From contig JADJNF010000004.1 in NCBI GenBank assembly GCA_016714445.1, positions 183,861 to 247,860 of the forward strand: 64,000 bases of DNA. The letters run 5' to 3'. The notes beneath the pieces were generated by a model. The model worked only from the letters and a program-made list of their open reading frames with translations, was not told where the DNA came from and searched no databases. Source of the stretch: Saprospiraceae bacterium (lineage in GTDB: Bacteria > Bacteroidota > Bacteroidia > Chitinophagales > Saprospiraceae). The stretch's first letter is position 1; the number at the start of each line of letters is the position of its first letter. Positions 1 through 64,000 of the stretch are shown one piece after another. Made by a program: the position numbers and the translations under genes.

Positions 1-49
1 CAAGACGTATTCTTCAGGAAAAAGTGCATGAATTGTACAGAGTAGCCAT

Positions 50-1393
50 ATGAATAATATCGACAAAATGTTCAGAAATAAACTGGAACATCTAAACGTG
101 GATGTCCCGGATGGAGCATGGGAGAATATTTCATCCAGATTACCTCAGCAAAAGCAACCTTATAGAATGTGGTGGACCATTGTTTCCGCATTTCTATTGT
201 TTTTGGTGTCTTATCTGGGTTACTACTCTTTTAATGACAATAAAAACAAGATTCATCGTACTGATAAACATGTAAATTTGCCTATTGCTTCAGATACCAA
301 ATCAAACATAAATAACATCAAAGAGATTAATCATGACTCTTGGATATCATCTGAGAAAATTGCTCTTACAAATACTAAAAATATTAAAAAAGCTCCTTCA
401 GAAACAGCCGTTAACAAAAGTATTGTTGATTTAAATAAAACTGCAGATCACGATGATATTAAAAATAGGTTAATCTCTGAAAATATTTTTGCAGATGAAA
501 TACATAGTACGGATAACCTTACAATACATCGCCAAACTTCTGAAGCTACCTCAATTGCAAATGAACTAAACAACAAAAAACTAAAATATTCAAGGGCTAT
601 CACATTTGAAATGCCTTTTATAAAAGAAAAACAGGCTAAAGCATGTCCATTTAATACCGATTACCAGGATAAAAGTGTAGATGTATATTTTTCGCACGAT
701 TTCCCAATGAAGAGTTTAACATCTGTTTCGAGTGAATATGATGGATATAAGAATATGCGTCAACAAACAGAAAAAACGATGTATTCATTTTCAGCAGGTG
801 CCAGATTTGGATATAATCTAAGTTATAAATGGAATCTTCATACTGGATTCAACTACAGCCAGATCAATGAAAAATTTGAATATATAGACCCTGAATCCAA
901 TCAGACCAGGATTATTACTATCAAGGATTATGTATACACAAACGGTAAAATTACAGATAGTATCATCACTGAAGAGCAAGTAATTATACCCGGAACCACC
1001 AAACTAAAAGTGTATAATACTTTCAGATCATTTGACATACCAGTCATCGGCAGATATACACTATTGGCCAATAAAAAGCTCAGTTTATCAGCTATGGCTG
1101 GAGTATATTTCAATCTTTCTCTTATAGAACGAGGGATGATTCTTGATTCAGATAATTCTTACCCAATTTCTATTACAGGCAGTCAAAATTCAGAAAGCAA
1201 TATTTTTAAATCTCAACTTGGTCTTAGTGGTTACGGCGCAATAAGTATGGCTTACCATCTGACATCATCATTGGATTTTTTGCTTGAACCAAACGCGAGA
1301 TTTCAAACTGAAAGTATGACCACTGGTGATTATCCTGTACGGCAACATTTTAACACTTTCGGAATATCTACAGGGTTAAGATTTAAATTTTAA
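50..1393 (+). CDS. Outer-membrane beta-barrel family protein: short N-terminal cytoplasmic segment, one TM helix, C-terminal barrel-like domain ending in F
   Basis: N-terminus MNNIDKMFRNKLEHLNVDVPDGAWENI matches the conserved N-terminal motif of a widespread Bacteroidetes OM beta-barrel family. Hydrophobic helix WWTIVSAFLLFLVSYLGYY. C-terminal alternating hydrophobic strands ending ...GLRFKF. Confidence 0.5.
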   Translation: MNNIDKMFRNKLEHLNVDVPDGAWENISSRLPQQKQPYRMWWTIVSAFLLFLVSYLGYYSFNDNKNKIHRTDKHVNLPIASDTKSNINNIKEINHDSWISSEKIALTNTKNIKKAPSETAVNKSIVDLNKTADHDDIKNRLISENIFADEIHSTDNLTIHRQTSEATSIANELNNKKLKYSRAITFEMPFIKEKQAKACPFNTDYQDKSVDVYFSHDFPMKSLTSVSSEYDGYKNMRQQTEKTMYSFSAGARFGYNLSYKWNLHTGFNYSQINEKFEYIDPESNQTRIITIKDYVYTNGKITDSIITEEQVIIPGTTKLKVYNTFRSFDIPVIGRYTLLANKKLSLSAMAGVYFNLSLIERGMILDSDNSYPISITGSQNSESNIFKSQLGLSGYGAISMAYHLTSSLDFLLEPNARFQTESMTTGDYPVRQHFNTFGISTGLRFKF

Positions 1394-1471
1394 TCATTTG
1401 CAGGCAGCGTTTACAATGTTCAAGTCATCTATTACCCGAACCCATTTATTTTCAGACATCAACATCTTATT

Positions 1472-2419
1472 GTGAGAAGTTTAATATTATTTTTTTTAGT
1501 TACTTTCCTTATTATTTCCTGCCATAAAGATGAAATCGTATTTATTCCAGATCAAACCTTCAGTATAAACAGTGATGAATTGCTGTCCAAACTGGTTGAA
1601 ACCCCTCAGTCATTCCAAATTATTCTTAATAATACAAGGAACATTTTTATCGCCTCGGATAACATAATTATTGATATCCCGGAACAGAGCCTCCAAGATG
1701 AATCCGGTCAAGTGGTTACGGGTGAAATAAAAATGCAGTTCAAAGAATTCAGCCACAAAAAAAGTAATCTGCTTTATGGCCCGTCTTCTATATTTCAAAA
1801 CAAAGTATTGAACTACTCAAAGATATTTTACATAAAATTCAGTCAAAACGGCAAAACACTGCAAATTATAAAACCCATTGACGTATATCTTCCATCGCAA
1901 GATAATAATTTAAATTATCTGATTTATAATGCTAAAAAAATTGATGAAACTTTTGTTTGGAGTAAAATGATGGGTGAATCTGAAAATGTTCGTAATGAAT
2001 CCTGGAACTTGAGTTATCATGATGCTCAATTGAATGTGAAAGGCTTTAAAGTATCTGTATCCGGGGCATCCAACTGGCACTGCATAGCCAGCCAGCCGGA
2101 ACAACAAACTAAAGTTATAGATGTCTGCCTGAATACTCCATCAGCATTTAGCAAAAACAATAGTTTGGTTTATTTGGTTATTAATGACAGCAATAGTAGT
2201 ATAAAATTGGAGACAGATGGGGACTCGTCTTCTTTTTGTGTACAAAATATCCTGACTAATCAGAAATTGGATGCTAAATTGATAGTCATTTCTCATCTCG
2301 GCAACGAAAATTACTATTTTGGCATGACAAATGCAGTATTAGATAGTAGCATTGATGTCGCTATCAATCCAGTGAAAAAAAATATAAAAGATATAAAGGA
2401 AGCGTTAAATTCGCTTTAA
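1472..2419 (+). CDS. Hypothetical lipoprotein
   Basis: Signal peptide with lipobox-like LIISC near the N-terminus. No recognisable catalytic motif. Confidence 0.4.
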   Translation: MRSLILFFLVTFLIISCHKDEIVFIPDQTFSINSDELLSKLVETPQSFQIILNNTRNIFIASDNIIIDIPEQSLQDESGQVVTGEIKMQFKEFSHKKSNLLYGPSSIFQNKVLNYSKIFYIKFSQNGKTLQIIKPIDVYLPSQDNNLNYLIYNAKKIDETFVWSKMMGESENVRNESWNLSYHDAQLNVKGFKVSVSGASNWHCIASQPEQQTKVIDVCLNTPSAFSKNNSLVYLVINDSNSSIKLETDGDSSSFCVQNILTNQKLDAKLIVISHLGNENYYFGMTNAVLDSSIDVAINPVKKNIKDIKEALNSL

Positions 2420-2460
2420 AGAAAGATACGGTTAGCCGTATTTTTATTCGTAAATGGGAA

Positions 2461-2503
2461 CCGCCTGTCTGAAGTAAAAGAATTTCAGGCAGGCATTTTT
2501 TTT
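2461..2503. terminator. Rho-independent terminator hairpin between convergent genes
   Basis: CCTGTCTGAAG...CTTCAGGCAGG stem followed by a T8 run. Lies between the stop of 1472-2419 (+) and the stop of dnaE (-). Confidence 0.4.
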
Positions 2504-2511
2504 GCTCATTA

Positions 2512-5500
2512 TTAATTCAGCTTATAAGCCAAACCCAAGACTTCCAACTCGTTGATAAACGTATAGTCAGCTGTTACCTTGATCGACGTAGCCACCAAAT
2601 CGATGCCAAAGTCATCTCCCTCATCTACTACTTTTAATTTTAATGTGTGGGGACCGACTTTGTCAAGACAAAGATGTTCGATTTCATGGACCAACTTTTC
2701 ATCAATAAGATGTAACGGAATCTTGATAGTGAGCGATTTGGTCATATTTTTACCAATGGTATCAAGCATACGAATGTCCTTCACCCTAAAAAATATACGG
2801 TCATTATTATACCCTTTTTCATTGATGCCTTCAAGATACAAAACCTGTCCTTTGGTGATGAGATGTTTGTAAGATTCAAACTGTTCATTATATATACTGA
2901 TTTGCAAAGAACCGGTAAAGTCCTGCATCGTAAATCGTGCGTATCCGGTTCCCTTTTGGCTTGTACCAAAATTCACTTCTGTAACTATTCCACCCAGTTT
3001 TAATAATTTACCTTGTACTTGTTCAGCTTTTTCTAGTGGACAATTGATAAAATGCTGAAATTCCAGATGATAATCGTCCAAAGGATGACCACTGATATAA
3101 ATACCGGTTACTTCCTTTTCCTTTTCCAGTTTTTCGATCTGATTCCATTCCGGCACTACGGGAGCTTTTGGCGAGTCTATATAACTGGTCATCGCATCAC
3201 CAAAAAGAGACATCTGATTGCTTTCTTTTTGTGCCTGATAATTAGATCCATATTTTAGCAACGATTCAATAAATGTTTCTGTCCGGTCACCTGTTATATC
3301 AAAATATTGCGCCCTATTTATACTTCCGAATGAATCCAATGCACCACCCAAAACAAGACTATCCAAACATTTTTTGTTGACCGAACGAAGATTGAGCCGA
3401 CGCATCATATCAAATACATCTTCAAAATGGCCGTTTTCCTTTCTCTCTCTGACTATTTCTTCTACAGGACCCTCACCTACACCTTTTAGTGCTGAAAGTC
3501 CAAAACGTACCTGACCTTTTGCATTTACCGCAAATTTTATATTACTCTCATTAATATCCGGACCCAGAACATCAATCTTCATACGTTTGGTCTCCTGAAG
3601 AAAAAAATTTATCTTTGAAATATCACTTTTGTTATGATTAAGTACAGATGCCATAAATGCTGCCGGATAGTGCGCTTTAAGATAAGCTGTCTGAAAGGCG
3701 ATGTATGCATAACAAGTGGAATGTGATTTATTGAACGCATAAGAAGCGAATGCCTCCCAATCCGTCCATATCTTTTTTACGGCTTCTTCCGGGTGTCCAT
3801 TGGCCTTACAGCCTTCCACAAATTTCGGAAACATTTTATCCAATACTGCTTTCTGCTTTTTTCCCATTGCTTTTCGCAGCATATCCGCATCACCCTTACT
3901 GAATCCTGCCAGTTTTTGCGAAAGCAGCATGACCTGCTCCTGATATACCGTAATACCGTATGTCTCAGCAAGTATACCTTCCATGTCCGGTAGGTCAAAT
4001 TTTATTTCCTGCTTTCCATTCTTCCGGGCTATAAAATCAGGAATATATTGAAGCGGGCCCGGTCTGTATAAGGCATTCATCGCAATAAGATCCTCAAATC
4101 GGGTAGGTACAAGGTCTCTAAGATGCTTTTGCATTCCCGGAGATTCATACTGAAAAATTCCCACCATATCGCCTCTCTGAAAAAGCTCAAAAGTCAATTC
4201 ATCTTCCAAAGAAATGGCGTCAATATCGATGTCCGCTCCATATCGGTCTTTTATAATTTCCAGGGCATCTTTTATGATGGTCAGTGTTTTCAGTCCCAGA
4301 AAGTCCATTTTAAGGAGACCCGCTTCTTCGGCGACACTGTTGTCGTACTGGGAAACGAGCAATTCTGAATCTTTTGCCACTGAAACAGGTACAAAATTGG
4401 TAATATCGTCGGGCGTTATGATCACACCACAGGCGTGAATCCCGGTGTTCCGTACGGATCCCTCGAGTTTCTTTGCTGTCCTGATCATTTCTCCGATATC
4501 AGATTTTTCTTCCGACATCTTACGAAATTCATAGGCTTTTTCTTTATCCTCTGAAGTGAATACTTCCTTTTGTTTACTATCTATATCTTTTTCAGCCAAT
4601 ACTCCAGCCAGTGTCGCCGTCAGATGAGACGGAAATATTTTAGCTACCCTATCCACTTCATTGAGCGGGATATTCATGACACGACCTACATCTCTCAGGG
4701 ATGATCGCGCAGCCATTGTTCCATAGGTTACAATCTGCGCTACCTGATTTTTACCATATTTATCGATGACATAATCGATGACTTTACCACGTCCGTCATC
4801 ATCAAAGTCTATATCGATATCGGGCATGGATACACGCTCAGGATTGAGAAAACGCTCAAACAGCAAATCATATTTTATCGGGTCAATATTAGTAATACCC
4901 AGACAATATGCTACACATGAGCCGGCTGCAGAACCACGACCAGGACCAACAGATACGCCCATTTGTCTTGCTACACTGGTAAAATCCTGCACGATGAGAA
5001 AATAACCCGAATATCCTGATTTTGTAATGACATCAAGTTCAAAATTCAGTCTATCTTCGACAATCTTGTCTATGGATCCATATTTTCGCCTCGCACCTTC
5101 AAAAGACAAATGACGAAGATATAATTCCTGGGTATCAAACCCAACAGGAAGTGGGAATGCCGGCAATAATATATCTCTGGCCAATTCGATGTTATCAATC
5201 TTGGAGGAGATTTCAATGGTATTCTCTATCGCTTCTTTTACATCGCCAAAGAGAGTATTCATCTCAGCTTTAGTTTTGAAATAAAAGTCCGAACTCGGAA
5301 ATTTAAATCGCTCTTTATCTTCCAGAAGTGAGCCTGTATTTACACACAATAAAACATCATGCGGCGCATAGTCCTCTTGCTCTACATAGTGAGAATCATT
5401 GGTAACTATGGTTTTGATATTATATTTTTTCGCAAAACCCAGCAAAATCTGATTCACATCTTCCTGACTCATGCCTGTATCGTCTATCTTCTCAAGACCT

Positions 5501-6045
5501 TTATGACGCTGCAACTCAATGTAGTAATCTTCACCAAACAAATCCAACCACCATTTTAATCTCTCTTCTGCTAGGGCTATATTACCGGTAAGAATAGTCT
5601 GAGGTATTTCAGCACCGAGACAACAGCTGGTAGCAATGATACCTTCATGATATTTCAGAATGAGTTCTTTATCAATACGAGGATATTTGCCATATAATCC
5701 TTCAGTATACCCTAAAGAACAAAGCTTGGTAAGATTTTCGTATCCTTTTACAGATTTTGCCAGCATGAGCTGATGATATCGTACGTCTTTTTGGCCTCTT
5801 GCTTTTTCAAAATGTTTGATATGGCGATCTTCCGAGACATAAAACTCACAACCAATGATAGGTTTAATACCCTGGGCTTTAGCTTCCTTTACAAATTTAA
5901 ATACACCAAACATATTGCCATGATCAGTGATAGCAACTGCCGATTGACCATCAGCTTTGGCCTTTTTCATCAGTGTTTTTATGTCTGATGCACCATCAAG
6001 GAGCGAATATTGGGTATGTGAGTGTAAATGACAAAAATCTATCAT
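2512..6045 (-). CDS. dnaE: DNA polymerase III alpha subunit
   Basis: N-terminal PHP motif MIDFCHLHSHTQYSLLDGASDIKTLMKKAKADGQSAVAITDHGNMFG. 1177 aa. Pol III alpha palm/fingers motifs present. The true start is probably the internal ATG at 6045 rather than the ORF-track start at 6114. Confidence 0.95.
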   Translation of the reverse strand: MIDFCHLHSHTQYSLLDGASDIKTLMKKAKADGQSAVAITDHGNMFGVFKFVKEAKAQGIKPIIGCEFYVSEDRHIKHFEKARGQKDVRYHQLMLAKSVKGYENLTKLCSLGYTEGLYGKYPRIDKELILKYHEGIIATSCCLGAEIPQTILTGNIALAEERLKWWLDLFGEDYYIELQRHKGLEKIDDTGMSQEDVNQILLGFAKKYNIKTIVTNDSHYVEQEDYAPHDVLLCVNTGSLLEDKERFKFPSSDFYFKTKAEMNTLFGDVKEAIENTIEISSKIDNIELARDILLPAFPLPVGFDTQELYLRHLSFEGARRKYGSIDKIVEDRLNFELDVITKSGYSGYFLIVQDFTSVARQMGVSVGPGRGSAAGSCVAYCLGITNIDPIKYDLLFERFLNPERVSMPDIDIDFDDDGRGKVIDYVIDKYGKNQVAQIVTYGTMAARSSLRDVGRVMNIPLNEVDRVAKIFPSHLTATLAGVLAEKDIDSKQKEVFTSEDKEKAYEFRKMSEEKSDIGEMIRTAKKLEGSVRNTGIHACGVIITPDDITNFVPVSVAKDSELLVSQYDNSVAEEAGLLKMDFLGLKTLTIIKDALEIIKDRYGADIDIDAISLEDELTFELFQRGDMVGIFQYESPGMQKHLRDLVPTRFEDLIAMNALYRPGPLQYIPDFIARKNGKQEIKFDLPDMEGILAETYGITVYQEQVMLLSQKLAGFSKGDADMLRKAMGKKQKAVLDKMFPKFVEGCKANGHPEEAVKKIWTDWEAFASYAFNKSHSTCYAYIAFQTAYLKAHYPAAFMASVLNHNKSDISKINFFLQETKRMKIDVLGPDINESNIKFAVNAKGQVRFGLSALKGVGEGPVEEIVRERKENGHFEDVFDMMRRLNLRSVNKKCLDSLVLGGALDSFGSINRAQYFDITGDRTETFIESLLKYGSNYQAQKESNQMSLFGDAMTSYIDSPKAPVVPEWNQIEKLEKEKEVTGIYISGHPLDDYHLEFQHFINCPLEKAEQVQGKLLKLGGIVTEVNFGTSQKGTGYARFTMQDFTGSLQISIYNEQFESYKHLITKGQVLYLEGINEKGYNNDRIFFRVKDIRMLDTIGKNMTKSLTIKIPLHLIDEKLVHEIEHLCLDKVGPHTLKLKVVDEGDDFGIDLVATSIKVTADYTFINELEVLGLAYKLN

Positions 6046-6357
6046 ATGGTTCTTAAATGATGAAAAAAGAGTGAAATGCAAAGATAAGGTTTTAATACTT
6101 TTTAGTGCCCTCAAAAAGGCAGAATCAGTATAATAATAAGAATCAAATTCATAAAAGAAAATAATGATTGTACATTCCAGGGAAAATTTTGATGTCTGTA
6201 TAATTTCTTATTTCTATGAAATATGGGTATCAAAATATAACAAATTTAAAAAATATAATCCAATTTATCGGAATTTTCCGCTAATTAAGTATTTTTGTAT
6301 ATTCATAGGATTTAGTTAGTCTGTAATATATATAATTTGTGATTAATACATTAAGAT

Positions 6358-7743
6358 ATGATTAGTAATATTTTAAAATTTACATATAGTAAAAATCTGG
6401 CTGCTTCTATAATATTGTCTTTTTTAGCTTTAATTTTGTTTGATTCCTGTACTAAAGACAGCAGTGATCAATTAAGTAAAACTACAGAAGAGTATTCTGC
6501 CGATTTTATATTGTCTTATTATGATCAGATTTGCAAAACAGTTAAAACAACTCAGGGATTTTTTCCACCACAAGCTGCCCGGGCTTATGGATATATCGGA
6601 ATAGCTCAATATGAAGCTGTAGTTAATGGTATAGAGAATGCTAAGAGTCTGCAAAATCAATTGAATGGGTTTGCTTCATTCCAACTGCCTACGCCAATAC
6701 AAGGAGAATTATACAATTGGGCGATTGCGTCAAACGCTGCTACTGCCCGAATGATGAAATACATGTTTGATAAAAATCTTACTCCGGCAAACAGACTTAA
6801 AATCGACAGTCTGGAGATTTTTTATCATAACCAATTATCTGCCGGAGAAGAAGTCAGCATAGTAAGCAGATCACAAGCTTATGGTCAGAATATTGCAGAT
6901 GTTGTTTATAATTATTCAAAGACAGACGGAGGACATGAATCATATCTGGATCCTTTTCAATTGCCTTATTCTGTCCCATCTGATCCTTTTTGCTGGGTAC
7001 CCACAGGAGCCATCACAACTCCATTGAGTCCAAGATGGGGAAACAACAGACCTTTCCTGACATCAAATATACAAAAAGTACAACCACCACAACATATGGC
7101 TTTTTCAGTGGCTACAAATTCTGAATTTTACAAAGAAGCCATGATCGTGTACAATACAGTAACAAATAATACAAGCGAACAAATCGAAATAGCAAAATAC
7201 TGGGCGGATGATCCTTTTGCAACCTGTACCCCTGCCGGCCATACATTCAATATTCTTGCCCAAATTTTAAAAGAAGAAAGGGCTACATTGGCAAAATCCA
7301 GTCTGGCATTTGCGAAAATGTCACTTGCCGAAAATGATGCATTCATTTCTTGCTGGAAAGGTAAGTACGATTATATATTAATCAGACCAGTGTCATACAT
7401 TCAAAAATATATAGATGCCAATTTTAAAACGGTCATAGGCACTCCTCCTTTTCCTGCATATACTTCAGGACATTCCTGTGAAATGGGAGCTGGTTCCCGC
7501 ATTTTGAGTTCTCTTTTTACTAATGGAAGTGGGGATTATCAGTTTACAGATTACAGTCAGCTACAATATGGATTTTTTGCCAGAAGTTATTCAAATTTTG
7601 AGGAAATGGCTCAGGAATGCGCTGATAGCAGATTGTATGGTGGCATCCATTACCCAATTGACAATTCCAAAGGTCTACAGGTAGGAAAAGCGATAGGCGA
7701 CAATGTAAACAAAGAGATCATATGGCCGCTTTTTGTACGATGA
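6358..7743 (+). CDS. PAP2-superfamily vanadium-dependent haloperoxidase-like lipoprotein
   Basis: Lipobox LFDSC. PAP2/haloperoxidase active-site motifs: KYDYILIRPVSY (K-x6-RP), TSGHSCEMGAGS (PSGH), SRLYGGIHYPIDN (SR-x5-H-x3-D). Confidence 0.6.
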   Translation: MISNILKFTYSKNLAASIILSFLALILFDSCTKDSSDQLSKTTEEYSADFILSYYDQICKTVKTTQGFFPPQAARAYGYIGIAQYEAVVNGIENAKSLQNQLNGFASFQLPTPIQGELYNWAIASNAATARMMKYMFDKNLTPANRLKIDSLEIFYHNQLSAGEEVSIVSRSQAYGQNIADVVYNYSKTDGGHESYLDPFQLPYSVPSDPFCWVPTGAITTPLSPRWGNNRPFLTSNIQKVQPPQHMAFSVATNSEFYKEAMIVYNTVTNNTSEQIEIAKYWADDPFATCTPAGHTFNILAQILKEERATLAKSSLAFAKMSLAENDAFISCWKGKYDYILIRPVSYIQKYIDANFKTVIGTPPFPAYTSGHSCEMGAGSRILSSLFTNGSGDYQFTDYSQLQYGFFARSYSNFEEMAQECADSRLYGGIHYPIDNSKGLQVGKAIGDNVNKEIIWPLFVR

Positions 7744-8105
7744 AAAAATATTATCTATTCATGATATTATTTATCATTTCCTGTACACAAAAAGTTAATG
7801 TCGTGGAGCTGGCAGAGCAATTTGCTGAACTTGAATGCAAAGCTATAATGCTTAAAGATAAAAGATATGTACTTGCTGACCGATTAAGAGAAATAGAAAT
7901 GGATACAGTCACAAACAGGAAAGAGCTGGATTCATTAAATAAAATTATCATCCTCACAAAACAAGAAAGTCTTTCCCTGGCAGATTCTATAAAAACTCAA
8001 CTCGATGATCTTTTTACACATCATCTAAAAGATCCGTCAGATAGAGTAGCTTTCAATAATCATCTTAGAAAAGTCATTGAAACCAAAGGTTGTATGCTTC
8101 ATTAA
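7740..8105 (+). CDS. Hypothetical small lipoprotein
   Basis: Start MKKYYLFMILFIISC overlaps the previous stop in an ATGA arrangement. No known motif. Confidence 0.4.
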   Translation: MKKYYLFMILFIISCTQKVNVVELAEQFAELECKAIMLKDKRYVLADRLREIEMDTVTNRKELDSLNKIIILTKQESLSLADSIKTQLDDLFTHHLKDPSDRVAFNNHLRKVIETKGCMLH

Positions 8106-9079
8106 GTTTCAATTTTTCGTTGTATCGACCCGATATATCTGAAAAAAAAGAAGCCAAAAAGTACTATACTAATAGAAATAACTGATTTGGTCAGATCTGG
8201 TCTGATCACAAACATGGCACCAAGATATTGGACCAAAAAAATAAAATATAAAAAATTCGTAAATGTAATTCTTGAGATTTTATTTACTACATAAGCGCCC
8301 AATGGAGCAAAAAAGATCACAATAGGAATACAGCTCAACCACATGTCATAAGACTCTTTTGAAATATCTTTAATGACCAAACCATGTAAAGCAAATCCAG
8401 CAATAGTTTCAATGGTCATAATGATTATAGAAGATGGTGTGGCTACTTTTTCATTTACTTTGTAATAAATGACTAAAAAACAAAAGGTAAAAATATTTAT
8501 TCCTGTTCCGAACAAGGACGAGATACCTCCTCCAATAAAGCCAAATAAAATAAGATTTATCCTATCCGAATGGCTGAACAAGATAATTTTCTCATAAATG
8601 ATTCTTGTTTGTTTTCTGTTTTCCAAATACAGGACGATTCCAAAAGCTAGCCATAATGACACAAATATCAGCTTGGCCACCATCGGTTGAATATAAGGCA
8701 CTAAGTTGTAGGTGCCAAATAGCAGACCAAACAAACCACCAAAAGAAACGTAGATAATATAGTTCCAGTCCAATGCAATTTTTTTGTTCAAAATGTAAAT
8801 AGAAGCTGCTGTCATACCAACGCTTTGGATTGCGAATGCAAAATTTCTGGCAACATCCGGTGCAACACCCAAATAAAGTGTGAACATCGGATAGGCTATA
8901 GAAGCACTTCCCTCAGGACTTGAACCGGCTACAAAAGATCCGAATACCATGGTGATCATAACGTACAGGTTTTCGCTAAGAATAGAAAACATGTTGTTAA
9001 CATTCATATACCAAAACCATACTGTAATGACTACAATAAGATAAAGCCAGTAAATGAAAGGATATTTTTTGTTTTTCAA
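8102..9079 (-). CDS. TauE/SafE (TSUP)-like permease
   Basis: About 8 predicted TM helices. Glycine-rich motif GGGISSLFGTG typical of the TSUP family. Confidence 0.45.
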   Translation of the reverse strand: MKNKKYPFIYWLYLIVVITVWFWYMNVNNMFSILSENLYVMITMVFGSFVAGSSPEGSASIAYPMFTLYLGVAPDVARNFAFAIQSVGMTAASIYILNKKIALDWNYIIYVSFGGLFGLLFGTYNLVPYIQPMVAKLIFVSLWLAFGIVLYLENRKQTRIIYEKIILFSHSDRINLILFGFIGGGISSLFGTGINIFTFCFLVIYYKVNEKVATPSSIIIMTIETIAGFALHGLVIKDISKESYDMWLSCIPIVIFFAPLGAYVVNKISRITFTNFLYFIFLVQYLGAMFVIRPDLTKSVISISIVLFGFFFFRYIGSIQRKIET

Positions 9080-9154
9080 AATTTATATTTGACCCGATAA
9101 AAAAGCTTAATTTTACTTCCTAATTCAGTATCGTAAAATATTGGCACAAGATAA

Positions 9155-9565
9155 ATGAAACAAACAGAACAAATATTAGAAAAAATGCAATCTGAGCATG
9201 AATATTTAAAAAATACACAACTCAGCCTTTTTGAAAATTTAAATATACTTCTGGAAAATCAAAAAAACAGAGTAGAAAACCAAGATCTGGTCATTCAAAA
9301 CCAAAGTCTGATCATCAGAAATCAGGACGTGATAGTCAATAATCAGATCAACATCATCAGAAACCAGAAGCAGATCGTTGAAAATCAGGTGACCCTTTCC
9401 GCCATTCTTAAAACTCAGGCTAAAATACTATTACTTATTGAAAACATGGCTGGCAACAAAAAAACTGAAACCGATGTCAATTTGGAAGTACAGGAAATAC
9501 TATTACATTGCAAAGAACAATTTGAAGGTGGCATTTTAAATGTATACGACCTGAATTCAAAATAA
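9155..9565 (+). CDS. Hypothetical protein with heptad xxNQxxI repeats
   Basis: Protein contains VENQDLV IQNQSLI IRNQDVI VNNQINI IRNQKQI VENQVTL, encoded by an imperfect 21-bp tandem DNA repeat. Confidence 0.4.
   Translation: MKQTEQILEKMQSEHEYLKNTQLSLFENLNILLENQKNRVENQDLVIQNQSLIIRNQDVIVNNQINIIRNQKQIVENQVTLSAILKTQAKILLLIENMAGNKKTETDVNLEVQEILLHCKEQFEGGILNVYDLNSK
9268..9400 (+). repeat. Imperfect 21-bp tandem repeat (about 6 units) encoding 7-residue NQ repeats
   Basis: Units such as caaaaccaaagtctgatcatc / agaaatcaggacgtgatagtc / aataatcagatcaacatcatc, read directly from the sequence. Confidence 0.6.
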
Positions 9566-9578
9566 TACGCCATTGTAC

Positions 9579-10049
9579 TCAACCGAAATTGCGGAGCTGC
9601 TCCTCAAGAAGTTTTATATTGATTTTTAGGGTTTTATTTTCTGCTTCTCTACTCTCAAGTAGTTGTTTAAGCATTTGTATCTGGAGTTGTGTACTTTCCA
9701 GTTTTTGTGTAATCAATTTAATATTAAAAAGATATTTTTCATTTTCAAAAGTAAGGTCTTTCTCATCTGTCAGAAGAGTTGCTTTTCCTTTTGCAAAATT
9801 CGAACCCTTTTTTTTATATAATTCCGGAATATCGGAATTATATAAAGTGTCTATTGGCGTTTCGAAAAATTGACTGAATTTTTGAACCACGTCCAGACCT
9901 GGCAAAGATTTCCCAATTTCATAGTCAGATATAGCGCTTTTGCTTATTTTAAGCATTTCACTAAGCTCTAATAACGTCAGTTTTTTTAACTTTCTTAGAA
10001 ATCTCAAATTTTTCCCAAAAAAATATTCCGTTTTATTGGAATTTTCCAT
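9579..10049 (-). CDS. XRE-family HTH transcriptional regulator with C-terminal coiled coil
   Basis: HTH LRFLRKLKKLTLLELSEMLKISKSAISDYEIGKSLP. Leucine-rich C-terminal heptads. Confidence 0.6.
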   Translation of the reverse strand: MENSNKTEYFFGKNLRFLRKLKKLTLLELSEMLKISKSAISDYEIGKSLPGLDVVQKFSQFFETPIDTLYNSDIPELYKKKGSNFAKGKATLLTDEKDLTFENEKYLFNIKLITQKLESTQLQIQMLKQLLESREAENKTLKINIKLLEEQLRNFG

Positions 10050-10191
10050 GATTTAAGTATTTTTGTTCCAATATTTCATTTAGCATTGCAAAAATACACT
10101 TAATAATTTCTTTACTTCATACAAAAAACGACAAATTTTTAATCAGATTTTTTCATATCATTTTATATTTTTATCAGTTTCAAAACATTAT

Positions 10192-11142
10192 TTGCACATT
10201 AAATTCAAAACATTGAAAAACAAAATAATTATATTCTTAGTCCTGACTGCCCTATTCCAAACTGCAATATTAAAGGCACAAACACCATCAGATGCACTCA
10301 TGATGGAAAAAAATGAACTCTGTATCGCCCTGATTTATCAAAATGACAAATGGGATGAGTATTGGGAAGGCACCTTATTAAGAGACAATCAAAATATTGG
10401 AGTTTTGACCAGAAATACTTTCATGCCCATGTTGGCTTATGGCGTGACTAAAAAATTCAACATCATTACGTCACTCCCTTATGTTGAGACTGAAGCTTCA
10501 CGAGGTCAAATGGTAGGTGCCTCCGGACTTCAGGATTTTGGTATATTTATAAAGTATCAACCTTATGAACTCAAAAAAGAATCGGGATCATTGAGTACAT
10601 TTATTTCAGGAGGTTTTAGTCTTCCTGTGTCACCCTATTTGTCAGATTATATGCCTTTTAGTCTAGGCTTGGGGACTCAAGAGTTTTCATTACGTGGTAT
10701 TATAAAATATGAACATAAATCCGGTATATATTTAAGAGGAAGTTATGCTTATCTGCATCGTACTACAACTGAAGCTGAAAGAGACTATTATTATGCAGAT
10801 GGCTCTCATTATACAACAACAATGGATGTACCCAGTGCATCCACAGCTGACTTAGCTCTTGGATGTTGGTTACTAAATAAATCCATCCAGTTGGAAGCTG
10901 GATATATCCAACAGTCAGCATTTTCAGGTGATGATATCAGAAGACAAAATGCCGGTCAGCCTACCAATAAAATGGATATGACTTCAGGAAATGCTAGATT
11001 AAGATACTTCCCGAACCTTATCAAAGGTTTAAGCTTTATGGCTGGATATTCCGAAGTATTTTCAGGCAGAAATATTGGTAAATCAACCATTATTTCAGGT
11101 GGAATTACTTACCAGTTTATACTTAAAAAAGCACAATCCTAA
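10192..11142 (+). CDS. Secreted outer-membrane beta-barrel protein (transport/porin-like)
   Basis: Signal peptide ...ILKAQ. Alternating amphipathic strands and many Y/G residues. Confidence 0.4.
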   Translation: MHIKFKTLKNKIIIFLVLTALFQTAILKAQTPSDALMMEKNELCIALIYQNDKWDEYWEGTLLRDNQNIGVLTRNTFMPMLAYGVTKKFNIITSLPYVETEASRGQMVGASGLQDFGIFIKYQPYELKKESGSLSTFISGGFSLPVSPYLSDYMPFSLGLGTQEFSLRGIIKYEHKSGIYLRGSYAYLHRTTTEAERDYYYADGSHYTTTMDVPSASTADLALGCWLLNKSIQLEAGYIQQSAFSGDDIRRQNAGQPTNKMDMTSGNARLRYFPNLIKGLSFMAGYSEVFSGRNIGKSTIISGGITYQFILKKAQS

Positions 11143-11170
11143 TTCTAAATATCTCTAAATAAAACAAAAA

Positions 11171-12727
11171 ATGATTATCAACTCTCATTTTTATAAATCC
11201 ACTATTGTTCTGACCATGTTTGCAATCATAATGATTACACAAGGTTGTGAAAAAGATCTCCCCAGATTTGTTGCTTTTGAGCCATATAGTTTCTCAAATG
11301 TGGATAATAATGGGGGAACTTGGAAACAAGTTCACATGACAAATGTAGAGCAGATCAAAATAGATATTCCTGCTGCTCCCGACTCTGATGTGTACAAAAA
11401 CGAGATAGCATCCGCAAAAGCTGCTATATCTTCCATGACTACGGATGATGAAGAAATTATCCAATATTGGGGCAATAATCCAATCATCAGGTGGAATGAA
11501 ATAGCCAGAGAGTTGGCAGCAAAATATAATCTGATACCACCTCCAAATGCAGACGGTACATACACACTCCCTGACCCTGCCAATCCTGGTAAGTTTCCAT
11601 ATTTCCCATTTGCACACCCGCCATATGCTTCAAGAGCCTATGCGTATTTGGGTGTGGCACAATTTGATGCATTGATAGCAGCATGGCATTATAAATATAA
11701 ATTTGCCAGACCTGCTCTATATAAAAGTGATGCAACGGTAAAACAATCTTTGCCTACTTCAGATACACCATCCTACCCTTCTGACGGAGCGGTGATAGCT
11801 GCTGCATCCAGAGAAATTTTCTCCGCTATGTTTCCATTAGAAAAGGAATACCTTAAAGAGAAAGCAGAAGAATCAAAAGAAGCATTGTTGTTGTCCGGAC
11901 TTCATGTTCAAAGTGATATTGTTGCAGGAGATTCTTTAGGTAGAGGTATAGCAAAAGTGGTACTCCAGAGAGCTGCAGGAGATGGTATGAAATCAGCACA
12001 AACACCGAAACCAATATCCGATTCGATTAAAAATGCTGCTTTTACAAGATTTGGTTGGAAATGGACAAATCAGGAAACACCAGAAAGACCAGTAGGACTT
12101 ACCCCGTTTTTTGGAAAAGTAAAAACATGGAGCGTTCCTGATCTTGTCGCTGTCAGACCACCTGTTCCACCTGCAATAGGATCTTCAGAATTTATAAAAG
12201 CAGCTGATGAGTTAAAAAATATAGCAAAAAATATTACAACAGACCAACGAAAAATTGCCAATTGGTGGTCTGATGGATTTAATACCACTACTCCTCCGGG
12301 ACATTGGAATAAATTTGCATCTGACAATATTATAAAATATAAATACAACCCCCTAAGATCTGCAAGAGTTTTTGCCTATATGAATATGGCCATCCAGGAT
12401 GCCGGGATCAGTTGCTGGGAAACAAAATATTACTACCATTACCCCAGGCCTATAGAAGCTATCCCAGGGTTTAAAGGTATATTAGGTACCCCAAATTTCC
12501 CCAGTTATACTTCAGGACACAGTACTTTTTCAGCAGCGGCAGCTGCCATTCTCTCTTATATTTTTCCCAATGAAAAAAGGCAAGTAGATGAATGGGCAAT
12601 TGAAGCGGCAGAATCCAGAATTTATGGTGGCATACATTATAGATTTGATTCTGAAGCAGGCTTGGAACAAGGGCGCAAAGTAGCCGCTTTTACGATCACA
12701 AAAGCAATGGCTGACGGTGCCAATTAA
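11171..12727 (+). CDS. PAP2-superfamily vanadium-dependent haloperoxidase-like lipoprotein (paralog of 6358-7743)
   Basis: Lipobox ITQGC. Motifs KYYYHYPRPIEAI, TSGHSTFSAAAA, SRIYGGIHYRFDSEAG. Confidence 0.6.
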   Translation: MIINSHFYKSTIVLTMFAIIMITQGCEKDLPRFVAFEPYSFSNVDNNGGTWKQVHMTNVEQIKIDIPAAPDSDVYKNEIASAKAAISSMTTDDEEIIQYWGNNPIIRWNEIARELAAKYNLIPPPNADGTYTLPDPANPGKFPYFPFAHPPYASRAYAYLGVAQFDALIAAWHYKYKFARPALYKSDATVKQSLPTSDTPSYPSDGAVIAAASREIFSAMFPLEKEYLKEKAEESKEALLLSGLHVQSDIVAGDSLGRGIAKVVLQRAAGDGMKSAQTPKPISDSIKNAAFTRFGWKWTNQETPERPVGLTPFFGKVKTWSVPDLVAVRPPVPPAIGSSEFIKAADELKNIAKNITTDQRKIANWWSDGFNTTTPPGHWNKFASDNIIKYKYNPLRSARVFAYMNMAIQDAGISCWETKYYYHYPRPIEAIPGFKGILGTPNFPSYTSGHSTFSAAAAAILSYIFPNEKRQVDEWAIEAAESRIYGGIHYRFDSEAGLEQGRKVAAFTITKAMADGAN

Positions 12728-12771
12728 ATAAAATTACTTTTTAGATAAATTACCTTTCATGTTTGACGAAA

Positions 12772-12799
12772 GGGCATTGGTTTCTCCTCTGCCCTTTTT
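12772..12799 (+). terminator. Rho-independent terminator
   Basis: GGGCA...TGCCC stem followed by TTTTT, immediately after the 11171-12727 stop. Confidence 0.4.
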
Positions 12800-12908
12800 A
12801 ATTATATACTTCTGTCGTCAAAATAAGGTGTTCGTCGGTTTTTTTTGGGCACTTGCAACTTTTCGATGACTTTTGTGTCTTTAGTCGCAATAGATCAACA
12901 AAACAACA

Positions 12909-15347
12909 ATGAATTCATTTAAATCTATCCTCTCAGGATTTTTCCTATCAATTATTGCTTCAATTTCTTACAGTCAACAATCACTTTCCCTCAGTGGAAC
13001 GATAAATGATGAAAAAGGAGCAGGCATTCCTTTTGCCACCATTATACTCAAATCTGCTTTGGACAGCAGCATGGTAAAAGCAGATATTACCAGTGATTCG
13101 GGAGTTTTTACTTTTGAAAGGTTAAAGCCGGGAAGATATTTTGCTGAGGCCAGTTACATCGGCATGACAAACTTTACGACTGAAGTTTTTGAAATGAATG
13201 ACAAACCAGTCATACTGGTTCCAATTATTCTCACAGAAAATGCAAAACAACTGGAAGAAGTGGTCGTTACAGCAACCAGATCTTTGGTGGAAGTAAAAGC
13301 AGACAGAACTATATTTAATGTTCAGGGCACTATCAATTCTGCCGGTGAAAACGGACTAAATCTGTTGAGAAAAGCACCCGGAGTACTGGTAGACAACAAT
13401 GATAATATCTCTGTATTGGGCAGGGCCGGAGTGCTTATATACGTGGATGGTAAAAGAATACCCCTGACTGGTGATGACCTTACCAATTATCTTCAAAATT
13501 TGTCATCAGAACAAATAGATAAAATAGACATTATTACCAATCCCGGCTCCAAATATGAAGCGCAAGGAAATGCAGGGATCATTGATATACGTCTGAAAAA
13601 AGACAAAAACCTGGGCGGAAACGGTTCAATCAGCGGAACATTCGGTCAAGGAAAATATGCACAAGGCAATACTAATGCCAATGGAAACTACAGAAATAAA
13701 AAGCTGAATACTTTTGGTGGAATAGGTTATAATAAAGGAACCAGATGGAATAACATGCTTTTTGACACCTATCAAAATGGCCTCAGACTGGATGAATCAA
13801 ATATTTCTACCAGTGATTATGATGGTTTGAATGGACGATGGGGAACTGATTTTTTTATCAACAAAAAAAGTACCTTAGGTTTTCTGATTGGTGCACAATC
13901 TAATACCTCCAATAGCGTAAGCAATAATATCACTTACATATCAAATCAAGCTAGGCCAAATCAGGTAGACAGTATTCTTACCGCTCCCAATTCTTCTGAT
14001 GCGAAAAGAAATCAAGCTACTTTTAATATAAACTATGCTTATGAATCCGGTAAAAACAGACTAAATGTAGACGTGGATTACGGCTCATTCAGAAATGAAG
14101 CCAACCATAATCAACCCAACATATATTTTAATGCTACCGGTACAAACATTATCAGCCAAAATAAAAACACCTACAATACTCCCGTAAAAATTGATATTGC
14201 TACAGCAAAAGCGGATTTTGAAACAGAAGTTTTGGGTGGAAATCTGGGTATTGGTACAAAATTCAGCAATGTAGTCACAGATAATACTTTTTTATTTTAT
14301 AACATCATTCAGGACATTGAAATTCAAAATGACAAAAGATCCAACCAATTCAAATACAATGAAAATGTTTTGGCTGGCTATGTCAATTATTCAAGAAGTA
14401 TTAATGCAAAGTGGAATGCTTCAGGAGGTTTAAGAATCGAAAATACCGATGCTACCGGCGACCTGATTGCTTTTTTGCCTGAACTAGAAGAATCGCCCGT
14501 AGATTTTAATTATACCAGCTTTTTCCCATCTGCTGGTGTGACTTATCAGCATTCTCCAGAACATGTGTATTCACTGAACTATGGGCGAAGAATAAATCGC
14601 CCGGACTATAATGTATTAAACCCATTCAGAGAACAATTGAGTGAGCTTTCCTACAGCAAAGGAAATAAATTTCTCCAGCCTGAAATAGTAAATAACATTG
14701 AACTGGGATATACTTTAAAATACAGATACACCTTTAAACTTGCGTACAGCAACACATCCAATCAGATTACAAGGCTAATTGGTCCTGATGAACTGGATCC
14801 AAGAGCAGGTTTTATTAGTTGGGATAATCTGGCCACTCAAAAATTGTACAACTTTAATGTATCACTACCCTTTGATGTCAATAAATGGTGGAATGTGTAT
14901 ATGAACCTTAGTGCTTCATACATTGATAATCAAGCTGATTATGGAGATAATGGGATCGTGGATGTACAGGCGGGTACATATAATGTTTACCAACAACATA
15001 CATTTAATCTCGGCAAAAAATGGAAAGCTGAATTATCCGGCTGGTATGGTGGTCCGGGTGTATGGGGTGGAGTATTTTTATATGATCCAAGTTATAGTCT
15101 TAATCTGGGTCTTCAGAGAAAGTTTCTGAATGACAAAATGAACGTCAGATTGAGTGCAAATGATGTTACTTTCCAATCCGGTTGGAGTGGAGTTGCAGAA
15201 TTTAATGGTCAAAAAAGTTTCGGACAAGGCAATTGGGATAGCCGAAGAGCATCTATAAGTATAAGTTATGATCTTGGCAACAGTAATGTAAAATCCAGAA
15301 AAAGAAGTACTGGTATAGAAAACGAAAGTAAAAGAGTTGGTGGGTAA
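12909..15347 (+). CDS. TonB-dependent receptor-like outer-membrane protein (carboxypeptidase-regulatory-like N-domain, plug, barrel)
   Basis: Signal peptide. Plug-like VVVTATRSL...GVLVDNNDNISVLGRAG. Long barrel with G/N/Y-rich strands. Confidence 0.6.
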   Translation: MNSFKSILSGFFLSIIASISYSQQSLSLSGTINDEKGAGIPFATIILKSALDSSMVKADITSDSGVFTFERLKPGRYFAEASYIGMTNFTTEVFEMNDKPVILVPIILTENAKQLEEVVVTATRSLVEVKADRTIFNVQGTINSAGENGLNLLRKAPGVLVDNNDNISVLGRAGVLIYVDGKRIPLTGDDLTNYLQNLSSEQIDKIDIITNPGSKYEAQGNAGIIDIRLKKDKNLGGNGSISGTFGQGKYAQGNTNANGNYRNKKLNTFGGIGYNKGTRWNNMLFDTYQNGLRLDESNISTSDYDGLNGRWGTDFFINKKSTLGFLIGAQSNTSNSVSNNITYISNQARPNQVDSILTAPNSSDAKRNQATFNINYAYESGKNRLNVDVDYGSFRNEANHNQPNIYFNATGTNIISQNKNTYNTPVKIDIATAKADFETEVLGGNLGIGTKFSNVVTDNTFLFYNIIQDIEIQNDKRSNQFKYNENVLAGYVNYSRSINAKWNASGGLRIENTDATGDLIAFLPELEESPVDFNYTSFFPSAGVTYQHSPEHVYSLNYGRRINRPDYNVLNPFREQLSELSYSKGNKFLQPEIVNNIELGYTLKYRYTFKLAYSNTSNQITRLIGPDELDPRAGFISWDNLATQKLYNFNVSLPFDVNKWWNVYMNLSASYIDNQADYGDNGIVDVQAGTYNVYQQHTFNLGKKWKAELSGWYGGPGVWGGVFLYDPSYSLNLGLQRKFLNDKMNVRLSANDVTFQSGWSGVAEFNGQKSFGQGNWDSRRASISISYDLGNSNVKSRKRSTGIENESKRVGG

Positions 15348-17225
15348 TTATCTATTGTATCTCAATCCAAATCCAAATTTATACAAAGGATCTTTACTAT
15401 CATAGGGCACATCTTCCTTTTGATTGTAGACGGCTTCCATAGAAGACGGCAATTCAAAAGGCAATTTCCCTTGAGGTTTAGCCTTTCCAAATATAACGTC
15501 CAGGACAGCATCGTCGGATGCGCCATAATCTGCAATAGTGGCCGAAGCAACTTTATCAACTTCAGTGATCACAGCAGGGCGATCGATATATACATTTAAA
15601 ATAGTTGGAACAGAATTACAGATAGACAAAATTTCTTCTTTATCTTTTCCTTTAAAATCCAGATCGCCGTGGTGGAAGCCTCTAGCAAAGGGATTTTTTG
15701 ATTCTATGGGTACCCAAGGTGTATTGGTTCGAACAATAGCAAAATCAGCTTCTTTCGGATCATCCACTATGACAGCGTACTTTGATGCTATACCTTTATC
15801 GATATTTTTTATATACACTTTGTACTTTGAAACCTGCAATGGCAATATGTTGTCTTTATTTTTAAGCAAGGTAAGAGATCTTCTTTGTGTAGCAGCACCC
15901 AAGTCCATCCATTCCTTTTTGCCTATAGTTTTTACAGCATTTTCCACATCAACATATGGTTGATCAAAAAGCCCTAAAACAAATTTCTGGCGCAAAATAC
16001 GACGGATAGACTGATCAATTCTTTTTTCACTTACCTTACCCTTTTTGACCAGATCAACAATAAGTTCAGGACAACTTTCGCCACCAAACTGATCACAACC
16101 GGCTTCAATAATCTTCATAACCCGATCTTCTCTACTCAGATGTTCTGCACCCCATGCTCTTGCAGGCCAGATCGCTTGTCCAAGATTAACATCTGTGATT
16201 AATCCCCAGTCTGTACAGACAATACCTTCAAAATTATATCTTTTCCTAAGTAGGTCGGTTATAATATATTTGTTGTAAGACATACCCACGTTCTCGGGGG
16301 TTTGATCCATGGGAACACCATAATACGGCATGATAGAAGCTGAGTTTGCTTTAAATACAGCATCAAATGGTTTAAGATGATATTCAAAATTATTGCCGGG
16401 ATACACCTGCCCTTTATGAAACTCAAAGTGAGAATCAAGTCCTTCTTTTTGAGGTCCTCCACCGGAAAAGTGTTTAGTCATACATGCCACTCCATTTTTT
16501 GTAAGCGAAGTCCCCCCTTGAAATCCAGTAATATATGGATAGAGCATTCTCCCTGACAAATCTGCGTCCTCACCGAATGTACCATTACACCTGGGCCACC
16601 TGGGTTCAGTAGCAAGATCAGCCATGGGATGCAATGCAATTCTTATGCCTACTGCCAGATACTCCTGTCTGGCTATATCGCCAAATTTTTTCATCAGTTC
16701 CGGGTCGTCAATTGCTGCAAAACCCAACTGCTCCGGCCATTGTGACATTCCATTGGAAGCCATAGAAAAAATATTATTACTAAAATAATGTCTTGGATCT
16801 GAGGCGATCGATACAGGAATACCCAATCTTGTTTCTTCTGCAACTTTTTGAATCGCATTGATTCCCATAGCCAGCTCCCGGGTTGGAGGCGTATTCCAGA
16901 AGTTAAAATGACCAAGGTGCTTTTCTTTAATCAGAACATCTACAGGTGTCATTCTGGCTGCAGGGCCAGCCATTTCCATTCCTTCTTTTTTACCTATACT
17001 TCCATCCGGATTGATACCTGCACCGCTGATAAACATTTGCCCGGCTTTTTCTTCAATATTCATTTGTGAGAGCAAATCTTCTACACGGGCATCAAGTGGT
17101 AGTTTTATATCTTCATAAATATCCATTTTGCCATTTTTATTGAGGTCCCTGAAGGTGGACTTCTGACCATCAAGCATTAATGAAATTGACAAAAAAATAA
17201 ATGAAAAAGATATGTATTTTAACAT
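15348..17225 (-). CDS. Glycoside hydrolase family 3 (beta-glucosidase / beta-hexosaminidase-like)
   Basis: GH3 N-domain motifs (GFQGG, KHFSGGGPQKEGLDSHF, CTDWG). Signal peptide. Confidence 0.8.
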   Translation of the reverse strand: MLKYISFSFIFLSISLMLDGQKSTFRDLNKNGKMDIYEDIKLPLDARVEDLLSQMNIEEKAGQMFISGAGINPDGSIGKKEGMEMAGPAARMTPVDVLIKEKHLGHFNFWNTPPTRELAMGINAIQKVAEETRLGIPVSIASDPRHYFSNNIFSMASNGMSQWPEQLGFAAIDDPELMKKFGDIARQEYLAVGIRIALHPMADLATEPRWPRCNGTFGEDADLSGRMLYPYITGFQGGTSLTKNGVACMTKHFSGGGPQKEGLDSHFEFHKGQVYPGNNFEYHLKPFDAVFKANSASIMPYYGVPMDQTPENVGMSYNKYIITDLLRKRYNFEGIVCTDWGLITDVNLGQAIWPARAWGAEHLSREDRVMKIIEAGCDQFGGESCPELIVDLVKKGKVSEKRIDQSIRRILRQKFVLGLFDQPYVDVENAVKTIGKKEWMDLGAATQRRSLTLLKNKDNILPLQVSKYKVYIKNIDKGIASKYAVIVDDPKEADFAIVRTNTPWVPIESKNPFARGFHHGDLDFKGKDKEEILSICNSVPTILNVYIDRPAVITEVDKVASATIADYGASDDAVLDVIFGKAKPQGKLPFELPSSMEAVYNQKEDVPYDSKDPLYKFGFGLRYNR

Positions 17226-17321
17226 GATATGCCTTTTATATTACAAAATTAACAAACTCCTGAAGCAATCTGCTATTTAAAATTGATTTATTACTTAATT
17301 TTAACGCATAATTTATATTGT

Positions 17322-18047
17322 ATGAAACCATCAAACATTTTTCTTTTACTAAGTTTTGTGTTATTTACATCATCTTGCCGGTCACAAAAGCCTGTCATTT
17401 CTCAGGTCACTCCGACTGAAAGTATAAAAATGATGACACCCGAATTGATGTGGCAGTTGGGCCGGGTATCAGCAATAGGCATTACAAAAGATCAAAGGAA
17501 TGTGATTTATAATGTTTCAATACCGGATGTGGCTCAAAACAAATTTAAAAAATCTACTTATATAGTCGGGGTGGAAGGTGGAGAATCCAAAGAAATAAAC
17601 AATTTTGAAAACCTGCTGTCTGATAAAAATATCAGTCCTGACGGAAAGTACAAAATAAAATCCAGTCCGGTTAAAGTTGAAAAAGTACATGGCTTTGACT
17701 TTCATGAGGACCTTGAAAAATCTACCGCCCAGATATATACACAACTGGACTACAGACATTGGGATACCTGGAATGATGGCACTTATAATCATGTATTTTT
17801 TGGTCCAGCAACAGTCGCCGATTCTTCTTACAGAGATATCATGCCAGATGAAGCCTTTGATTGCCCACAAAAACCATTTGGCGGAGATGAAGATTTTATC
17901 TGGAGCCCGGATAGTAAAAGCATATTGTATGTCAGCAAAAAACACAAAGGAACTGCCGCAGCCCAAAGTACAAATACTGATATATATCAATACAATCTGA
18001 GTAATGGGAAAACCAAAAAATCTGACAGAAGACAATACAGGTTATGA
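17322..18047 (+). CDS. S9-family serine peptidase, N-terminal (beta-propeller) fragment; frame lost near 18010
   Basis: Lipoprotein signal LLSFVLFTSSC. Continues in the +1 frame into ORF 18004-19266. The frame break is in an A6 run (accaaaaaatct). Confidence 0.6.
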   Translation: MKPSNIFLLLSFVLFTSSCRSQKPVISQVTPTESIKMMTPELMWQLGRVSAIGITKDQRNVIYNVSIPDVAQNKFKKSTYIVGVEGGESKEINNFENLLSDKNISPDGKYKIKSSPVKVEKVHGFDFHEDLEKSTAQIYTQLDYRHWDTWNDGTYNHVFFGPATVADSSYRDIMPDEAFDCPQKPFGGDEDFIWSPDSKSILYVSKKHKGTAAAQSTNTDIYQYNLSNGKTKKSDRRQYRL

Positions 18048-19266
18048 TACCAATCCCACGTATTCAGTTAATGGTAATCTGGCATATCTCAGTATGAAAA
18101 CCGATGGATATGAAGCTGATAAAAATGATATAAAAGTCATATCCGATGGAGTGACATATAATTTAACAGGTGATTGGGACGAAACTGTTTTAAGTTATAT
18201 GTGGGCAAATGATGGCAAATCCATATACTTTACCGCTGCTAAAGATGGAACAATCCAGCTTTTTGAAGTAAATTTCCCTGGGTTTTCAGGCAAAAAATCA
18301 ACAGTAACACAAATCACCAAAGGTGACTGGGACATCAATGTCATAGTCGGACAATCCGGTGACCACCTGGTTTTGACGAGAGTAAACATGAACAGGGCTG
18401 CTGAATTATATACTTTTCATACCAAAACAAAAGCCTGGAAACAGATTACTGATGTCAATAAATCCATTTATAACACGGTAGGTAAAAGCAGAACCGAACG
18501 TAGATTTGTAACCACATCTGACAATAAACAAATGTTGGTGTGGGTAGTTTATCCTCCTGATTTTGACCCGAATAAAAAATATCCTGCTTTACTGTATTGT
18601 CAGGGTGGACCACAATCTGCACTTACCCAATTTTACTCTTACAGGTGGAATCTGCACCTTATGGCCAGCCAGGGATATATCGTAGTAGCACCAAACAGAC
18701 GAGGAATGCCTGGTCACGGAGTGGAATGGAATCACCAGATCAGCAAAGATTGGGGCGGACAAAATATTCGAGATTATCTCTCAGCCATTGATGATGTATC
18801 TAAAGAACCGTTTGTAGACAAAACCAGGCTGGGTGCTGTAGGAGCGAGCTATGGTGGATACTCTGTTTTTTATCTGGCCGGAGTACACGAAAAAAGGTTC
18901 AAAACATTTATAGCCCACGATGGAAGTTTCAATTTATACAGCATGTATGGCTCTACAGAAGAAATGTTTTTTGTAAATTATGATTTCGGCGGACCATATT
19001 GGGATAAAAAAAATGATAAAACTTATACTGACTTCAATCCCATCCATCATGTAGCAAAATGGGACACACCAATATATATCATACAGGGTGGTAAGGATTA
19101 TCGCATTCCTGACACACAAGGTATGGAAGCCTTCAATGCTGCACAATTGAGAGGAATAAAAAGTAAATTTCTATATCTGCCGGATGAAAACCATTGGGTA
19201 ATGAAACCACAAAATAGTCTGGTATGGCAAAGGGAATTTTTTAAATGGCTGAAGGAAACGCTGTAA
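18004..19266 (+). CDS. S9-family serine peptidase, C-terminal catalytic part
   Basis: Catalytic Ser motif GASYGGYS. Acid/His region DENHWV. Acylaminoacyl/prolyl oligopeptidase-like. Confidence 0.7.
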   Translation: MGKPKNLTEDNTGYDTNPTYSVNGNLAYLSMKTDGYEADKNDIKVISDGVTYNLTGDWDETVLSYMWANDGKSIYFTAAKDGTIQLFEVNFPGFSGKKSTVTQITKGDWDINVIVGQSGDHLVLTRVNMNRAAELYTFHTKTKAWKQITDVNKSIYNTVGKSRTERRFVTTSDNKQMLVWVVYPPDFDPNKKYPALLYCQGGPQSALTQFYSYRWNLHLMASQGYIVVAPNRRGMPGHGVEWNHQISKDWGGQNIRDYLSAIDDVSKEPFVDKTRLGAVGASYGGYSVFYLAGVHEKRFKTFIAHDGSFNLYSMYGSTEEMFFVNYDFGGPYWDKKNDKTYTDFNPIHHVAKWDTPIYIIQGGKDYRIPDTQGMEAFNAAQLRGIKSKFLYLPDENHWVMKPQNSLVWQREFFKWLKETL

Positions 19267-19310
19267 AATATAGCCTGATTTATTAATCTGTTCAGATTAT
19301 TATTTCATTA

Positions 19311-20344
19311 ACCCGTTGTGCGATTAAAGCAAAGCATATTTTATTTGATTTAAAGGTTTATCATTAATATGGTTGATAGCTTGAAGTAAAGTAAAAGCAG
19401 CAATTTTACCCCATATCCTTGTGCACATTCCCAAGAATGTTTTTGCATAATTTCTTTTAATCATGAATTGGTCGGCAAGTTGAGAAAATTGAGTTTCTAT
19501 ACGTTTTCTGCTTTTGCAAAAACATAAGGATATTTGCTAAAATCGGACTGGTTTCGTCTTTTTGGTGTCTGAAGTTCTATTTTTGATGTGTGAAATAAGT
19601 CTACTTTATATTCACTTGATAGGTAGCCTTTATCTCCTAATAGAGTGCAATTATTCAAGCTGGATTGTTTTACATCATCAAGATAATGAATATCGTGTAC
19701 GCTGGCTTTGGTAATATCTACAGATTTGTAAACACCTTTTAATGAAGTGATTAGATGTAGTTTGTAACCATAGAAATAAGTTTTAGTTATAGCCGAATAG
19801 CCTTTGTCGGGGCTTGTTTCAAAATCTTCTCTCAATACGTTGCTCCTATTTGCTCTTGCAATATTACAAACTGGTAGTGGCATCGAATCAACAATAAAAA
19901 TAGTTTCTTCCTCATTTAGCTGATCAGCTAAATTCTGAGTTAGCTGATTGTAAAAGCCAATGAGATTCCTTCGACGCCTATTATAGTTAGAGCGATCGAT
20001 AAGATTGGGAAAATCAGTAGATTGGCTCTTTATTTTACCCCAGAAATAGTTTTCTGAATCAATACTCATTGCTTCAGAACACAACGACAGAGCAAGGATT
20101 TCACAATCAGACATCTTTGGCTTTTTGGGGTAGAATTTAAAATTACCTTCTTCCATTATCAAATCTTTGGCATTTTTGGTAATTAATTGAAGAAATTTAT
20201 CGAAATTTGTCTTTATGTTGTGCATATGTATTTTGTTGTTTGGTAGCTTAAAAATACAACATTTTATTGCATTGCAATGAATTATGCACAACATATTTTT
20301 ATATATATTAAATTTTAATCCCACTTTTTAATCGCACAACGGGT
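19311..20344 (-). mobile_element. IS982-family insertion sequence (1034 bp)
   Basis: 18-bp perfect terminal inverted repeats ACCCGTTGTGCGATTAAA (19311-19328) and TTTAATCGCACAACGGGT (20327-20344). Flanked by a 7-bp direct repeat TTCATTA (19304-19310 and 20345-20351). Single transposase gene inside. Confidence 0.8.
19497..20324 (-). CDS. IS982-family DDE transposase (C-terminal about 60 aa continue in another frame, 19315-19500)
   Basis: DDE region ...IFIVDSMPLPVCN...SVDITKASVHD...LLGDKGYLS. After PYVF the conserved KSRKRIETQFSQLADQFMIKRNYAKTFLGM...INHINDKPLNQ reads in the +2 frame. The frameshift is in a T5 run (gtttttgc). Confidence 0.8.
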   Translation of the reverse strand: MGLKFNIYKNMLCIIHCNAIKCCIFKLPNNKIHMHNIKTNFDKFLQLITKNAKDLIMEEGNFKFYPKKPKMSDCEILALSLCSEAMSIDSENYFWGKIKSQSTDFPNLIDRSNYNRRRRNLIGFYNQLTQNLADQLNEEETIFIVDSMPLPVCNIARANRSNVLREDFETSPDKGYSAITKTYFYGYKLHLITSLKGVYKSVDITKASVHDIHYLDDVKQSSLNNCTLLGDKGYLSSEYKVDLFHTSKIELQTPKRRNQSDFSKYPYVFAKAENV

Positions 20345-20551
20345 TTCATTATTTTAGATGTAAGCCAAAAAATAATTACATCTGCTTTTTACTTAGCAGA
20401 CCAGCTAAACCTATAGGTAATTAGGTGTTTTTTTCTATTATACAACGGTTCTATATCCGGAAATATTAATAGAAAAATAAAAATATTTTGTGAATATGGA
20501 TTGTATAAATTTTCAAGTTATTATCTTTATCAGATCAAAACATCAAACAAT

Positions 20552-21136
20552 ATGAACAACAAAAATTTAATTATTCTTCTGACCTTTATGGTCACATTAT
20601 TTGCAGCTGGCTGTGCACAAAAAGAAAAGGAAACCGCTGCCGTTAACACTGAAATCACCCAGGATAGTCTCATTAAAAACGGGGAATATCTGGTAACAAT
20701 TCTGGGCTGCAATGATTGTCATTCCCCAAAACGAATGGGGGCAAATGGTCCTGAAATCATACCAGAACTGATGTTGTCCGGATATCCGTCAGACAGACCA
20801 TTAGGACAAGTTACAAAAAATGCCATCTCAGATGGATGGGCACTATTTAATGCTGACCTTACGTGTGGTATAGGACCCTGGGGAGCCACGTTTGCAGGCA
20901 ATCTCACACCGGATGAAACAGGTATTGGCAACTGGTCACTTGAGCAGTTCAAAACTGCACTCACCAAAGGTAAGTATAAAGGATTGGATGATGGCAGAAT
21001 GTTATTGCCACCCATGCCGTGGATAAATTATGTCAATATGAAGGATGCAGATGTCAAAGCGATCTATTCCTATTTGATGAGTATAAAACCAGTTAAAAAT
21101 GTAGTTCCCGCTCCGATTCCACCGGGTGAACTTTGA
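20552..21136 (+). CDS. c-type cytochrome lipoprotein
   Basis: Lipobox LFAAGC. Haem-binding CxxCH (GCNDCHS). Start taken at the internal MNNKNLIILL. Confidence 0.6.
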   Translation: MNNKNLIILLTFMVTLFAAGCAQKEKETAAVNTEITQDSLIKNGEYLVTILGCNDCHSPKRMGANGPEIIPELMLSGYPSDRPLGQVTKNAISDGWALFNADLTCGIGPWGATFAGNLTPDETGIGNWSLEQFKTALTKGKYKGLDDGRMLLPPMPWINYVNMKDADVKAIYSYLMSIKPVKNVVPAPIPPGEL

Positions 21137-21275
21137 TTTTGAGACATAATATATTGGGTTGCAATAATTTCAGTTTCAGATTATTTGAAATTTCAGTTTA
21201 TCAAAGAAACAAAATCATGGCTTTTGAAAAATAAAATTCGTCATATATAATTTTAAACAGAAAAAGAATAAAATG

Positions 21276-21310
21276 GGATACGTCTATAGCTGTATCCCAT
21301 TTTTGTTTTA
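21276..21310. terminator. Bidirectional Rho-independent terminator
   Basis: GGGATAC-N10-GTATCCC perfect 7-bp stem flanked by T-runs on both strands. Downstream of the minus-strand phosphatase gene. Confidence 0.45.
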
Positions 21311-21362
21311 AAAATTATCCTTATTTGCGATTGATGGTGGTAAAATTTAGTTGCCATCACTT

Positions 21363-21827
21363 CTAAAAATCCCCATAAAACACCTGAAAACAAGGCAATT
21401 GTAAGTCATTACGCCAAAGATCTACCACTTGATTTCTGTCGTCCAGGACCAATTCTACGAAATATTTGCCATCAATAAAGGTCTCGAATATTTCTCTTTT
21501 GATGATCGCATCCTTTCTATAATCACCTGCTTTACGCATGATTAGTTCAGTGTATGAAATATTGAGTCTGGCAAGCCATTTTTCTGTTTGTGGCTGATAG
21601 ACATCTTCTCTACCAGAAACCAAAAGGATTTTATAACCTAGCTGATAATAATTTTTGACCATGTTGACTACCGGAATATTGGGTAGATCTTGGTCGCACT
21701 TTGATGCATCGAAAGGGCTTCTTCCATTCAAGAGCGCCAAAGTACCATCCAGATCACAGATGACGGCTTTAGGTAAGGATGGGGCTTGGGTACGTATTAT
21801 ATTTTCAGGACGAACTTTAGGTCTCAT
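21363..21827 (-). CDS. Polynucleotide 3'-phosphatase, HAD family (T4 Pnk phosphatase-domain-like)
   Basis: KAVICDLDGTLALLNGRSPFDASKCDQD...LLVSGRED...LDDRNQVVDLWRN...FQVFYGDF closely parallels the T4 Pnk phosphatase domain (DxDGT nucleophile motif, C-terminal ...VASGDF). Confidence 0.75.
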   Translation of the reverse strand: MRPKVRPENIIRTQAPSLPKAVICDLDGTLALLNGRSPFDASKCDQDLPNIPVVNMVKNYYQLGYKILLVSGREDVYQPQTEKWLARLNISYTELIMRKAGDYRKDAIIKREIFETFIDGKYFVELVLDDRNQVVDLWRNDLQLPCFQVFYGDF

Positions 21828-22282
21828 TGAAAAATCAAAAGTATTTTTATATTTTCATACTGTTCAATAAATCGTTTTAAGACATTTGGTGGAATAAATT
21901 TTCCTGTTTCTTGGTGTCTCTGAATCACTCTTTGCTTCAACTCTTCGGTTTCTACTTCAAATAATTTAAATGAAATATCGGCTAGATGGTTGAACTTACT
22001 TATATATTGATTTAAAAACTCCTTTCGCGTGTGCGTGGCATCTACAACAACATTGACTTTATTATTAAGCAAAGAAATGATTACACTATCTACCATTTTA
22101 GTGAGCAAAGTTTCTTCATCTTCGCTCAAATTTTCTTGACTAAACTGCATCAAACGTAAATCATCTCTATTTACTCTAAACCAGTTTTCTTCAGTTCTTA
22201 AGTGATACTTTGCAAAAGTAGACTTACCTGAACCTGGTGGGCCTACTAGGATTAACAATTGTGGATTTTTATATTTGCTCAT
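21824..22282 (-). CDS. 5'-OH polynucleotide kinase (P-loop; T4 Pnk kinase-domain-like)
   Basis: Walker A LILVGPPGSGKSTFAKY followed by WFRVNRDDLR (T4 Pnk: GCPGSGKST...NINRDDYR). Stop overlaps the phosphatase start as ATGA. Confidence 0.7.
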   Translation of the reverse strand: MSKYKNPQLLILVGPPGSGKSTFAKYHLRTEENWFRVNRDDLRLMQFSQENLSEDEETLLTKMVDSVIISLLNNKVNVVVDATHTRKEFLNQYISKFNHLADISFKLFEVETEELKQRVIQRHQETGKFIPPNVLKRFIEQYENIKILLIFQ

Positions 22283-22329
22283 TATAATTTTTATTTTTTG
22301 AAAGAATAATTAAAATACAATACAAACGA

Positions 22330-23514
22330 TTAAAGTCGTGAATCAATGGTGGATTCTATTTTTTCTCCCATTATACGGTCATAAACCAAATTTTTTAGGT
22401 GGTAATTTTCAGAATGAATATCCTTATATTTTACCTTCAACAAAACATGATTGATTGCCCAATCATTTATAGAACATTTGATTTTTTTATCAATATTCCT
22501 TTTCTGCATGTTATATTGATAGTTGTTTATAAAATCAATGCCGTAAATCATTACTAAATATTGGTTATTTCTCACTTTAAATGCTGGTGGTAAATCTTTC
22601 AGAAATGAAATACGTGGTTTTATCACTATACCTTCTTCTTTATCTGCCGATAATTTATTAAACCATTCAGTTACCATTTTCGCTTTGGTTTCTAATTCGT
22701 CTGGAGACTCAATGTTTATCTCCAAAAACTCGTCATCACTTACTTCCCCAAAACTGAAATTATCATTTACAACGATTTCAGACCCATCATCAAACACTTT
22801 TTTCAAAACATTAAAAGGTTTGAAAGAAATATCACCGTCACTTCCAAAATGTGAAATTTGTTCGCCAAAAATGCTGATTCCTTGTTCATACTTGTCAAGA
22901 TCTAACATTTTAAAAGCTTCGATGGAGTCATATTGTCTAGTCACATGACTTGGATATTCTTTTTTTATGGCCTTTTCACTCAATACTTTTTTATCAGATA
23001 TATATTTTTGATAGGCTTCTGATGATCTTACTTTTTCTATTTTGTCATATAATTCTGATTGTTTGAGATAATCATGATGCGTCTTGTGCGAATGATGATA
23101 AGCCCAAAACTCATTATTGATCAATCCTTTGCCTAATACACTCCATGGCAACATTTCGGCCTGTATGATTACCAAGCTTAAATCTTTCCAATCAAATCTG
23201 GCATGTATGTCTGAGCAAGCCATTATTGCTTTTTCTACATCAATATGCATTACTTTATGGCCATTCCTACTTACAAAATAACTATCATTAATTTCTTTTT
23301 TTAAATATATATCACAATAGGAACCCATATATTTTTTTTGAACCACAAACTCTGTTACACCGCGATCAAAATAGTATTTTAATCCTTCGAATGGCGACTC
23401 TATTTCATTTTTGTCCCACGACTTTGGCGCAGGTGAGATCGTGGGTGAAAAGGCATTTATCTTATTCTGACAAAACCACTCTATTCTACTTTTGATATTT
23501 CTTTTTTCGTTCAT
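22330..23514 (-). CDS. Ligase-like nucleotidyltransferase (Pnkp LIG-domain-sized, about 390 aa)
   Basis: Motif I-like QKKYMGSY near the N-terminus. Motif IV/V-like EEGIVIKPR around aa 300. Overlaps the Hen1 stop by 4 bp. Confidence 0.5.
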   Translation of the reverse strand: MNEKRNIKSRIEWFCQNKINAFSPTISPAPKSWDKNEIESPFEGLKYYFDRGVTEFVVQKKYMGSYCDIYLKKEINDSYFVSRNGHKVMHIDVEKAIMACSDIHARFDWKDLSLVIIQAEMLPWSVLGKGLINNEFWAYHHSHKTHHDYLKQSELYDKIEKVRSSEAYQKYISDKKVLSEKAIKKEYPSHVTRQYDSIEAFKMLDLDKYEQGISIFGEQISHFGSDGDISFKPFNVLKKVFDDGSEIVVNDNFSFGEVSDDEFLEINIESPDELETKAKMVTEWFNKLSADKEEGIVIKPRISFLKDLPPAFKVRNNQYLVMIYGIDFINNYQYNMQKRNIDKKIKCSINDWAINHVLLKVKYKDIHSENYHLKNLVYDRIMGEKIESTIDSRL

Positions 23515-24821
23515 TTTACTTCTTTTTTAGTGATGATACAAACTTGTGTAGGCTGGACTCCATTGATATTATCCCCAATAAAATCAAAACAAATTTCCAA
23601 ATTTGGGACATCAATAACGCTGCCTGAAATTAATTGCCTAAATTCATCAGCAGTTGGTTCAAATTGATGATCGTCATGTCTTCGCTCCATTGTTTCGCTA
23701 TAATATTTATTAAAATCAGCGTTTGGAGTAGTGATAATTATCGAAGCAAATTGAAGACCCAAGGCTTGTTTAATTAGCACTGATGCATGCTCTTTTTTAT
23801 TATGTTCGATCACTTCTGACATGATTATGTTTACTTTTTCCTGATCCGGATAATGATTCAAATCTGAGTAAAAAAACAAATTATTTTCAGAGTATCTTGA
23901 CCCAATGGCCATTGCAATATCTTCAAACTGTTCATCTGTATCTACAGCGAAGTATGATTTTTTAAATCCCTTACTCATGACTTTTTTATAGTAAAGCAAT
24001 TCTCCACACCCTATATCGAGAATAGGGATATTAAAATCTAACTTATCTAAAATATAGATAATTCTTGCTTGATGAGTTGGGTACCATGTCAGTTCTGTCT
24101 TCAGACCTTGTTTAAGAAGGTATGATTCAAAAACTGGCTTTACTAGCAAAAACAACTTTTCAGACCGCACTGCCCTTTTGATAAAAAGATAAAATACGAA
24201 ATAGGGTACATTATCTAAATTAGTTAAAATTCTAGCATATTTATCGGCAAAAGACTCGTCAATGTAGGTGTAAATGCCATAATCATTTGTGATATGTGTA
24301 AACAAGGCTGTCAAACTAAGCAAATTGATTGCCTCAAAAACGGAGTTGGCTTCAATGATAAGTTTGAAATTATGACCATTTTGATGTTGTGTTTTTATTC
24401 CTTCAAAATATTTTGACAACAAAAAAGCTTCATTTCTTACCCAACTGGAATTAATGTAAAATGAAGGAATTTCTATAGTACATTTTTCTGTATCGATATT
24501 GCCAATAGTCTTATTTAACCAAGACAATTCTTTGGACAAAACTTCATTTTTAGTCTTGAGTAAATGACTAAAAAAATCCGTACAAATATCCATCACAACT
24601 AATGGGCTACAATAACTCTGAAAGTCAATTTGATTGCTTTCTTCAGGCAAATAACTGTATTTAGAATCCTGAAAAACGATATCATATTGATGAGAAGTAA
24701 CTACTTGTCCAATGACTACTCCTTTTTTAAGCGGCCTAGCATATATACCAAAGTCAGTATTGGGATTTCTATTTAGAATATCTAATAGAAATTCATTTTT
24801 ACATTTAATTTTTATTATCAT
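23511..24821 (-). CDS. hen1: Bacterial Hen1-type RNA 3'-terminal 2'-O-methyltransferase
   Basis: C-terminal SAM motif I ILDIGCGEL, acidic AVDTD, Hen1 metal-binding signature EVIEH, followed by IIITTPNADFNKYY...RHDDHQFEPTADEF (compare bacterial Hen1 ...TTPN...RHKDHRFEWT). About 250-aa N-terminal domain as in bacterial Hen1. Confidence 0.75.
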   Translation of the reverse strand: MIIKIKCKNEFLLDILNRNPNTDFGIYARPLKKGVVIGQVVTSHQYDIVFQDSKYSYLPEESNQIDFQSYCSPLVVMDICTDFFSHLLKTKNEVLSKELSWLNKTIGNIDTEKCTIEIPSFYINSSWVRNEAFLLSKYFEGIKTQHQNGHNFKLIIEANSVFEAINLLSLTALFTHITNDYGIYTYIDESFADKYARILTNLDNVPYFVFYLFIKRAVRSEKLFLLVKPVFESYLLKQGLKTELTWYPTHQARIIYILDKLDFNIPILDIGCGELLYYKKVMSKGFKKSYFAVDTDEQFEDIAMAIGSRYSENNLFFYSDLNHYPDQEKVNIIMSEVIEHNKKEHASVLIKQALGLQFASIIITTPNADFNKYYSETMERRHDDHQFEPTADEFRQLISGSVIDVPNLEICFDFIGDNINGVQPTQVCIITKKEVK

Positions 24822-24832
24822 TTTACATTCAT

Positions 24833-25867
24833 TTAACTTTCTAAATCATTCCTAAATGGCCGCTCATATTTCGGCTTCAACATTTTCCAAATGATAGCAT
24901 CGTACGGTCTTTTTTCGTACATCTTAAATAATAGAGCAGGATGTTGACACGCCTGAAAATAAATAGCGGTTGCCTTACGGTCTTCTAGTTCTTTGTATTC
25001 GGCTTTTGCTTCAGCTTCTATTTTTCGATAGGCTTCCCAAAATTCATCAATCGTCGTACGTAGCCAATTATAAAACTCATCAGGTACTTTTTCCAGCAAT
25101 TCGTCCATAGATTGGTTATCTCGTAGATGCTCCCAAATGGTTTTGGAAGAGACTTGTGTGATGATTCTATGAAGCCGTACATACTCGGCAAACTTGATTT
25201 TAATTCTGTACCCATTATCAAATCGTATGATAAAACCTTCTTTATCTTCTATTTGCAACTGACGGATAGCCTGCAGATCATTCAATCCGTCATATCTTTT
25301 GACCACAGGAAAACCTATGTCTGTCAAAGGAGTTTCTATTCCCGATGCTATATCTACGATAGCCAATAATACCAATTCTTCTTTATGACCATAATCTATG
25401 ACGATACGATTTTCAGGGTAAATAATCTCAAAAAGATAAGTTTTACTTTTGTCCAGTTTGTCGATACAGTTGGCATATTTTCTATGCAAAAGTTCATTGG
25501 CTTTGATGGCCTGTTCGCTCATAAATGACCCACGAGTAGCGATGTACGGGCGATCATTCCACCAATACAAAATACCCAAGGAGCCATCCATTTTGTCGTA
25601 CACTTCAAATGGCAGCGACGGAATCTGCTGATCAGGCACTTCACCATAATTAAAAAACTTAGTAAACGGTCTTGCCACGATCTCATACTGTTCATCCAAT
25701 ATCAATCCTCTGCAAAGCATCGTCACTTCATTCCACATATATTCATACTGAGCTTTGGCAGTATAGTTGTAGATATATAGCGATCGCTCCGGATGTTTTG
25801 TCATTCGCACATACCCGGAAGAAATCATTTCTTCTAATGCATCGATGGTGAATGGAAGGTTTGTCAT
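24833..25867 (-). CDS. ATP-dependent RNA ligase, T4 Rnl1-like
   Basis: Nucleotidyltransferase motif I YDKMDGSLGILYW (T4 Rnl1 K-E-D-G-S-L). Motif IV/V EGFIIRFDNGYRIKIK. First gene of the operon. Confidence 0.6.
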   Translation of the reverse strand: MTNLPFTIDALEEMISSGYVRMTKHPERSLYIYNYTAKAQYEYMWNEVTMLCRGLILDEQYEIVARPFTKFFNYGEVPDQQIPSLPFEVYDKMDGSLGILYWWNDRPYIATRGSFMSEQAIKANELLHRKYANCIDKLDKSKTYLFEIIYPENRIVIDYGHKEELVLLAIVDIASGIETPLTDIGFPVVKRYDGLNDLQAIRQLQIEDKEGFIIRFDNGYRIKIKFAEYVRLHRIITQVSSKTIWEHLRDNQSMDELLEKVPDEFYNWLRTTIDEFWEAYRKIEAEAKAEYKELEDRKATAIYFQACQHPALLFKMYEKRPYDAIIWKMLKPKYERPFRNDLES

Positions 25868-25887
25868 ATCGTTTGTTCATTTTAATA

Positions 25888-25945
25888 ACGATGCAAAGGT
25901 AAAAGTGGTGTACGCAATCTTTTTGCGTAGGAGAAATTATTTTTA
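25888..25945 (-). promoter_or_regulatory. Putative Bacteroidetes-type promoter with overlapping palindromic operator, upstream of the RNA-repair operon
   Basis: On the minus strand, TACCTTTG (TAnnTTTG -7 box) lies 26 nt upstream of the Rnl1-like ATG. A 7-5-7 palindrome TACGCAA-N5-TTGCGTA sits between the -33 and -7 regions. The same ~57-bp element recurs at 33057-33113. Confidence 0.45.
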
Positions 25946-26107
25946 TTTTTCTCGCAGAACTTGTATCGCTACCACGATATTTTCTAGATTTCGCAGATGA
26001 AAGGGGAAATATTAAACCTTTCACCAACTCGCCATCAGTCGAAGTAATAATTAACTTTTGAAACTTATTTATTTTCCTATTTGTTTACTTAGAAAATCAA
26101 AAATAAA

Positions 26108-26389
26108 ATGCAAATCGTTCTAGAAAGTCCATATGATGAATATATAGCCAAACTTATAGAGAATGGTAATTTTCAAAATGCAGAACAAGTCGTTCAATTT
26201 GCTTTGAATGAGAAATTTCAGTTTGCGCAATGGGATCATCAAACTATTTCATTGATAGAAGAAGGATTAAAAGATGTAGAAGAAGGAAGAGTTATAGAAA
26301 TCACCGAAGACTACATAAGAGATGTTATGGATGGTGCGAGAAAAAAATACCTAGATAATGATCCTATACCATCCCATATAAAGCCTTGA
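26108..26389 (+). CDS. parD: ParD-family (ribbon-helix-helix) antitoxin
   Basis: ENGNFQNAEQVVQFAL and IEEGLKDVEEGRVIE resemble ParD. Immediately followed by a ParE-like frame. Confidence 0.6.
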   Translation: MQIVLESPYDEYIAKLIENGNFQNAEQVVQFALNEKFQFAQWDHQTISLIEEGLKDVEEGRVIEITEDYIRDVMDGARKKYLDNDPIPSHIKP

Positions 26390-26688
26390 AAAAGTACTTG
26401 CTAAAGATTACACCAAAAGCTAATGAAGATATTAAAGATATCTTGCATTATACTTTGTCAGAATATGGAGAATTGCAAATGCAAAAGTATGCTGATAAAA
26501 TATGAAATTCATTTCAATCTATCAAGTCCCAACCTTTTTTAGGTAAACAAGCTTTGATAAAGGGTAAAGGACATTTCATACATTTTGTAGGTAAACATAC
26601 AATTTTTTATGACGTAAACTTAGATGAATCATCTATAACAATTATCCGAATTTTACACCAAAAAATGAATTTTATCAAGCACCTATAG
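26386..26688 (+). pseudogene. parE: ParE/RelE-family toxin with in-frame TGA stop (26503-26505) and TTG start
   Basis: Reads LKKYLLKITPKANEDIKDILHYTLSEYGELQMQKYADKI*NSFQSIKSQPFLGKQALIKGKGHFIHFVGKHTIFYDVNLDESSITIIRILHQKMNFIKHL. ParE-like C-terminus (...IFYDV..I.IIRILHQ). TTG start overlaps the ParD stop as TTGA. Confidence 0.6.
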
Positions 26689-26808
26689 CTATCACTTATA
26701 CAACTCCCTCCTAATCTCCACCAATAATCGCTCCACCAATTTTTGATCCGGAGCCTCTGGAAGTAGCCAATTACTTAAATTTTGATTAATCTCTTTTTAA
26801 AAGTTTTT

Positions 26809-29277
26809 TTATAAATTAGGGATAGAAATTGTTTGAAGCAAATTACCTTTTATGACAGTGATATTATTCTTGTCTTTAAAGAAAATGCCATTATATTCTG
26901 GTTCTAAAATGTAAGTTTTTCTCTTTATATCATACAGCCCTAACTTTCTATCGATTTCTACTAGTAAATAATCACGATGGATCTCATAAATATCATCAAA
27001 TAAAGCTTCAGTAAATTGTAAATTCGGACGATGAACACCATATTTTGTACCAATTTTATAGATTACAACACCATAATCGTCATGATGAATGATATTTTTA
27101 AAAAAGAATGCTGTATCCACGCCATTTTTAAATATCTCATTTTCATTGCTTGGAATAAAGTAGAACTTACCATTTCTTTTAAAGAGGTATTTCTGATGAC
27201 TACTTTCATCCGAAATCCAATCATTTTCTGCATTTAAAGCAAGATCTCCGTTTAAATTAATACCACCAAGCTTACCATTTTTTTCAACCAGAATAAAGGA
27301 AGAAGCTTTTTTAATAAAATTGTAACCAGAAATCATTTTTGTAATTTGTAAATTAGTCCCATTATTGTAATTTGGTTTTATAATTGAAATTGTGTCTTTA
27401 GTTATCCCAATACCAGCAAACAATGTATCATACTTATAATCTGTAAGTTGTATTCCTAATTCATTAAAAATGGCATATTTACCTTGTTCATTTTTCACTC
27501 CTAATAGCCGATGGTCAAATTCATAACAATAATCATAACTAAAATTTATTATTGTATTTCCATCAAATGACTCCATCCCATACTTTCCATTTTTTTTAAG
27601 AATAATTGATTTAAGATGGATAAGTTCTTTAAAATACTTAATTGGAATTAATTTAAAAGGAATAAGACTTATCTCATAATGATCCAGACTCCCTTTTCTG
27701 TTTTGAAGATCAAAATATGTAATATTAGAATTTGACCATGGTAATCTAAAGCCAGGATATGAACTCTTTTTACCCGATTTTGTATCAATTAAATGAACAA
27801 ACCTATCCCTAAATGTTCTTTCTTCAATCAAATATATTCCATCAAAAGATGTTTTTCTAATGTATTCATAAATCGGAGGAATTATAATTTTTTTGTTTTT
27901 TGAAATAACACCGTATTTTCCACCAATTTGAATAATAGAAGTTTCTGATAGATTATTTAAGTTGATGCTTTTTTTCATTTCATCATTAACGTGCAGAGTA
28001 GATAAATCAACCGCAACTCCGTTAATGTCGTAGGCATGCATAGACCCGCTATTTTGAAAACATATTATGATGTCATTATGATTTTCTGATATTTTTAAAG
28101 ATGCACGGAATGGATTGTCACAGGGACATTTTCTTAAAAGTGTTCCAGAATTATCAAAAATTGATATTTCACGCCCAGATTTTATAAAGTACCTATGTTT
28201 ATCTTTTGATAGGCTATTTCCAAAAATTGAAATTAACTCATGTTTTGGCTCAAAAAGATCAGGACCAAATAAAAAAGATATTAAGCCTGATTTTTTATTC
28301 TTGTAAATTTTAACATAGTGAGGATTATTATCATAAGAAATAGAATCTACTATAAGATCTTGAACTTTTAATTTTTCCTTTAAATCCAAATTGGTAAAAA
28401 AATTTTCGTAACCATTCAAAAGAGAAATATACTTATTACCGACGACACCTATCAAATCTCTATCATCATTAAGTATAAATGAATCTAAAAGAATCGGAAA
28501 AGATTGTAGTCTCTCACTATATATTTTAAACTTTTTGGATATTTTATCCTTTTTCAAAGTAATTTTATTGACTTTTATTATTGGGTATTCAGCCAATTCT
28601 CCAGTTTTAATGTTTAATTCAATTTTAAGTTGGTTGTTGGCAATTGATGAATAGCTTGCAAATAATTTATCTTCTTCAAAATAAATAAAATTCCACCAGT
28701 TATTAAATTTTAAATTACCATTAAGATCAACCACGTTGAATTGATTATTTTCATTCGAAACTCTAATTAGGGAATCATTAATGAAACTAGCAGTTTTATA
28801 AGGAAGAATGCTTTTTCTATTTGCATCAACCTTAATTAAAGAAGGGTATTCATCAAAGTTTTTTAGGATAACATAATCATTTTTTACTTCTATTTCGTTA
28901 AAACCAAAAACATTATATTTTGAATTCTTATTAATGTGCAACAACTTAGCTTTACTATTATTTATTTGCAATTGGTATAAAGAATCATCAATACTATTTA
29001 CTCTGTCATAATTAAGATTTACTACCCATTTGTTTTTTGTCAAATTAAAAATACCATATTTATTTTGATGATGAACGTGTTTGTAATCTTCATCATTAAT
29101 ATTAAAACTTCTGTAGGTACTAATAACATTTACATTGCTATAATCTCTAAAATCAATATTTTCGGACTTAAGGACCTTAAAGTATGGTGATTTCATACTC
29201 GTTTCTTGAGCATAAATGTTCATTACCATAAAACTCCAGATTACAAAAAAAACTATAGTTCTAAATAAAAATCGCAT
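26809..29277 (-). CDS. WG/KWG-repeat-containing secreted protein
   Basis: Signal peptide. Multiple KNGKYG / GKYGVISKN WG-like repeats. Confidence 0.6.
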   Translation of the reverse strand: MRFLFRTIVFFVIWSFMVMNIYAQETSMKSPYFKVLKSENIDFRDYSNVNVISTYRSFNINDEDYKHVHHQNKYGIFNLTKNKWVVNLNYDRVNSIDDSLYQLQINNSKAKLLHINKNSKYNVFGFNEIEVKNDYVILKNFDEYPSLIKVDANRKSILPYKTASFINDSLIRVSNENNQFNVVDLNGNLKFNNWWNFIYFEEDKLFASYSSIANNQLKIELNIKTGELAEYPIIKVNKITLKKDKISKKFKIYSERLQSFPILLDSFILNDDRDLIGVVGNKYISLLNGYENFFTNLDLKEKLKVQDLIVDSISYDNNPHYVKIYKNKKSGLISFLFGPDLFEPKHELISIFGNSLSKDKHRYFIKSGREISIFDNSGTLLRKCPCDNPFRASLKISENHNDIIICFQNSGSMHAYDINGVAVDLSTLHVNDEMKKSINLNNLSETSIIQIGGKYGVISKNKKIIIPPIYEYIRKTSFDGIYLIEERTFRDRFVHLIDTKSGKKSSYPGFRLPWSNSNITYFDLQNRKGSLDHYEISLIPFKLIPIKYFKELIHLKSIILKKNGKYGMESFDGNTIINFSYDYCYEFDHRLLGVKNEQGKYAIFNELGIQLTDYKYDTLFAGIGITKDTISIIKPNYNNGTNLQITKMISGYNFIKKASSFILVEKNGKLGGINLNGDLALNAENDWISDESSHQKYLFKRNGKFYFIPSNENEIFKNGVDTAFFFKNIIHHDDYGVVIYKIGTKYGVHRPNLQFTEALFDDIYEIHRDYLLVEIDRKLGLYDIKRKTYILEPEYNGIFFKDKNNITVIKGNLLQTISIPNL

Positions 29278-29624
29278 TATCCTTTTTTGATATTTAAAAG
29301 ATTGTTCACATAGTCAAAACAAAGATTTCTTTAGTAACCCAATAAATTTTGACTATTGACAAACCAAATTTTATACCGACTTCACATTAATTAGTGCTAC
29401 AAAGGTAGTTGTTAAAAAACAGTCATTTGAAATTTATGTCATTTTTAATCATCATGGAATAATGCAATAGTTAAAATCCAAACAACATTTCATATTGTGC
29501 GCTTAAGCAATTATCTTTGTAATTGCAAAACAGATATTTTAACCAGCTCGAATTTTACAAAATGGAATACAAAATAATCAAATAGACATCACAACACAAA
29601 GCATATTGCAACAAACTTCACGAA

Positions 29625-29849
29625 TTGGTCATAGATCCATTGACTAGAGATAGTGACGAAATGGAAGTATTATCAAAGGGAACCATTTCAAAAATGCTCA
29701 TCTATAACAAAGGTCTATCAAAAGAAACCATCAGGATTCTGGCAACTCATTTTAAGCTCAATCAGGAAATATTTAATCAGCCTTACAAGCTTGAAAATGA
29801 TATAAATCGAAAAATAAAAAATGCAGCAGTGATGAAAACAGAAATGTAA
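29625..29849 (+). CDS. Small HTH protein, HigA/XRE-antitoxin-like C-terminal region (possibly truncated)
   Basis: ISKMLIYNKGLSKETIRILATHFKLNQEIF resembles HigA-family helices 3-5. TTG start. No partner toxin seen. Confidence 0.3.
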   Translation: MVIDPLTRDSDEMEVLSKGTISKMLIYNKGLSKETIRILATHFKLNQEIFNQPYKLENDINRKIKNAAVMKTEM

Positions 29850-29896
29850 AATACTGTATGTATTATTTCCAATAAAGAGATGAAAAAATGGCCAAA

Positions 29897-38869: not shown

Positions 38870-39317
38870 GCTTGAAATGCACAATGATGTCTTAATGGCC
38901 AATAAAATTCCGGTCTATGTTCTACCGGCAAAGGTTAAGTTTCACTTTGATGAAGGTAGGAAGTTTGAAGATGATATCAGAAAGTTTCTTTTGGATTTTG
39001 AAGTATAAGATATAATTAATGTACTATTTGAATGAATACAGTTACTTTTGCATCAGACGGCCATAAATGTTAATGCTGAAGTAAATCAATACATGGAATT
39101 CGGTCTTTTAAATGTGATGCAAATTGCCGGAGCTATAGGTATTTTTATCTATGGTATGAAGCTCATGAGTGAAGGAATACAACGAGCAGCAGGAAATCAA
39201 CTTAGAAATACACTCAGCAATCTGACCAATAATAAATGGCTAGGGTTTTTAACAGGATTTATTGTCACTGGACTGATCCAATCTTCTTCAGCCACCACTG
39301 TAATGATCGTTAGTTTT
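38870..39317 (+). repeat. Long direct repeat DR2 (lpxK 3' pseudo-fragment 38870-39008, intergenic, intact transporter 5' end)
   Basis: See DR1. The lpxK fragment encodes ...LEMHNDVLMANKIPVYVLPAKVKFHFDEGRKFEDDIRKFLLDFEV*. Confidence 0.8.
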
Positions 39318-40793
39318 GTCAATGCCGGATTGCTGTCCGTAGTACAATCTGCCGGACTCATTATGGGAGCAAATGTCGGCACCACTGTGACAGGGTGGTT
39401 GGTTTCCTTATTTGGCTTCAAAGTCAGCCTGATTGAATATTCTGTTCCACTATTTGCTATCGGAGTACCCATGCTTTTTGTTTACAAAGCAAAAATGAAA
39501 TATTGGGGAGAATGTATCATTGGATTTTCTCTGATATTTTTAGGCCTTGGCTTTCTGAGGGATGCAGTTCCTGAGTTTACAGAACAATCATTGCTTTTTG
39601 AGTGGTTAAAAGAGTTTACCCAAAACGGAATTTGGTCCAGATTGTTTTTTGTTGTGGTGGGTATCATCATTGCGGCGATTGTACAATCATCAAGTGTGGC
39701 CATGGCTGTTACCTTGACCATGTGTGCACAGGGTTGGCTGCCACTTGAGATCGCTGCTTCTCTTATTTTAGGTGAGAATATTGGTACCACTACTACGGCC
39801 TTGATAGCGTCCTTAATCGCAAATAAAGAAGCCAAAACAGCGTCCCGAGTACATTTTTTGTTTAACGTGATCGGAGTGATGTGGATGGTATTGTTGTTGC
39901 CCTGGTTTTTACCTGTGTTGTCTTCCTTCCTTAACTTCGCTTTTGGAACCGTCGACATTTACAATAATCATCTCGACATGACTATAGGATTGTCTGCTTT
40001 TCACACTGCATTTAATCTGATAAATTCATTGATACTGATCAATTTTATAGCTCCATTGTCAAAATTGGCATCGATCGGATTGCAAACAGAAGATACTTAC
40101 TCCATAATAAAAGACAAAACAAGAATAAAGTTTTTGGAAAACACAGGTAATATGCCTGAAATGGCTACGATTCAGTTGCAAAAAGAGACTAAAAGATTTG
40201 GAGAGATTATAATTGCCATGTCCTCTTCTTTTAAAGAAATCATAAATACTACTGATATTAAAAAACAGCAAAAACTTATTAAAAGAACCAAACAATATGA
40301 AGAACTCACAGATCAACTTGAGGTAGAGATCACAGAGTATATCACACTTTTATCCAAAGAAGAAATGACTTCTCAGACCAGCCTGATATTAAGGACTATT
40401 TTAAACATTTGTAATGATCTGGAAAGAATAGCGGATATTTACCTTCAATTATCCATGGTCCTCCAGAAAAAAATCGAAGAAAACATATATTTTATACCTG
40501 AACAGAGAGAAAAAATTAACGAGCTGGCATCTCTGGTGGAAGACGCCATCAGGATAATGAATGAAAACCTTGCTGAAACAGATTACAGAAGTGTAAAAAA
40601 ATATCAGGCAGTAAAATCAGAAAAACAGATCAATCAGTACAGAGATCTTATGCGGGAAGAACATCTTAATCGCATGGGTCAGCCAGATTACAATATAAAA
40701 TCGGCAATGGTATATAATAATGTATTTCAGTCTTTGGAAAGAATAGGCGATCATGTAGTAAATGTAACGGAAGCAGTTGTAGGAGAAATTTAA
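39048..40793 (+). CDS. Na+/phosphate cotransporter family protein (NptA/YjbB-like with PhoU-like C-terminus)
   Basis: GMKLMSEGIQ...LIQSSSATTVMIV and second repeat IVQSSSVAMAVTLT, Na/Pi-cotransporter II-related motifs. C-terminal helical PhoU-like region. Confidence 0.75.
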   Translation: MHQTAINVNAEVNQYMEFGLLNVMQIAGAIGIFIYGMKLMSEGIQRAAGNQLRNTLSNLTNNKWLGFLTGFIVTGLIQSSSATTVMIVSFVNAGLLSVVQSAGLIMGANVGTTVTGWLVSLFGFKVSLIEYSVPLFAIGVPMLFVYKAKMKYWGECIIGFSLIFLGLGFLRDAVPEFTEQSLLFEWLKEFTQNGIWSRLFFVVVGIIIAAIVQSSSVAMAVTLTMCAQGWLPLEIAASLILGENIGTTTTALIASLIANKEAKTASRVHFLFNVIGVMWMVLLLPWFLPVLSSFLNFAFGTVDIYNNHLDMTIGLSAFHTAFNLINSLILINFIAPLSKLASIGLQTEDTYSIIKDKTRIKFLENTGNMPEMATIQLQKETKRFGEIIIAMSSSFKEIINTTDIKKQQKLIKRTKQYEELTDQLEVEITEYITLLSKEEMTSQTSLILRTILNICNDLERIADIYLQLSMVLQKKIEENIYFIPEQREKINELASLVEDAIRIMNENLAETDYRSVKKYQAVKSEKQINQYRDLMREEHLNRMGQPDYNIKSAMVYNNVFQSLERIGDHVVNVTEAVVGEI

Positions 40794-40819
40794 TTTTAAT
40801 TTAGGAATATTCAGAACAC

Positions 40820-43800
40820 CTAATCTTCAATAGACAACACCCCGTTTAGTTCATTGGTAAAACTCGATCCGGGAGCAATGATGATTTCATTTCCAGATAT
40901 ATTTCTTACAGTGACATTACCGGCATTTATCACATTGCCAAAATTATAAAATCCAGTACTGATACCGCTATTTACATAACTATCAATGATCAATGTTCCA
41001 CTATTAGTAAGTGATCCGGTAACATTATTTGAAAATGATCTTACTCCAGAATACCCAATAGATATAGTTCCTATGCTGTTGTTGTAAATAATCCCCGCGT
41101 TATTTATTCCAAAGAGTGCACTGTCAAGTATATTATGAATGGAAATGGTTCCGTTATTTGTAATGTTTCCGGAGTTTACAAGATTTAAACCGTGATCTAT
41201 GGTCAGGAAGGAATTGGGACGTACTTCAAGATTTTTATTCGTCTGAATAGTGACAGACCTGGCTACCGCTGTTTGTCCGGATTCAATTATAATACGGATG
41301 CCATCAGTGCCTGACAGCACTACATTCTGACATCTTTGTGGCACCATACCGAGACTCCAGTTGGATGCAGTATGCCAGAATCCTGTACTTGCTATCCATG
41401 TATTTGTCACCGGATTAGCTATGTCATCGATCTTTCCATTACAATTATTGTCCTTGGCATCACAGAGTTCAGGATTGCCGGGAAAAACTGTATTATCGTT
41501 ATCATTACAATCTCCCAATCCCCGGCAATACCCGTCATTGTCTTCATCGCCGCCATCACCGGTGGTACAATACGTATTAAAAGAAATATTGCCTGCCAGA
41601 TTTGGGTTGTTGGAAAAATTAAATGATTTCTGACAAAATATACCGTAACCTGAAGGAATACATCCGCTCAGGTTATTATTATTGACATACAGCAAACTTA
41701 GATTTATGGATGGCAGTGTAGTTGGCAATCCTCCGGTGAGGAGATTGCCATCCAGATACAAATTTTTAAGCGTAGGAATGCTGCCAAGGTTAGATGGAAT
41801 AGAGCCGGTAAAATCATTATTGCCCAGATCAATGGTGTTTAAAAAGCCGAATGAATTAAAAAAAGAAGGAAGGTTGCCCGTCAGGTTATTACCGTAAATT
41901 TTGAATGTATGAAGATAACTAATATTGGCTAATGATGCAGGTATATTATTCCCGGTAAGATTATTTGAAGGAAGATTTATGGTACTAACTCTTCCCAGCT
42001 CATTGCAGGTGATTCCATACCAGCTGCACACGTTACAATTTGTGCCAGCTGCACCATTTTGCCAGCCTGTCTTGTTGATCCATGACGGACCACCAGTCGC
42101 ATTATAAAAAGACACTAACGCAGCGAAATCAGGATGACACGGTACAGAATTATTATAGGCGCATATGTTAAAAGTGCCTTCATTATCGCTTCCATAATCC
42201 ACCAGTCTGATAAAAACTACTTCCCCGGAAGTGCGACTGGTAAGGGTAAGCAACGCATGATTTAGTGCACCGGAATTATCATCACATCCGATATTTGTCA
42301 GTGAACCACAATTACCCGAGTATGCCTGAATGATTACATCTGTTAGCCCGCCCGATGCCTGAGACGTTTCGATGGTGACACTGCCGGAAGATGGTACGGT
42401 CACTTTAAACCATACATCTTTGCTGGTTCCTGAATTGCCACATGAAAAAGCCGGCAATCCACTGGACATCGCATTTTGATTTGTAAAAGTGTAATTGCTG
42501 CAGCTATTGGTTACCGGTAGATTTATTGCATCTACGCAATTGTCATTGATGTTAGGAAGGCTGTTGCAGGATGTACCTGTGTTACAGCTGGCATAAATAA
42601 ATTTTTCATACAAAACCTGACCTGCGATGGTGCCAAATCCATGATTCAGATTGATGCCTACACCTGCTATTAAATTGCATTTACTCATGATAGTACCTCC
42701 TCCTGCCGGCAATATAGGGTTTGCCACATTATAGCAAGACGTGCCTTCCGGAGTTTCCTGATTATTGTTAGCATGCACATTTCCACAATCATCAATTTGT
42801 ACCAAAGTATTATTCCAGACACAGGCATTGGTGTGCCTGAGACCCAGGACATGTCCCATTTCGTGCGCTACTACATAGGCATTATAAGAGTAATTTTGTT
42901 GTATTGTATTGTCTGATGTTAGGCTGGAACTTACACATTGTGGTCCTGGGTAGGACGGATAGGAATTACAAACACCTCCTATTCCATTGGATATTCCACC
43001 TCCCAATGGTCTGGTGGTCAATAAATGTGCAATGCGCCCGGTATAATTATTTTGGAGTGTATTTACAAATTGATTTCTGACTGTGCTTATGTCAGTCATG
43101 GAAGCATAAGGATCCTGTGTAGTCCAGATATTAATCTGACTTAATACCACAGGAACATCGTGAATAGCATATATGGTAGAAACATTCAGAAAAAGTGCAT
43201 TCACCCAATTTGTGGTTGCTGAAGGGGTACCAAATTGTAAGGAAGTATAACGATCTACCTCCATGTACACTTGCAGGCAATTTCCGCTTCTGGTACCTGA
43301 ATGATGATGATTGGATAAAGTGTGATCAATATTTGAAATTTCTGAACTACTATGACAGCTATGTCCTTTATTATCATTTTTATTGAGCTTACTTGTATAT
43401 TTTCCTTTTTCGGTCTGATAAATTTCAAAATTGCCCTCATCACATGCAATGAGATACTGAAGTTTGCTATCGCTTACAGAGAGTGTTGCCCAGCTATTAA
43501 CATCGCCCGCAATGTATCCCCGATAAAATAGGGATTCTCTGGTATCAGGAAATATTTCCTTTCCATCACCGGTTGTAATACGAAAATCAGAAGAATGGAT
43601 TTCAACTTGTTCAAAAGCAAGTTTTAGTTTTTTATTATTTACAATAATATTCTGAGAAAAAAAAGATGGTCTGTTCTGTATGAATGTTTCCAGCGTTTTT
43701 TCTGATATTTCATAATGGTCGAGGTTTATCACATCATGATTATTGATGCCTTGTCTTGCAGCATTATACTTTAACAGATCAGATGATTTATCCGGATATA

Positions 43801-43939
43801 AGTAAAGTTTTGATTCAATAGCTTTAATATAATTAGACTTAGCTATTCTTATACTTCCTTCATTTCGCTGGCAAAACAGAAGAGAGGAAGTGAATAAAAT
43901 TATGATTATAGAAATGTAGGAGAATGCACCTGAATTCAT
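40820..43939 (-). CDS. Large secreted multidomain zinc metalloprotease (HEXXHXXGXXH) with leucine-rich repeats and Cys/Asp-rich MopE-like motif
   Basis: VVAHEMGHVLGLRH metzincin motif. Plant-like LRRs (LTGNLPSFFNSFGFLNTIDLGNNDFTGSIPSNLGSIPTLKNLYLDGNLLTG). DGYCRGLGDCNDNDNTVFPGNPELCDAKDNNCNGKIDD. Confidence 0.6.
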   Translation of the reverse strand: MNSGAFSYISIIIILFTSSLLFCQRNEGSIRIAKSNYIKAIESKLYLYPDKSSDLLKYNAARQGINNHDVINLDHYEISEKTLETFIQNRPSFFSQNIIVNNKKLKLAFEQVEIHSSDFRITTGDGKEIFPDTRESLFYRGYIAGDVNSWATLSVSDSKLQYLIACDEGNFEIYQTEKGKYTSKLNKNDNKGHSCHSSSEISNIDHTLSNHHHSGTRSGNCLQVYMEVDRYTSLQFGTPSATTNWVNALFLNVSTIYAIHDVPVVLSQINIWTTQDPYASMTDISTVRNQFVNTLQNNYTGRIAHLLTTRPLGGGISNGIGGVCNSYPSYPGPQCVSSSLTSDNTIQQNYSYNAYVVAHEMGHVLGLRHTNACVWNNTLVQIDDCGNVHANNNQETPEGTSCYNVANPILPAGGGTIMSKCNLIAGVGINLNHGFGTIAGQVLYEKFIYASCNTGTSCNSLPNINDNCVDAINLPVTNSCSNYTFTNQNAMSSGLPAFSCGNSGTSKDVWFKVTVPSSGSVTIETSQASGGLTDVIIQAYSGNCGSLTNIGCDDNSGALNHALLTLTSRTSGEVVFIRLVDYGSDNEGTFNICAYNNSVPCHPDFAALVSFYNATGGPSWINKTGWQNGAAGTNCNVCSWYGITCNELGRVSTINLPSNNLTGNNIPASLANISYLHTFKIYGNNLTGNLPSFFNSFGFLNTIDLGNNDFTGSIPSNLGSIPTLKNLYLDGNLLTGGLPTTLPSINLSLLYVNNNNLSGCIPSGYGIFCQKSFNFSNNPNLAGNISFNTYCTTGDGGDEDNDGYCRGLGDCNDNDNTVFPGNPELCDAKDNNCNGKIDDIANPVTNTWIASTGFWHTASNWSLGMVPQRCQNVVLSGTDGIRIIIESGQTAVARSVTIQTNKNLEVRPNSFLTIDHGLNLVNSGNITNNGTISIHNILDSALFGINNAGIIYNNSIGTISIGYSGVRSFSNNVTGSLTNSGTLIIDSYVNSGISTGFYNFGNVINAGNVTVRNISGNEIIIAPGSSFTNELNGVLSIED

Positions 43940-44042
43940 ACGTTGGTTTTACAATATTATAATACTGGTTATACTGTAAATACTGGGGATGTGTTTTTTA
44001 AACGGTTCAGGCGATGAATACCCTACCAAACATAAGGCTCAT

Positions 44043-44573
44043 TTACCATGTCTTTTCGACAGCAGGGTTTTTTACCCATTGGCTCCATTTTTTATTGTAT
44101 GTATGGATTCTGTTTGAACTCTTACCTGAGTTGTCAGTAATTTCATATCCTTCGTTTACCCATTCAAATATACTGCCGTAAAGATTGTATACTTTTTTAA
44201 AGCCTGCTTTTTTAAGTTTTGTGGCTATTTTTTCGCTTCTGTACCCTATCGAACAATAGACGATGATCTTGCTTTCTTTTGAAAGGTCGTTTACGGAATG
44301 GATTGAAAAATCATCATATCCTATAAACCTTGAACCTGGTATATGTGATACCTTATATTCTTCAAATTCGCGGGCATCCAGAAAAATGTAATTTGATTTA
44401 TTGTTGAACGCATCTTTAACGTTGATCACCGGAGACGTATAGGACAAATAACTATCTACTTTTTTGTCAAATGCAGGGTCTGCACAAGAAGCAGTTTTTA
44501 CATATTGTGCAGATACACCTGTTGCTGTCAAAATGATCGAAAAGATGAGATTCTTTTTTAAAACTCTTATCAT
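44043..44573 (-). CDS. Rhodanese-domain sulfurtransferase-like protein
   Basis: Active-site loop VYCSIGYRS. Signal peptide. Confidence 0.6.
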   Translation of the reverse strand: MIRVLKKNLIFSIILTATGVSAQYVKTASCADPAFDKKVDSYLSYTSPVINVKDAFNNKSNYIFLDAREFEEYKVSHIPGSRFIGYDDFSIHSVNDLSKESKIIVYCSIGYRSEKIATKLKKAGFKKVYNLYGSIFEWVNEGYEITDNSGKSSNRIHTYNKKWSQWVKNPAVEKTW

Positions 44574-44590
44574 GGAACTTATGTATTTTT

Positions 44591-45661
44591 TTAACTGATT
44601 TTTTCAGGACCAGTTCCTACTTTGTCCCTGATTATTCTACCTTCATTACAGTAGGGCTTCAATTCATCCTGAATAAATGAATTTACCTGATTTTCAACTT
44701 CGTCCGGATACAACACATGAACATTTGGACCAGCATCAAGCGTAAAAAACACTGGTATCGATGTTTGTTCTCTGAATTTTTTTATCTTCCTGATGACGCT
44801 CAATGTTCCTTCTTCCATAAGGATATATGAAGGATCCGAGCACATCATCAACGCATGAAGTGTCATTGCCTCATCTTCTGCAATCTTACCAAAATCAGAA
44901 ATATTACCTTGTTTTAAGGCGGTTATAAGTGATTTCATGCGCTGATTTGCCTGTTGATATCTAACCGGAGCAAAAGGGTTGCCTTCCATAAGATTGTGAC
45001 CGGCAGTAGACGAAACACTTTTTTCTCCTGCACTTATGATCAGAATGTCATCATGAAAGGATTTAAAAACAGGATGAATCTGATGCCCGATACCTATGGC
45101 ATATTCATCTGATGATCCCGGGATGTCTTCATGATGCCCCCACACAGCTACTTCCGGATATATGGATCTGCAGGCACTCCCACTTCCCAACCGGGAAACT
45201 TCAGAAGCTTTTAAGTAGAAATTTTCGTCAAAATTAGTTTTATCATTCAACTGATTTTCAATATCACAAAGACATAAAGCCAGTGCTGACATACCTGAAG
45301 CGGATGAAGCAATTCCACTGCTGTGTGGAAAAGAATTGCTCGTATCAATATGAATGGAGTATTTTTTGAGGAAAGTAAAATATTCATCACAAATGCTGTT
45401 TAAAAACTTTTCAACTCTGGTTGAGAATGCCTGATTTTCTTTACCATTAAATATAAAATCCAGCTCTACCTTACCTGTTCTATTTTCATCTTTGATGGTT
45501 ACAAAAGTTCTGGTAGCAGCGGTACTTAAGGTAAAACTAACGGATGAATTGCGGGGTAACTGTTTACCGTGTTTACCCCAGTATTTTATCAGTGCTATGT
45601 TTGATGGACTTTCCCACCCTGCTTTTATAGGATTACTTGGCATTTCTGTTGAGTTTGACAT
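44591..45661 (-). CDS. mvaD: Diphosphomevalonate decarboxylase (GHMP kinase family)
   Basis: NIALIKYWGK N-terminal motif. GHMP motif SSGIASSASGMSALA. Confidence 0.8.
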   Translation of the reverse strand: MSNSTEMPSNPIKAGWESPSNIALIKYWGKHGKQLPRNSSVSFTLSTAATRTFVTIKDENRTGKVELDFIFNGKENQAFSTRVEKFLNSICDEYFTFLKKYSIHIDTSNSFPHSSGIASSASGMSALALCLCDIENQLNDKTNFDENFYLKASEVSRLGSGSACRSIYPEVAVWGHHEDIPGSSDEYAIGIGHQIHPVFKSFHDDILIISAGEKSVSSTAGHNLMEGNPFAPVRYQQANQRMKSLITALKQGNISDFGKIAEDEAMTLHALMMCSDPSYILMEEGTLSVIRKIKKFREQTSIPVFFTLDAGPNVHVLYPDEVENQVNSFIQDELKPYCNEGRIIRDKVGTGPEKIS

Positions 45662-46328
45662 ATTTCAGACTGGTTTCATTTTCTATACGGTATGACACAT
45701 CAAAATCCTGTAGTACAGCATCCAGTACAGGATATTGCCCTCTATTGTATCCTTCTTTCAGATCATAACTGTATAATTTTGAAAAAGCATTCCAATAGAA
45801 AGCCTTAAATCCACCTTTTAGATCTTTAATCATATGGTAAATGGGCTGCCCCGTTTCTTTTTCAATCATTTTGATCATTATTTTTCCCTGCAGTTTAGTG
45901 AGATTGGTCAAAGGTTCTTCAAACTCTTTGGTAAGTTGTTCTTCCAGTTCTGCGATTTTCTTTTTTTTCTCCTTTTTGCTCATGTGTTGAGAAACATACT
46001 CCAGTTCCCTGAATATCCTTATGGCTTCTTTTGCATACGGATATACCTTGGCAGCATAATTTCTGAAACGTAAATATTTACGATATTCTTCATCATTAGC
46101 AAAAGTTCTTAAAGCGGTAATACTCACATTGTCGAGGTCCACCAAAATCAGGGTATCACCATTTTCTGTAATCAGGGCAGGATATATCTTGCCTTCAATA
46201 GATAATTTGGTCTCAATACCACCATTCGGAACCTGAACCTGACCATCAACAGCCCATACAGCATGGAGGAATAAAAAGAACAATAATAAACGATTCATCG
46301 AATGTTTTTTGATGATATTGTAACGCAA
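45633..46328 (-). CDS. Hypothetical secreted protein
   Basis: Signal peptide LLFFLFLHAVWAVDG. Basic KKEKKKK segment. Confidence 0.4.
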   Translation of the reverse strand: MRYNIIKKHSMNRLLLFFLFLHAVWAVDGQVQVPNGGIETKLSIEGKIYPALITENGDTLILVDLDNVSITALRTFANDEEYRKYLRFRNYAAKVYPYAKEAIRIFRELEYVSQHMSKKEKKKKIAELEEQLTKEFEEPLTNLTKLQGKIMIKMIEKETGQPIYHMIKDLKGGFKAFYWNAFSKLYSYDLKEGYNRGQYPVLDAVLQDFDVSYRIENETSLKYVKLNRNAK

Positions 46329-46496
46329 AGTTATGTCAATTAGTTATCTCATTTGAATATCTTTAACATAACCGATATATTTGCAGAAAATATCAGGAGG
46401 ATTTTACTATTAGTGTGAGAAATTTACCTTTTTTTCATTCATTTCATATCTCTGATTTTTATTTACCTTGTTTATTTATTTAGAGCATTTTTACCT

Positions 46497-48188
46497 TTGA
46501 GAATTTTACTGATTGTAATTTCATGTCTTTTATCTTTCAAAGTATTTTGCCAGCACAGCCTGCAGAAACTCAGTTATCCGGTCAATACGGATTATCTGGA
46601 TGAAATCTGTCCCGTGGTTTCTTTTGAGGAGGATATATTATTTTTTACTCGTGTGGCTGACCGGCATTGTGAAAAGACGCTGTATGTTGACAGTATTAAT
46701 GTATTTTCAACGTTCAAAACCAATGAATATGAGCAAAAACTAAAACAGGTGTATTCCCAGATAGCTTCAATTCCTGTAGATGATCCATTGTCTTCCGGAT
46801 ATAACCAGGATATATGGTACACCAGGTTAGTCAATAACATGCCTCAGGGTATATTTCATCCCGAGTACCCTATAAATGATGTCCTGCCCAATAGCATTTG
46901 TGCTAATTTTGGCAAATCCAGTACATTTTTGGTTATCAATCAGTTTGCACCAATGGGTGGTATAGAAAGGGGATTTTCTATTACTAAAATGGAAAATCAG
47001 GAATTCACTTTTCCGGAACCAATCGAAATTCAGCATTTTAATAAAGCAGCTTCTGAATTAAATATCACATCAAGCCTGGACTCAACAATATTGATTTTGT
47101 CTATGGATGATAGTCAGGGCATGGGCGATATGGATGTATATGTATGTTTTAAATTGGGAAACAATAAGTACAGTTTGCCAATAAATATCGGAAAAGACAT
47201 CAATACAGCGTATCGCGAATCTACTCCAATGCTGAGCCATGATATGAAAACATTGTATTTTACATCTGACAGACCCGGAGGTAGAGGAGGCAAAGATATT
47301 TATTACGCAGAAAGGAAAGATTTTACATATACATCCTGGACTGCCCCGATGACATTTGATCCTCCGGTAAATAGTGTTTATGATGATTCTCACCCGCACT
47401 TGCTTAAGAATAATAATATTTTTTATTTTACCTCTAATCGGGATGGTACCAGTGATATATTCCAGGCAAAACTTTTAAGAGAAAAATTACAAAAGGAAAT
47501 AATTATAAACGTAAAAATTATCAATGGCGATACAGGAAAACCCATGCCCGGAGAGCTTATATGGGGTGAAGCGTACAAACAGGAAAGACCGGGATATTTC
47601 AGATCTAAAGATGGGGTTTGCAGGTATAAGTTTTTTGAAAATAAACCTGTAGTCTTTAAAGCCATCAATAGAAACCTGTACAGCGGAGAGAAAATAATCG
47701 ATCCGCAGGAACTCATTAATCAGAATATCAGCGAGATGACACTGGAACTTATCCTTTACGGGGATGACCGGCCTGTCACACAAAAAGTTAAAGAAAACAC
47801 AGAGCCACAAAATATAGAAAACGGACTAAGTGAGCTTGAACTAAACAGAACGATTCTGCTCAATAATATTTATTTTGAAAGGACAAAAGCAGTTGTTTTG
47901 CCGGAATCGTATCCCACACTTCAAAAATTAGCTGATGTGCTTTTGTCCAGATCGCGCCTTTACATCAGTATTATTGGCCATACGGATAATGTAGGCGACA
48001 AAACTGCACTTAAAACACTTTCAGAAGACAGGGCCATGTCTATCAAACAGGTTCTTATTGAAAAAGGCGTTCCTGACTATAGGGTAAATACCATAGGTTA
48101 TGGAGATACCAGGCCCATTGCACCCAATGATACCGAAGAAAACAAAAGCAAAAACAGAAGAGTAGAAATTAAAGTGATATCGCAATAA
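46497..48188 (+). CDS. OmpA-family protein with N-terminal TolB-like beta-propeller repeats
   Basis: C-terminal OmpA domain NIYFERTKAVVL...IIGHTDNVGD...NRRVEIKV. Signal peptide. Confidence 0.7.
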   Translation: MRILLIVISCLLSFKVFCQHSLQKLSYPVNTDYLDEICPVVSFEEDILFFTRVADRHCEKTLYVDSINVFSTFKTNEYEQKLKQVYSQIASIPVDDPLSSGYNQDIWYTRLVNNMPQGIFHPEYPINDVLPNSICANFGKSSTFLVINQFAPMGGIERGFSITKMENQEFTFPEPIEIQHFNKAASELNITSSLDSTILILSMDDSQGMGDMDVYVCFKLGNNKYSLPINIGKDINTAYRESTPMLSHDMKTLYFTSDRPGGRGGKDIYYAERKDFTYTSWTAPMTFDPPVNSVYDDSHPHLLKNNNIFYFTSNRDGTSDIFQAKLLREKLQKEIIINVKIINGDTGKPMPGELIWGEAYKQERPGYFRSKDGVCRYKFFENKPVVFKAINRNLYSGEKIIDPQELINQNISEMTLELILYGDDRPVTQKVKENTEPQNIENGLSELELNRTILLNNIYFERTKAVVLPESYPTLQKLADVLLSRSRLYISIIGHTDNVGDKTALKTLSEDRAMSIKQVLIEKGVPDYRVNTIGYGDTRPIAPNDTEENKSKNRRVEIKVISQ

Positions 48189-48189
48189 T

Positions 48190-48753
48190 TCAATGGGCAA
48201 AATCCAGATTTAGCCAATCGTCCACTGTATTCAAATTTTTAAAATTTTGCAAATTAGAAGGCATATTTTTTACAATTTTTTGCTGTTTTAGAAATTGCTG
48301 AATTGACCTGCCACCAGATATGAAGTATTCTTCCAGCAAATCAAGCACTTCTTTTTCCCAGATGGACAGCATAGGTTCGTAGTGTCCTGTACTATCATTG
48401 TAAAACATGGTGCAGCCCTTTTTGTCATTATGTTGATGTATTAATGTTGTTATTTCGTCATCAGTTATCAAAGGTAAATCACAGGAAATTATCAGTAATC
48501 GTTCCTGAATGTATCTATGACAGGAAATGATTCCTCCCAGCGGACCTTCGCCATCAAATAGATCCTGAATGGTCGGATATTCAAATGTAAAGTGTGATTT
48601 CTGGTGTGGATTTGCTGATAAGTAAATTTTGTCACAAAAAGGAGCAATTTTTTCTGCTGCTATTTTATACAATGGCAAGTCTCCGAGAAATAACATAGAT
48701 TTGTCTTGCCCCATTCTGCTGCTTTTCCCACCAATAAGTACAACTCCGGTCAT
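48190..48753 (-). CDS. mobA: Molybdenum cofactor guanylyltransferase
   Basis: GVVLIGGKSSRMGQDKSMLFLG MobA motif. Start taken at the internal MTGVV; the ORF track extends to 48861. Confidence 0.7.
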   Translation of the reverse strand: MTGVVLIGGKSSRMGQDKSMLFLGDLPLYKIAAEKIAPFCDKIYLSANPHQKSHFTFEYPTIQDLFDGEGPLGGIISCHRYIQERLLIISCDLPLITDDEITTLIHQHNDKKGCTMFYNDSTGHYEPMLSIWEKEVLDLLEEYFISGGRSIQQFLKQQKIVKNMPSNLQNFKNLNTVDDWLNLDFAH

Positions 48754-48766
48754 ATCAATTTGATTC

Positions 48767-49633
48767 TTATTGCCGGATGCGTTGGCTGCCACTATATGTG
48801 TTAAATCCGGTCTTTTTGAGAAACCCAATAAGTGTCTGCCTGTTTTCAATAGCCAGCTCAATGGCCAGACTGGATGGTGCTCCGACAGCAGCTATCACAG
48901 GGATACCCGCCATGGCAGCTTTTTGTACCAGCTCAAAACTTGCTCTGCCACTGAGCAATAATATGTGTTCGTCGAGTGGCAATCTCCCTGCCATGAGTGT
49001 GTGACCAATCAGTTTGTCAAGTGCATTGTGTCTTCCTACATCTTCGCTATGAAAGAGATATCTGCCGTCAGGTGTAAATAAGGCACAGGCATGAAGTCCC
49101 CCGGTCAATTCAAATGCCGACTGAACAGTTAACAACCGCTCTTGCAGGGTAAATAATATATTGTCGTCGACGATAATATTTTTGCGTGGGGGAATGTACA
49201 TGGATTTTGCTGTGATGGCGTCTATGGATGCTTTTCCGCATACACCACAACTCGAAGTGCTGTAGAAATTTCTTTCCATCGACTCCGCCTGAATGATAAA
49301 GCCATCTTCTGGTAAAACATCCACCGTATTTTCATCTTTTTGTTTAACATCTGCAATGGCATTGTAGTCATTTATAAGGCCTTCGGTAAATAAAAATCCC
49401 AATGCCAATGCCACATCATCACCGGGAGTACGCATAGTAATACTGACTGGTTTTCCTTTGACCTCAATTTGTAATGGGGCTTCTACGGCAACAAAATCCT
49501 GAAAAGAAGAAACTATTCCTGTTTTATTTCTTTGAATCGTGACTTCCTTTATCTGTGATTTATGTCTGCCATTGTCAATCATGGGAAGATACAGTTGACT
49601 GAGGATGGGTATAGAGGTCGGATTCATCTTCAT
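48767..49633 (-). CDS. fdhD: Formate dehydrogenase accessory sulfurtransferase
   Basis: FdhD cysteine motif STSSCGVCGKASID and C-terminal HNALDKLIG...LLSGRASFELVQKAAMAGIPV. Confidence 0.8.
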   Translation of the reverse strand: MKMNPTSIPILSQLYLPMIDNGRHKSQIKEVTIQRNKTGIVSSFQDFVAVEAPLQIEVKGKPVSITMRTPGDDVALALGFLFTEGLINDYNAIADVKQKDENTVDVLPEDGFIIQAESMERNFYSTSSCGVCGKASIDAITAKSMYIPPRKNIIVDDNILFTLQERLLTVQSAFELTGGLHACALFTPDGRYLFHSEDVGRHNALDKLIGHTLMAGRLPLDEHILLLSGRASFELVQKAAMAGIPVIAAVGAPSSLAIELAIENRQTLIGFLKKTGFNTYSGSQRIRQ

Positions 49634-49943
49634 GCTGTCTTGGTTTTAAACATTGAAAATCTTTTTCGATCAATATATACAAACCACTGGTATCTTTTCC
49701 GTCAAAGCCAATGGTTTCATTTTTATCCCAATGCTGAACAAGTGATTGAGGAATGTAAATGGTAATAACACCTTGGATAAAGTCCGCAGTCAATTGCGGA
49801 TAATCACCTTGTTTTAAGGTGTATACCAACCGGTCATTTATAAATTGACAAACTGAACTTATTTCACCCTGATGCACTAAAGTTTTTATTTCTGTTTGAG
49901 AAAGCCTGATTCTTAATGAATTACCATTGATTCGGATTTTCAT
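49575..49943 (-). CDS. Hypothetical protein (first gene of the fdhD-mobA operon)
   Basis: ORF only. Start codon lies inside the 66-bp direct repeat DR1. Confidence 0.35.
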   Translation of the reverse strand: MKIRINGNSLRIRLSQTEIKTLVHQGEISSVCQFINDRLVYTLKQGDYPQLTADFIQGVITIYIPQSLVQHWDKNETIGFDGKDTSGLYILIEKDFQCLKPRQHEDESDLYTHPQSTVSSHD

Positions 49944-49999
49944 AATTTCTGATTTTTATGAAATGTAAAAATACTATAATTCAGTGAATGATGCAATAT
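49934..49999 (+). repeat. 66-bp direct repeat, copy 1 (bounds the ~3.2-kb islet)
   Basis: ggattttcataatttctgatttttatgaaatgtaaaaatactataattcagtgaatgatgcaatat. Identical except for one mismatch to 53161-53226. Confidence 0.8.
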
Positions 50000-50162
50000 A
50001 AAGGATGAATGTGACAAAGTACAAATAATCAAAAGATTTTCAATATTTAGATCGTAGTCAACGTCAATTTTATCATTCAGAATTTTATCGTTAAATGAAA
50101 TTCTGCCGCTTACCCTGCTATTGGCAGTTTCCTTTGATTGAATCTGTCGGGGTACATTTTTT

Positions 50163-50272
50163 GGGTGTATCCCATTTTTGTACAGAAACCAACGTATAAT
50201 TCCTTTTGTCTCCTTAAGGGTTAGGGTAAAACAAAAGGAATTTTACACTAGTGTTAATTTTGGGATACACCC
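50163..50272. other. Nested inverted-repeat structure (possible regulatory RNA element or terminator) in the operon leader / islet
   Basis: Outer 12-bp arms GGGTGTATCCCA / TGGGATACACCC. Inner 10-bp arms TTCCTTTTGT / ACAAAAGGAA. Confidence 0.35.
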
Positions 50273-50453
50273 GATTTTTATGATCTAAAAATCTCTCCCT
50301 CTTCATGATGATCTTTGATACTGTATTCTGTTCGCCCATGAGTTTTTGTGGGAGCAAATTATATATTTATTTTACTTCTTACCTTATGAAAATTCTATTT
50401 CGGCCACTAATATTTTTGCATTAAAATCAGCTTTCTAAAATTATAACTAAGTA

Positions 50454-50816
50454 TTATATACTTTTATTTTTCATCCAGTCCATCACTTTGTGCATAGTAT
50501 CTATGGATTGCCCAAAAGCATGTAATAATTCTTTGTCCGTGTAGTTATTGATCTGAGTACCGTTGATGGTAGAGTTTTCTACTTTTTCGATATTGAAGGT
50601 AGCCCCACTATTTTCTTGCAAAATAGAAGCTATAGGTACAGAAAAATAATCTGTAATCTTCTGGAGTTTTGTGAGGGTGATGTCTATTTTCCCATTTTCA
50701 AATTGGGAGTATGCTGCTTTGAACATCTCCAGTTCCTGGGCAACAATTTCTGCTTTATACCCTTTTTGATTCCTGAGCGCTTTTATTCGGGTAGCTATTC
50801 GGGCATTAATGTCCAT
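50454..50816 (-). CDS. XRE-family HTH transcriptional regulator
   Basis: IATRIKALRNQKGYKAEIVAQELEMFKAAYSQFENGK HTH. Confidence 0.6.
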   Translation of the reverse strand: MDINARIATRIKALRNQKGYKAEIVAQELEMFKAAYSQFENGKIDITLTKLQKITDYFSVPIASILQENSGATFNIEKVENSTINGTQINNYTDKELLHAFGQSIDTMHKVMDWMKNKSI

Positions 50817-51182
50817 AATTGTTTTTATAAAAAAAGTGACCATAGTAAGATAAACAAAAATACAATATACCGCAAATCAATAAAATGACCAATTTTATAA
50901 CGGCACATTAACATTTGTTTCGTATTTAAAAACAATGGTAGAGAAATTCAGAAATCTTTTCTATTTTATTTATCATATTTTGTTTGCAAATGCCGTTTCT
51001 TTGTTGTGTCATGATGCGGACGTCAGTATCTATGGCAGGTGGTTTTACCATGTTTCCACCGATCTCACAGCCGGCGGGGTGTAAGAACATTAAAAATCTG
51101 GCGGGATATTTACCCTTACCCGGCTGAACTACGAGTGTGAAAAGGCGATGAAAAAGAGAGGGAGAAATTTAATAATTTTAAA

Positions 51183-51377
51183 ATGGCTAATTTTTTTAAA
51201 AACTTTGAAAATTTATCTTTTAAAGATTCTTCAAAGACGATATGTGGAGGTGATACTGGAACAACTAAGTTTGATAAAATGACTTCGACAGCAACTAATT
51301 GGAGTTATCAATCTTATGATCCAACAAATTATGATGGTTCAAGTGGCGACTGGAATGACAGAGACGCATGTAAATAA
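51183..51377 (+). CDS. Small Ser/Thr/Asp-rich peptide, candidate RiPP (graspetide-like) precursor
   Basis: 64 aa. ...GGDTGTTKFDKMTSTATNWSYQSYDPTNYDGSSGDWNDRDACK. Lies two genes upstream of an ATP-grasp ligase homolog. Confidence 0.3.
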   Translation: MANFFKNFENLSFKDSSKTICGGDTGTTKFDKMTSTATNWSYQSYDPTNYDGSSGDWNDRDACK

Positions 51378-51495
51378 TTATTTTGTTTCTTCAAGAAATT
51401 GACTCCACAGTTTCCTGAAGTTTTTTCAATAATTTCAATTATATTTTATTATATATATTTATTTATTATTTTAAATTCTAATACATTCTGTTAAC

Positions 51496-52410
51496 ATGTT
51501 TAAAGTTAGATCGGGAGTAACATTTGGTATTCTGTTTCTTTTCTGCATAGCTAATTCTTGCTTTGATAAGACAAAATGTAATTTAAAAAAAATGAGTCAT
51601 GATGAAGTTTTTGATATGTTTAAAAAAGGCAGTTTTCCTCCATCTGATCTCCCCATACGTTCAATAAATGGGGATTTATTTAATCGTGATGAATTAAAAA
51701 ATTTTGATAATGAAAAATATGATTTTGCTCATGTTAAGGATTGTAATAACACCATAAAGTATCTACAAATAGTCAAAATTACATCTGATGATCTAAAAGC
51801 CCGAAAAAGATTAGATTCACTTTTTTCAAGCAATATTGACCTGCATATCAAGTTAGTAAAGTTTAGAGAAAAGGATACGGCGATAGCTAATCAAATAATA
51901 AAACAAATCAGAACTAGGGTGATTGTTCTTGATACAACTATTGATTGTGAGCATTTTTTTGAAGAACTCCAAGATGCTTTTGATAAAGACCAAGCCAGCA
52001 GGAGTTTAACAAATTTTAATGTAAACGACGACTTGAAAAATTTAGCTGTACTTGAGAGCATCACATCAAAATGTGGGTGGGAGGCTATTGAAAAAGCAGG
52101 TAAAGAAAGTTTGTATCATGCTTTTATAATTGTCCAGCATGCTCAACCAAAATACCGAATAAAATACTTTCCATTATTTAAAGGCTCGATGAATAAAGGG
52201 TTGATAGAAAAATCTATCATAGCTCTTATGATTGACAGAATTTTGATTGACAGCAACAAAAAACAGATATACGGTACTCAGTTTACAATTGACAATCAAT
52301 CTGGAGAAAAAATTTTGGAACCTATTGAAAACCCTGAAAAAATTGATAGTATAAGAAATACAGTAGGCTTAGGAACAATTTCAGATTATTTAAAAATAGT
52401 AAATAAATAG
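51496..52410 (+). CDS. Hypothetical lipoprotein
   Basis: Signal peptide with lipobox CIANSC. No recognised domain. Confidence 0.4.
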   Translation: MFKVRSGVTFGILFLFCIANSCFDKTKCNLKKMSHDEVFDMFKKGSFPPSDLPIRSINGDLFNRDELKNFDNEKYDFAHVKDCNNTIKYLQIVKITSDDLKARKRLDSLFSSNIDLHIKLVKFREKDTAIANQIIKQIRTRVIVLDTTIDCEHFFEELQDAFDKDQASRSLTNFNVNDDLKNLAVLESITSKCGWEAIEKAGKESLYHAFIIVQHAQPKYRIKYFPLFKGSMNKGLIEKSIIALMIDRILIDSNKKQIYGTQFTIDNQSGEKILEPIENPEKIDSIRNTVGLGTISDYLKIVNK

Positions 52411-52413
52411 AAA

Positions 52414-53172
52414 GTGATACTTATTTTAAGCAAGGCCCAGAACGAACTTTCTACAAATAAATTAGTTGATACCTTGAATTATTACAAAGCAAACTTCTTA
52501 AGAGTTAACGGTAAAGATATTGTAAAACCAGGGAATTTTAATTTTGAACTTGGGGATCATTTTTATCTTCATGGTCGTCAAATAGATTTGAACAATATAA
52601 ATGTAGTTTTTAATAGAAGATGGTACGATGATGAAGATTTTAATCTTAATGACTTTTTTTCCGGATCAGAATTAGATTCTTACACTAAGGAAGTTAAAGG
52701 TGAATTTTCAGCAATTAGTCAATATTTTTTTAGTAAATTATCGAAGGCCTTGTGGGTGCCCGAAGTTAAAACCATTAATAAAATAACAGTTTTAGAAAAA
52801 GCTAAAACAGTTGGTTTGAAAATTCCTTGTACTTACATAGTGCCGAAAAAAGAGTTCCTATTTAGGCTTCTTGATAAGCACCAAAAATTAATTACTAAAG
52901 CTTGCGGAGATATTTGGCCCATAAGAACTGAAGACAAATTGTTGACTTTTTTGACAAAAAGAATTACAAATAATGAGGTTGGTAGTGACAACATAAGTAG
53001 TGAATTTTTCCCATCCTTAATTCAAGAAGAAATAGATAAAGATTATGAAGTTAGAATTTTCTACTTCTTTGGCGAGTTGTACTCAATGGCTATATTATCT
53101 CAAAATGATCCAAGCACTGAAGTAGATTTTAGAAATTATAACCACTCTAAATTATCGAGGGGATTTTCATAA
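52414..53172 (+). pseudogene. Graspetide-type ATP-grasp ligase (MdnC/MdnB-like), C-terminally truncated at direct repeat copy 2
   Basis: MILILSKAQNELSTNKLVDTL...NVVFNRRWY...KTVGLKIPCTYIV...RIFYFFGELYSMAILSQ...DFRNY parallels microviridin ATP-grasp ligases. Ends about 70 aa early, inside the 66-bp repeat. Confidence 0.5.
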
Positions 53173-53226
53173 TTCCTGATTTTTATGAAATGTAAAAATA
53201 CTATAATTCAGTGAATGATGCAATAT
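53161..53226 (+). repeat. 66-bp direct repeat, copy 2
   Basis: See 49934-49999. Confidence 0.8.
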
Positions 53227-53529
53227 CAGTGGTATAGAGTATTTTTAAACCAGATTACGCATTAGGAAACTACTGCAACGAAATTCTACTTCATATCAAT
53301 TTCAGTACTCACTTTTCTGTCCTCGCCGTAGTATTTACTGCGACTGCGGAAAAAAATTCCGTGCTTAATTGCTATTTTGTATAATTCCGTTTCGTAACGA
53401 AGCCCAATGCTTAATCTGGGTTTAAATTTTCACCATGCAAACAATAAGATGAAATTTTAAATACCCTCTTATGAGAAAAGTTTCCGGTTAGAATTTTTTT
53501 AAATACTTTTACAACATAGTAATAAATTA

Positions 53530-55815
53530 TTGTCACTGGTAAATATTAAACATATGAAAATCAAACCTGGGTTAATCTGTATTTTAATGATGATTATTTC
53601 AGCAATTTCTGCTGCACAAAGCCCAGGCTTGGATGATTATAAACGGGCTGTGGCATATCAATGGGGAAATCTGCTGAATAAAAAAGTATTTAATGTACAT
53701 GTACAACCGATTTGGTTTAGCGACAGTACTGGTGTGGCTTATGTCATCAATGGAAAGAAAGGAAAGATTTTCCATAAAATTGTATTTGATATTGCTAAAC
53801 CTGAGCCATTGTTTGACCAGGACAAACTCGCAAAATTGCTCACTGAAATTCAGAAAAAAGAAGTCAAAGGTGACAACCTTCCGATTCAGGGACTGAGCTG
53901 CAAAAATACAGAAGTGGTTGGTTTCAATTTTAATAATAAGTCTTACGAATTTAATACAAAAACGAATGAACTGCTAGAAGTCAATCCCCAAGAAATAAAT
54001 GAATTTGAATCAAAATCTCCTGATGGAAAATGGATTGTATATACTGAAAATTATAATTTGTATCTGAAATCTATTTCTGACGGGAAGGTAAAACCACTCA
54101 GCACCACGGGTAAAAGACTATATGAGTTCGGAACCTATTACGGATGGTCAGATATCATCACGGGTGAAGATGGGGAAAGGCCGAAAAGATTTTCTGCTAG
54201 CTGGTCACCGGACTCAAAATGGATACAAACGTATATTACTGATTTCAGGGTTGCTGAAAAAATGTATTTGCTTGACTGGAGCATTGATTCGCTTTATAAG
54301 CCCAAACTATTATCTTATTACAGAGGATCTCCGGGCGATACGACGATGGTCAGAATGATTCCTGTTTTTTACAATATTGAAACGGGTGAAGAATACATAA
54401 AATCCCATTTGCAAAGTACTCATACCAATCCAATACAGTATGAATGGTCAAAACAAAATAATGTCATTTATCAGGAAAATGCCATTCGTGGATATCAGGC
54501 TGTTGAGTTGCACAGGTGTGACTTAAGTAAAAAAAATGAAGAGCTGCTGTACAGGGAAACAAGTAAAACCAACATCGACAATTATTCTTCCCTGATTTTA
54601 GAAGATATAGGTAAAATATTGATTACATCTGAACGGGATGGCTGGAAACAATTGTATATGCTTGATATAAAAGATAAGTCATTACAAAGGTTAACCAAGG
54701 GCAATTATTATGTCAATCAGATATTACACAACGGACCTCAAAGTGGTTTTATATTATTTACAGCATCAGGAAAAGAACCCGGAAGAAATCCATATCATCA
54801 GCATATGTATAAGTACAGCCCAACCACCGGTACAACTTTATTAACGCCGGAAGATGCTAATCATGAAATTTCCATATCCCCTGATGGTAAGTGGTATGTA
54901 GACAATATTTCAACCATCAATCAGCCTACACGAACCATTTTAAAAAGCACAGAAACAAACATGTCTCCGGTAGAGCTTTCCAAAACCGATGTTTCTGATA
55001 TGGTGAAAGACTTGAATTTTAAATTTGTGGATCCATTTACTGCTACGGCACGTGATGGCAAAACAACTATTTTCGGCGCTATCTGGAAACCTACTAATTT
55101 TGATGAAACTAAAATGTATCCCGTCATTGATCAGTCTTACAGCGGACCTCATACTTTTATGTATCCCCGAAGTTTTATATCTTCATTGTCCCGCTCCAAT
55201 CAGGCTCTGGCAGAATTGGGTTTTATTGTCATCACGGTGGACGGTATGGGAACTGCCAACAGATCCAAAGAATTTCACAATGTATCCTACAAAAATATGG
55301 GTAAAAATCTGGAAGACCATAAACTGGCCATCCTGGAGCTTGGTAGGAAATATTCCTGGATAGATACTACCAGAGTCGGTATTTTTGGACATTCTGCCGG
55401 AGGGTACGACGCAGGACATGCGCTTCTGGAGTATCCAGAATTTTACAAGGTAGGTGTTGCCAGTTCAGCTGATCATGATTTCAGAATGGAAAAGGACTGG
55501 TGGCCTGAGATGTATATGGGCTGGCCGGTAGACTCTACCTATCATAAGGTGTCAAATATTACCATGGCAGGAAATCTAAAAGGAAAGCTTCTGATTACCC
55601 ACGGGGGCATAGATGAAAACGTCAACCCTTCTGCCACATTTAAGCTCGCTGAAGCCCTGATTAAAGCCAACAAAGAGTTTGATATGCTCATCCTACCCAG
55701 CCAGCGACATGGATATTTTGGCGCTTACGGCGATTATTTTACTAAAAAACGTTGGAATTATTTTGTTCAGCATTTATTGGGAGCAGAACCGATCTGGGAC
55801 TTTGAGATGAAGTAA
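53530..55815 (+). CDS. S9-family peptidase (dipeptidyl-peptidase IV-like, beta-propeller plus alpha/beta hydrolase)
   Basis: Signal peptide. Catalytic Ser GHSAGGY. Asp/His region GGIDENV...RHGY. Confidence 0.75.
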   Translation: MSLVNIKHMKIKPGLICILMMIISAISAAQSPGLDDYKRAVAYQWGNLLNKKVFNVHVQPIWFSDSTGVAYVINGKKGKIFHKIVFDIAKPEPLFDQDKLAKLLTEIQKKEVKGDNLPIQGLSCKNTEVVGFNFNNKSYEFNTKTNELLEVNPQEINEFESKSPDGKWIVYTENYNLYLKSISDGKVKPLSTTGKRLYEFGTYYGWSDIITGEDGERPKRFSASWSPDSKWIQTYITDFRVAEKMYLLDWSIDSLYKPKLLSYYRGSPGDTTMVRMIPVFYNIETGEEYIKSHLQSTHTNPIQYEWSKQNNVIYQENAIRGYQAVELHRCDLSKKNEELLYRETSKTNIDNYSSLILEDIGKILITSERDGWKQLYMLDIKDKSLQRLTKGNYYVNQILHNGPQSGFILFTASGKEPGRNPYHQHMYKYSPTTGTTLLTPEDANHEISISPDGKWYVDNISTINQPTRTILKSTETNMSPVELSKTDVSDMVKDLNFKFVDPFTATARDGKTTIFGAIWKPTNFDETKMYPVIDQSYSGPHTFMYPRSFISSLSRSNQALAELGFIVITVDGMGTANRSKEFHNVSYKNMGKNLEDHKLAILELGRKYSWIDTTRVGIFGHSAGGYDAGHALLEYPEFYKVGVASSADHDFRMEKDWWPEMYMGWPVDSTYHKVSNITMAGNLKGKLLITHGGIDENVNPSATFKLAEALIKANKEFDMLILPSQRHGYFGAYGDYFTKKRWNYFVQHLLGAEPIWDFEMK

Positions 55816-55923
55816 ATTTATTCATCATTTCAATCTATATTCTGCTAATAAATATCGTTTCTCAGACGGGATGATGAAACATTTGTCTGCGTTGAGATTA
55901 AATATGAGATTTAAAAAGGTAAA

Positions 55924-56271
55924 TCAGTCATCGTCTTCATCGTCAAAAAAGTCAGCGGCATCATCATCATCTGCGTCCGGCAACTCAATGCCCGGAGGAT
56001 TAAATAATCCCCAATCATCTTTGATGGCGTGATAAGGATCAAATGTTCCTACCCAATCTTTAAATAAAATTTTGTATTCATCGATTTTGTCGCGCAAAAG
56101 ATCCATATAGCTTACATACTCAAAATCAAACATTTCCAGACTATGTTTCTGAATATACAAATCTCTCCCTGCTTTGCGTATCAAGGCGGCACATTCCATT
56201 TTGATATCATAAAGTCCGCATCCTTCTGCACCTACAACTTTTACCTGCATTATATACGAATCAGCTCTCAT
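55924..56271 (-). CDS. Hypothetical protein with poly-acidic C-terminus
   Basis: Ends ...PDADDDDAADFFDDEDDD. No ATG, GTG or TTG upstream in frame beyond this M. Confidence 0.4.
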   Translation of the reverse strand: MRADSYIMQVKVVGAEGCGLYDIKMECAALIRKAGRDLYIQKHSLEMFDFEYVSYMDLLRDKIDEYKILFKDWVGTFDPYHAIKDDWGLFNPPGIELPDADDDDAADFFDDEDDD

Positions 56272-56506
56272 AAACCCTGCAATTTCGTTTAAAATTTCAT
56301 TGTCTTCAGGGATAAGCCCTGCAATTTCCGATACGAGTTCGATGATTTCACCTCCTTTCTCAAAAAGCGCCTTGCTTTATTCATTTTTAAATCTTTCTGG
56401 AAATTGCATGTGCATATTTTTAAAAATGCAAATGTATCAAAGTTATTGAAATTGAGAGAGAAGGGAACCCTATTGTTTATCTCAATCGATGGTAAATCAT
56501 TTGAAA

Positions 56507-57229
56507 TTAAAATGTCATTGCCAGCCCAATATCATAACGTCTGTAAGTAATATCAAAATGTGATTTACTCCAGCTGTCCAAAGTTTCATATTGGGTTTTT
56601 TGAAATTTTACCCCACAAAAAATATCAATGTATGGGAAACCGGTTCCCAGTCGATATCCTATCGTAGGATTTATGAAGTAATCGCCTTTCGCTTCTGTTT
56701 GCCCAATACTTTTATCTTCAAATGCAAAACTGTGTCCAACTCTCAAAGAGAAATAAGGTGAAAGATTTTGTTTCAATAAAAACGTTCTGAGTTCAAGAAA
56801 AACCGGCATTAAATTATTTCCTTGCTCTAATCTGTAGTTGTCGATGCCTACACCTGCACCAACAGCCAGCCAGTGCCTGAATTGATAACCCGCACTTTGA
56901 GAAAAAGAAATGCCACTATTGTCTTTTTTATACAGAACAGAAAGCTGACTTCTGGTGTAAAAGGTATTTTGTCTGAAGGTGTACATTTTAGCCACTTCTG
57001 ATTCAGAATACATTTTTACTTTTTTTACCAGATTTGATGGAAAAGTCATCGTATTGCCATTCTGTATCTGAAAAACAACCGAATCTTTAGGTTGATATTC
57101 TATTATTTTACCCACCAGAACGCTGCCATTTTTCAAGTAAATCTTGTCTGTGGCAGGTGTCTGAGCGTACCCCAAAAAGTAAAAATAAATAAGCAAAAAC
57201 GTGACTGCGAATTTGTGGCTCTTCATCAT
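56507..57229 (-). CDS. Outer-membrane beta-barrel protein
   Basis: Signal peptide ...GYAQT. C-terminal ...GLAMTF (terminal Phe). Alternating strands. Confidence 0.5.
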   Translation of the reverse strand: MMKSHKFAVTFLLIYFYFLGYAQTPATDKIYLKNGSVLVGKIIEYQPKDSVVFQIQNGNTMTFPSNLVKKVKMYSESEVAKMYTFRQNTFYTRSQLSVLYKKDNSGISFSQSAGYQFRHWLAVGAGVGIDNYRLEQGNNLMPVFLELRTFLLKQNLSPYFSLRVGHSFAFEDKSIGQTEAKGDYFINPTIGYRLGTGFPYIDIFCGVKFQKTQYETLDSWSKSHFDITYRRYDIGLAMTF

Positions 57230-58491
57230 TCATTTATCTTTATGGTGCTTACTACTTTAGGGGTTTTTGGGTCAGTGACATTATACTGATAAAATCCATC
57301 ATCCCCTATCATGAACAATCGATCTTTTGTCAATGATATCATATCATAGCTATGTATGTTTTCAATTTTGGCAATTTCGTTTATTTTGTTGGGATCTTCA
57401 GCATTCAAGACCTTGAAGCCATATTCACCTTCTGCCAGATATATCTTTCCTTCACTGTAAGATAAGCCGTGGGGATGTTTCATCGGGTACGACTTGATTA
57501 GTTTTGGTTGAAGGATATTGGAAATATCTATGACATCAAGCTGATTGATAAAACCATTACATTCGCTGCCATTTCTGAGAGTCACATAAGCTGTGTTTTC
57601 ATGTACTACAACCGGATCGCAAGCTCTTGCATGTTCAAATGTGGAAAGAAGTACAGGGGTTTCCGGCCTTGAATTATCAAAAATAAACATTCCTGCATTT
57701 GACCCAACAAATAGTTTATCTTTATATGGAAAGATGGTCTCAATACCCCATCCCAACTGAGTGGTATTTTTGAATTCCGGATTTGAAGGAGTAGATATCA
57801 GGTATGATTTTAACGAGCTTTGGTTTACAGTATACAGATAGTCATTCACAACAGTAAATCTGGCAAAGGATCCTCCTATCCCTGACGAAGAAGTATTATT
57901 TCCTGTATTAATTACACTTGAATTTGGCGCTGATGACGCATCAAAATTGGCAAATCCTCCCTCAAAAAAAATCCCCCTTCCGAAATTCGGGTTATTACAG
58001 TCAAGTATTTGTGTGACATTGGATTTTACGCTATAAACATAGTATAGCTGTGGATCGTAATTGATATACTGGTTGTTAAAATCCTCGATTCTTTTTACTG
58101 TTTTTGGATTTGATATATCAGTAATATCTATGGCTATCAGATCTATGGCATTGTCCGCATACATAATATTATTTTTGACAGCAATATCAAAATTGCCCGG
58201 AATATCATAAAAGCTGATCTTTACAGGATTTGTTTCATCTTTCATATCATAAATGTGAACACCTTTGCCTTGCTCATTGATAAACAGATATTGTTTATAA
58301 AAATACATCTTCCCCGGATTCTCCAGTTTTCTGGTAACGGTTGCTTCTACATTTTTACGGAATTGAGCCTTTGTCATGTAAACAGGAGTATATTGTATAA
58401 ACTCCCGCTGTTCGGTACAGCTGTCTTTAAGACATGACTGAAATAACAAAATAAGAATCAGTCCTGAAAATAAATACTTCAAATTTTTCAT
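57226..58491 (-). CDS. LVIVD-repeat beta-propeller lipoprotein
   Basis: Lipobox LLFQSC. Repeated LVIVD-like blocks (YAEGEYGFKVLNAEDP..., LFMIGDDGFYQYNVTDP...). Start taken at the internal MKNLKYL. Confidence 0.55.
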   Translation of the reverse strand: MKNLKYLFSGLILILLFQSCLKDSCTEQREFIQYTPVYMTKAQFRKNVEATVTRKLENPGKMYFYKQYLFINEQGKGVHIYDMKDETNPVKISFYDIPGNFDIAVKNNIMYADNAIDLIAIDITDISNPKTVKRIEDFNNQYINYDPQLYYVYSVKSNVTQILDCNNPNFGRGIFFEGGFANFDASSAPNSSVINTGNNTSSSGIGGSFARFTVVNDYLYTVNQSSLKSYLISTPSNPEFKNTTQLGWGIETIFPYKDKLFVGSNAGMFIFDNSRPETPVLLSTFEHARACDPVVVHENTAYVTLRNGSECNGFINQLDVIDISNILQPKLIKSYPMKHPHGLSYSEGKIYLAEGEYGFKVLNAEDPNKINEIAKIENIHSYDMISLTKDRLFMIGDDGFYQYNVTDPKTPKVVSTIKINE

Positions 58492-58599
58492 ATTCAAATT
58501 TTTATACGTTTTGTGAATGTAAAGATAGACGGACATCCGATGGCTTATGGTTGGTAGTTTTTTCAATTTATTTTATCTGATACGATAAAAAATGATATT

Positions 58600-59307
58600 T
58601 TGGGAATGTTTTCTCATATTTGCATTTCTGAAATAATGAAGATGATAAGGATACTATCCAAATTGGTTTCTTTTATAATGCACCCGTTGTTTATCATCAG
58701 CTATGTGTTGTTTTTTCTGATGCAGGCTAATCCATATATCTTTGGGTATTCCGGACCAAAATCACAAGGACTGATATTAATTTCTATTGTGACAATATCT
58801 TTTATGTTCCCTATGATTTCTATCTTATTGATGAAAGCCCTTGGTCTGATCCAAACTTTGGAGATGAAAGATAAAAAGGAACGGATAGGCCCACTGATTG
58901 TCACAGGATTATTTTATATGTGGTTGTACGTGAATGTGAGAAATAATACGAATATACCTGATGCACTTTCATTTTTTATTTTAGGTAGTACGATATCAGT
59001 TTTTATGGCTTTGATGATCAATAGTTTTACCAAAATAAGTCTGCATACAATCGCCATGGGTGGATTGACTGCAGGTATTATGTTTATCATTTTTAACTGG
59101 ACCTACGGGACTGTTGATATTCCTTTTCCCTGGTTCAATTTTCAGCTCAGAATAAGTGACCGTCTGGTAGCTATGATAGTTGTAATATTGGCAGGAGCTG
59201 TAGGATCAAGCCGGTTATATTTGAAAGCACATAGAGAAGATGAAATTTACGGAGGCTACCTTGTGGGGGTACTATCCCAGATCATCGCTTTCAGAATATT
59301 TTTTTAG
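58600..59307 (+). CDS. PAP2-like membrane phosphatase family protein
   Basis: Six TM helices. C-terminal SSRLYLKAHREDE (SR-x5-H-x3-D/E) and upstream S-x-H. Confidence 0.45.
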   Translation: MGMFSHICISEIMKMIRILSKLVSFIMHPLFIISYVLFFLMQANPYIFGYSGPKSQGLILISIVTISFMFPMISILLMKALGLIQTLEMKDKKERIGPLIVTGLFYMWLYVNVRNNTNIPDALSFFILGSTISVFMALMINSFTKISLHTIAMGGLTAGIMFIIFNWTYGTVDIPFPWFNFQLRISDRLVAMIVVILAGAVGSSRLYLKAHREDEIYGGYLVGVLSQIIAFRIFF

Positions 59308-59331
59308 TTAGTATAAATTGAAGTATACAAA

Positions 59332-60147
59332 ATGGAAGATTTAAAAAATCTGATAGAAAAATTATGGGATGACAGAAGTCATTTGAGCTCTCCTGGTTCT
59401 CAGGATGCCATCAGAGAAGTGGTGGATCTGGTTGATCGTGGAGTTTTACGTGTTGCAGAACCTGATGGAGATGGCTGGAAAGTCAATGATTGGGTAAAAA
59501 AAGCCATAGTTCTCTTTTTTTCAATTCAGCGAATGGAAACTATAGAAGTAGGCCCTTTCGAATTTCATGATAAAATACCTCTGAAAAAAAATTATGCAGC
59601 ACAGGGTGTCAGGGTAGTACCTCATGCCATAGCAAGATATGGTTGCTTTATTGAATCAGGAGCTATACTTATGCCTTCTTATGTAAATATCGGTGCGTGG
59701 GTTGGAAGTGGTACTATGGTAGATACCTGGGCTACCGTTGGATCATGCGCTCAGATAGGGAGACATGTACATCTTTCCGGTGGTGTAGGTATAGGTGGTG
59801 TACTTGAGCCACCACAAGCCAGCCCTACGATCATAGAAGACCATTGTTTCATTGGCAGCAGATGTATAGTAGTGGAAGGAGTAAGGATCAGAAAAGAAGC
59901 TGTGCTTGGCGCTAATGTTGTGTTGACGCAGTCTACCCACATCATTGATGTCACTGGAGATGAGCCTGTCATTTATCGTGGTGAAGTGCCTGAACGATCC
60001 GTTGTGATTCCCGGCAGTTATACAAAAAAATTTCCTGCTGGTGAATATCAGGTAAATTGTGCGTTGATTATTGGACAGCGTAAAGCGTCCACAGACACCA
60101 AAGTCTCCCTCAATGAAGCACTCAGAGAATACAATGTGGCGGTATAA
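59332..60147 (+). CDS. dapD: 2,3,4,5-tetrahydropyridine-2,6-dicarboxylate N-succinyltransferase
   Basis: N-terminus MEDLKNLIEKLWDDRSHL. Hexapeptide-repeat C-domain (GAWVGSGTMVDTWATVGSCAQIG). Confidence 0.85.
   Translation: MEDLKNLIEKLWDDRSHLSSPGSQDAIREVVDLVDRGVLRVAEPDGDGWKVNDWVKKAIVLFFSIQRMETIEVGPFEFHDKIPLKKNYAAQGVRVVPHAIARYGCFIESGAILMPSYVNIGAWVGSGTMVDTWATVGSCAQIGRHVHLSGGVGIGGVLEPPQASPTIIEDHCFIGSRCIVVEGVRIRKEAVLGANVVLTQSTHIIDVTGDEPVIYRGEVPERSVVIPGSYTKKFPAGEYQVNCALIIGQRKASTDTKVSLNEALREYNVAV

Positions 60148-64000: not shown

Follow-up and report, generated by a model that had tools for sequence, protein, structure and literature searches.

Do the five adjacent genes for an Rnl1-like RNA ligase, a Hen1 methyltransferase, a second ligase, a polynucleotide kinase and a HAD phosphatase at this locus represent a distinct RNA repair architecture, as a sequence-only reading had proposed, or a system that is already known? 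We conclude with considerable confidence that these genes form an operon of the known Pnkp1-Rnl-Hen1 RNA repair system in a member of the Saprospiraceae (Bacteroidota), with a phage-type RNA ligase 1 gene placed in front of it, and that the division of its Pnkp1 gene results from a one-nucleotide deletion. The combination of Hen1, a T4-type HAD Pnk and a stand-alone ligase is the published Pnkp1-Rnl-Hen1 system (PMC4411300; PDB 4XRP/4XRU), so the architecture is not new. Coordinates refer to the window, the whole stretch of 64,000 nucleotides that was analysed.

Layout and identity of the operon

The operon, as assembled in the window, comprises five ORFs, all on the minus strand (table below). 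The co-orientation and tight spacing described earlier are all present in the sequence; in operon order, the first two genes are 11 nt apart, the second and third overlap by 4 nt (ATGA), 47 nt separate the third from the fourth, and the last two again overlap by 4 nt at an ATGA. The motifs KMDGSL, EGFIIR, EVIEH, TTPN...RHDDHQF, KKYMGS and EGIVIK were each found, and profile searches returned the families that had been suggested for the five products (RNA_lig_T4_1, 3e-19; Hen1_N, 2e-58; PNKP_ligase, 3e-24; AAA_33 kinase, 6e-19; HAD_PNKP, 7e-51). The putative promoter box upstream of the first gene is a weak candidate, being a motif match of a kind that occurs 114 times in the window against 91 expected. 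The hairpin downstream of Pnkp1 is likely to act as a bidirectional terminator, and no other terminator-like site was found in 21000-26500.

Features of the repair locus and its surroundings in the window
Feature	Position	Strand	Remark
IS with DDE transposase	19311..20343		inserted, compared with L001
13-bp hairpin, A and T runs on its flanks	21270..21303	.	between convergent Pnkp1 and cytochrome c genes
Pnkp1, T4-type 5'-OH polynucleotide kinase and HAD 2',3'-phosphatase	21363..22282	-	two ORFs in the window
Phosphatase ORF, 154 aa	21827-21363	-	
Frameshift site, A5 run (minus strand)	21844..21848	-	A6 in relatives L001, L002, L003, L004
Kinase ORF, 152 aa	22282-21824	-	
Rnl, 394 aa	22330..23514	-	PDB 4xrp_B, Pfam PNKP_ligase
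Hen1, 436 aa	23511..24821	-	N-terminal ligase-activating domain and C-terminal metal-dependent RNA 3'-terminal ribose 2'-O-methyltransferase domain
Rnl1-family (T4 RnlA / gp63-type) ATP-dependent RNA ligase, 344 aa	24833..25867	-	operon's first gene
Candidate Bacteroidota-type -7 promoter box, TACCTTTG	25894..25901	-	3' end 26 nt upstream of Rnl1-like ATG
ParD antitoxin (26108-26389) and ParE toxin pseudogene (26386-26688)	26108..26688	+	divergent neighbour outside the repair system
Remnant of a divergent RlaP, 64 aa	26695-26886		

The known system was reconstituted and crystallised in 2015 (PDB 4XRP/4XRU); it is a heterohexamer that repairs ribotoxin-cleaved tRNA with 2'-O-methylation, in which Pnkp1 is one kinase-phosphatase polypeptide that dimerises and joins two rings (PMC4411300). 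The window proteins match the chains of these structures with E-values of ~1e-41 to 1e-145. Hen1 aligns over residues 1-433 with that of Capnocytophaga gingivalis (PDB 4xrp_C, E 1.5e-142), and its SAM motif (D269/G271/C272/G273) and metal ligands (E336, E339, H340, H385) are at least 97% conserved among 66 homologues, from whose consensus the window protein does not depart at all. Rnl aligns without gaps over residues 1-394 with CgiRnl (E 1e-145; the PNKP_ligase family is PF16542), and the motif I lysine K61 (KYMGS), E120, E293-G295, K299, K313 and R315, as well as motifs III-V, are conserved among 80 homologues. The kinase and phosphatase halves match residues 9-150 (4e-41) and 171-312 (4e-55), respectively, of the 312-aa CgiPnkp1 (PDB 4xrp_A), with the P-loop (G14-T22), RDDxR (R39/D40/R43), DLDGT (DxDxT, D177-T181), SGR (S223-R225), KD (K257/D258) and DD (D281/D282) motifs all conserved. 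The residues that form the Pnkp1-Rnl interface in C. gingivalis (Pnkp1 R29, R33, D36 and K110; Rnl K4, E369, N375 and D379; PMC4411300) align with K25, R29, E32 and K106 of the window kinase half and with Rnl K4, E369, N375 and D379. None of the four repair proteins has lost a catalytic residue, and wherever the consensus reaches at least 95% the only departures are at a single non-motif position in each of Rnl and the Rnl1-like protein.

To the observed homology, catalytic-residue conservation and gene order with its distribution we add a series of enzymatic steps, and a role for the Rnl1-like ligase, by analogy with the C. gingivalis homologues and phage T4. A ribotoxin would cut tRNA or rRNA, leaving 2',3'-cyclic-phosphate and 5'-OH ends; in Pnkp1, the HAD domain would strip the 2',3' phosphate, with phosphorylation of the 5'-OH falling to the P-loop domain. 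Hen1 would methylate the 2'-OH of the 3'-terminal nucleotide, while its N-terminal domain would activate Rnl for sealing through a lysyl-AMP on K61, and the resulting 2'-O-methyl junction would be expected to resist recutting by the same toxin. The earlier functional interpretation, a cassette for healing and sealing RNA ends with 2'-O-methyl immunisation by Hen1, is supported, and every domain assignment behind it was correct.

The Rnl1-family ligase ahead of hen1

The first gene of the operon encodes a member of the RNA_lig_T4_1 family (PF09511, 70 bits against a gathering cut-off of 28), which matches PHROG 562 over its full length (5e-72) and T4 Rnl1 (PDB 2c5u) at 2e-13. An AF2 model (pLDDT 90.5) has the overall Rnl1 fold, including a helical C-terminal domain (residues 227-329). 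T4 Rnl1 was the best Foldseek hit of this model (E 2.8e-19, TM 0.59-0.61, 360-370 aligned columns), followed by the fungal Trl1 LIG, and the high rmsd suggests that the domains are oriented differently. Nucleotidyltransferase motifs I, III, IV and V and the Rnl1-specific essential residues are present, R53, K70, F72, K92, D94, G95, E147, E210, G211, K223 and K225 being at least 97% conserved among 33 cluster-linked homologues. We take their counterparts in T4 Rnl1 to be, in the same order, R54, K75, F77, K99, D101, G102, E159, E227, G228, K240 and K242. The protein scores 75 bits in the NCBIfam T4 RnlA model TIGR02308, against a trusted cut-off of 242, and is therefore a family-level relative and not an equivalog. 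The lysines that had been singled out for adenylylation are conserved in both ligases, K92 in the 33 homologues of the Rnl1-like protein and K61 in the 80 of Rnl.

Pnkp1-Rnl-Hen1 was known from 10 species (PMC4411300); the Rnl family now numbers 630 protein clusters, with at least 90 matches among species-representative genomes, nearly all of them from Bacteroidota. Eighty of these species genomes were examined, and 68 loci were informative in having enough flanking sequence. In 24 of the 68 the gene immediately upstream of hen1 is Rnl1-like, and in 29 an Rnl1-like gene is found within 8 kb. Loci with both genes occur in Saprospiraceae, Flavobacterium and other Bacteroidota; in Taibaiella the Rnl1-like gene is a few genes upstream. 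Pairwise divergence among Rnl1-like proteins correlates with the divergence of Hen1, Rnl and Pnkp1 (r = 0.97 for all pairs, 0.78-0.83 when Flavobacterium-Flavobacterium pairs are left out), as would also be expected from plain vertical inheritance alone.

We tentatively propose, as a reading somewhat less likely than not, that the phage-type RNA ligase 1 is a fourth component of Pnkp1-Rnl-Hen1 in part of the Bacteroidota (Saprospiraceae, many Flavobacterium, Taibaiella), one healer serving two sealing routes. It is also possible, if somewhat doubtful, that the Rnl1-like ligase is no working partner of this system and belongs to a separate T4-like module of Rnl1, Pnkp and RlaP that clusters in the same RNA repair island. 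Several observations are consistent with such a module. The family stands with a T4-type Pnkp and RlaP in two loci (L087, L088) from which Hen1 and Rnl are absent; it is abundant in phages, which lack Hen1 and Rnl, and adjoins Pnkp in some phage contigs. It is missing from ~60% of Pnkp1-Rnl-Hen1 loci, lies several kb downstream in two others (L061, L078), and in Taibaiella has beside it a second Pnkp paralogue, one that belongs to the clade associated with Rnl1. Between the window and its close relative L001 the nucleotide difference is 8.4% in the Rnl1-like gene against 1.1-1.2% in hen1 and rnl, which suggests, from the sequences compared, a separate recombination history of the Rnl1-like gene. 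Against a separate module stands the constant gene order, with the Rnl1-like gene immediately 5' of hen1 in those 24 loci and gaps that are mostly below ~100 nt and measure 11 nt in the window. The Rnl-associated Pnkp1 is moreover the sole Pnkp in these Rnl1-like-hen1 clusters, so that the ligase must rely for end healing either on Pnkp1 or on nothing.

The Rnl1-like ligase (nucleophile K92) would most likely provide a second, Hen1-independent sealing of Pnkp1-healed ends, as Pnkp and Rnl1 do in T4, and would either leave the junction unmodified or act on another class of substrate. If it is indeed a fourth component, 2'-O-methylation by the Hen1/Rnl route would immunise the junction, and the Rnl1 route would give unmodified junctions or act on other substrates, for example anticodon loops in which a 2'-O-methyl group would harm decoding. 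Thirteen of the 23 differences between the Rnl1-like protein and a 97%-identical relative fall within residues 269-312, and this variable part of the C-terminal domain would then tune the choice of RNA repaired.

The divided Pnkp1 gene

The sequence-only reading regarded the kinase and the phosphatase as two translationally coupled ORFs. Pnkp1 reads as two ORFs because of a one-nucleotide homopolymer deletion: the window has A5 where four independent relatives from NCBI, ENA and JGI (L001-L004) all have A6 and an uninterrupted 306-aa ORF, with 94-99% identity across the junction and a nucleotide identity of ~97%. A single-frame Pnkp1 of ~300 aa follows rnl in 77 of the 80 species genomes, the three exceptions being two truncations at contig ends and one long-read contig in which hen1 is frameshifted too. 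Adding one A gives a Pnkp1 of 306 aa that is 98.7% identical to the single ORF of the relatives, regains the invariant linker motif FDF and matches the PHROG 505 polynucleotide kinase at 3e-82; of the codon changes relative to L001, 19 are synonymous and 4 non-synonymous. The neighbouring peptidase S9 gene, which in L001 is one gene of 647 aa, is likewise split by a homopolymer indel (A6 against A5 at 18020). Single-base indels in A/T runs of 5-6 are the usual signature of long-read consensus errors. Given the single ORF in the four relatives and in the 77 genomes, and the second indel nearby, we read the split from these alignments as either an assembly error in a homopolymer or a mutation of very recent date, and the native gene as a single Pnkp1 of ~306 aa.

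We consider it unlikely that the frameshift is real and marks the conversion of an RNA repair island into pseudogenes in this strain, although the surroundings do bear traces of decay when compared with L001. Of the ParDE module that had been noted next door, ParD is whole (a weak TIGR02606 match at 5e-4, 20 bits against a cut-off of 46), but within the same 10 kb ParE is broken by a nonsense substitution at codon 40 (26503-26505), where the intact L001 protein (PF05016, 5e-16) has W40. Two RlaP genes (PF10127) lie just upstream of the locus in the relatives L001 and L086, and RlaP occurs within 8 kb in 27 of the 68 surveyed loci; the window has lost the pair and keeps a remnant. An insertion sequence has entered at 19311-20343, and the peptidase S9 gene is frameshifted. 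The ParE nonsense codon, the RlaP loss and the insertion are not homopolymer artefacts. Against decay, the four repair proteins carry no substitutions at conserved positions, synonymous changes prevail, the Rnl1-like, Hen1 and Rnl genes are all intact, and each of the two indels that disrupt a gene is a single base within an A/T run of 5-6.

A genuine two-subunit Pnkp1, with kinase and HAD phosphatase made separately and coupled at the ATGA in a distinct five-protein architecture, is highly improbable: every catalytic residue is kept in both halves, the break sits in the inter-domain linker with an in-frame ATG directly after it, and the T4 Pnkp domains were solved as separate chains (1ly1, 5uj0), so that each is able to fold alone, but the arrangement is unique to this assembly among the relatives and species genomes just described, it differs from theirs by one homopolymer base, six nonsense residues end the kinase ORF with the conserved FDF codons out of frame, and a neighbouring housekeeping gene is broken in the same way. 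[quoted passage not shown]

Comparison with known systems

The canonical Pnkp-Hen1 systems of Clostridium thermocellum and Anabaena variabilis likewise heal, 2'-O-methylate and seal with a Hen1-activated ligase, and they share with the window the Hen1 N-terminal and methyltransferase domains and a homologous ligase fold. There, however, kinase, phosphatase and ligase form one polypeptide with a calcineurin-type metallophosphoesterase, whereas the window has a HAD phosphatase on a T4-type Pnkp and a stand-alone ligase. A canonical trifunctional Pnkp is ruled out: the locus encodes no metallophosphoesterase domain, its ligase is encoded separately, and the profile scores fall far below the cut-offs (68 bits for TIGR04075, cut-off 750; 51 bits for TIGR04074, cut-off 340).

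Of the operon's genes, the first is a member of the T4 gp63/RnlA family and the last of the PseT family (PHROG 562 and PHROG 505), with matches to 2c5u/5tt6 for the Rnl1-like protein and 1ltq for Pnkp1. In contrast to the T4 pair, the window genes are cellular, have ~20% identity to T4 Rnl1 and flank a Hen1-Rnl pair that is absent from phages; Rnl had no matches in viral sequences. RNA ligase operons associated with RlaP have been described by Carruthers, Fatma and Huang (2025 preprint) and, reportedly, by Burroughs and Aravind (2016), and the RlaP pair just upstream in the close relatives is a point of likeness to them, whereas the window keeps only its 64-aa remnant. RlaP extends the 3' ends of damaged RNA by 1-2 nucleotides.

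The closest system is that of C. gingivalis, which has the same three proteins with the same domains, aligned over their full length with few or no gaps at ~53-62% identity, and whose catalytic and Pnkp1-Rnl salt-bridge residues are conserved in the window. It differs in that hen1 was reported far from rnl-pnkp1 (PMC4411300), whereas hen1, rnl and pnkp1 form one operon in the window; our survey contained 10 loci without an adjacent hen1, nine of them from Capnocytophaga, and the separation was found in part of Capnocytophaga only. The window differs further in its frameshifted Pnkp1, a feature of this assembly, and in the Rnl1-family ligase gene ahead of hen1. This extra Rnl1-type ligase, a genuine recurrent neighbour, is the only element beyond the published three-protein description, and it is modestly new.

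Composition of the cassette

The sequence-only reading had described five co-oriented minus-strand ORFs with tight junctions, and we find them at the same coordinates, separated in gene order by an 11-nt gap, an ATGA overlap, a 47-nt gap and a second ATGA overlap. Every peptide motif quoted from them is present, and profile searches of each ORF upheld all of the family assignments. A Saprospiraceae MAG at NCBI encodes a protein with 100% identity to the Rnl of the window. A candidate -7 box upstream and a hairpin downstream, both of them motif matches only, would fit one transcript for the operon; a sigma-70 promoter scan did not yield more sites than shuffled sequence.

Features in and around the repair cassette (window positions; L001 is the close relative used as main reference)
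Feature	Position	Strand	Remarks
Peptidase_S9 (prolyl-oligopeptidase) gene	17283-19266	+	254-aa and 420-aa ORFs by indel at 18020; single 647-aa gene in L001
IS element	19311-20343		About 1 kb inserted relative to L001, between peptidase and cytochrome c genes
DDE transposase ORF	19497-20324		PF13612/PF01609; within IS element
Hairpin	21270-21303		Downstream of last gene; motif match only
Phosphatase ORF (part of Pnkp1)	21827-21363	-	154 aa; HAD_PNKP, 7e-51
Kinase ORF (part of Pnkp1)	22282-21824	-	152 aa; AAA_33 P-loop kinase, 6e-19
Rnl ORF	23514-22330	-	394 aa; PNKP_ligase, 3e-24
Hen1 ORF	24821-23511	-	436 aa; Hen1_N, 2e-58, plus methyltransferase tail
Rnl1-like ligase ORF	25867-24833	-	344 aa; first gene; RNA_lig_T4_1, 3e-19
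Candidate -7 box, Bacteroidota type, TACCTTTG	25894-25901	-	3' end 26 nt upstream of first ATG; motif match only
ParD	26108-26389	+	Intact
ParE	26386-26688	+	Truncated; stop at codon 40 (26503-26505)
RlaP remnant	26695-26886	-	64 aa; 47% identical to RlaP_b C-terminus
Low-GC stretch	26809-31039	-	GC 0.27 vs about 0.35 elsewhere

In a search of solved structures, the 436-aa protein aligned over its whole length with chain C (Hen1) of 4XRP/4XRU (E = 1.5e-142) and the 394-aa protein with chain B (Rnl; 1e-145, residues 1-394 to 1-394), while the 152-aa and 154-aa ORFs matched residues 9-150 (4e-41) and 171-312 (4e-55), respectively, of chain A (Pnkp1, 312 aa). These entries are the Pnkp1-Rnl-Hen1 heterohexamer of Capnocytophaga gingivalis (Wang, Selvadurai and Huang, Nat Commun 2015; PMC4411300), described there as a 'hybrid' system in which Hen1 is combined with a T4-Pnkp homologue and with a stand-alone protein homologous to the Pnkp ligase domain. 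Repair of colicin-cleaved tRNA needs all three C. gingivalis proteins, and the repaired junction carries a 2'-O-methyl group and withstands re-cleavage (PMC4411300). The cassette had been proposed as a new Hen1 architecture; since a system of the same make-up has already been published, reconstituted and crystallised (PMC4411300), the architecture is a known one.

The interrupted Pnkp1 gene and its surroundings

Close relatives were retrieved via a 99%-identical Rnl (two NCBI MAGs, one ENA contig and one JGI contig; DNA about 97% identical). All four have the gene order of the window, but their Pnkp1 is a single 306-aa gene. The junction run is AAAAAA in 4/4 relatives vs AAAAA in the window (minus strand, 21844-21848), and addition of one A restores the window Pnkp1 to 306 aa with the linker ...ENIKNTFDFSMRPKV.... 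The FDF motif of this linker does not vary among 78 homologues; its codons in the window precede the 'phosphatase' ATG and are out of frame, and the last six residues of the kinase ORF are unrelated ones. Pnkp1 is one uninterrupted frame after rnl in 77 of 80 species-representative genomes carrying Rnl, and the three exceptions are two loci at contig ends and one long-read 'tig' contig in which hen1 is also frameshifted. What had been taken for a Pnk split into separate kinase and phosphatase genes is the product of a single-base homopolymer deletion that only this assembly has.

The simplest reading of this deletion is an assembly error. Compared with a relative, Pnkp1 shows 19 synonymous and 4 non-synonymous codon differences, with the conserved residues all unaltered, and a second one-base homopolymer difference, A6 (window) vs A5 (L001) at 18020, occurs within the approximately 10 kb alignable to the relative and splits the peptidase S9 gene. 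The frameshift may instead be a very recent real mutation, because three other changes in the same stretch are not homopolymer artefacts, namely a nonsense substitution in ParE, the disappearance of two RlaP genes and the IS insertion. A real split would probably weaken the Pnkp1-Rnl-Hen1 complex, because the only contacts that the crystal structure shows between the kinase and phosphatase dimer modules of Pnkp1 are those via the N-terminus and the linker (PMC4411300). Programmed -1 frameshifting at AUA-AAA-AUA, in which the full-length protein would arise by slippage of tRNA-Lys, was rejected as a designed feature, since the relatives all have A6 in frame and neither a conserved slippery heptamer nor a downstream structure was found.

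The ParDE module noted next door is only partly preserved: ParD is complete, and the premature stop of ParE falls where the 97%-identical L001 encodes Trp. The pair is thus an orphan antitoxin beside a dead toxin, a remnant, and no functional link between it and the repair cassette was seen. ParDE was rejected as the cognate ribotoxin, given that ParE belongs to a family of gyrase-poison toxins, is truncated in the window and is absent from most other loci. The relatives carry two tandem genes for the nucleotidyltransferase RlaP (PF10127) upstream of ParDE and Rnl1-like (L001 1013-2822), of which the window has only the 64-aa remnant overlapping the end of an 822-aa ORF. This 822-aa protein, which has a WG_beta_rep repeat, is encoded in the low-GC stretch, as is one of 380 aa for which no Pfam match was found. 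The segment is probably variable or acquired, because it is about 82% identical to relatives and in patches only.

The Rnl1-like ligase and gene order in other genomes

The first gene of the operon encodes a genuine Rnl1-family ligase. It aligns with T4 Rnl1 (2e-13) and, over its full length, with PHROG 562, the T4 gp63 family (5e-72). The known essential residues of T4 Rnl1 all have counterparts, among them K92 of KMDGS as the motif I lysine, and these are at least 97% conserved in 33 cluster-linked homologues. The best PDB match of its AlphaFold model (pLDDT 90.5) is T4 Rnl1 (E 2.8e-19, TM about 0.6, 360-370 columns), and the ligase domains of fungal Trl1 rank next. The family comprises at least 7,989 database proteins under the NCBI name 'T4 RnlA family RNA ligase', and viral contigs contain at least 562 matches (40-54% identity); a Pnkp adjoins in 5 of 80 viral neighborhoods, and neither Hen1 nor Rnl was seen near the viral matches. 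Between the window and L001 (3648-4682) the DNA of this gene diverges by 8.4% vs 1.1-1.2% for hen1 and rnl, and residues 269-312, in the C-terminal domain, account for 13 of its 23 amino-acid changes. Such clustering is a hint that this domain has recombined or diversified; in the latter case diversifying selection on a substrate-recognition domain may be the cause.

Gene order was counted in 68 surveyed loci with sufficient upstream sequence. In 58 of these hen1 is directly upstream of rnl; the Rnl1-like gene is directly upstream of hen1 in 24, among them Saprospiraceae, many Flavobacterium and other Bacteroidota, and lies at most 8 kb away in 29, while RlaP genes are found in 27. The ten loci in which hen1 does not adjoin rnl are from nine Capnocytophaga (C. 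gingivalis included) and one Dysgonomonas, and the 'hen1 far away' arrangement of the 2015 paper is therefore the exception. Within Capnocytophaga, hen1 is unlinked in L024, L025, L028-L033, L038, L040 and L042, and a contiguous hen1-rnl-pnkp1 occurs in L034, L037, L041, L043 and L053, as in almost all other genera. The sole non-Bacteroidota label among the 80 Rnl loci belongs to a MAG labelled Limnohabitans sp. (L045); its Rnl locus is probably a binning contaminant, because the proteins of this 12-kb contig are typical of Bacteroidota.

A metagenomic relative (L086) has a divergent WYL regulator, then Band_7, RlaP, RlaP, Rnl1-like, Hen1, Rnl and Pnkp1. Taibaiella chishuiensis (L083 90-10113; also L020) has what looks like an RNA repair island of eleven co-oriented genes, in the order RNase_T exonuclease, unassigned ORF, RlaP, RlaP, Rnl1-like, NTP_transf_2, unassigned ORF, second T4-type Pnkp paralogue, Hen1, Rnl and Pnkp1. 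In three metagenomic contigs that are unrelated to one another (L086 2223-11487, L005 547-8127 and L089 2074-10169), a WYL/WCX regulator gene is transcribed divergently upstream of the Rnl1-like cluster, with a Band_7 gene beside it in L086 and L005. The WYL/WCX protein, which the window lacks, is a candidate for sensing damage and controlling the operon.

A module of Rnl1-like, T4-type Pnkp and RlaP also occurs without Hen1 or Rnl (L087 and L088 7001-10036), and the Pnkp of this module falls outside the clade of the Rnl-associated Pnkp1 (45% vs 54-58% identity). The Rnl-associated Pnkp1 proteins of the window, Taibaiella and C. gingivalis share 54-58% mutual identity; Rnl1-associated Pnkp proteins share 65% and are 41-45% identical to Pnkp1, with the exception of 53% between the two Taibaiella copies. 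The window-type cluster retains the Pnkp1-type Pnkp only. In pairwise comparisons Rnl1-like diverges in step with the other three genes (r = 0.97, or 0.78-0.83 without Flavobacterium-Flavobacterium pairs); vertical inheritance alone would give the same correlation.

Proposed repair scheme and relation to known systems

Homology, conserved residues and gene order are direct observations; the enzymatic activities and any cooperation between Rnl1-like and Pnkp1 are inferences. In the most likely mechanism, drawn by analogy with homologues, a ribotoxin cut would leave 2',3'-cyclic-phosphate and 5'-OH ends; the HAD domain of Pnkp1 (DLDGT) would dephosphorylate the 3' end and its P-loop domain phosphorylate the 5' end. 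Hen1 would then methylate the terminal 2'-OH and the Hen1-activated Rnl would seal via K61-AMP, while the Rnl1-type ligase could seal the same healed ends directly, in the T4 style. In effect the operon encloses a bacterial methylate-and-seal pair (Hen1-Rnl) between the two genes of a phage-type heal-and-seal pair (Rnl1 ... Pnkp). If the second ligase does work with Pnkp1, a single repair machine would choose between "clean" and "immunised" RNA junctions, a choice that is testable in culturable Flavobacterium and could help to find the in vivo substrates.

The main value of the analysis is corrective, as there is neither a new Hen1 architecture nor a split Pnk to report and the core system is known. 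We found no description of the four-gene form (Rnl1-like with Pnkp1-Rnl-Hen1) in the literature searched, although Burroughs and Aravind 2016 may cover it. A phage origin of the entire cassette was rejected, as a search of 2.9 million viral contigs gave no relative of Rnl and neither Hen1 nor Rnl has a PHROG match; only Rnl1-like and Pnkp1 are phage-type. PADLOC gave no match for any of the four repair proteins or for either RlaP protein, which speaks against a known defence system.

Scores against the NCBIfam equivalogs for canonical bacterial Hen1 (51 bits vs a cut-off of 340) and Pnkp (68 bits vs 750) are far under the cut-offs, and the cassette is therefore not a classical Pnkp-Hen1 pair; it has neither the metallophosphoesterase nor the fused ligase of that system. 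In contrast, it shows every sequence-level feature of the Pnkp1-Rnl-Hen1 system except a single-chain Pnkp1, which is interrupted by the one-base indel. The 2015 picture comprised about 10 species, mostly oral Capnocytophaga (PMC4411300), with hen1 unlinked from rnl-pnkp1, an arrangement now confined to part of Capnocytophaga. Beyond that picture, the system is widespread in Bacteroidota, usually as one hen1-rnl-pnkp1 operon, and about a third of the operons have an Rnl1-family ligase gene at their head, in many cases close to RlaP nucleotidyltransferases and a WYL regulator.

Follow-up and report, generated by a model that had tools for sequence, protein, structure and literature searches.

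The DNA analysed here, referred to as the window, is a 64-kb stretch from a Saprospiraceae bacterium in which a preliminary description, made from the letters alone, had outlined an islet of about 3.2 kb between 66-bp direct repeats differing by one mismatch. This outline is confirmed, the repeats enclosing 3,161 bp at a start-to-start spacing of 3227, with the single difference (T/C) at repeat position 15 (Table 1). The expectation from 100 shuffles was 0 matches, and the window contains no third copy even when 3 mismatches are allowed. To the left stands an operon resident at the site, and copy 1 does, as had been claimed, hold the start codon of its first gene, the ATG of DUF7009 (the first 10 nt read ATGAAAATCC on the minus strand). 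The 56 bp upstream of this gene presumably comprise its promoter and 5' UTR. The promoter would then lie within the repeat; a sigma-70 scan, part of a promoter and terminator scan not designed for Bacteroidota, gave no excess over shuffles.

Table 1. Features of the islet and its surroundings, by position in the window
Feature	Position	Strand	Remarks
IS1634-family element	37268-38868		11 kb from the islet; flanked by a 448-bp target duplication
Resident operon DUF7009-fdhD-mobA	48190-49943	-	5' end and 56 bp upstream duplicated
mobA	48190-48861	-	Resident operon
fdhD	48767-49633	-	Resident operon, after DUF7009
DUF7009	49575-49943	-	Pfam DUF7009, E 6e-35
Direct repeat copy 1	49934-49999		First 10 nt of DUF7009 gene and 56 bp upstream
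Inserted DNA, 3,161 bp	50000-53160		Missing from L057 and from L001, L058 and L059
Start-less open reading frame into left junction	50001-50157	-	No family match
MITE-like long hairpin	50158-50277		12-bp perfect terminal inverted repeats GGGTGTATCCCA; downstream of XRE gene
47-aa ORF	50214-50357		
XRE-family helix-turn-helix regulator, 129 aa	50454-50843	-	HTH_3, E 2e-8
Precursor peptide, 64 aa	51183-51377	+	Leader FFKNFE ... TICGG with double-glycine cleavage site
DUF6624 protein, 304 aa	51496-52410	+	PF20329, E 3.8e-15; signal peptide, lipobox-like cysteine
ATP-grasp peptide maturase remnant (pseudogene)	52414-53172	+	Codons 1-249 homologous to grasp-with-spasm ligases
Direct repeat copy 2	53161-53226		Left, truncated ATP-grasp ORF; right, resident intergenic DNA upstream of S9 peptidase gene
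S9/DPP-IV family peptidase gene	53530-55815	+	Flanks the islet; separate, earlier gain

The sequence probably comes from a metagenome-assembled genome, and short-read de Bruijn contigs break within the repeat; the duplication could then be an artefact of assembling a mixed population. However, both junctions are reproduced by independent assemblies (JGI, ENA and Logan; L049, L050, L061 and L063) of separate samples, and strain-specific SNPs distinguish the two copies, so that an artefact has a next to negligible probability. Logan contigs of 3236-3256 bp were considered as circular forms of the islet and rejected as evidence, their ends (30 nt inside copy 1, 45-54 nt inside copy 2) fitting breaks in a k=31 graph and bearing on circles in neither direction.

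The rightmost gene of the islet is a truncated ligase, and the ATP-grasp homology proposed for it holds in a profile search. Its best NCBIfam match is TIGR04192 (E 1.2e-44, 152.9 bits, model positions 1-248 of 318), and the cutoff of 230 bits is missed solely for lack of the final 70 model positions; full-length relatives with 45-48% identity score 264-280 bits. Approximately 76 residues are missing relative to these proteins, close to the 70 or so that copy 2 had been said to cut off. Alignments of the ORF to L051, L052 and L060 by tblastn and blastn stop at 53159/53160, copy 2 begins one base past the final position aligned to full-length relatives, and the last three codons and the stop derive from the repeat (reading G-F-S-stop). 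All window-aligned contigs that extend to the 3' terminus of the remnant carry the identical truncation. Absent from the remnant are the motifs LNTGS(I/L)D and FLE(V/I)NPxGQ, which are conserved in all full-length relatives and align with the solved graspetide ligases 7m4s and 5ig8; one such relative, P0004, aligns with both structures end to end. Judged from its sequence, the remnant is without the C-terminal Mg-ATP-binding motifs (D...E-x-N) of a competent ligase. In addition, a premature stop, W168*, is carried by five of nine population sequences, and segregating sites in the remnant number 9 nonsynonymous (stop included) versus 4 synonymous.

The XRE regulator and small peptide genes are present as previously claimed. 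The core of the peptide (DTGTT...SYDP...GDWNDRDACK) is rich in Thr, Ser and Asp with a Cys at its end, and the ORF is 38-40% identical to the precursors beside the L052 and L060 clusters, with which it shares the motifs FxxFE, GG, DTGTT, DP and DWxDxDxC. None of the curated precursor models in Pfam or NCBIfam matches it, and among 1.84 billion representatives its relatives form only three other clusters at 50% identity. Between peptide and ligase lies a DUF6624 gene, which the preliminary description does not mention. Its product, with an invariant His and an invariant Arg, would correspond to the "cluster 23" secreted lipoprotein that has been described for graspetide loci (PMC8939145), and the gene holds the same position between precursor and ligase in L052, L055, L056 and L060.

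The left part of the islet is less informative. Neither the start-less frame at the junction nor the 47-aa ORF matches a Pfam family at E values up to 1; the former may be what is left of a second gene severed by the insertion end. A relatively G+C-rich stretch at about 50990-51140, on the upstream side of the precursor gene, was considered as a structured RNA and rejected: Rfam gives no hit with E values up to 1, and the stretch shows no conservation in L051, L052, L055 or L056.

The gene order identifies the cluster type. In the intact loci L052-L056, the precursor and DUF6624 genes are followed by ATP-grasp, a 60-63-aa protein and SPASM, with C39-ABC and HlyD genes also present in L052-L054, and the neighbours of the full-length ligase relatives score 241-270 bits with TIGR04193 (cutoff 175). 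The islet shares with these loci, and with the published description of grasp-with-spasm clusters (PMC8939145), the succession of precursor, cluster 23/DUF6624 lipoprotein and ATP-grasp, as well as a double-glycine leader followed by a Thr/Ser/Asp-rich core ending in Cys. By type, the cargo is a Bacteroidota grasp-with-spasm RiPP cluster ("branch 5" in Makarova et al. 2022; TIGR04192/TIGR04193), of which the 5' half is present. It differs from such clusters in that the ligase has no catalytic C terminus and the LPL protein, the SPASM enzyme, the C39-ABC exporter and HlyD are absent. Copy 2 stands directly 3' of the ligase remnant, where the LPL and SPASM genes would be expected; with the L052 and L051 proteins as queries tblastn finds neither in the window, which also contains no homologue of the exporter or HlyD.

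This assignment retains one part of the earlier reading, a remnant of a graspetide RiPP locus, and replaces another, its likeness to microviridin. The microviridin-type ligases (MdnB/MdnC, MvdC/MvdD) belong to the same ATP-grasp peptide-ligase superfamily, but the remnant scores only 55 bits with the MvdC model TIGR04185 (cutoff 425) and 43 bits with the MvdD model TIGR04184 (cutoff 475), far lower than with TIGR04192. Microviridin clusters have two ligases, whereas the islet has one, and the microviridin core motif, TxKxPSD, is missing from the islet precursor.

On what is established or inferred for the family, an intact cluster would have its double-glycine-leader precursor cross-linked through side-chain ester or amide bonds by the ATP-grasp ligase and further modified by the radical SAM/SPASM enzyme, aided by the small LPL protein, after which the C39-peptidase ABC transporter and HlyD would cut the leader and export the peptide. 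Such a pathway should be unable to run from the locus at 50000-53160, which we take to be a decaying fragment. Of the two alternatives offered previously, an uncharacterised graspetide family or a decayed one, the second is thus upheld by the truncation, W168* and the missing partners, while the first is not, the cluster type having been described before (PMC8939145); only the precursor sub-family is uncatalogued. Clusters of this type (gwsG/gwsS) have also been reported on Porphyromonas gingivalis ICEs, where the upstream propeptide is often uncalled and a type I secretion set lies downstream (bioRxiv 10.64898/2026.08.04.741601); the islet, in contrast, is a fragment and contains neither an ICE nor genes for integrase or conjugation. 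Its nearest relatives among the clusters, L060 and L051, are also broken or rearranged.

Comparison among strains bears out the proposal that the islet is an inserted module. In L057, a metagenome contig of the same species with 96-97% identity, the operon is followed by a single repeat copy and the S9 peptidase gene, and the empty site reads ...CCATTGATTC[66 bp]CAGTGGTATA..., while the site is filled at the same position in the window and in L049, L050, L061 and L063. Three sister-species contigs (L001, L058 and L059; 82-85% identical) likewise hold one copy and no islet, which makes the single copy the ancestral state. Both L050 copies match the empty-site allele at 66/66 positions, and the repeat is therefore a duplication of resident target sequence; the sister species differs in this stretch at about 10 positions and by a 3-nt indel. 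L057 was considered as a phylogenetic outgroup to the islet-bearing strains, but flank identities give it no clear outgroup position. The paired repeats should now permit loss of the islet through homologous recombination, and the empty site of L057 could itself be such a secondary loss.

Taken together, we consider the segment at 50000-53160 to be, with good probability, a strain-variable illegitimate insertion carrying the decaying 5' half of a horizontally acquired grasp-with-spasm cluster. The mechanism is suggested by the anatomy of the site. Illegitimate recombination, independent of an integrase, would have brought the fragment in at a break with a 66-nt stagger, located where the DUF7009-fdhD-mobA operon has its promoter and 5' end, and fill-in of the stagger would have duplicated the 66 bp, so that the operon retained its start codon and 56 bp upstream. 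A stagger of 66 nt is unusual among bacterial illegitimate insertions.

Flanking direct repeats and precise presence/absence would also fit an att core, although target-site duplication gives the same features. The repeats might thus be attL and attR of a decayed, CIME-like integrative element that targeted the 5' end of DUF7009 and whose recombinase has been lost or is still borrowed in trans. Integrase-borne islands typically show direct repeats of tens of bp that extend over the end of a gene, islet presence and absence is exact to the repeat, and a 10-bp palindrome (TAAAAATACT / AGTATTTTTA) spans the right repeat edge in the empty site. Yet no integrase, transposase or site-specific recombinase was found in the islet or about 9 kb to each side, by the ORF list or by Pfam/NCBIfam scans, as the preliminary description had noted for an integrase of its own. 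Moreover, the 66 bp are fast-evolving promoter sequence and the copies still match the resident allele, which is unexpected for a foreign attP, and the truncated gene joins the repeat without a single intervening base of element-end sequence. A plasmid or phage origin was likewise rejected, a distant-mode blastn search with the islet giving zero matches in PLSDB and INPHARED. We regard the att explanation as very unlikely.

The same structure could arise in two steps. A complete cluster would first have occupied the site, and an illegitimate exchange between 49933/49934 and ATP-grasp codon 249 would have generated a tandem duplication or a circle made of the 66 bp and the fragment. The present arrangement would then stem either from RecA-mediated Campbell-type integration of the circle into a naive strain, or from the island losing its other parts. 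A single crossover in the 66-bp homology yields exactly this structure without a special enzyme, strains of the species do recombine (mobA alleles are 80-85% identical within flanks that are 97-99% identical), and related clusters are often broken or rearranged, as in L060 and L051. This route nevertheless requires more steps than direct insertion, and a full-length version of the ligase is absent both at >70% identity among 5.8 billion proteins and from all precursor-matched contigs that reach the ligase 3' end, which renders it unlikely.

A precedent for long target duplication lies within the window, where the IS1634-family element is flanked by its 448-bp duplication; it is a precedent and not a link to the islet. 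Target-site duplications of IS1634/IS1549 elements are long and variable (8-514 bp), with no mechanism proposed (De Palmenaer et al. 2008, PMC2266710), and 66 bp falls inside this range. The islet differs in having neither IS1634-type ends (CTGACTTGTC) nor a transposase remnant. It was rejected as a non-autonomous IS1634 derivative, with no ends in common and no tblastn match to the transposase, and no inverted repeat exists between the islet ends or between these and the IS ends. There is a slim chance that one long-stagger insertion chemistry left both the 66-bp and the 448-bp duplication, an IS1634-type transposase, or host repair of its widely spaced target nicks, having captured an arbitrary fragment lacking terminal inverted repeats; if true, long-stagger capture of this type would be a gene-acquisition route needing no element ends. 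A 66-bp duplication devoid of mobility genes near the 448-bp one is a small lead on how long duplications originate.

Polymorphism within the population suggests that some residual function of the islet genes is conceivable. The DUF6624 gene is intact and carries 6 nonsynonymous and 6 synonymous polymorphisms (roughly dN/dS 0.25), a ratio of about 1:1 against a neutral expectation of about 4:1, and the precursor gene with its downstream spacer shows zero differences between the window and L049/L050. Precursor, DUF6624 protein and a leader-binding ligase N terminus might still serve as an orphan module, for instance in immunity or as a decoy for the peptide of a competitor, or be completed in trans by a complete cluster lying in the genome outside the 64 kb of the window. 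A weaker claim than capture by an IS1634-type route would be that only the precursor and the lipoprotein are kept, for either of these roles. Other graspetide loci ("branch 8", PMC8939145) offer a precedent in ATP-grasp proteins that are naturally truncated and catalytically inactive. These polymorphism counts are small, however, and in most contigs the identical precursor is a product of ascertainment, since the contigs were retrieved by exact-sequence look-up. The XRE gene has 6 nonsynonymous versus 1 synonymous polymorphisms, more than half of the remnant sequences contain the premature stop, the islet is dispensable as seen from L057, and the ligase ends where the insertion junction falls and not at a domain boundary. 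Continued usefulness of the fragment is accordingly unlikely.

Rather than a new system, the islet is commonplace gene debris that varies among strains, and the finding alone is of little weight. It does document in good resolution, through an empty site, filled sites and several alleles, how a fragment of a biosynthetic cluster enters an uncultured Saprospiraceae population of the activated-sludge type and decays there. A "graspetide" that cannot be made would be flagged at this locus by genome-mining pipelines and, with the closest relatives also broken, counts of such clusters in MAGs probably overstate biosynthetic capacity.

Characterised graspetides are protease inhibitors, and a functional tie between the peptide and the neighbouring S9/DPP-IV peptidase was weighed on this ground. 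It was rejected, as the peptidase is found in the empty-site strain and is absent from intact clusters. Its presence in that strain and absence from the sister species mark it as a separate, earlier gain outside the islet.

The 3,161-bp islet between the two 66-nt direct repeats derives from a RiPP cluster type already known in Bacteroidota, grasp-with-spasm (a TIGR04192 ligase with a TIGR04193 SPASM enzyme), of which it is a decayed fragment. It carries a rare precursor sub-family and is present in some members of the species and absent from others. The cluster type is known and the precursor sub-family is uncatalogued. The observation made in the preliminary description holds in every detail, and so does its interpretation. 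A repeat search of the window gave two copies at a spacing of 3227 with 65 of 66 positions identical, i.e. the single mismatch described, with no third copy anywhere in the window at ≤3 mismatches and no 66-nt match in dinucleotide-preserving shuffles (0 of 100). Copy 1, read in reverse complement, contains the ten bases (ATGAAAATCC) that open the minus-strand ORF for a DUF7009 protein, and with them the start codon of the first gene of the fdhD-mobA operon, as had been claimed. This gene order, DUF7009-fdhD-mobA, is kept in the Saprospiraceae-type loci L001-L016 of the species-level genome collection. Read directly from the sequence, the operon has lost neither its start codon nor the 56 bp that natively lie upstream of it. 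On the minus strand this stretch includes TTG-N20-TATTTTTA, judged by the consensus a plausible candidate for a Bacteroidota-type promoter; a sigma-70 scan, which is not built for this phylum, scored promoters no higher than in shuffled sequence. Copy 2 starts one base past the end of the ATP-grasp resemblance in the plus-strand ORF, whose product ends ...KLSR and then GFS, the final three codons and the stop being supplied by the repeat.

A search of JGI metagenome contigs with a 39-nt pattern from the repeat returned three contigs. One of these, the conspecific L057 (either flank 96-97% identical to the window), joins window positions 45295-49999 directly to 53161-54968 via a single 66-bp copy, which is the empty site that the preliminary description had proposed to look for. 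The other two, L058 and L059 from a sister species, and the genome-collection locus L001 are 82-85% identical and have one repeat copy and no islet. The filled site is found in L049, L050, L061 and L063 (JGI and ENA samples; 96.5-99.5% identical to the window) with both junctions base-identical, and the islet is also covered by short Logan contigs. Since the same junctions recur in these independent assemblies, an assembly artefact as the source of the repeat is excluded. The islet site is ancestrally empty and the polymorphism segregates within one species, and the occurrence of both empty and filled sites bears out the earlier view of the intervening segment as an inserted module.

The repeat copies themselves are informative. 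Both copies in L050 equal the L057 empty-site allele (66/66); position 15 of copy 1 carries a derived T in the window, L061 and L063, and copy 2 of L049 has a derived A. Sister-species alleles differ from the conspecific ones at about ten positions and by a 3-nt indel within the 66 bp. The match of L050 to the empty-site allele, given this divergence, shows that the copies are resident sequence duplicated at insertion rather than a homologous segment carried by a foreign element. A reading of the repeats as integrase att sites is disfavoured, because the copies match a fast-evolving resident allele, the truncated gene abuts the repeat directly, and no recombinase is present; neither terminal inverted repeats nor an integrase or transposase was found in the islet or within ~9 kb, in line with the earlier statement that the islet lacks its own integrase.

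Features of the window, with segregating sites across eleven population sequences where counted (NS, nonsynonymous; S, synonymous)
Feature	Coordinates	Strand	Description	NS	S
Repeat copy 1	49934-49999		66 nt		
Repeat copy 2	53161-53226		66 nt		
mobA	48190-48861	-	after fdhD in operon		
fdhD	48767-49633	-	NF001943, 277 bits, above cutoff		
DUF7009 protein ORF	49575-49943	-	Pfam E 6e-35; overlaps fdhD		
Start-less open frame	50001-50157	-			
Hairpin	50158-50277		~120 nt		
G+C-rich (relative) stretch	50990-51140				
XRE gene			HTH_3	6	1
DUF6624 protein ORF	51496-52410		304 aa	6	6
ATP-grasp remnant	52414-53172	+	252 aa; sites include W168*, in 5/9 sequences	9	4
S9/DPP-IV gene	53530-55815				
IS	37268-38868		1,601 bp		
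IS transposase	38452-38829 + 37283-38482		split by frameshift		
IS target duplication	36820-37267 + 38869-39317		448/449 bp, 98.9% identical		
tRNA-like sequences	31152-31957 + 34722-35000				
YrlA (Y RNA-like) match	32793-32908		43.3 bits, E 1.7e-7; sub-threshold		

The remnant matches TIGR04192 ('grasp-with-spasm system ATP-grasp peptide maturase') with an E of 1.2e-44 over model positions 1-248 of 318, and MvdC and MvdD, the models for the microviridin type, fall far behind it in score. Of the graspetide/microviridin-like locus suggested earlier, the ATP-grasp maturase family is thus upheld by profile search and the microviridin type is not. Among 5.8 billion proteins searched, full-length relatives of the remnant (323-330 aa, 41-48% identity) pass the curated TIGR04192 cutoff, and no full-length version exceeds 69% identity to the remnant. 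In the intact related clusters L052-L054, L055 and L056 the common order is precursor ORF, DUF6624, ATP-grasp ligase, a 60-63-aa protein and SPASM enzyme (the small precursor ORF being called in L052, L053 and L055, and TIGR04193 being passed by the SPASM enzyme in L052), followed in L052-L054 by a C39-peptidase ABC transporter and an HlyD-like protein. This architecture is that of 'branch 5' of Makarova et al. 2022 (PMC8939145), a Bacteroidetes-specific branch in which a small 'LPL' protein precedes the SPASM enzyme and a secreted lipoprotein, 'cluster 23', is encoded as well. The DUF6624 protein of the islet has a signal peptide and cysteine, with His and Arg invariant across homologues, and we infer from the fit of the published description that it is the 'cluster 23' lipoprotein (PMC8939145). 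HTH regulators are among the common neighbours of such ligases (PMC8939145); the XRE gene sits within the islet, and this particular gene is absent from the closest related clusters.

Precursors beside the L052 cluster and beside the broken related cluster L060 are homologues of the 64-aa ORF, with which they have in common a leader FxxFE, a double-glycine site, and DTGTT, DP and DWxDxDxC in the core. As HMMER, run exhaustively against 1.84 billion representatives, gave just three further clusters of this precursor at 50% identity and curated precursor models did not match the peptide, the sub-family is rare and uncatalogued. The suggestion of a possibly uncharacterised graspetide family therefore survives for the precursor and fails for the cluster type, which was already known. 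Upstream of the precursor gene, the relatively G+C-rich stretch, where an opposite-strand 54-aa ORF is called in other assemblies, matches nothing in Rfam and is not conserved in related clusters.

Whether aligned as DNA or as protein, the remnant stops matching L051, L052 and L060 at 53159/53160 and lacks ~76 residues at copy 2, close to the 70 first estimated. The missing part includes LNTGS(I/L)D and FLE(V/I)NPxGQ, kept in all full-length relatives. In the ATP-grasp fold the Asp and Glu-x-Asn ligands for Mg-ATP come from this C-terminal region, and the two motifs align with ...GAFDFI...FLEINPTGE... in the graspetide ligase structures 7m4s and 5ig8. The same truncation is present in every window-aligned contig that reaches the 3' end of the remnant, and LPL, SPASM, ABC and HlyD homologues are found nowhere in the 64-kb window. 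Together with W168*, these results bear out the decayed locus that had been offered as one possibility. Polymorphism in the ligase remnant and the regulator fits neutral decay, and that in DUF6624 fits some residual constraint or too little time, the numbers being small in both cases. Compared pairwise with L049, the window gives a pN/pS of 0.49 in the remnant and of 0.10-0.14 in fdhD, the peptidase and an OmpA-like gene. All contigs have the same precursor gene sequence; since most contigs were fetched by exact identity to it, weight is placed only on the comparison with L049 and L050. That the orphan module is still useful, or is complemented in trans from elsewhere in the genome, our view covering 64 kb, is argued against by the segregating nonsense allele and by the dispensability of the islet.

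Decay extends to the closest related cluster, L060, from a Saprospiraceae MAG (DUF6624 59% and ligase ~69% identical to the islet), whose ligase gene is broken at ~codon 78. Positions 6700-13817 of L060 hold two grasp-with-spasm clusters in tandem, both damaged: a partial upstream one comprising a SPASM gene and fragments of a ligase and of C39 (84 aa), and a second with precursor, DUF6624, interrupted ligase and SPASM. The interruption consists of 1.3 kb of low-complexity T/G/C runs; because L051 has a different sequence at the same place, it probably reflects faulty long-read assembly across a genuine insertion. Fragmentation of these clusters seems common in the lineage.

The insertion came with an unusually long target duplication, of 66 bp. 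Its right end lies inside a gene and its left end runs through the start-less open frame, which may be a second gene cut by the insertion; no plasmid or phage DNA matching the islet was found. The likely course is illegitimate recombination between a random fragment of a donor cluster and a break with nicks 66 nt apart, after which fill-in would have given the 66-bp duplication. Campbell-type integration of a circle with the 66 bp, or a tandem duplication after which a larger island lost its remaining part, would yield the same structure but needs extra steps and requires a full-length precursor state, which was not found. For the joining of a fragment to a break, a precedent in duplication length lies in the window itself, where an IS whose inverted ends read CTGACTTGTC and whose transposase is of the IS1634 family (NF033559, 281 bits vs cutoff 100) is flanked by a direct target duplication spanning the lpxK 3' end and the 5' portion of a gene for a Na/Pi cotransporter. 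Such length is typical of IS1634 and IS1549, the two elements known for long, variable duplications of 8-514 bp for which no mechanism has been proposed (PMC2266710); 66 bp is thus within what occurs in this genome. Both insertions have a long duplication, but neither IS ends nor transposase remnants were found in the islet, and the link between the two is circumstantial.

The S9/DPP-IV gene beside copy 2 also occurs in L057, the empty-site strain. It is missing from the sister species (L001, L058 and L059 have 118 nt in place of window 53228-55813) and from relatives farther off in which the flanking genes are kept. By this distribution it is an earlier, species-specific gain, separate from the islet. 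The left boundary of the peptidase segment lies ~1-20 nt from the right edge of the repeat, an edge that a 10-bp palindrome (TAAAAATACT ... AGTATTTTTA; window 53193-53247) spans in the empty site; this may mark a fragile or preferred spot. The islet-bearing L063 (8369-8492; window 53549 onward) diverges completely from the window, beginning 5 nt upstream of the peptidase ORF's in-frame ATG; this is another structural variant at the locus, of which 124 nt are visible. On the other side, mobA (48190-48760) has only 80-85% identity between the window and L049 and L057, with flanks at 97-99%, which indicates allelic replacement or a recombination hot spot.

The hairpin in the left non-coding part of the islet has perfect 12-bp inverted ends GGGTGTATCCCA, and the fold of 50130-50310 has -55 kcal/mol (z -5.6). 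A 22-mer of it occurs in L060 (11082-11103) exactly at the ATP-grasp gene interruption, with further copies 7.5 kb upstream (2357-2537); the hairpin is probably a MITE of Saprospiraceae.

Elsewhere in the window, two copies of a 170-280-nt sequence, 83-100% identical, bracket ~3 kb. Both end in a tRNA-like T-arm and acceptor (…GGGTTCGAATCCCGTTCGGATTGCTA, minus strand), with nothing called by ARAGORN or by Rfam at gathering threshold. The second copy is fused to a Band_7/SPFH gene fragment, and the YrlA match lies between the two.
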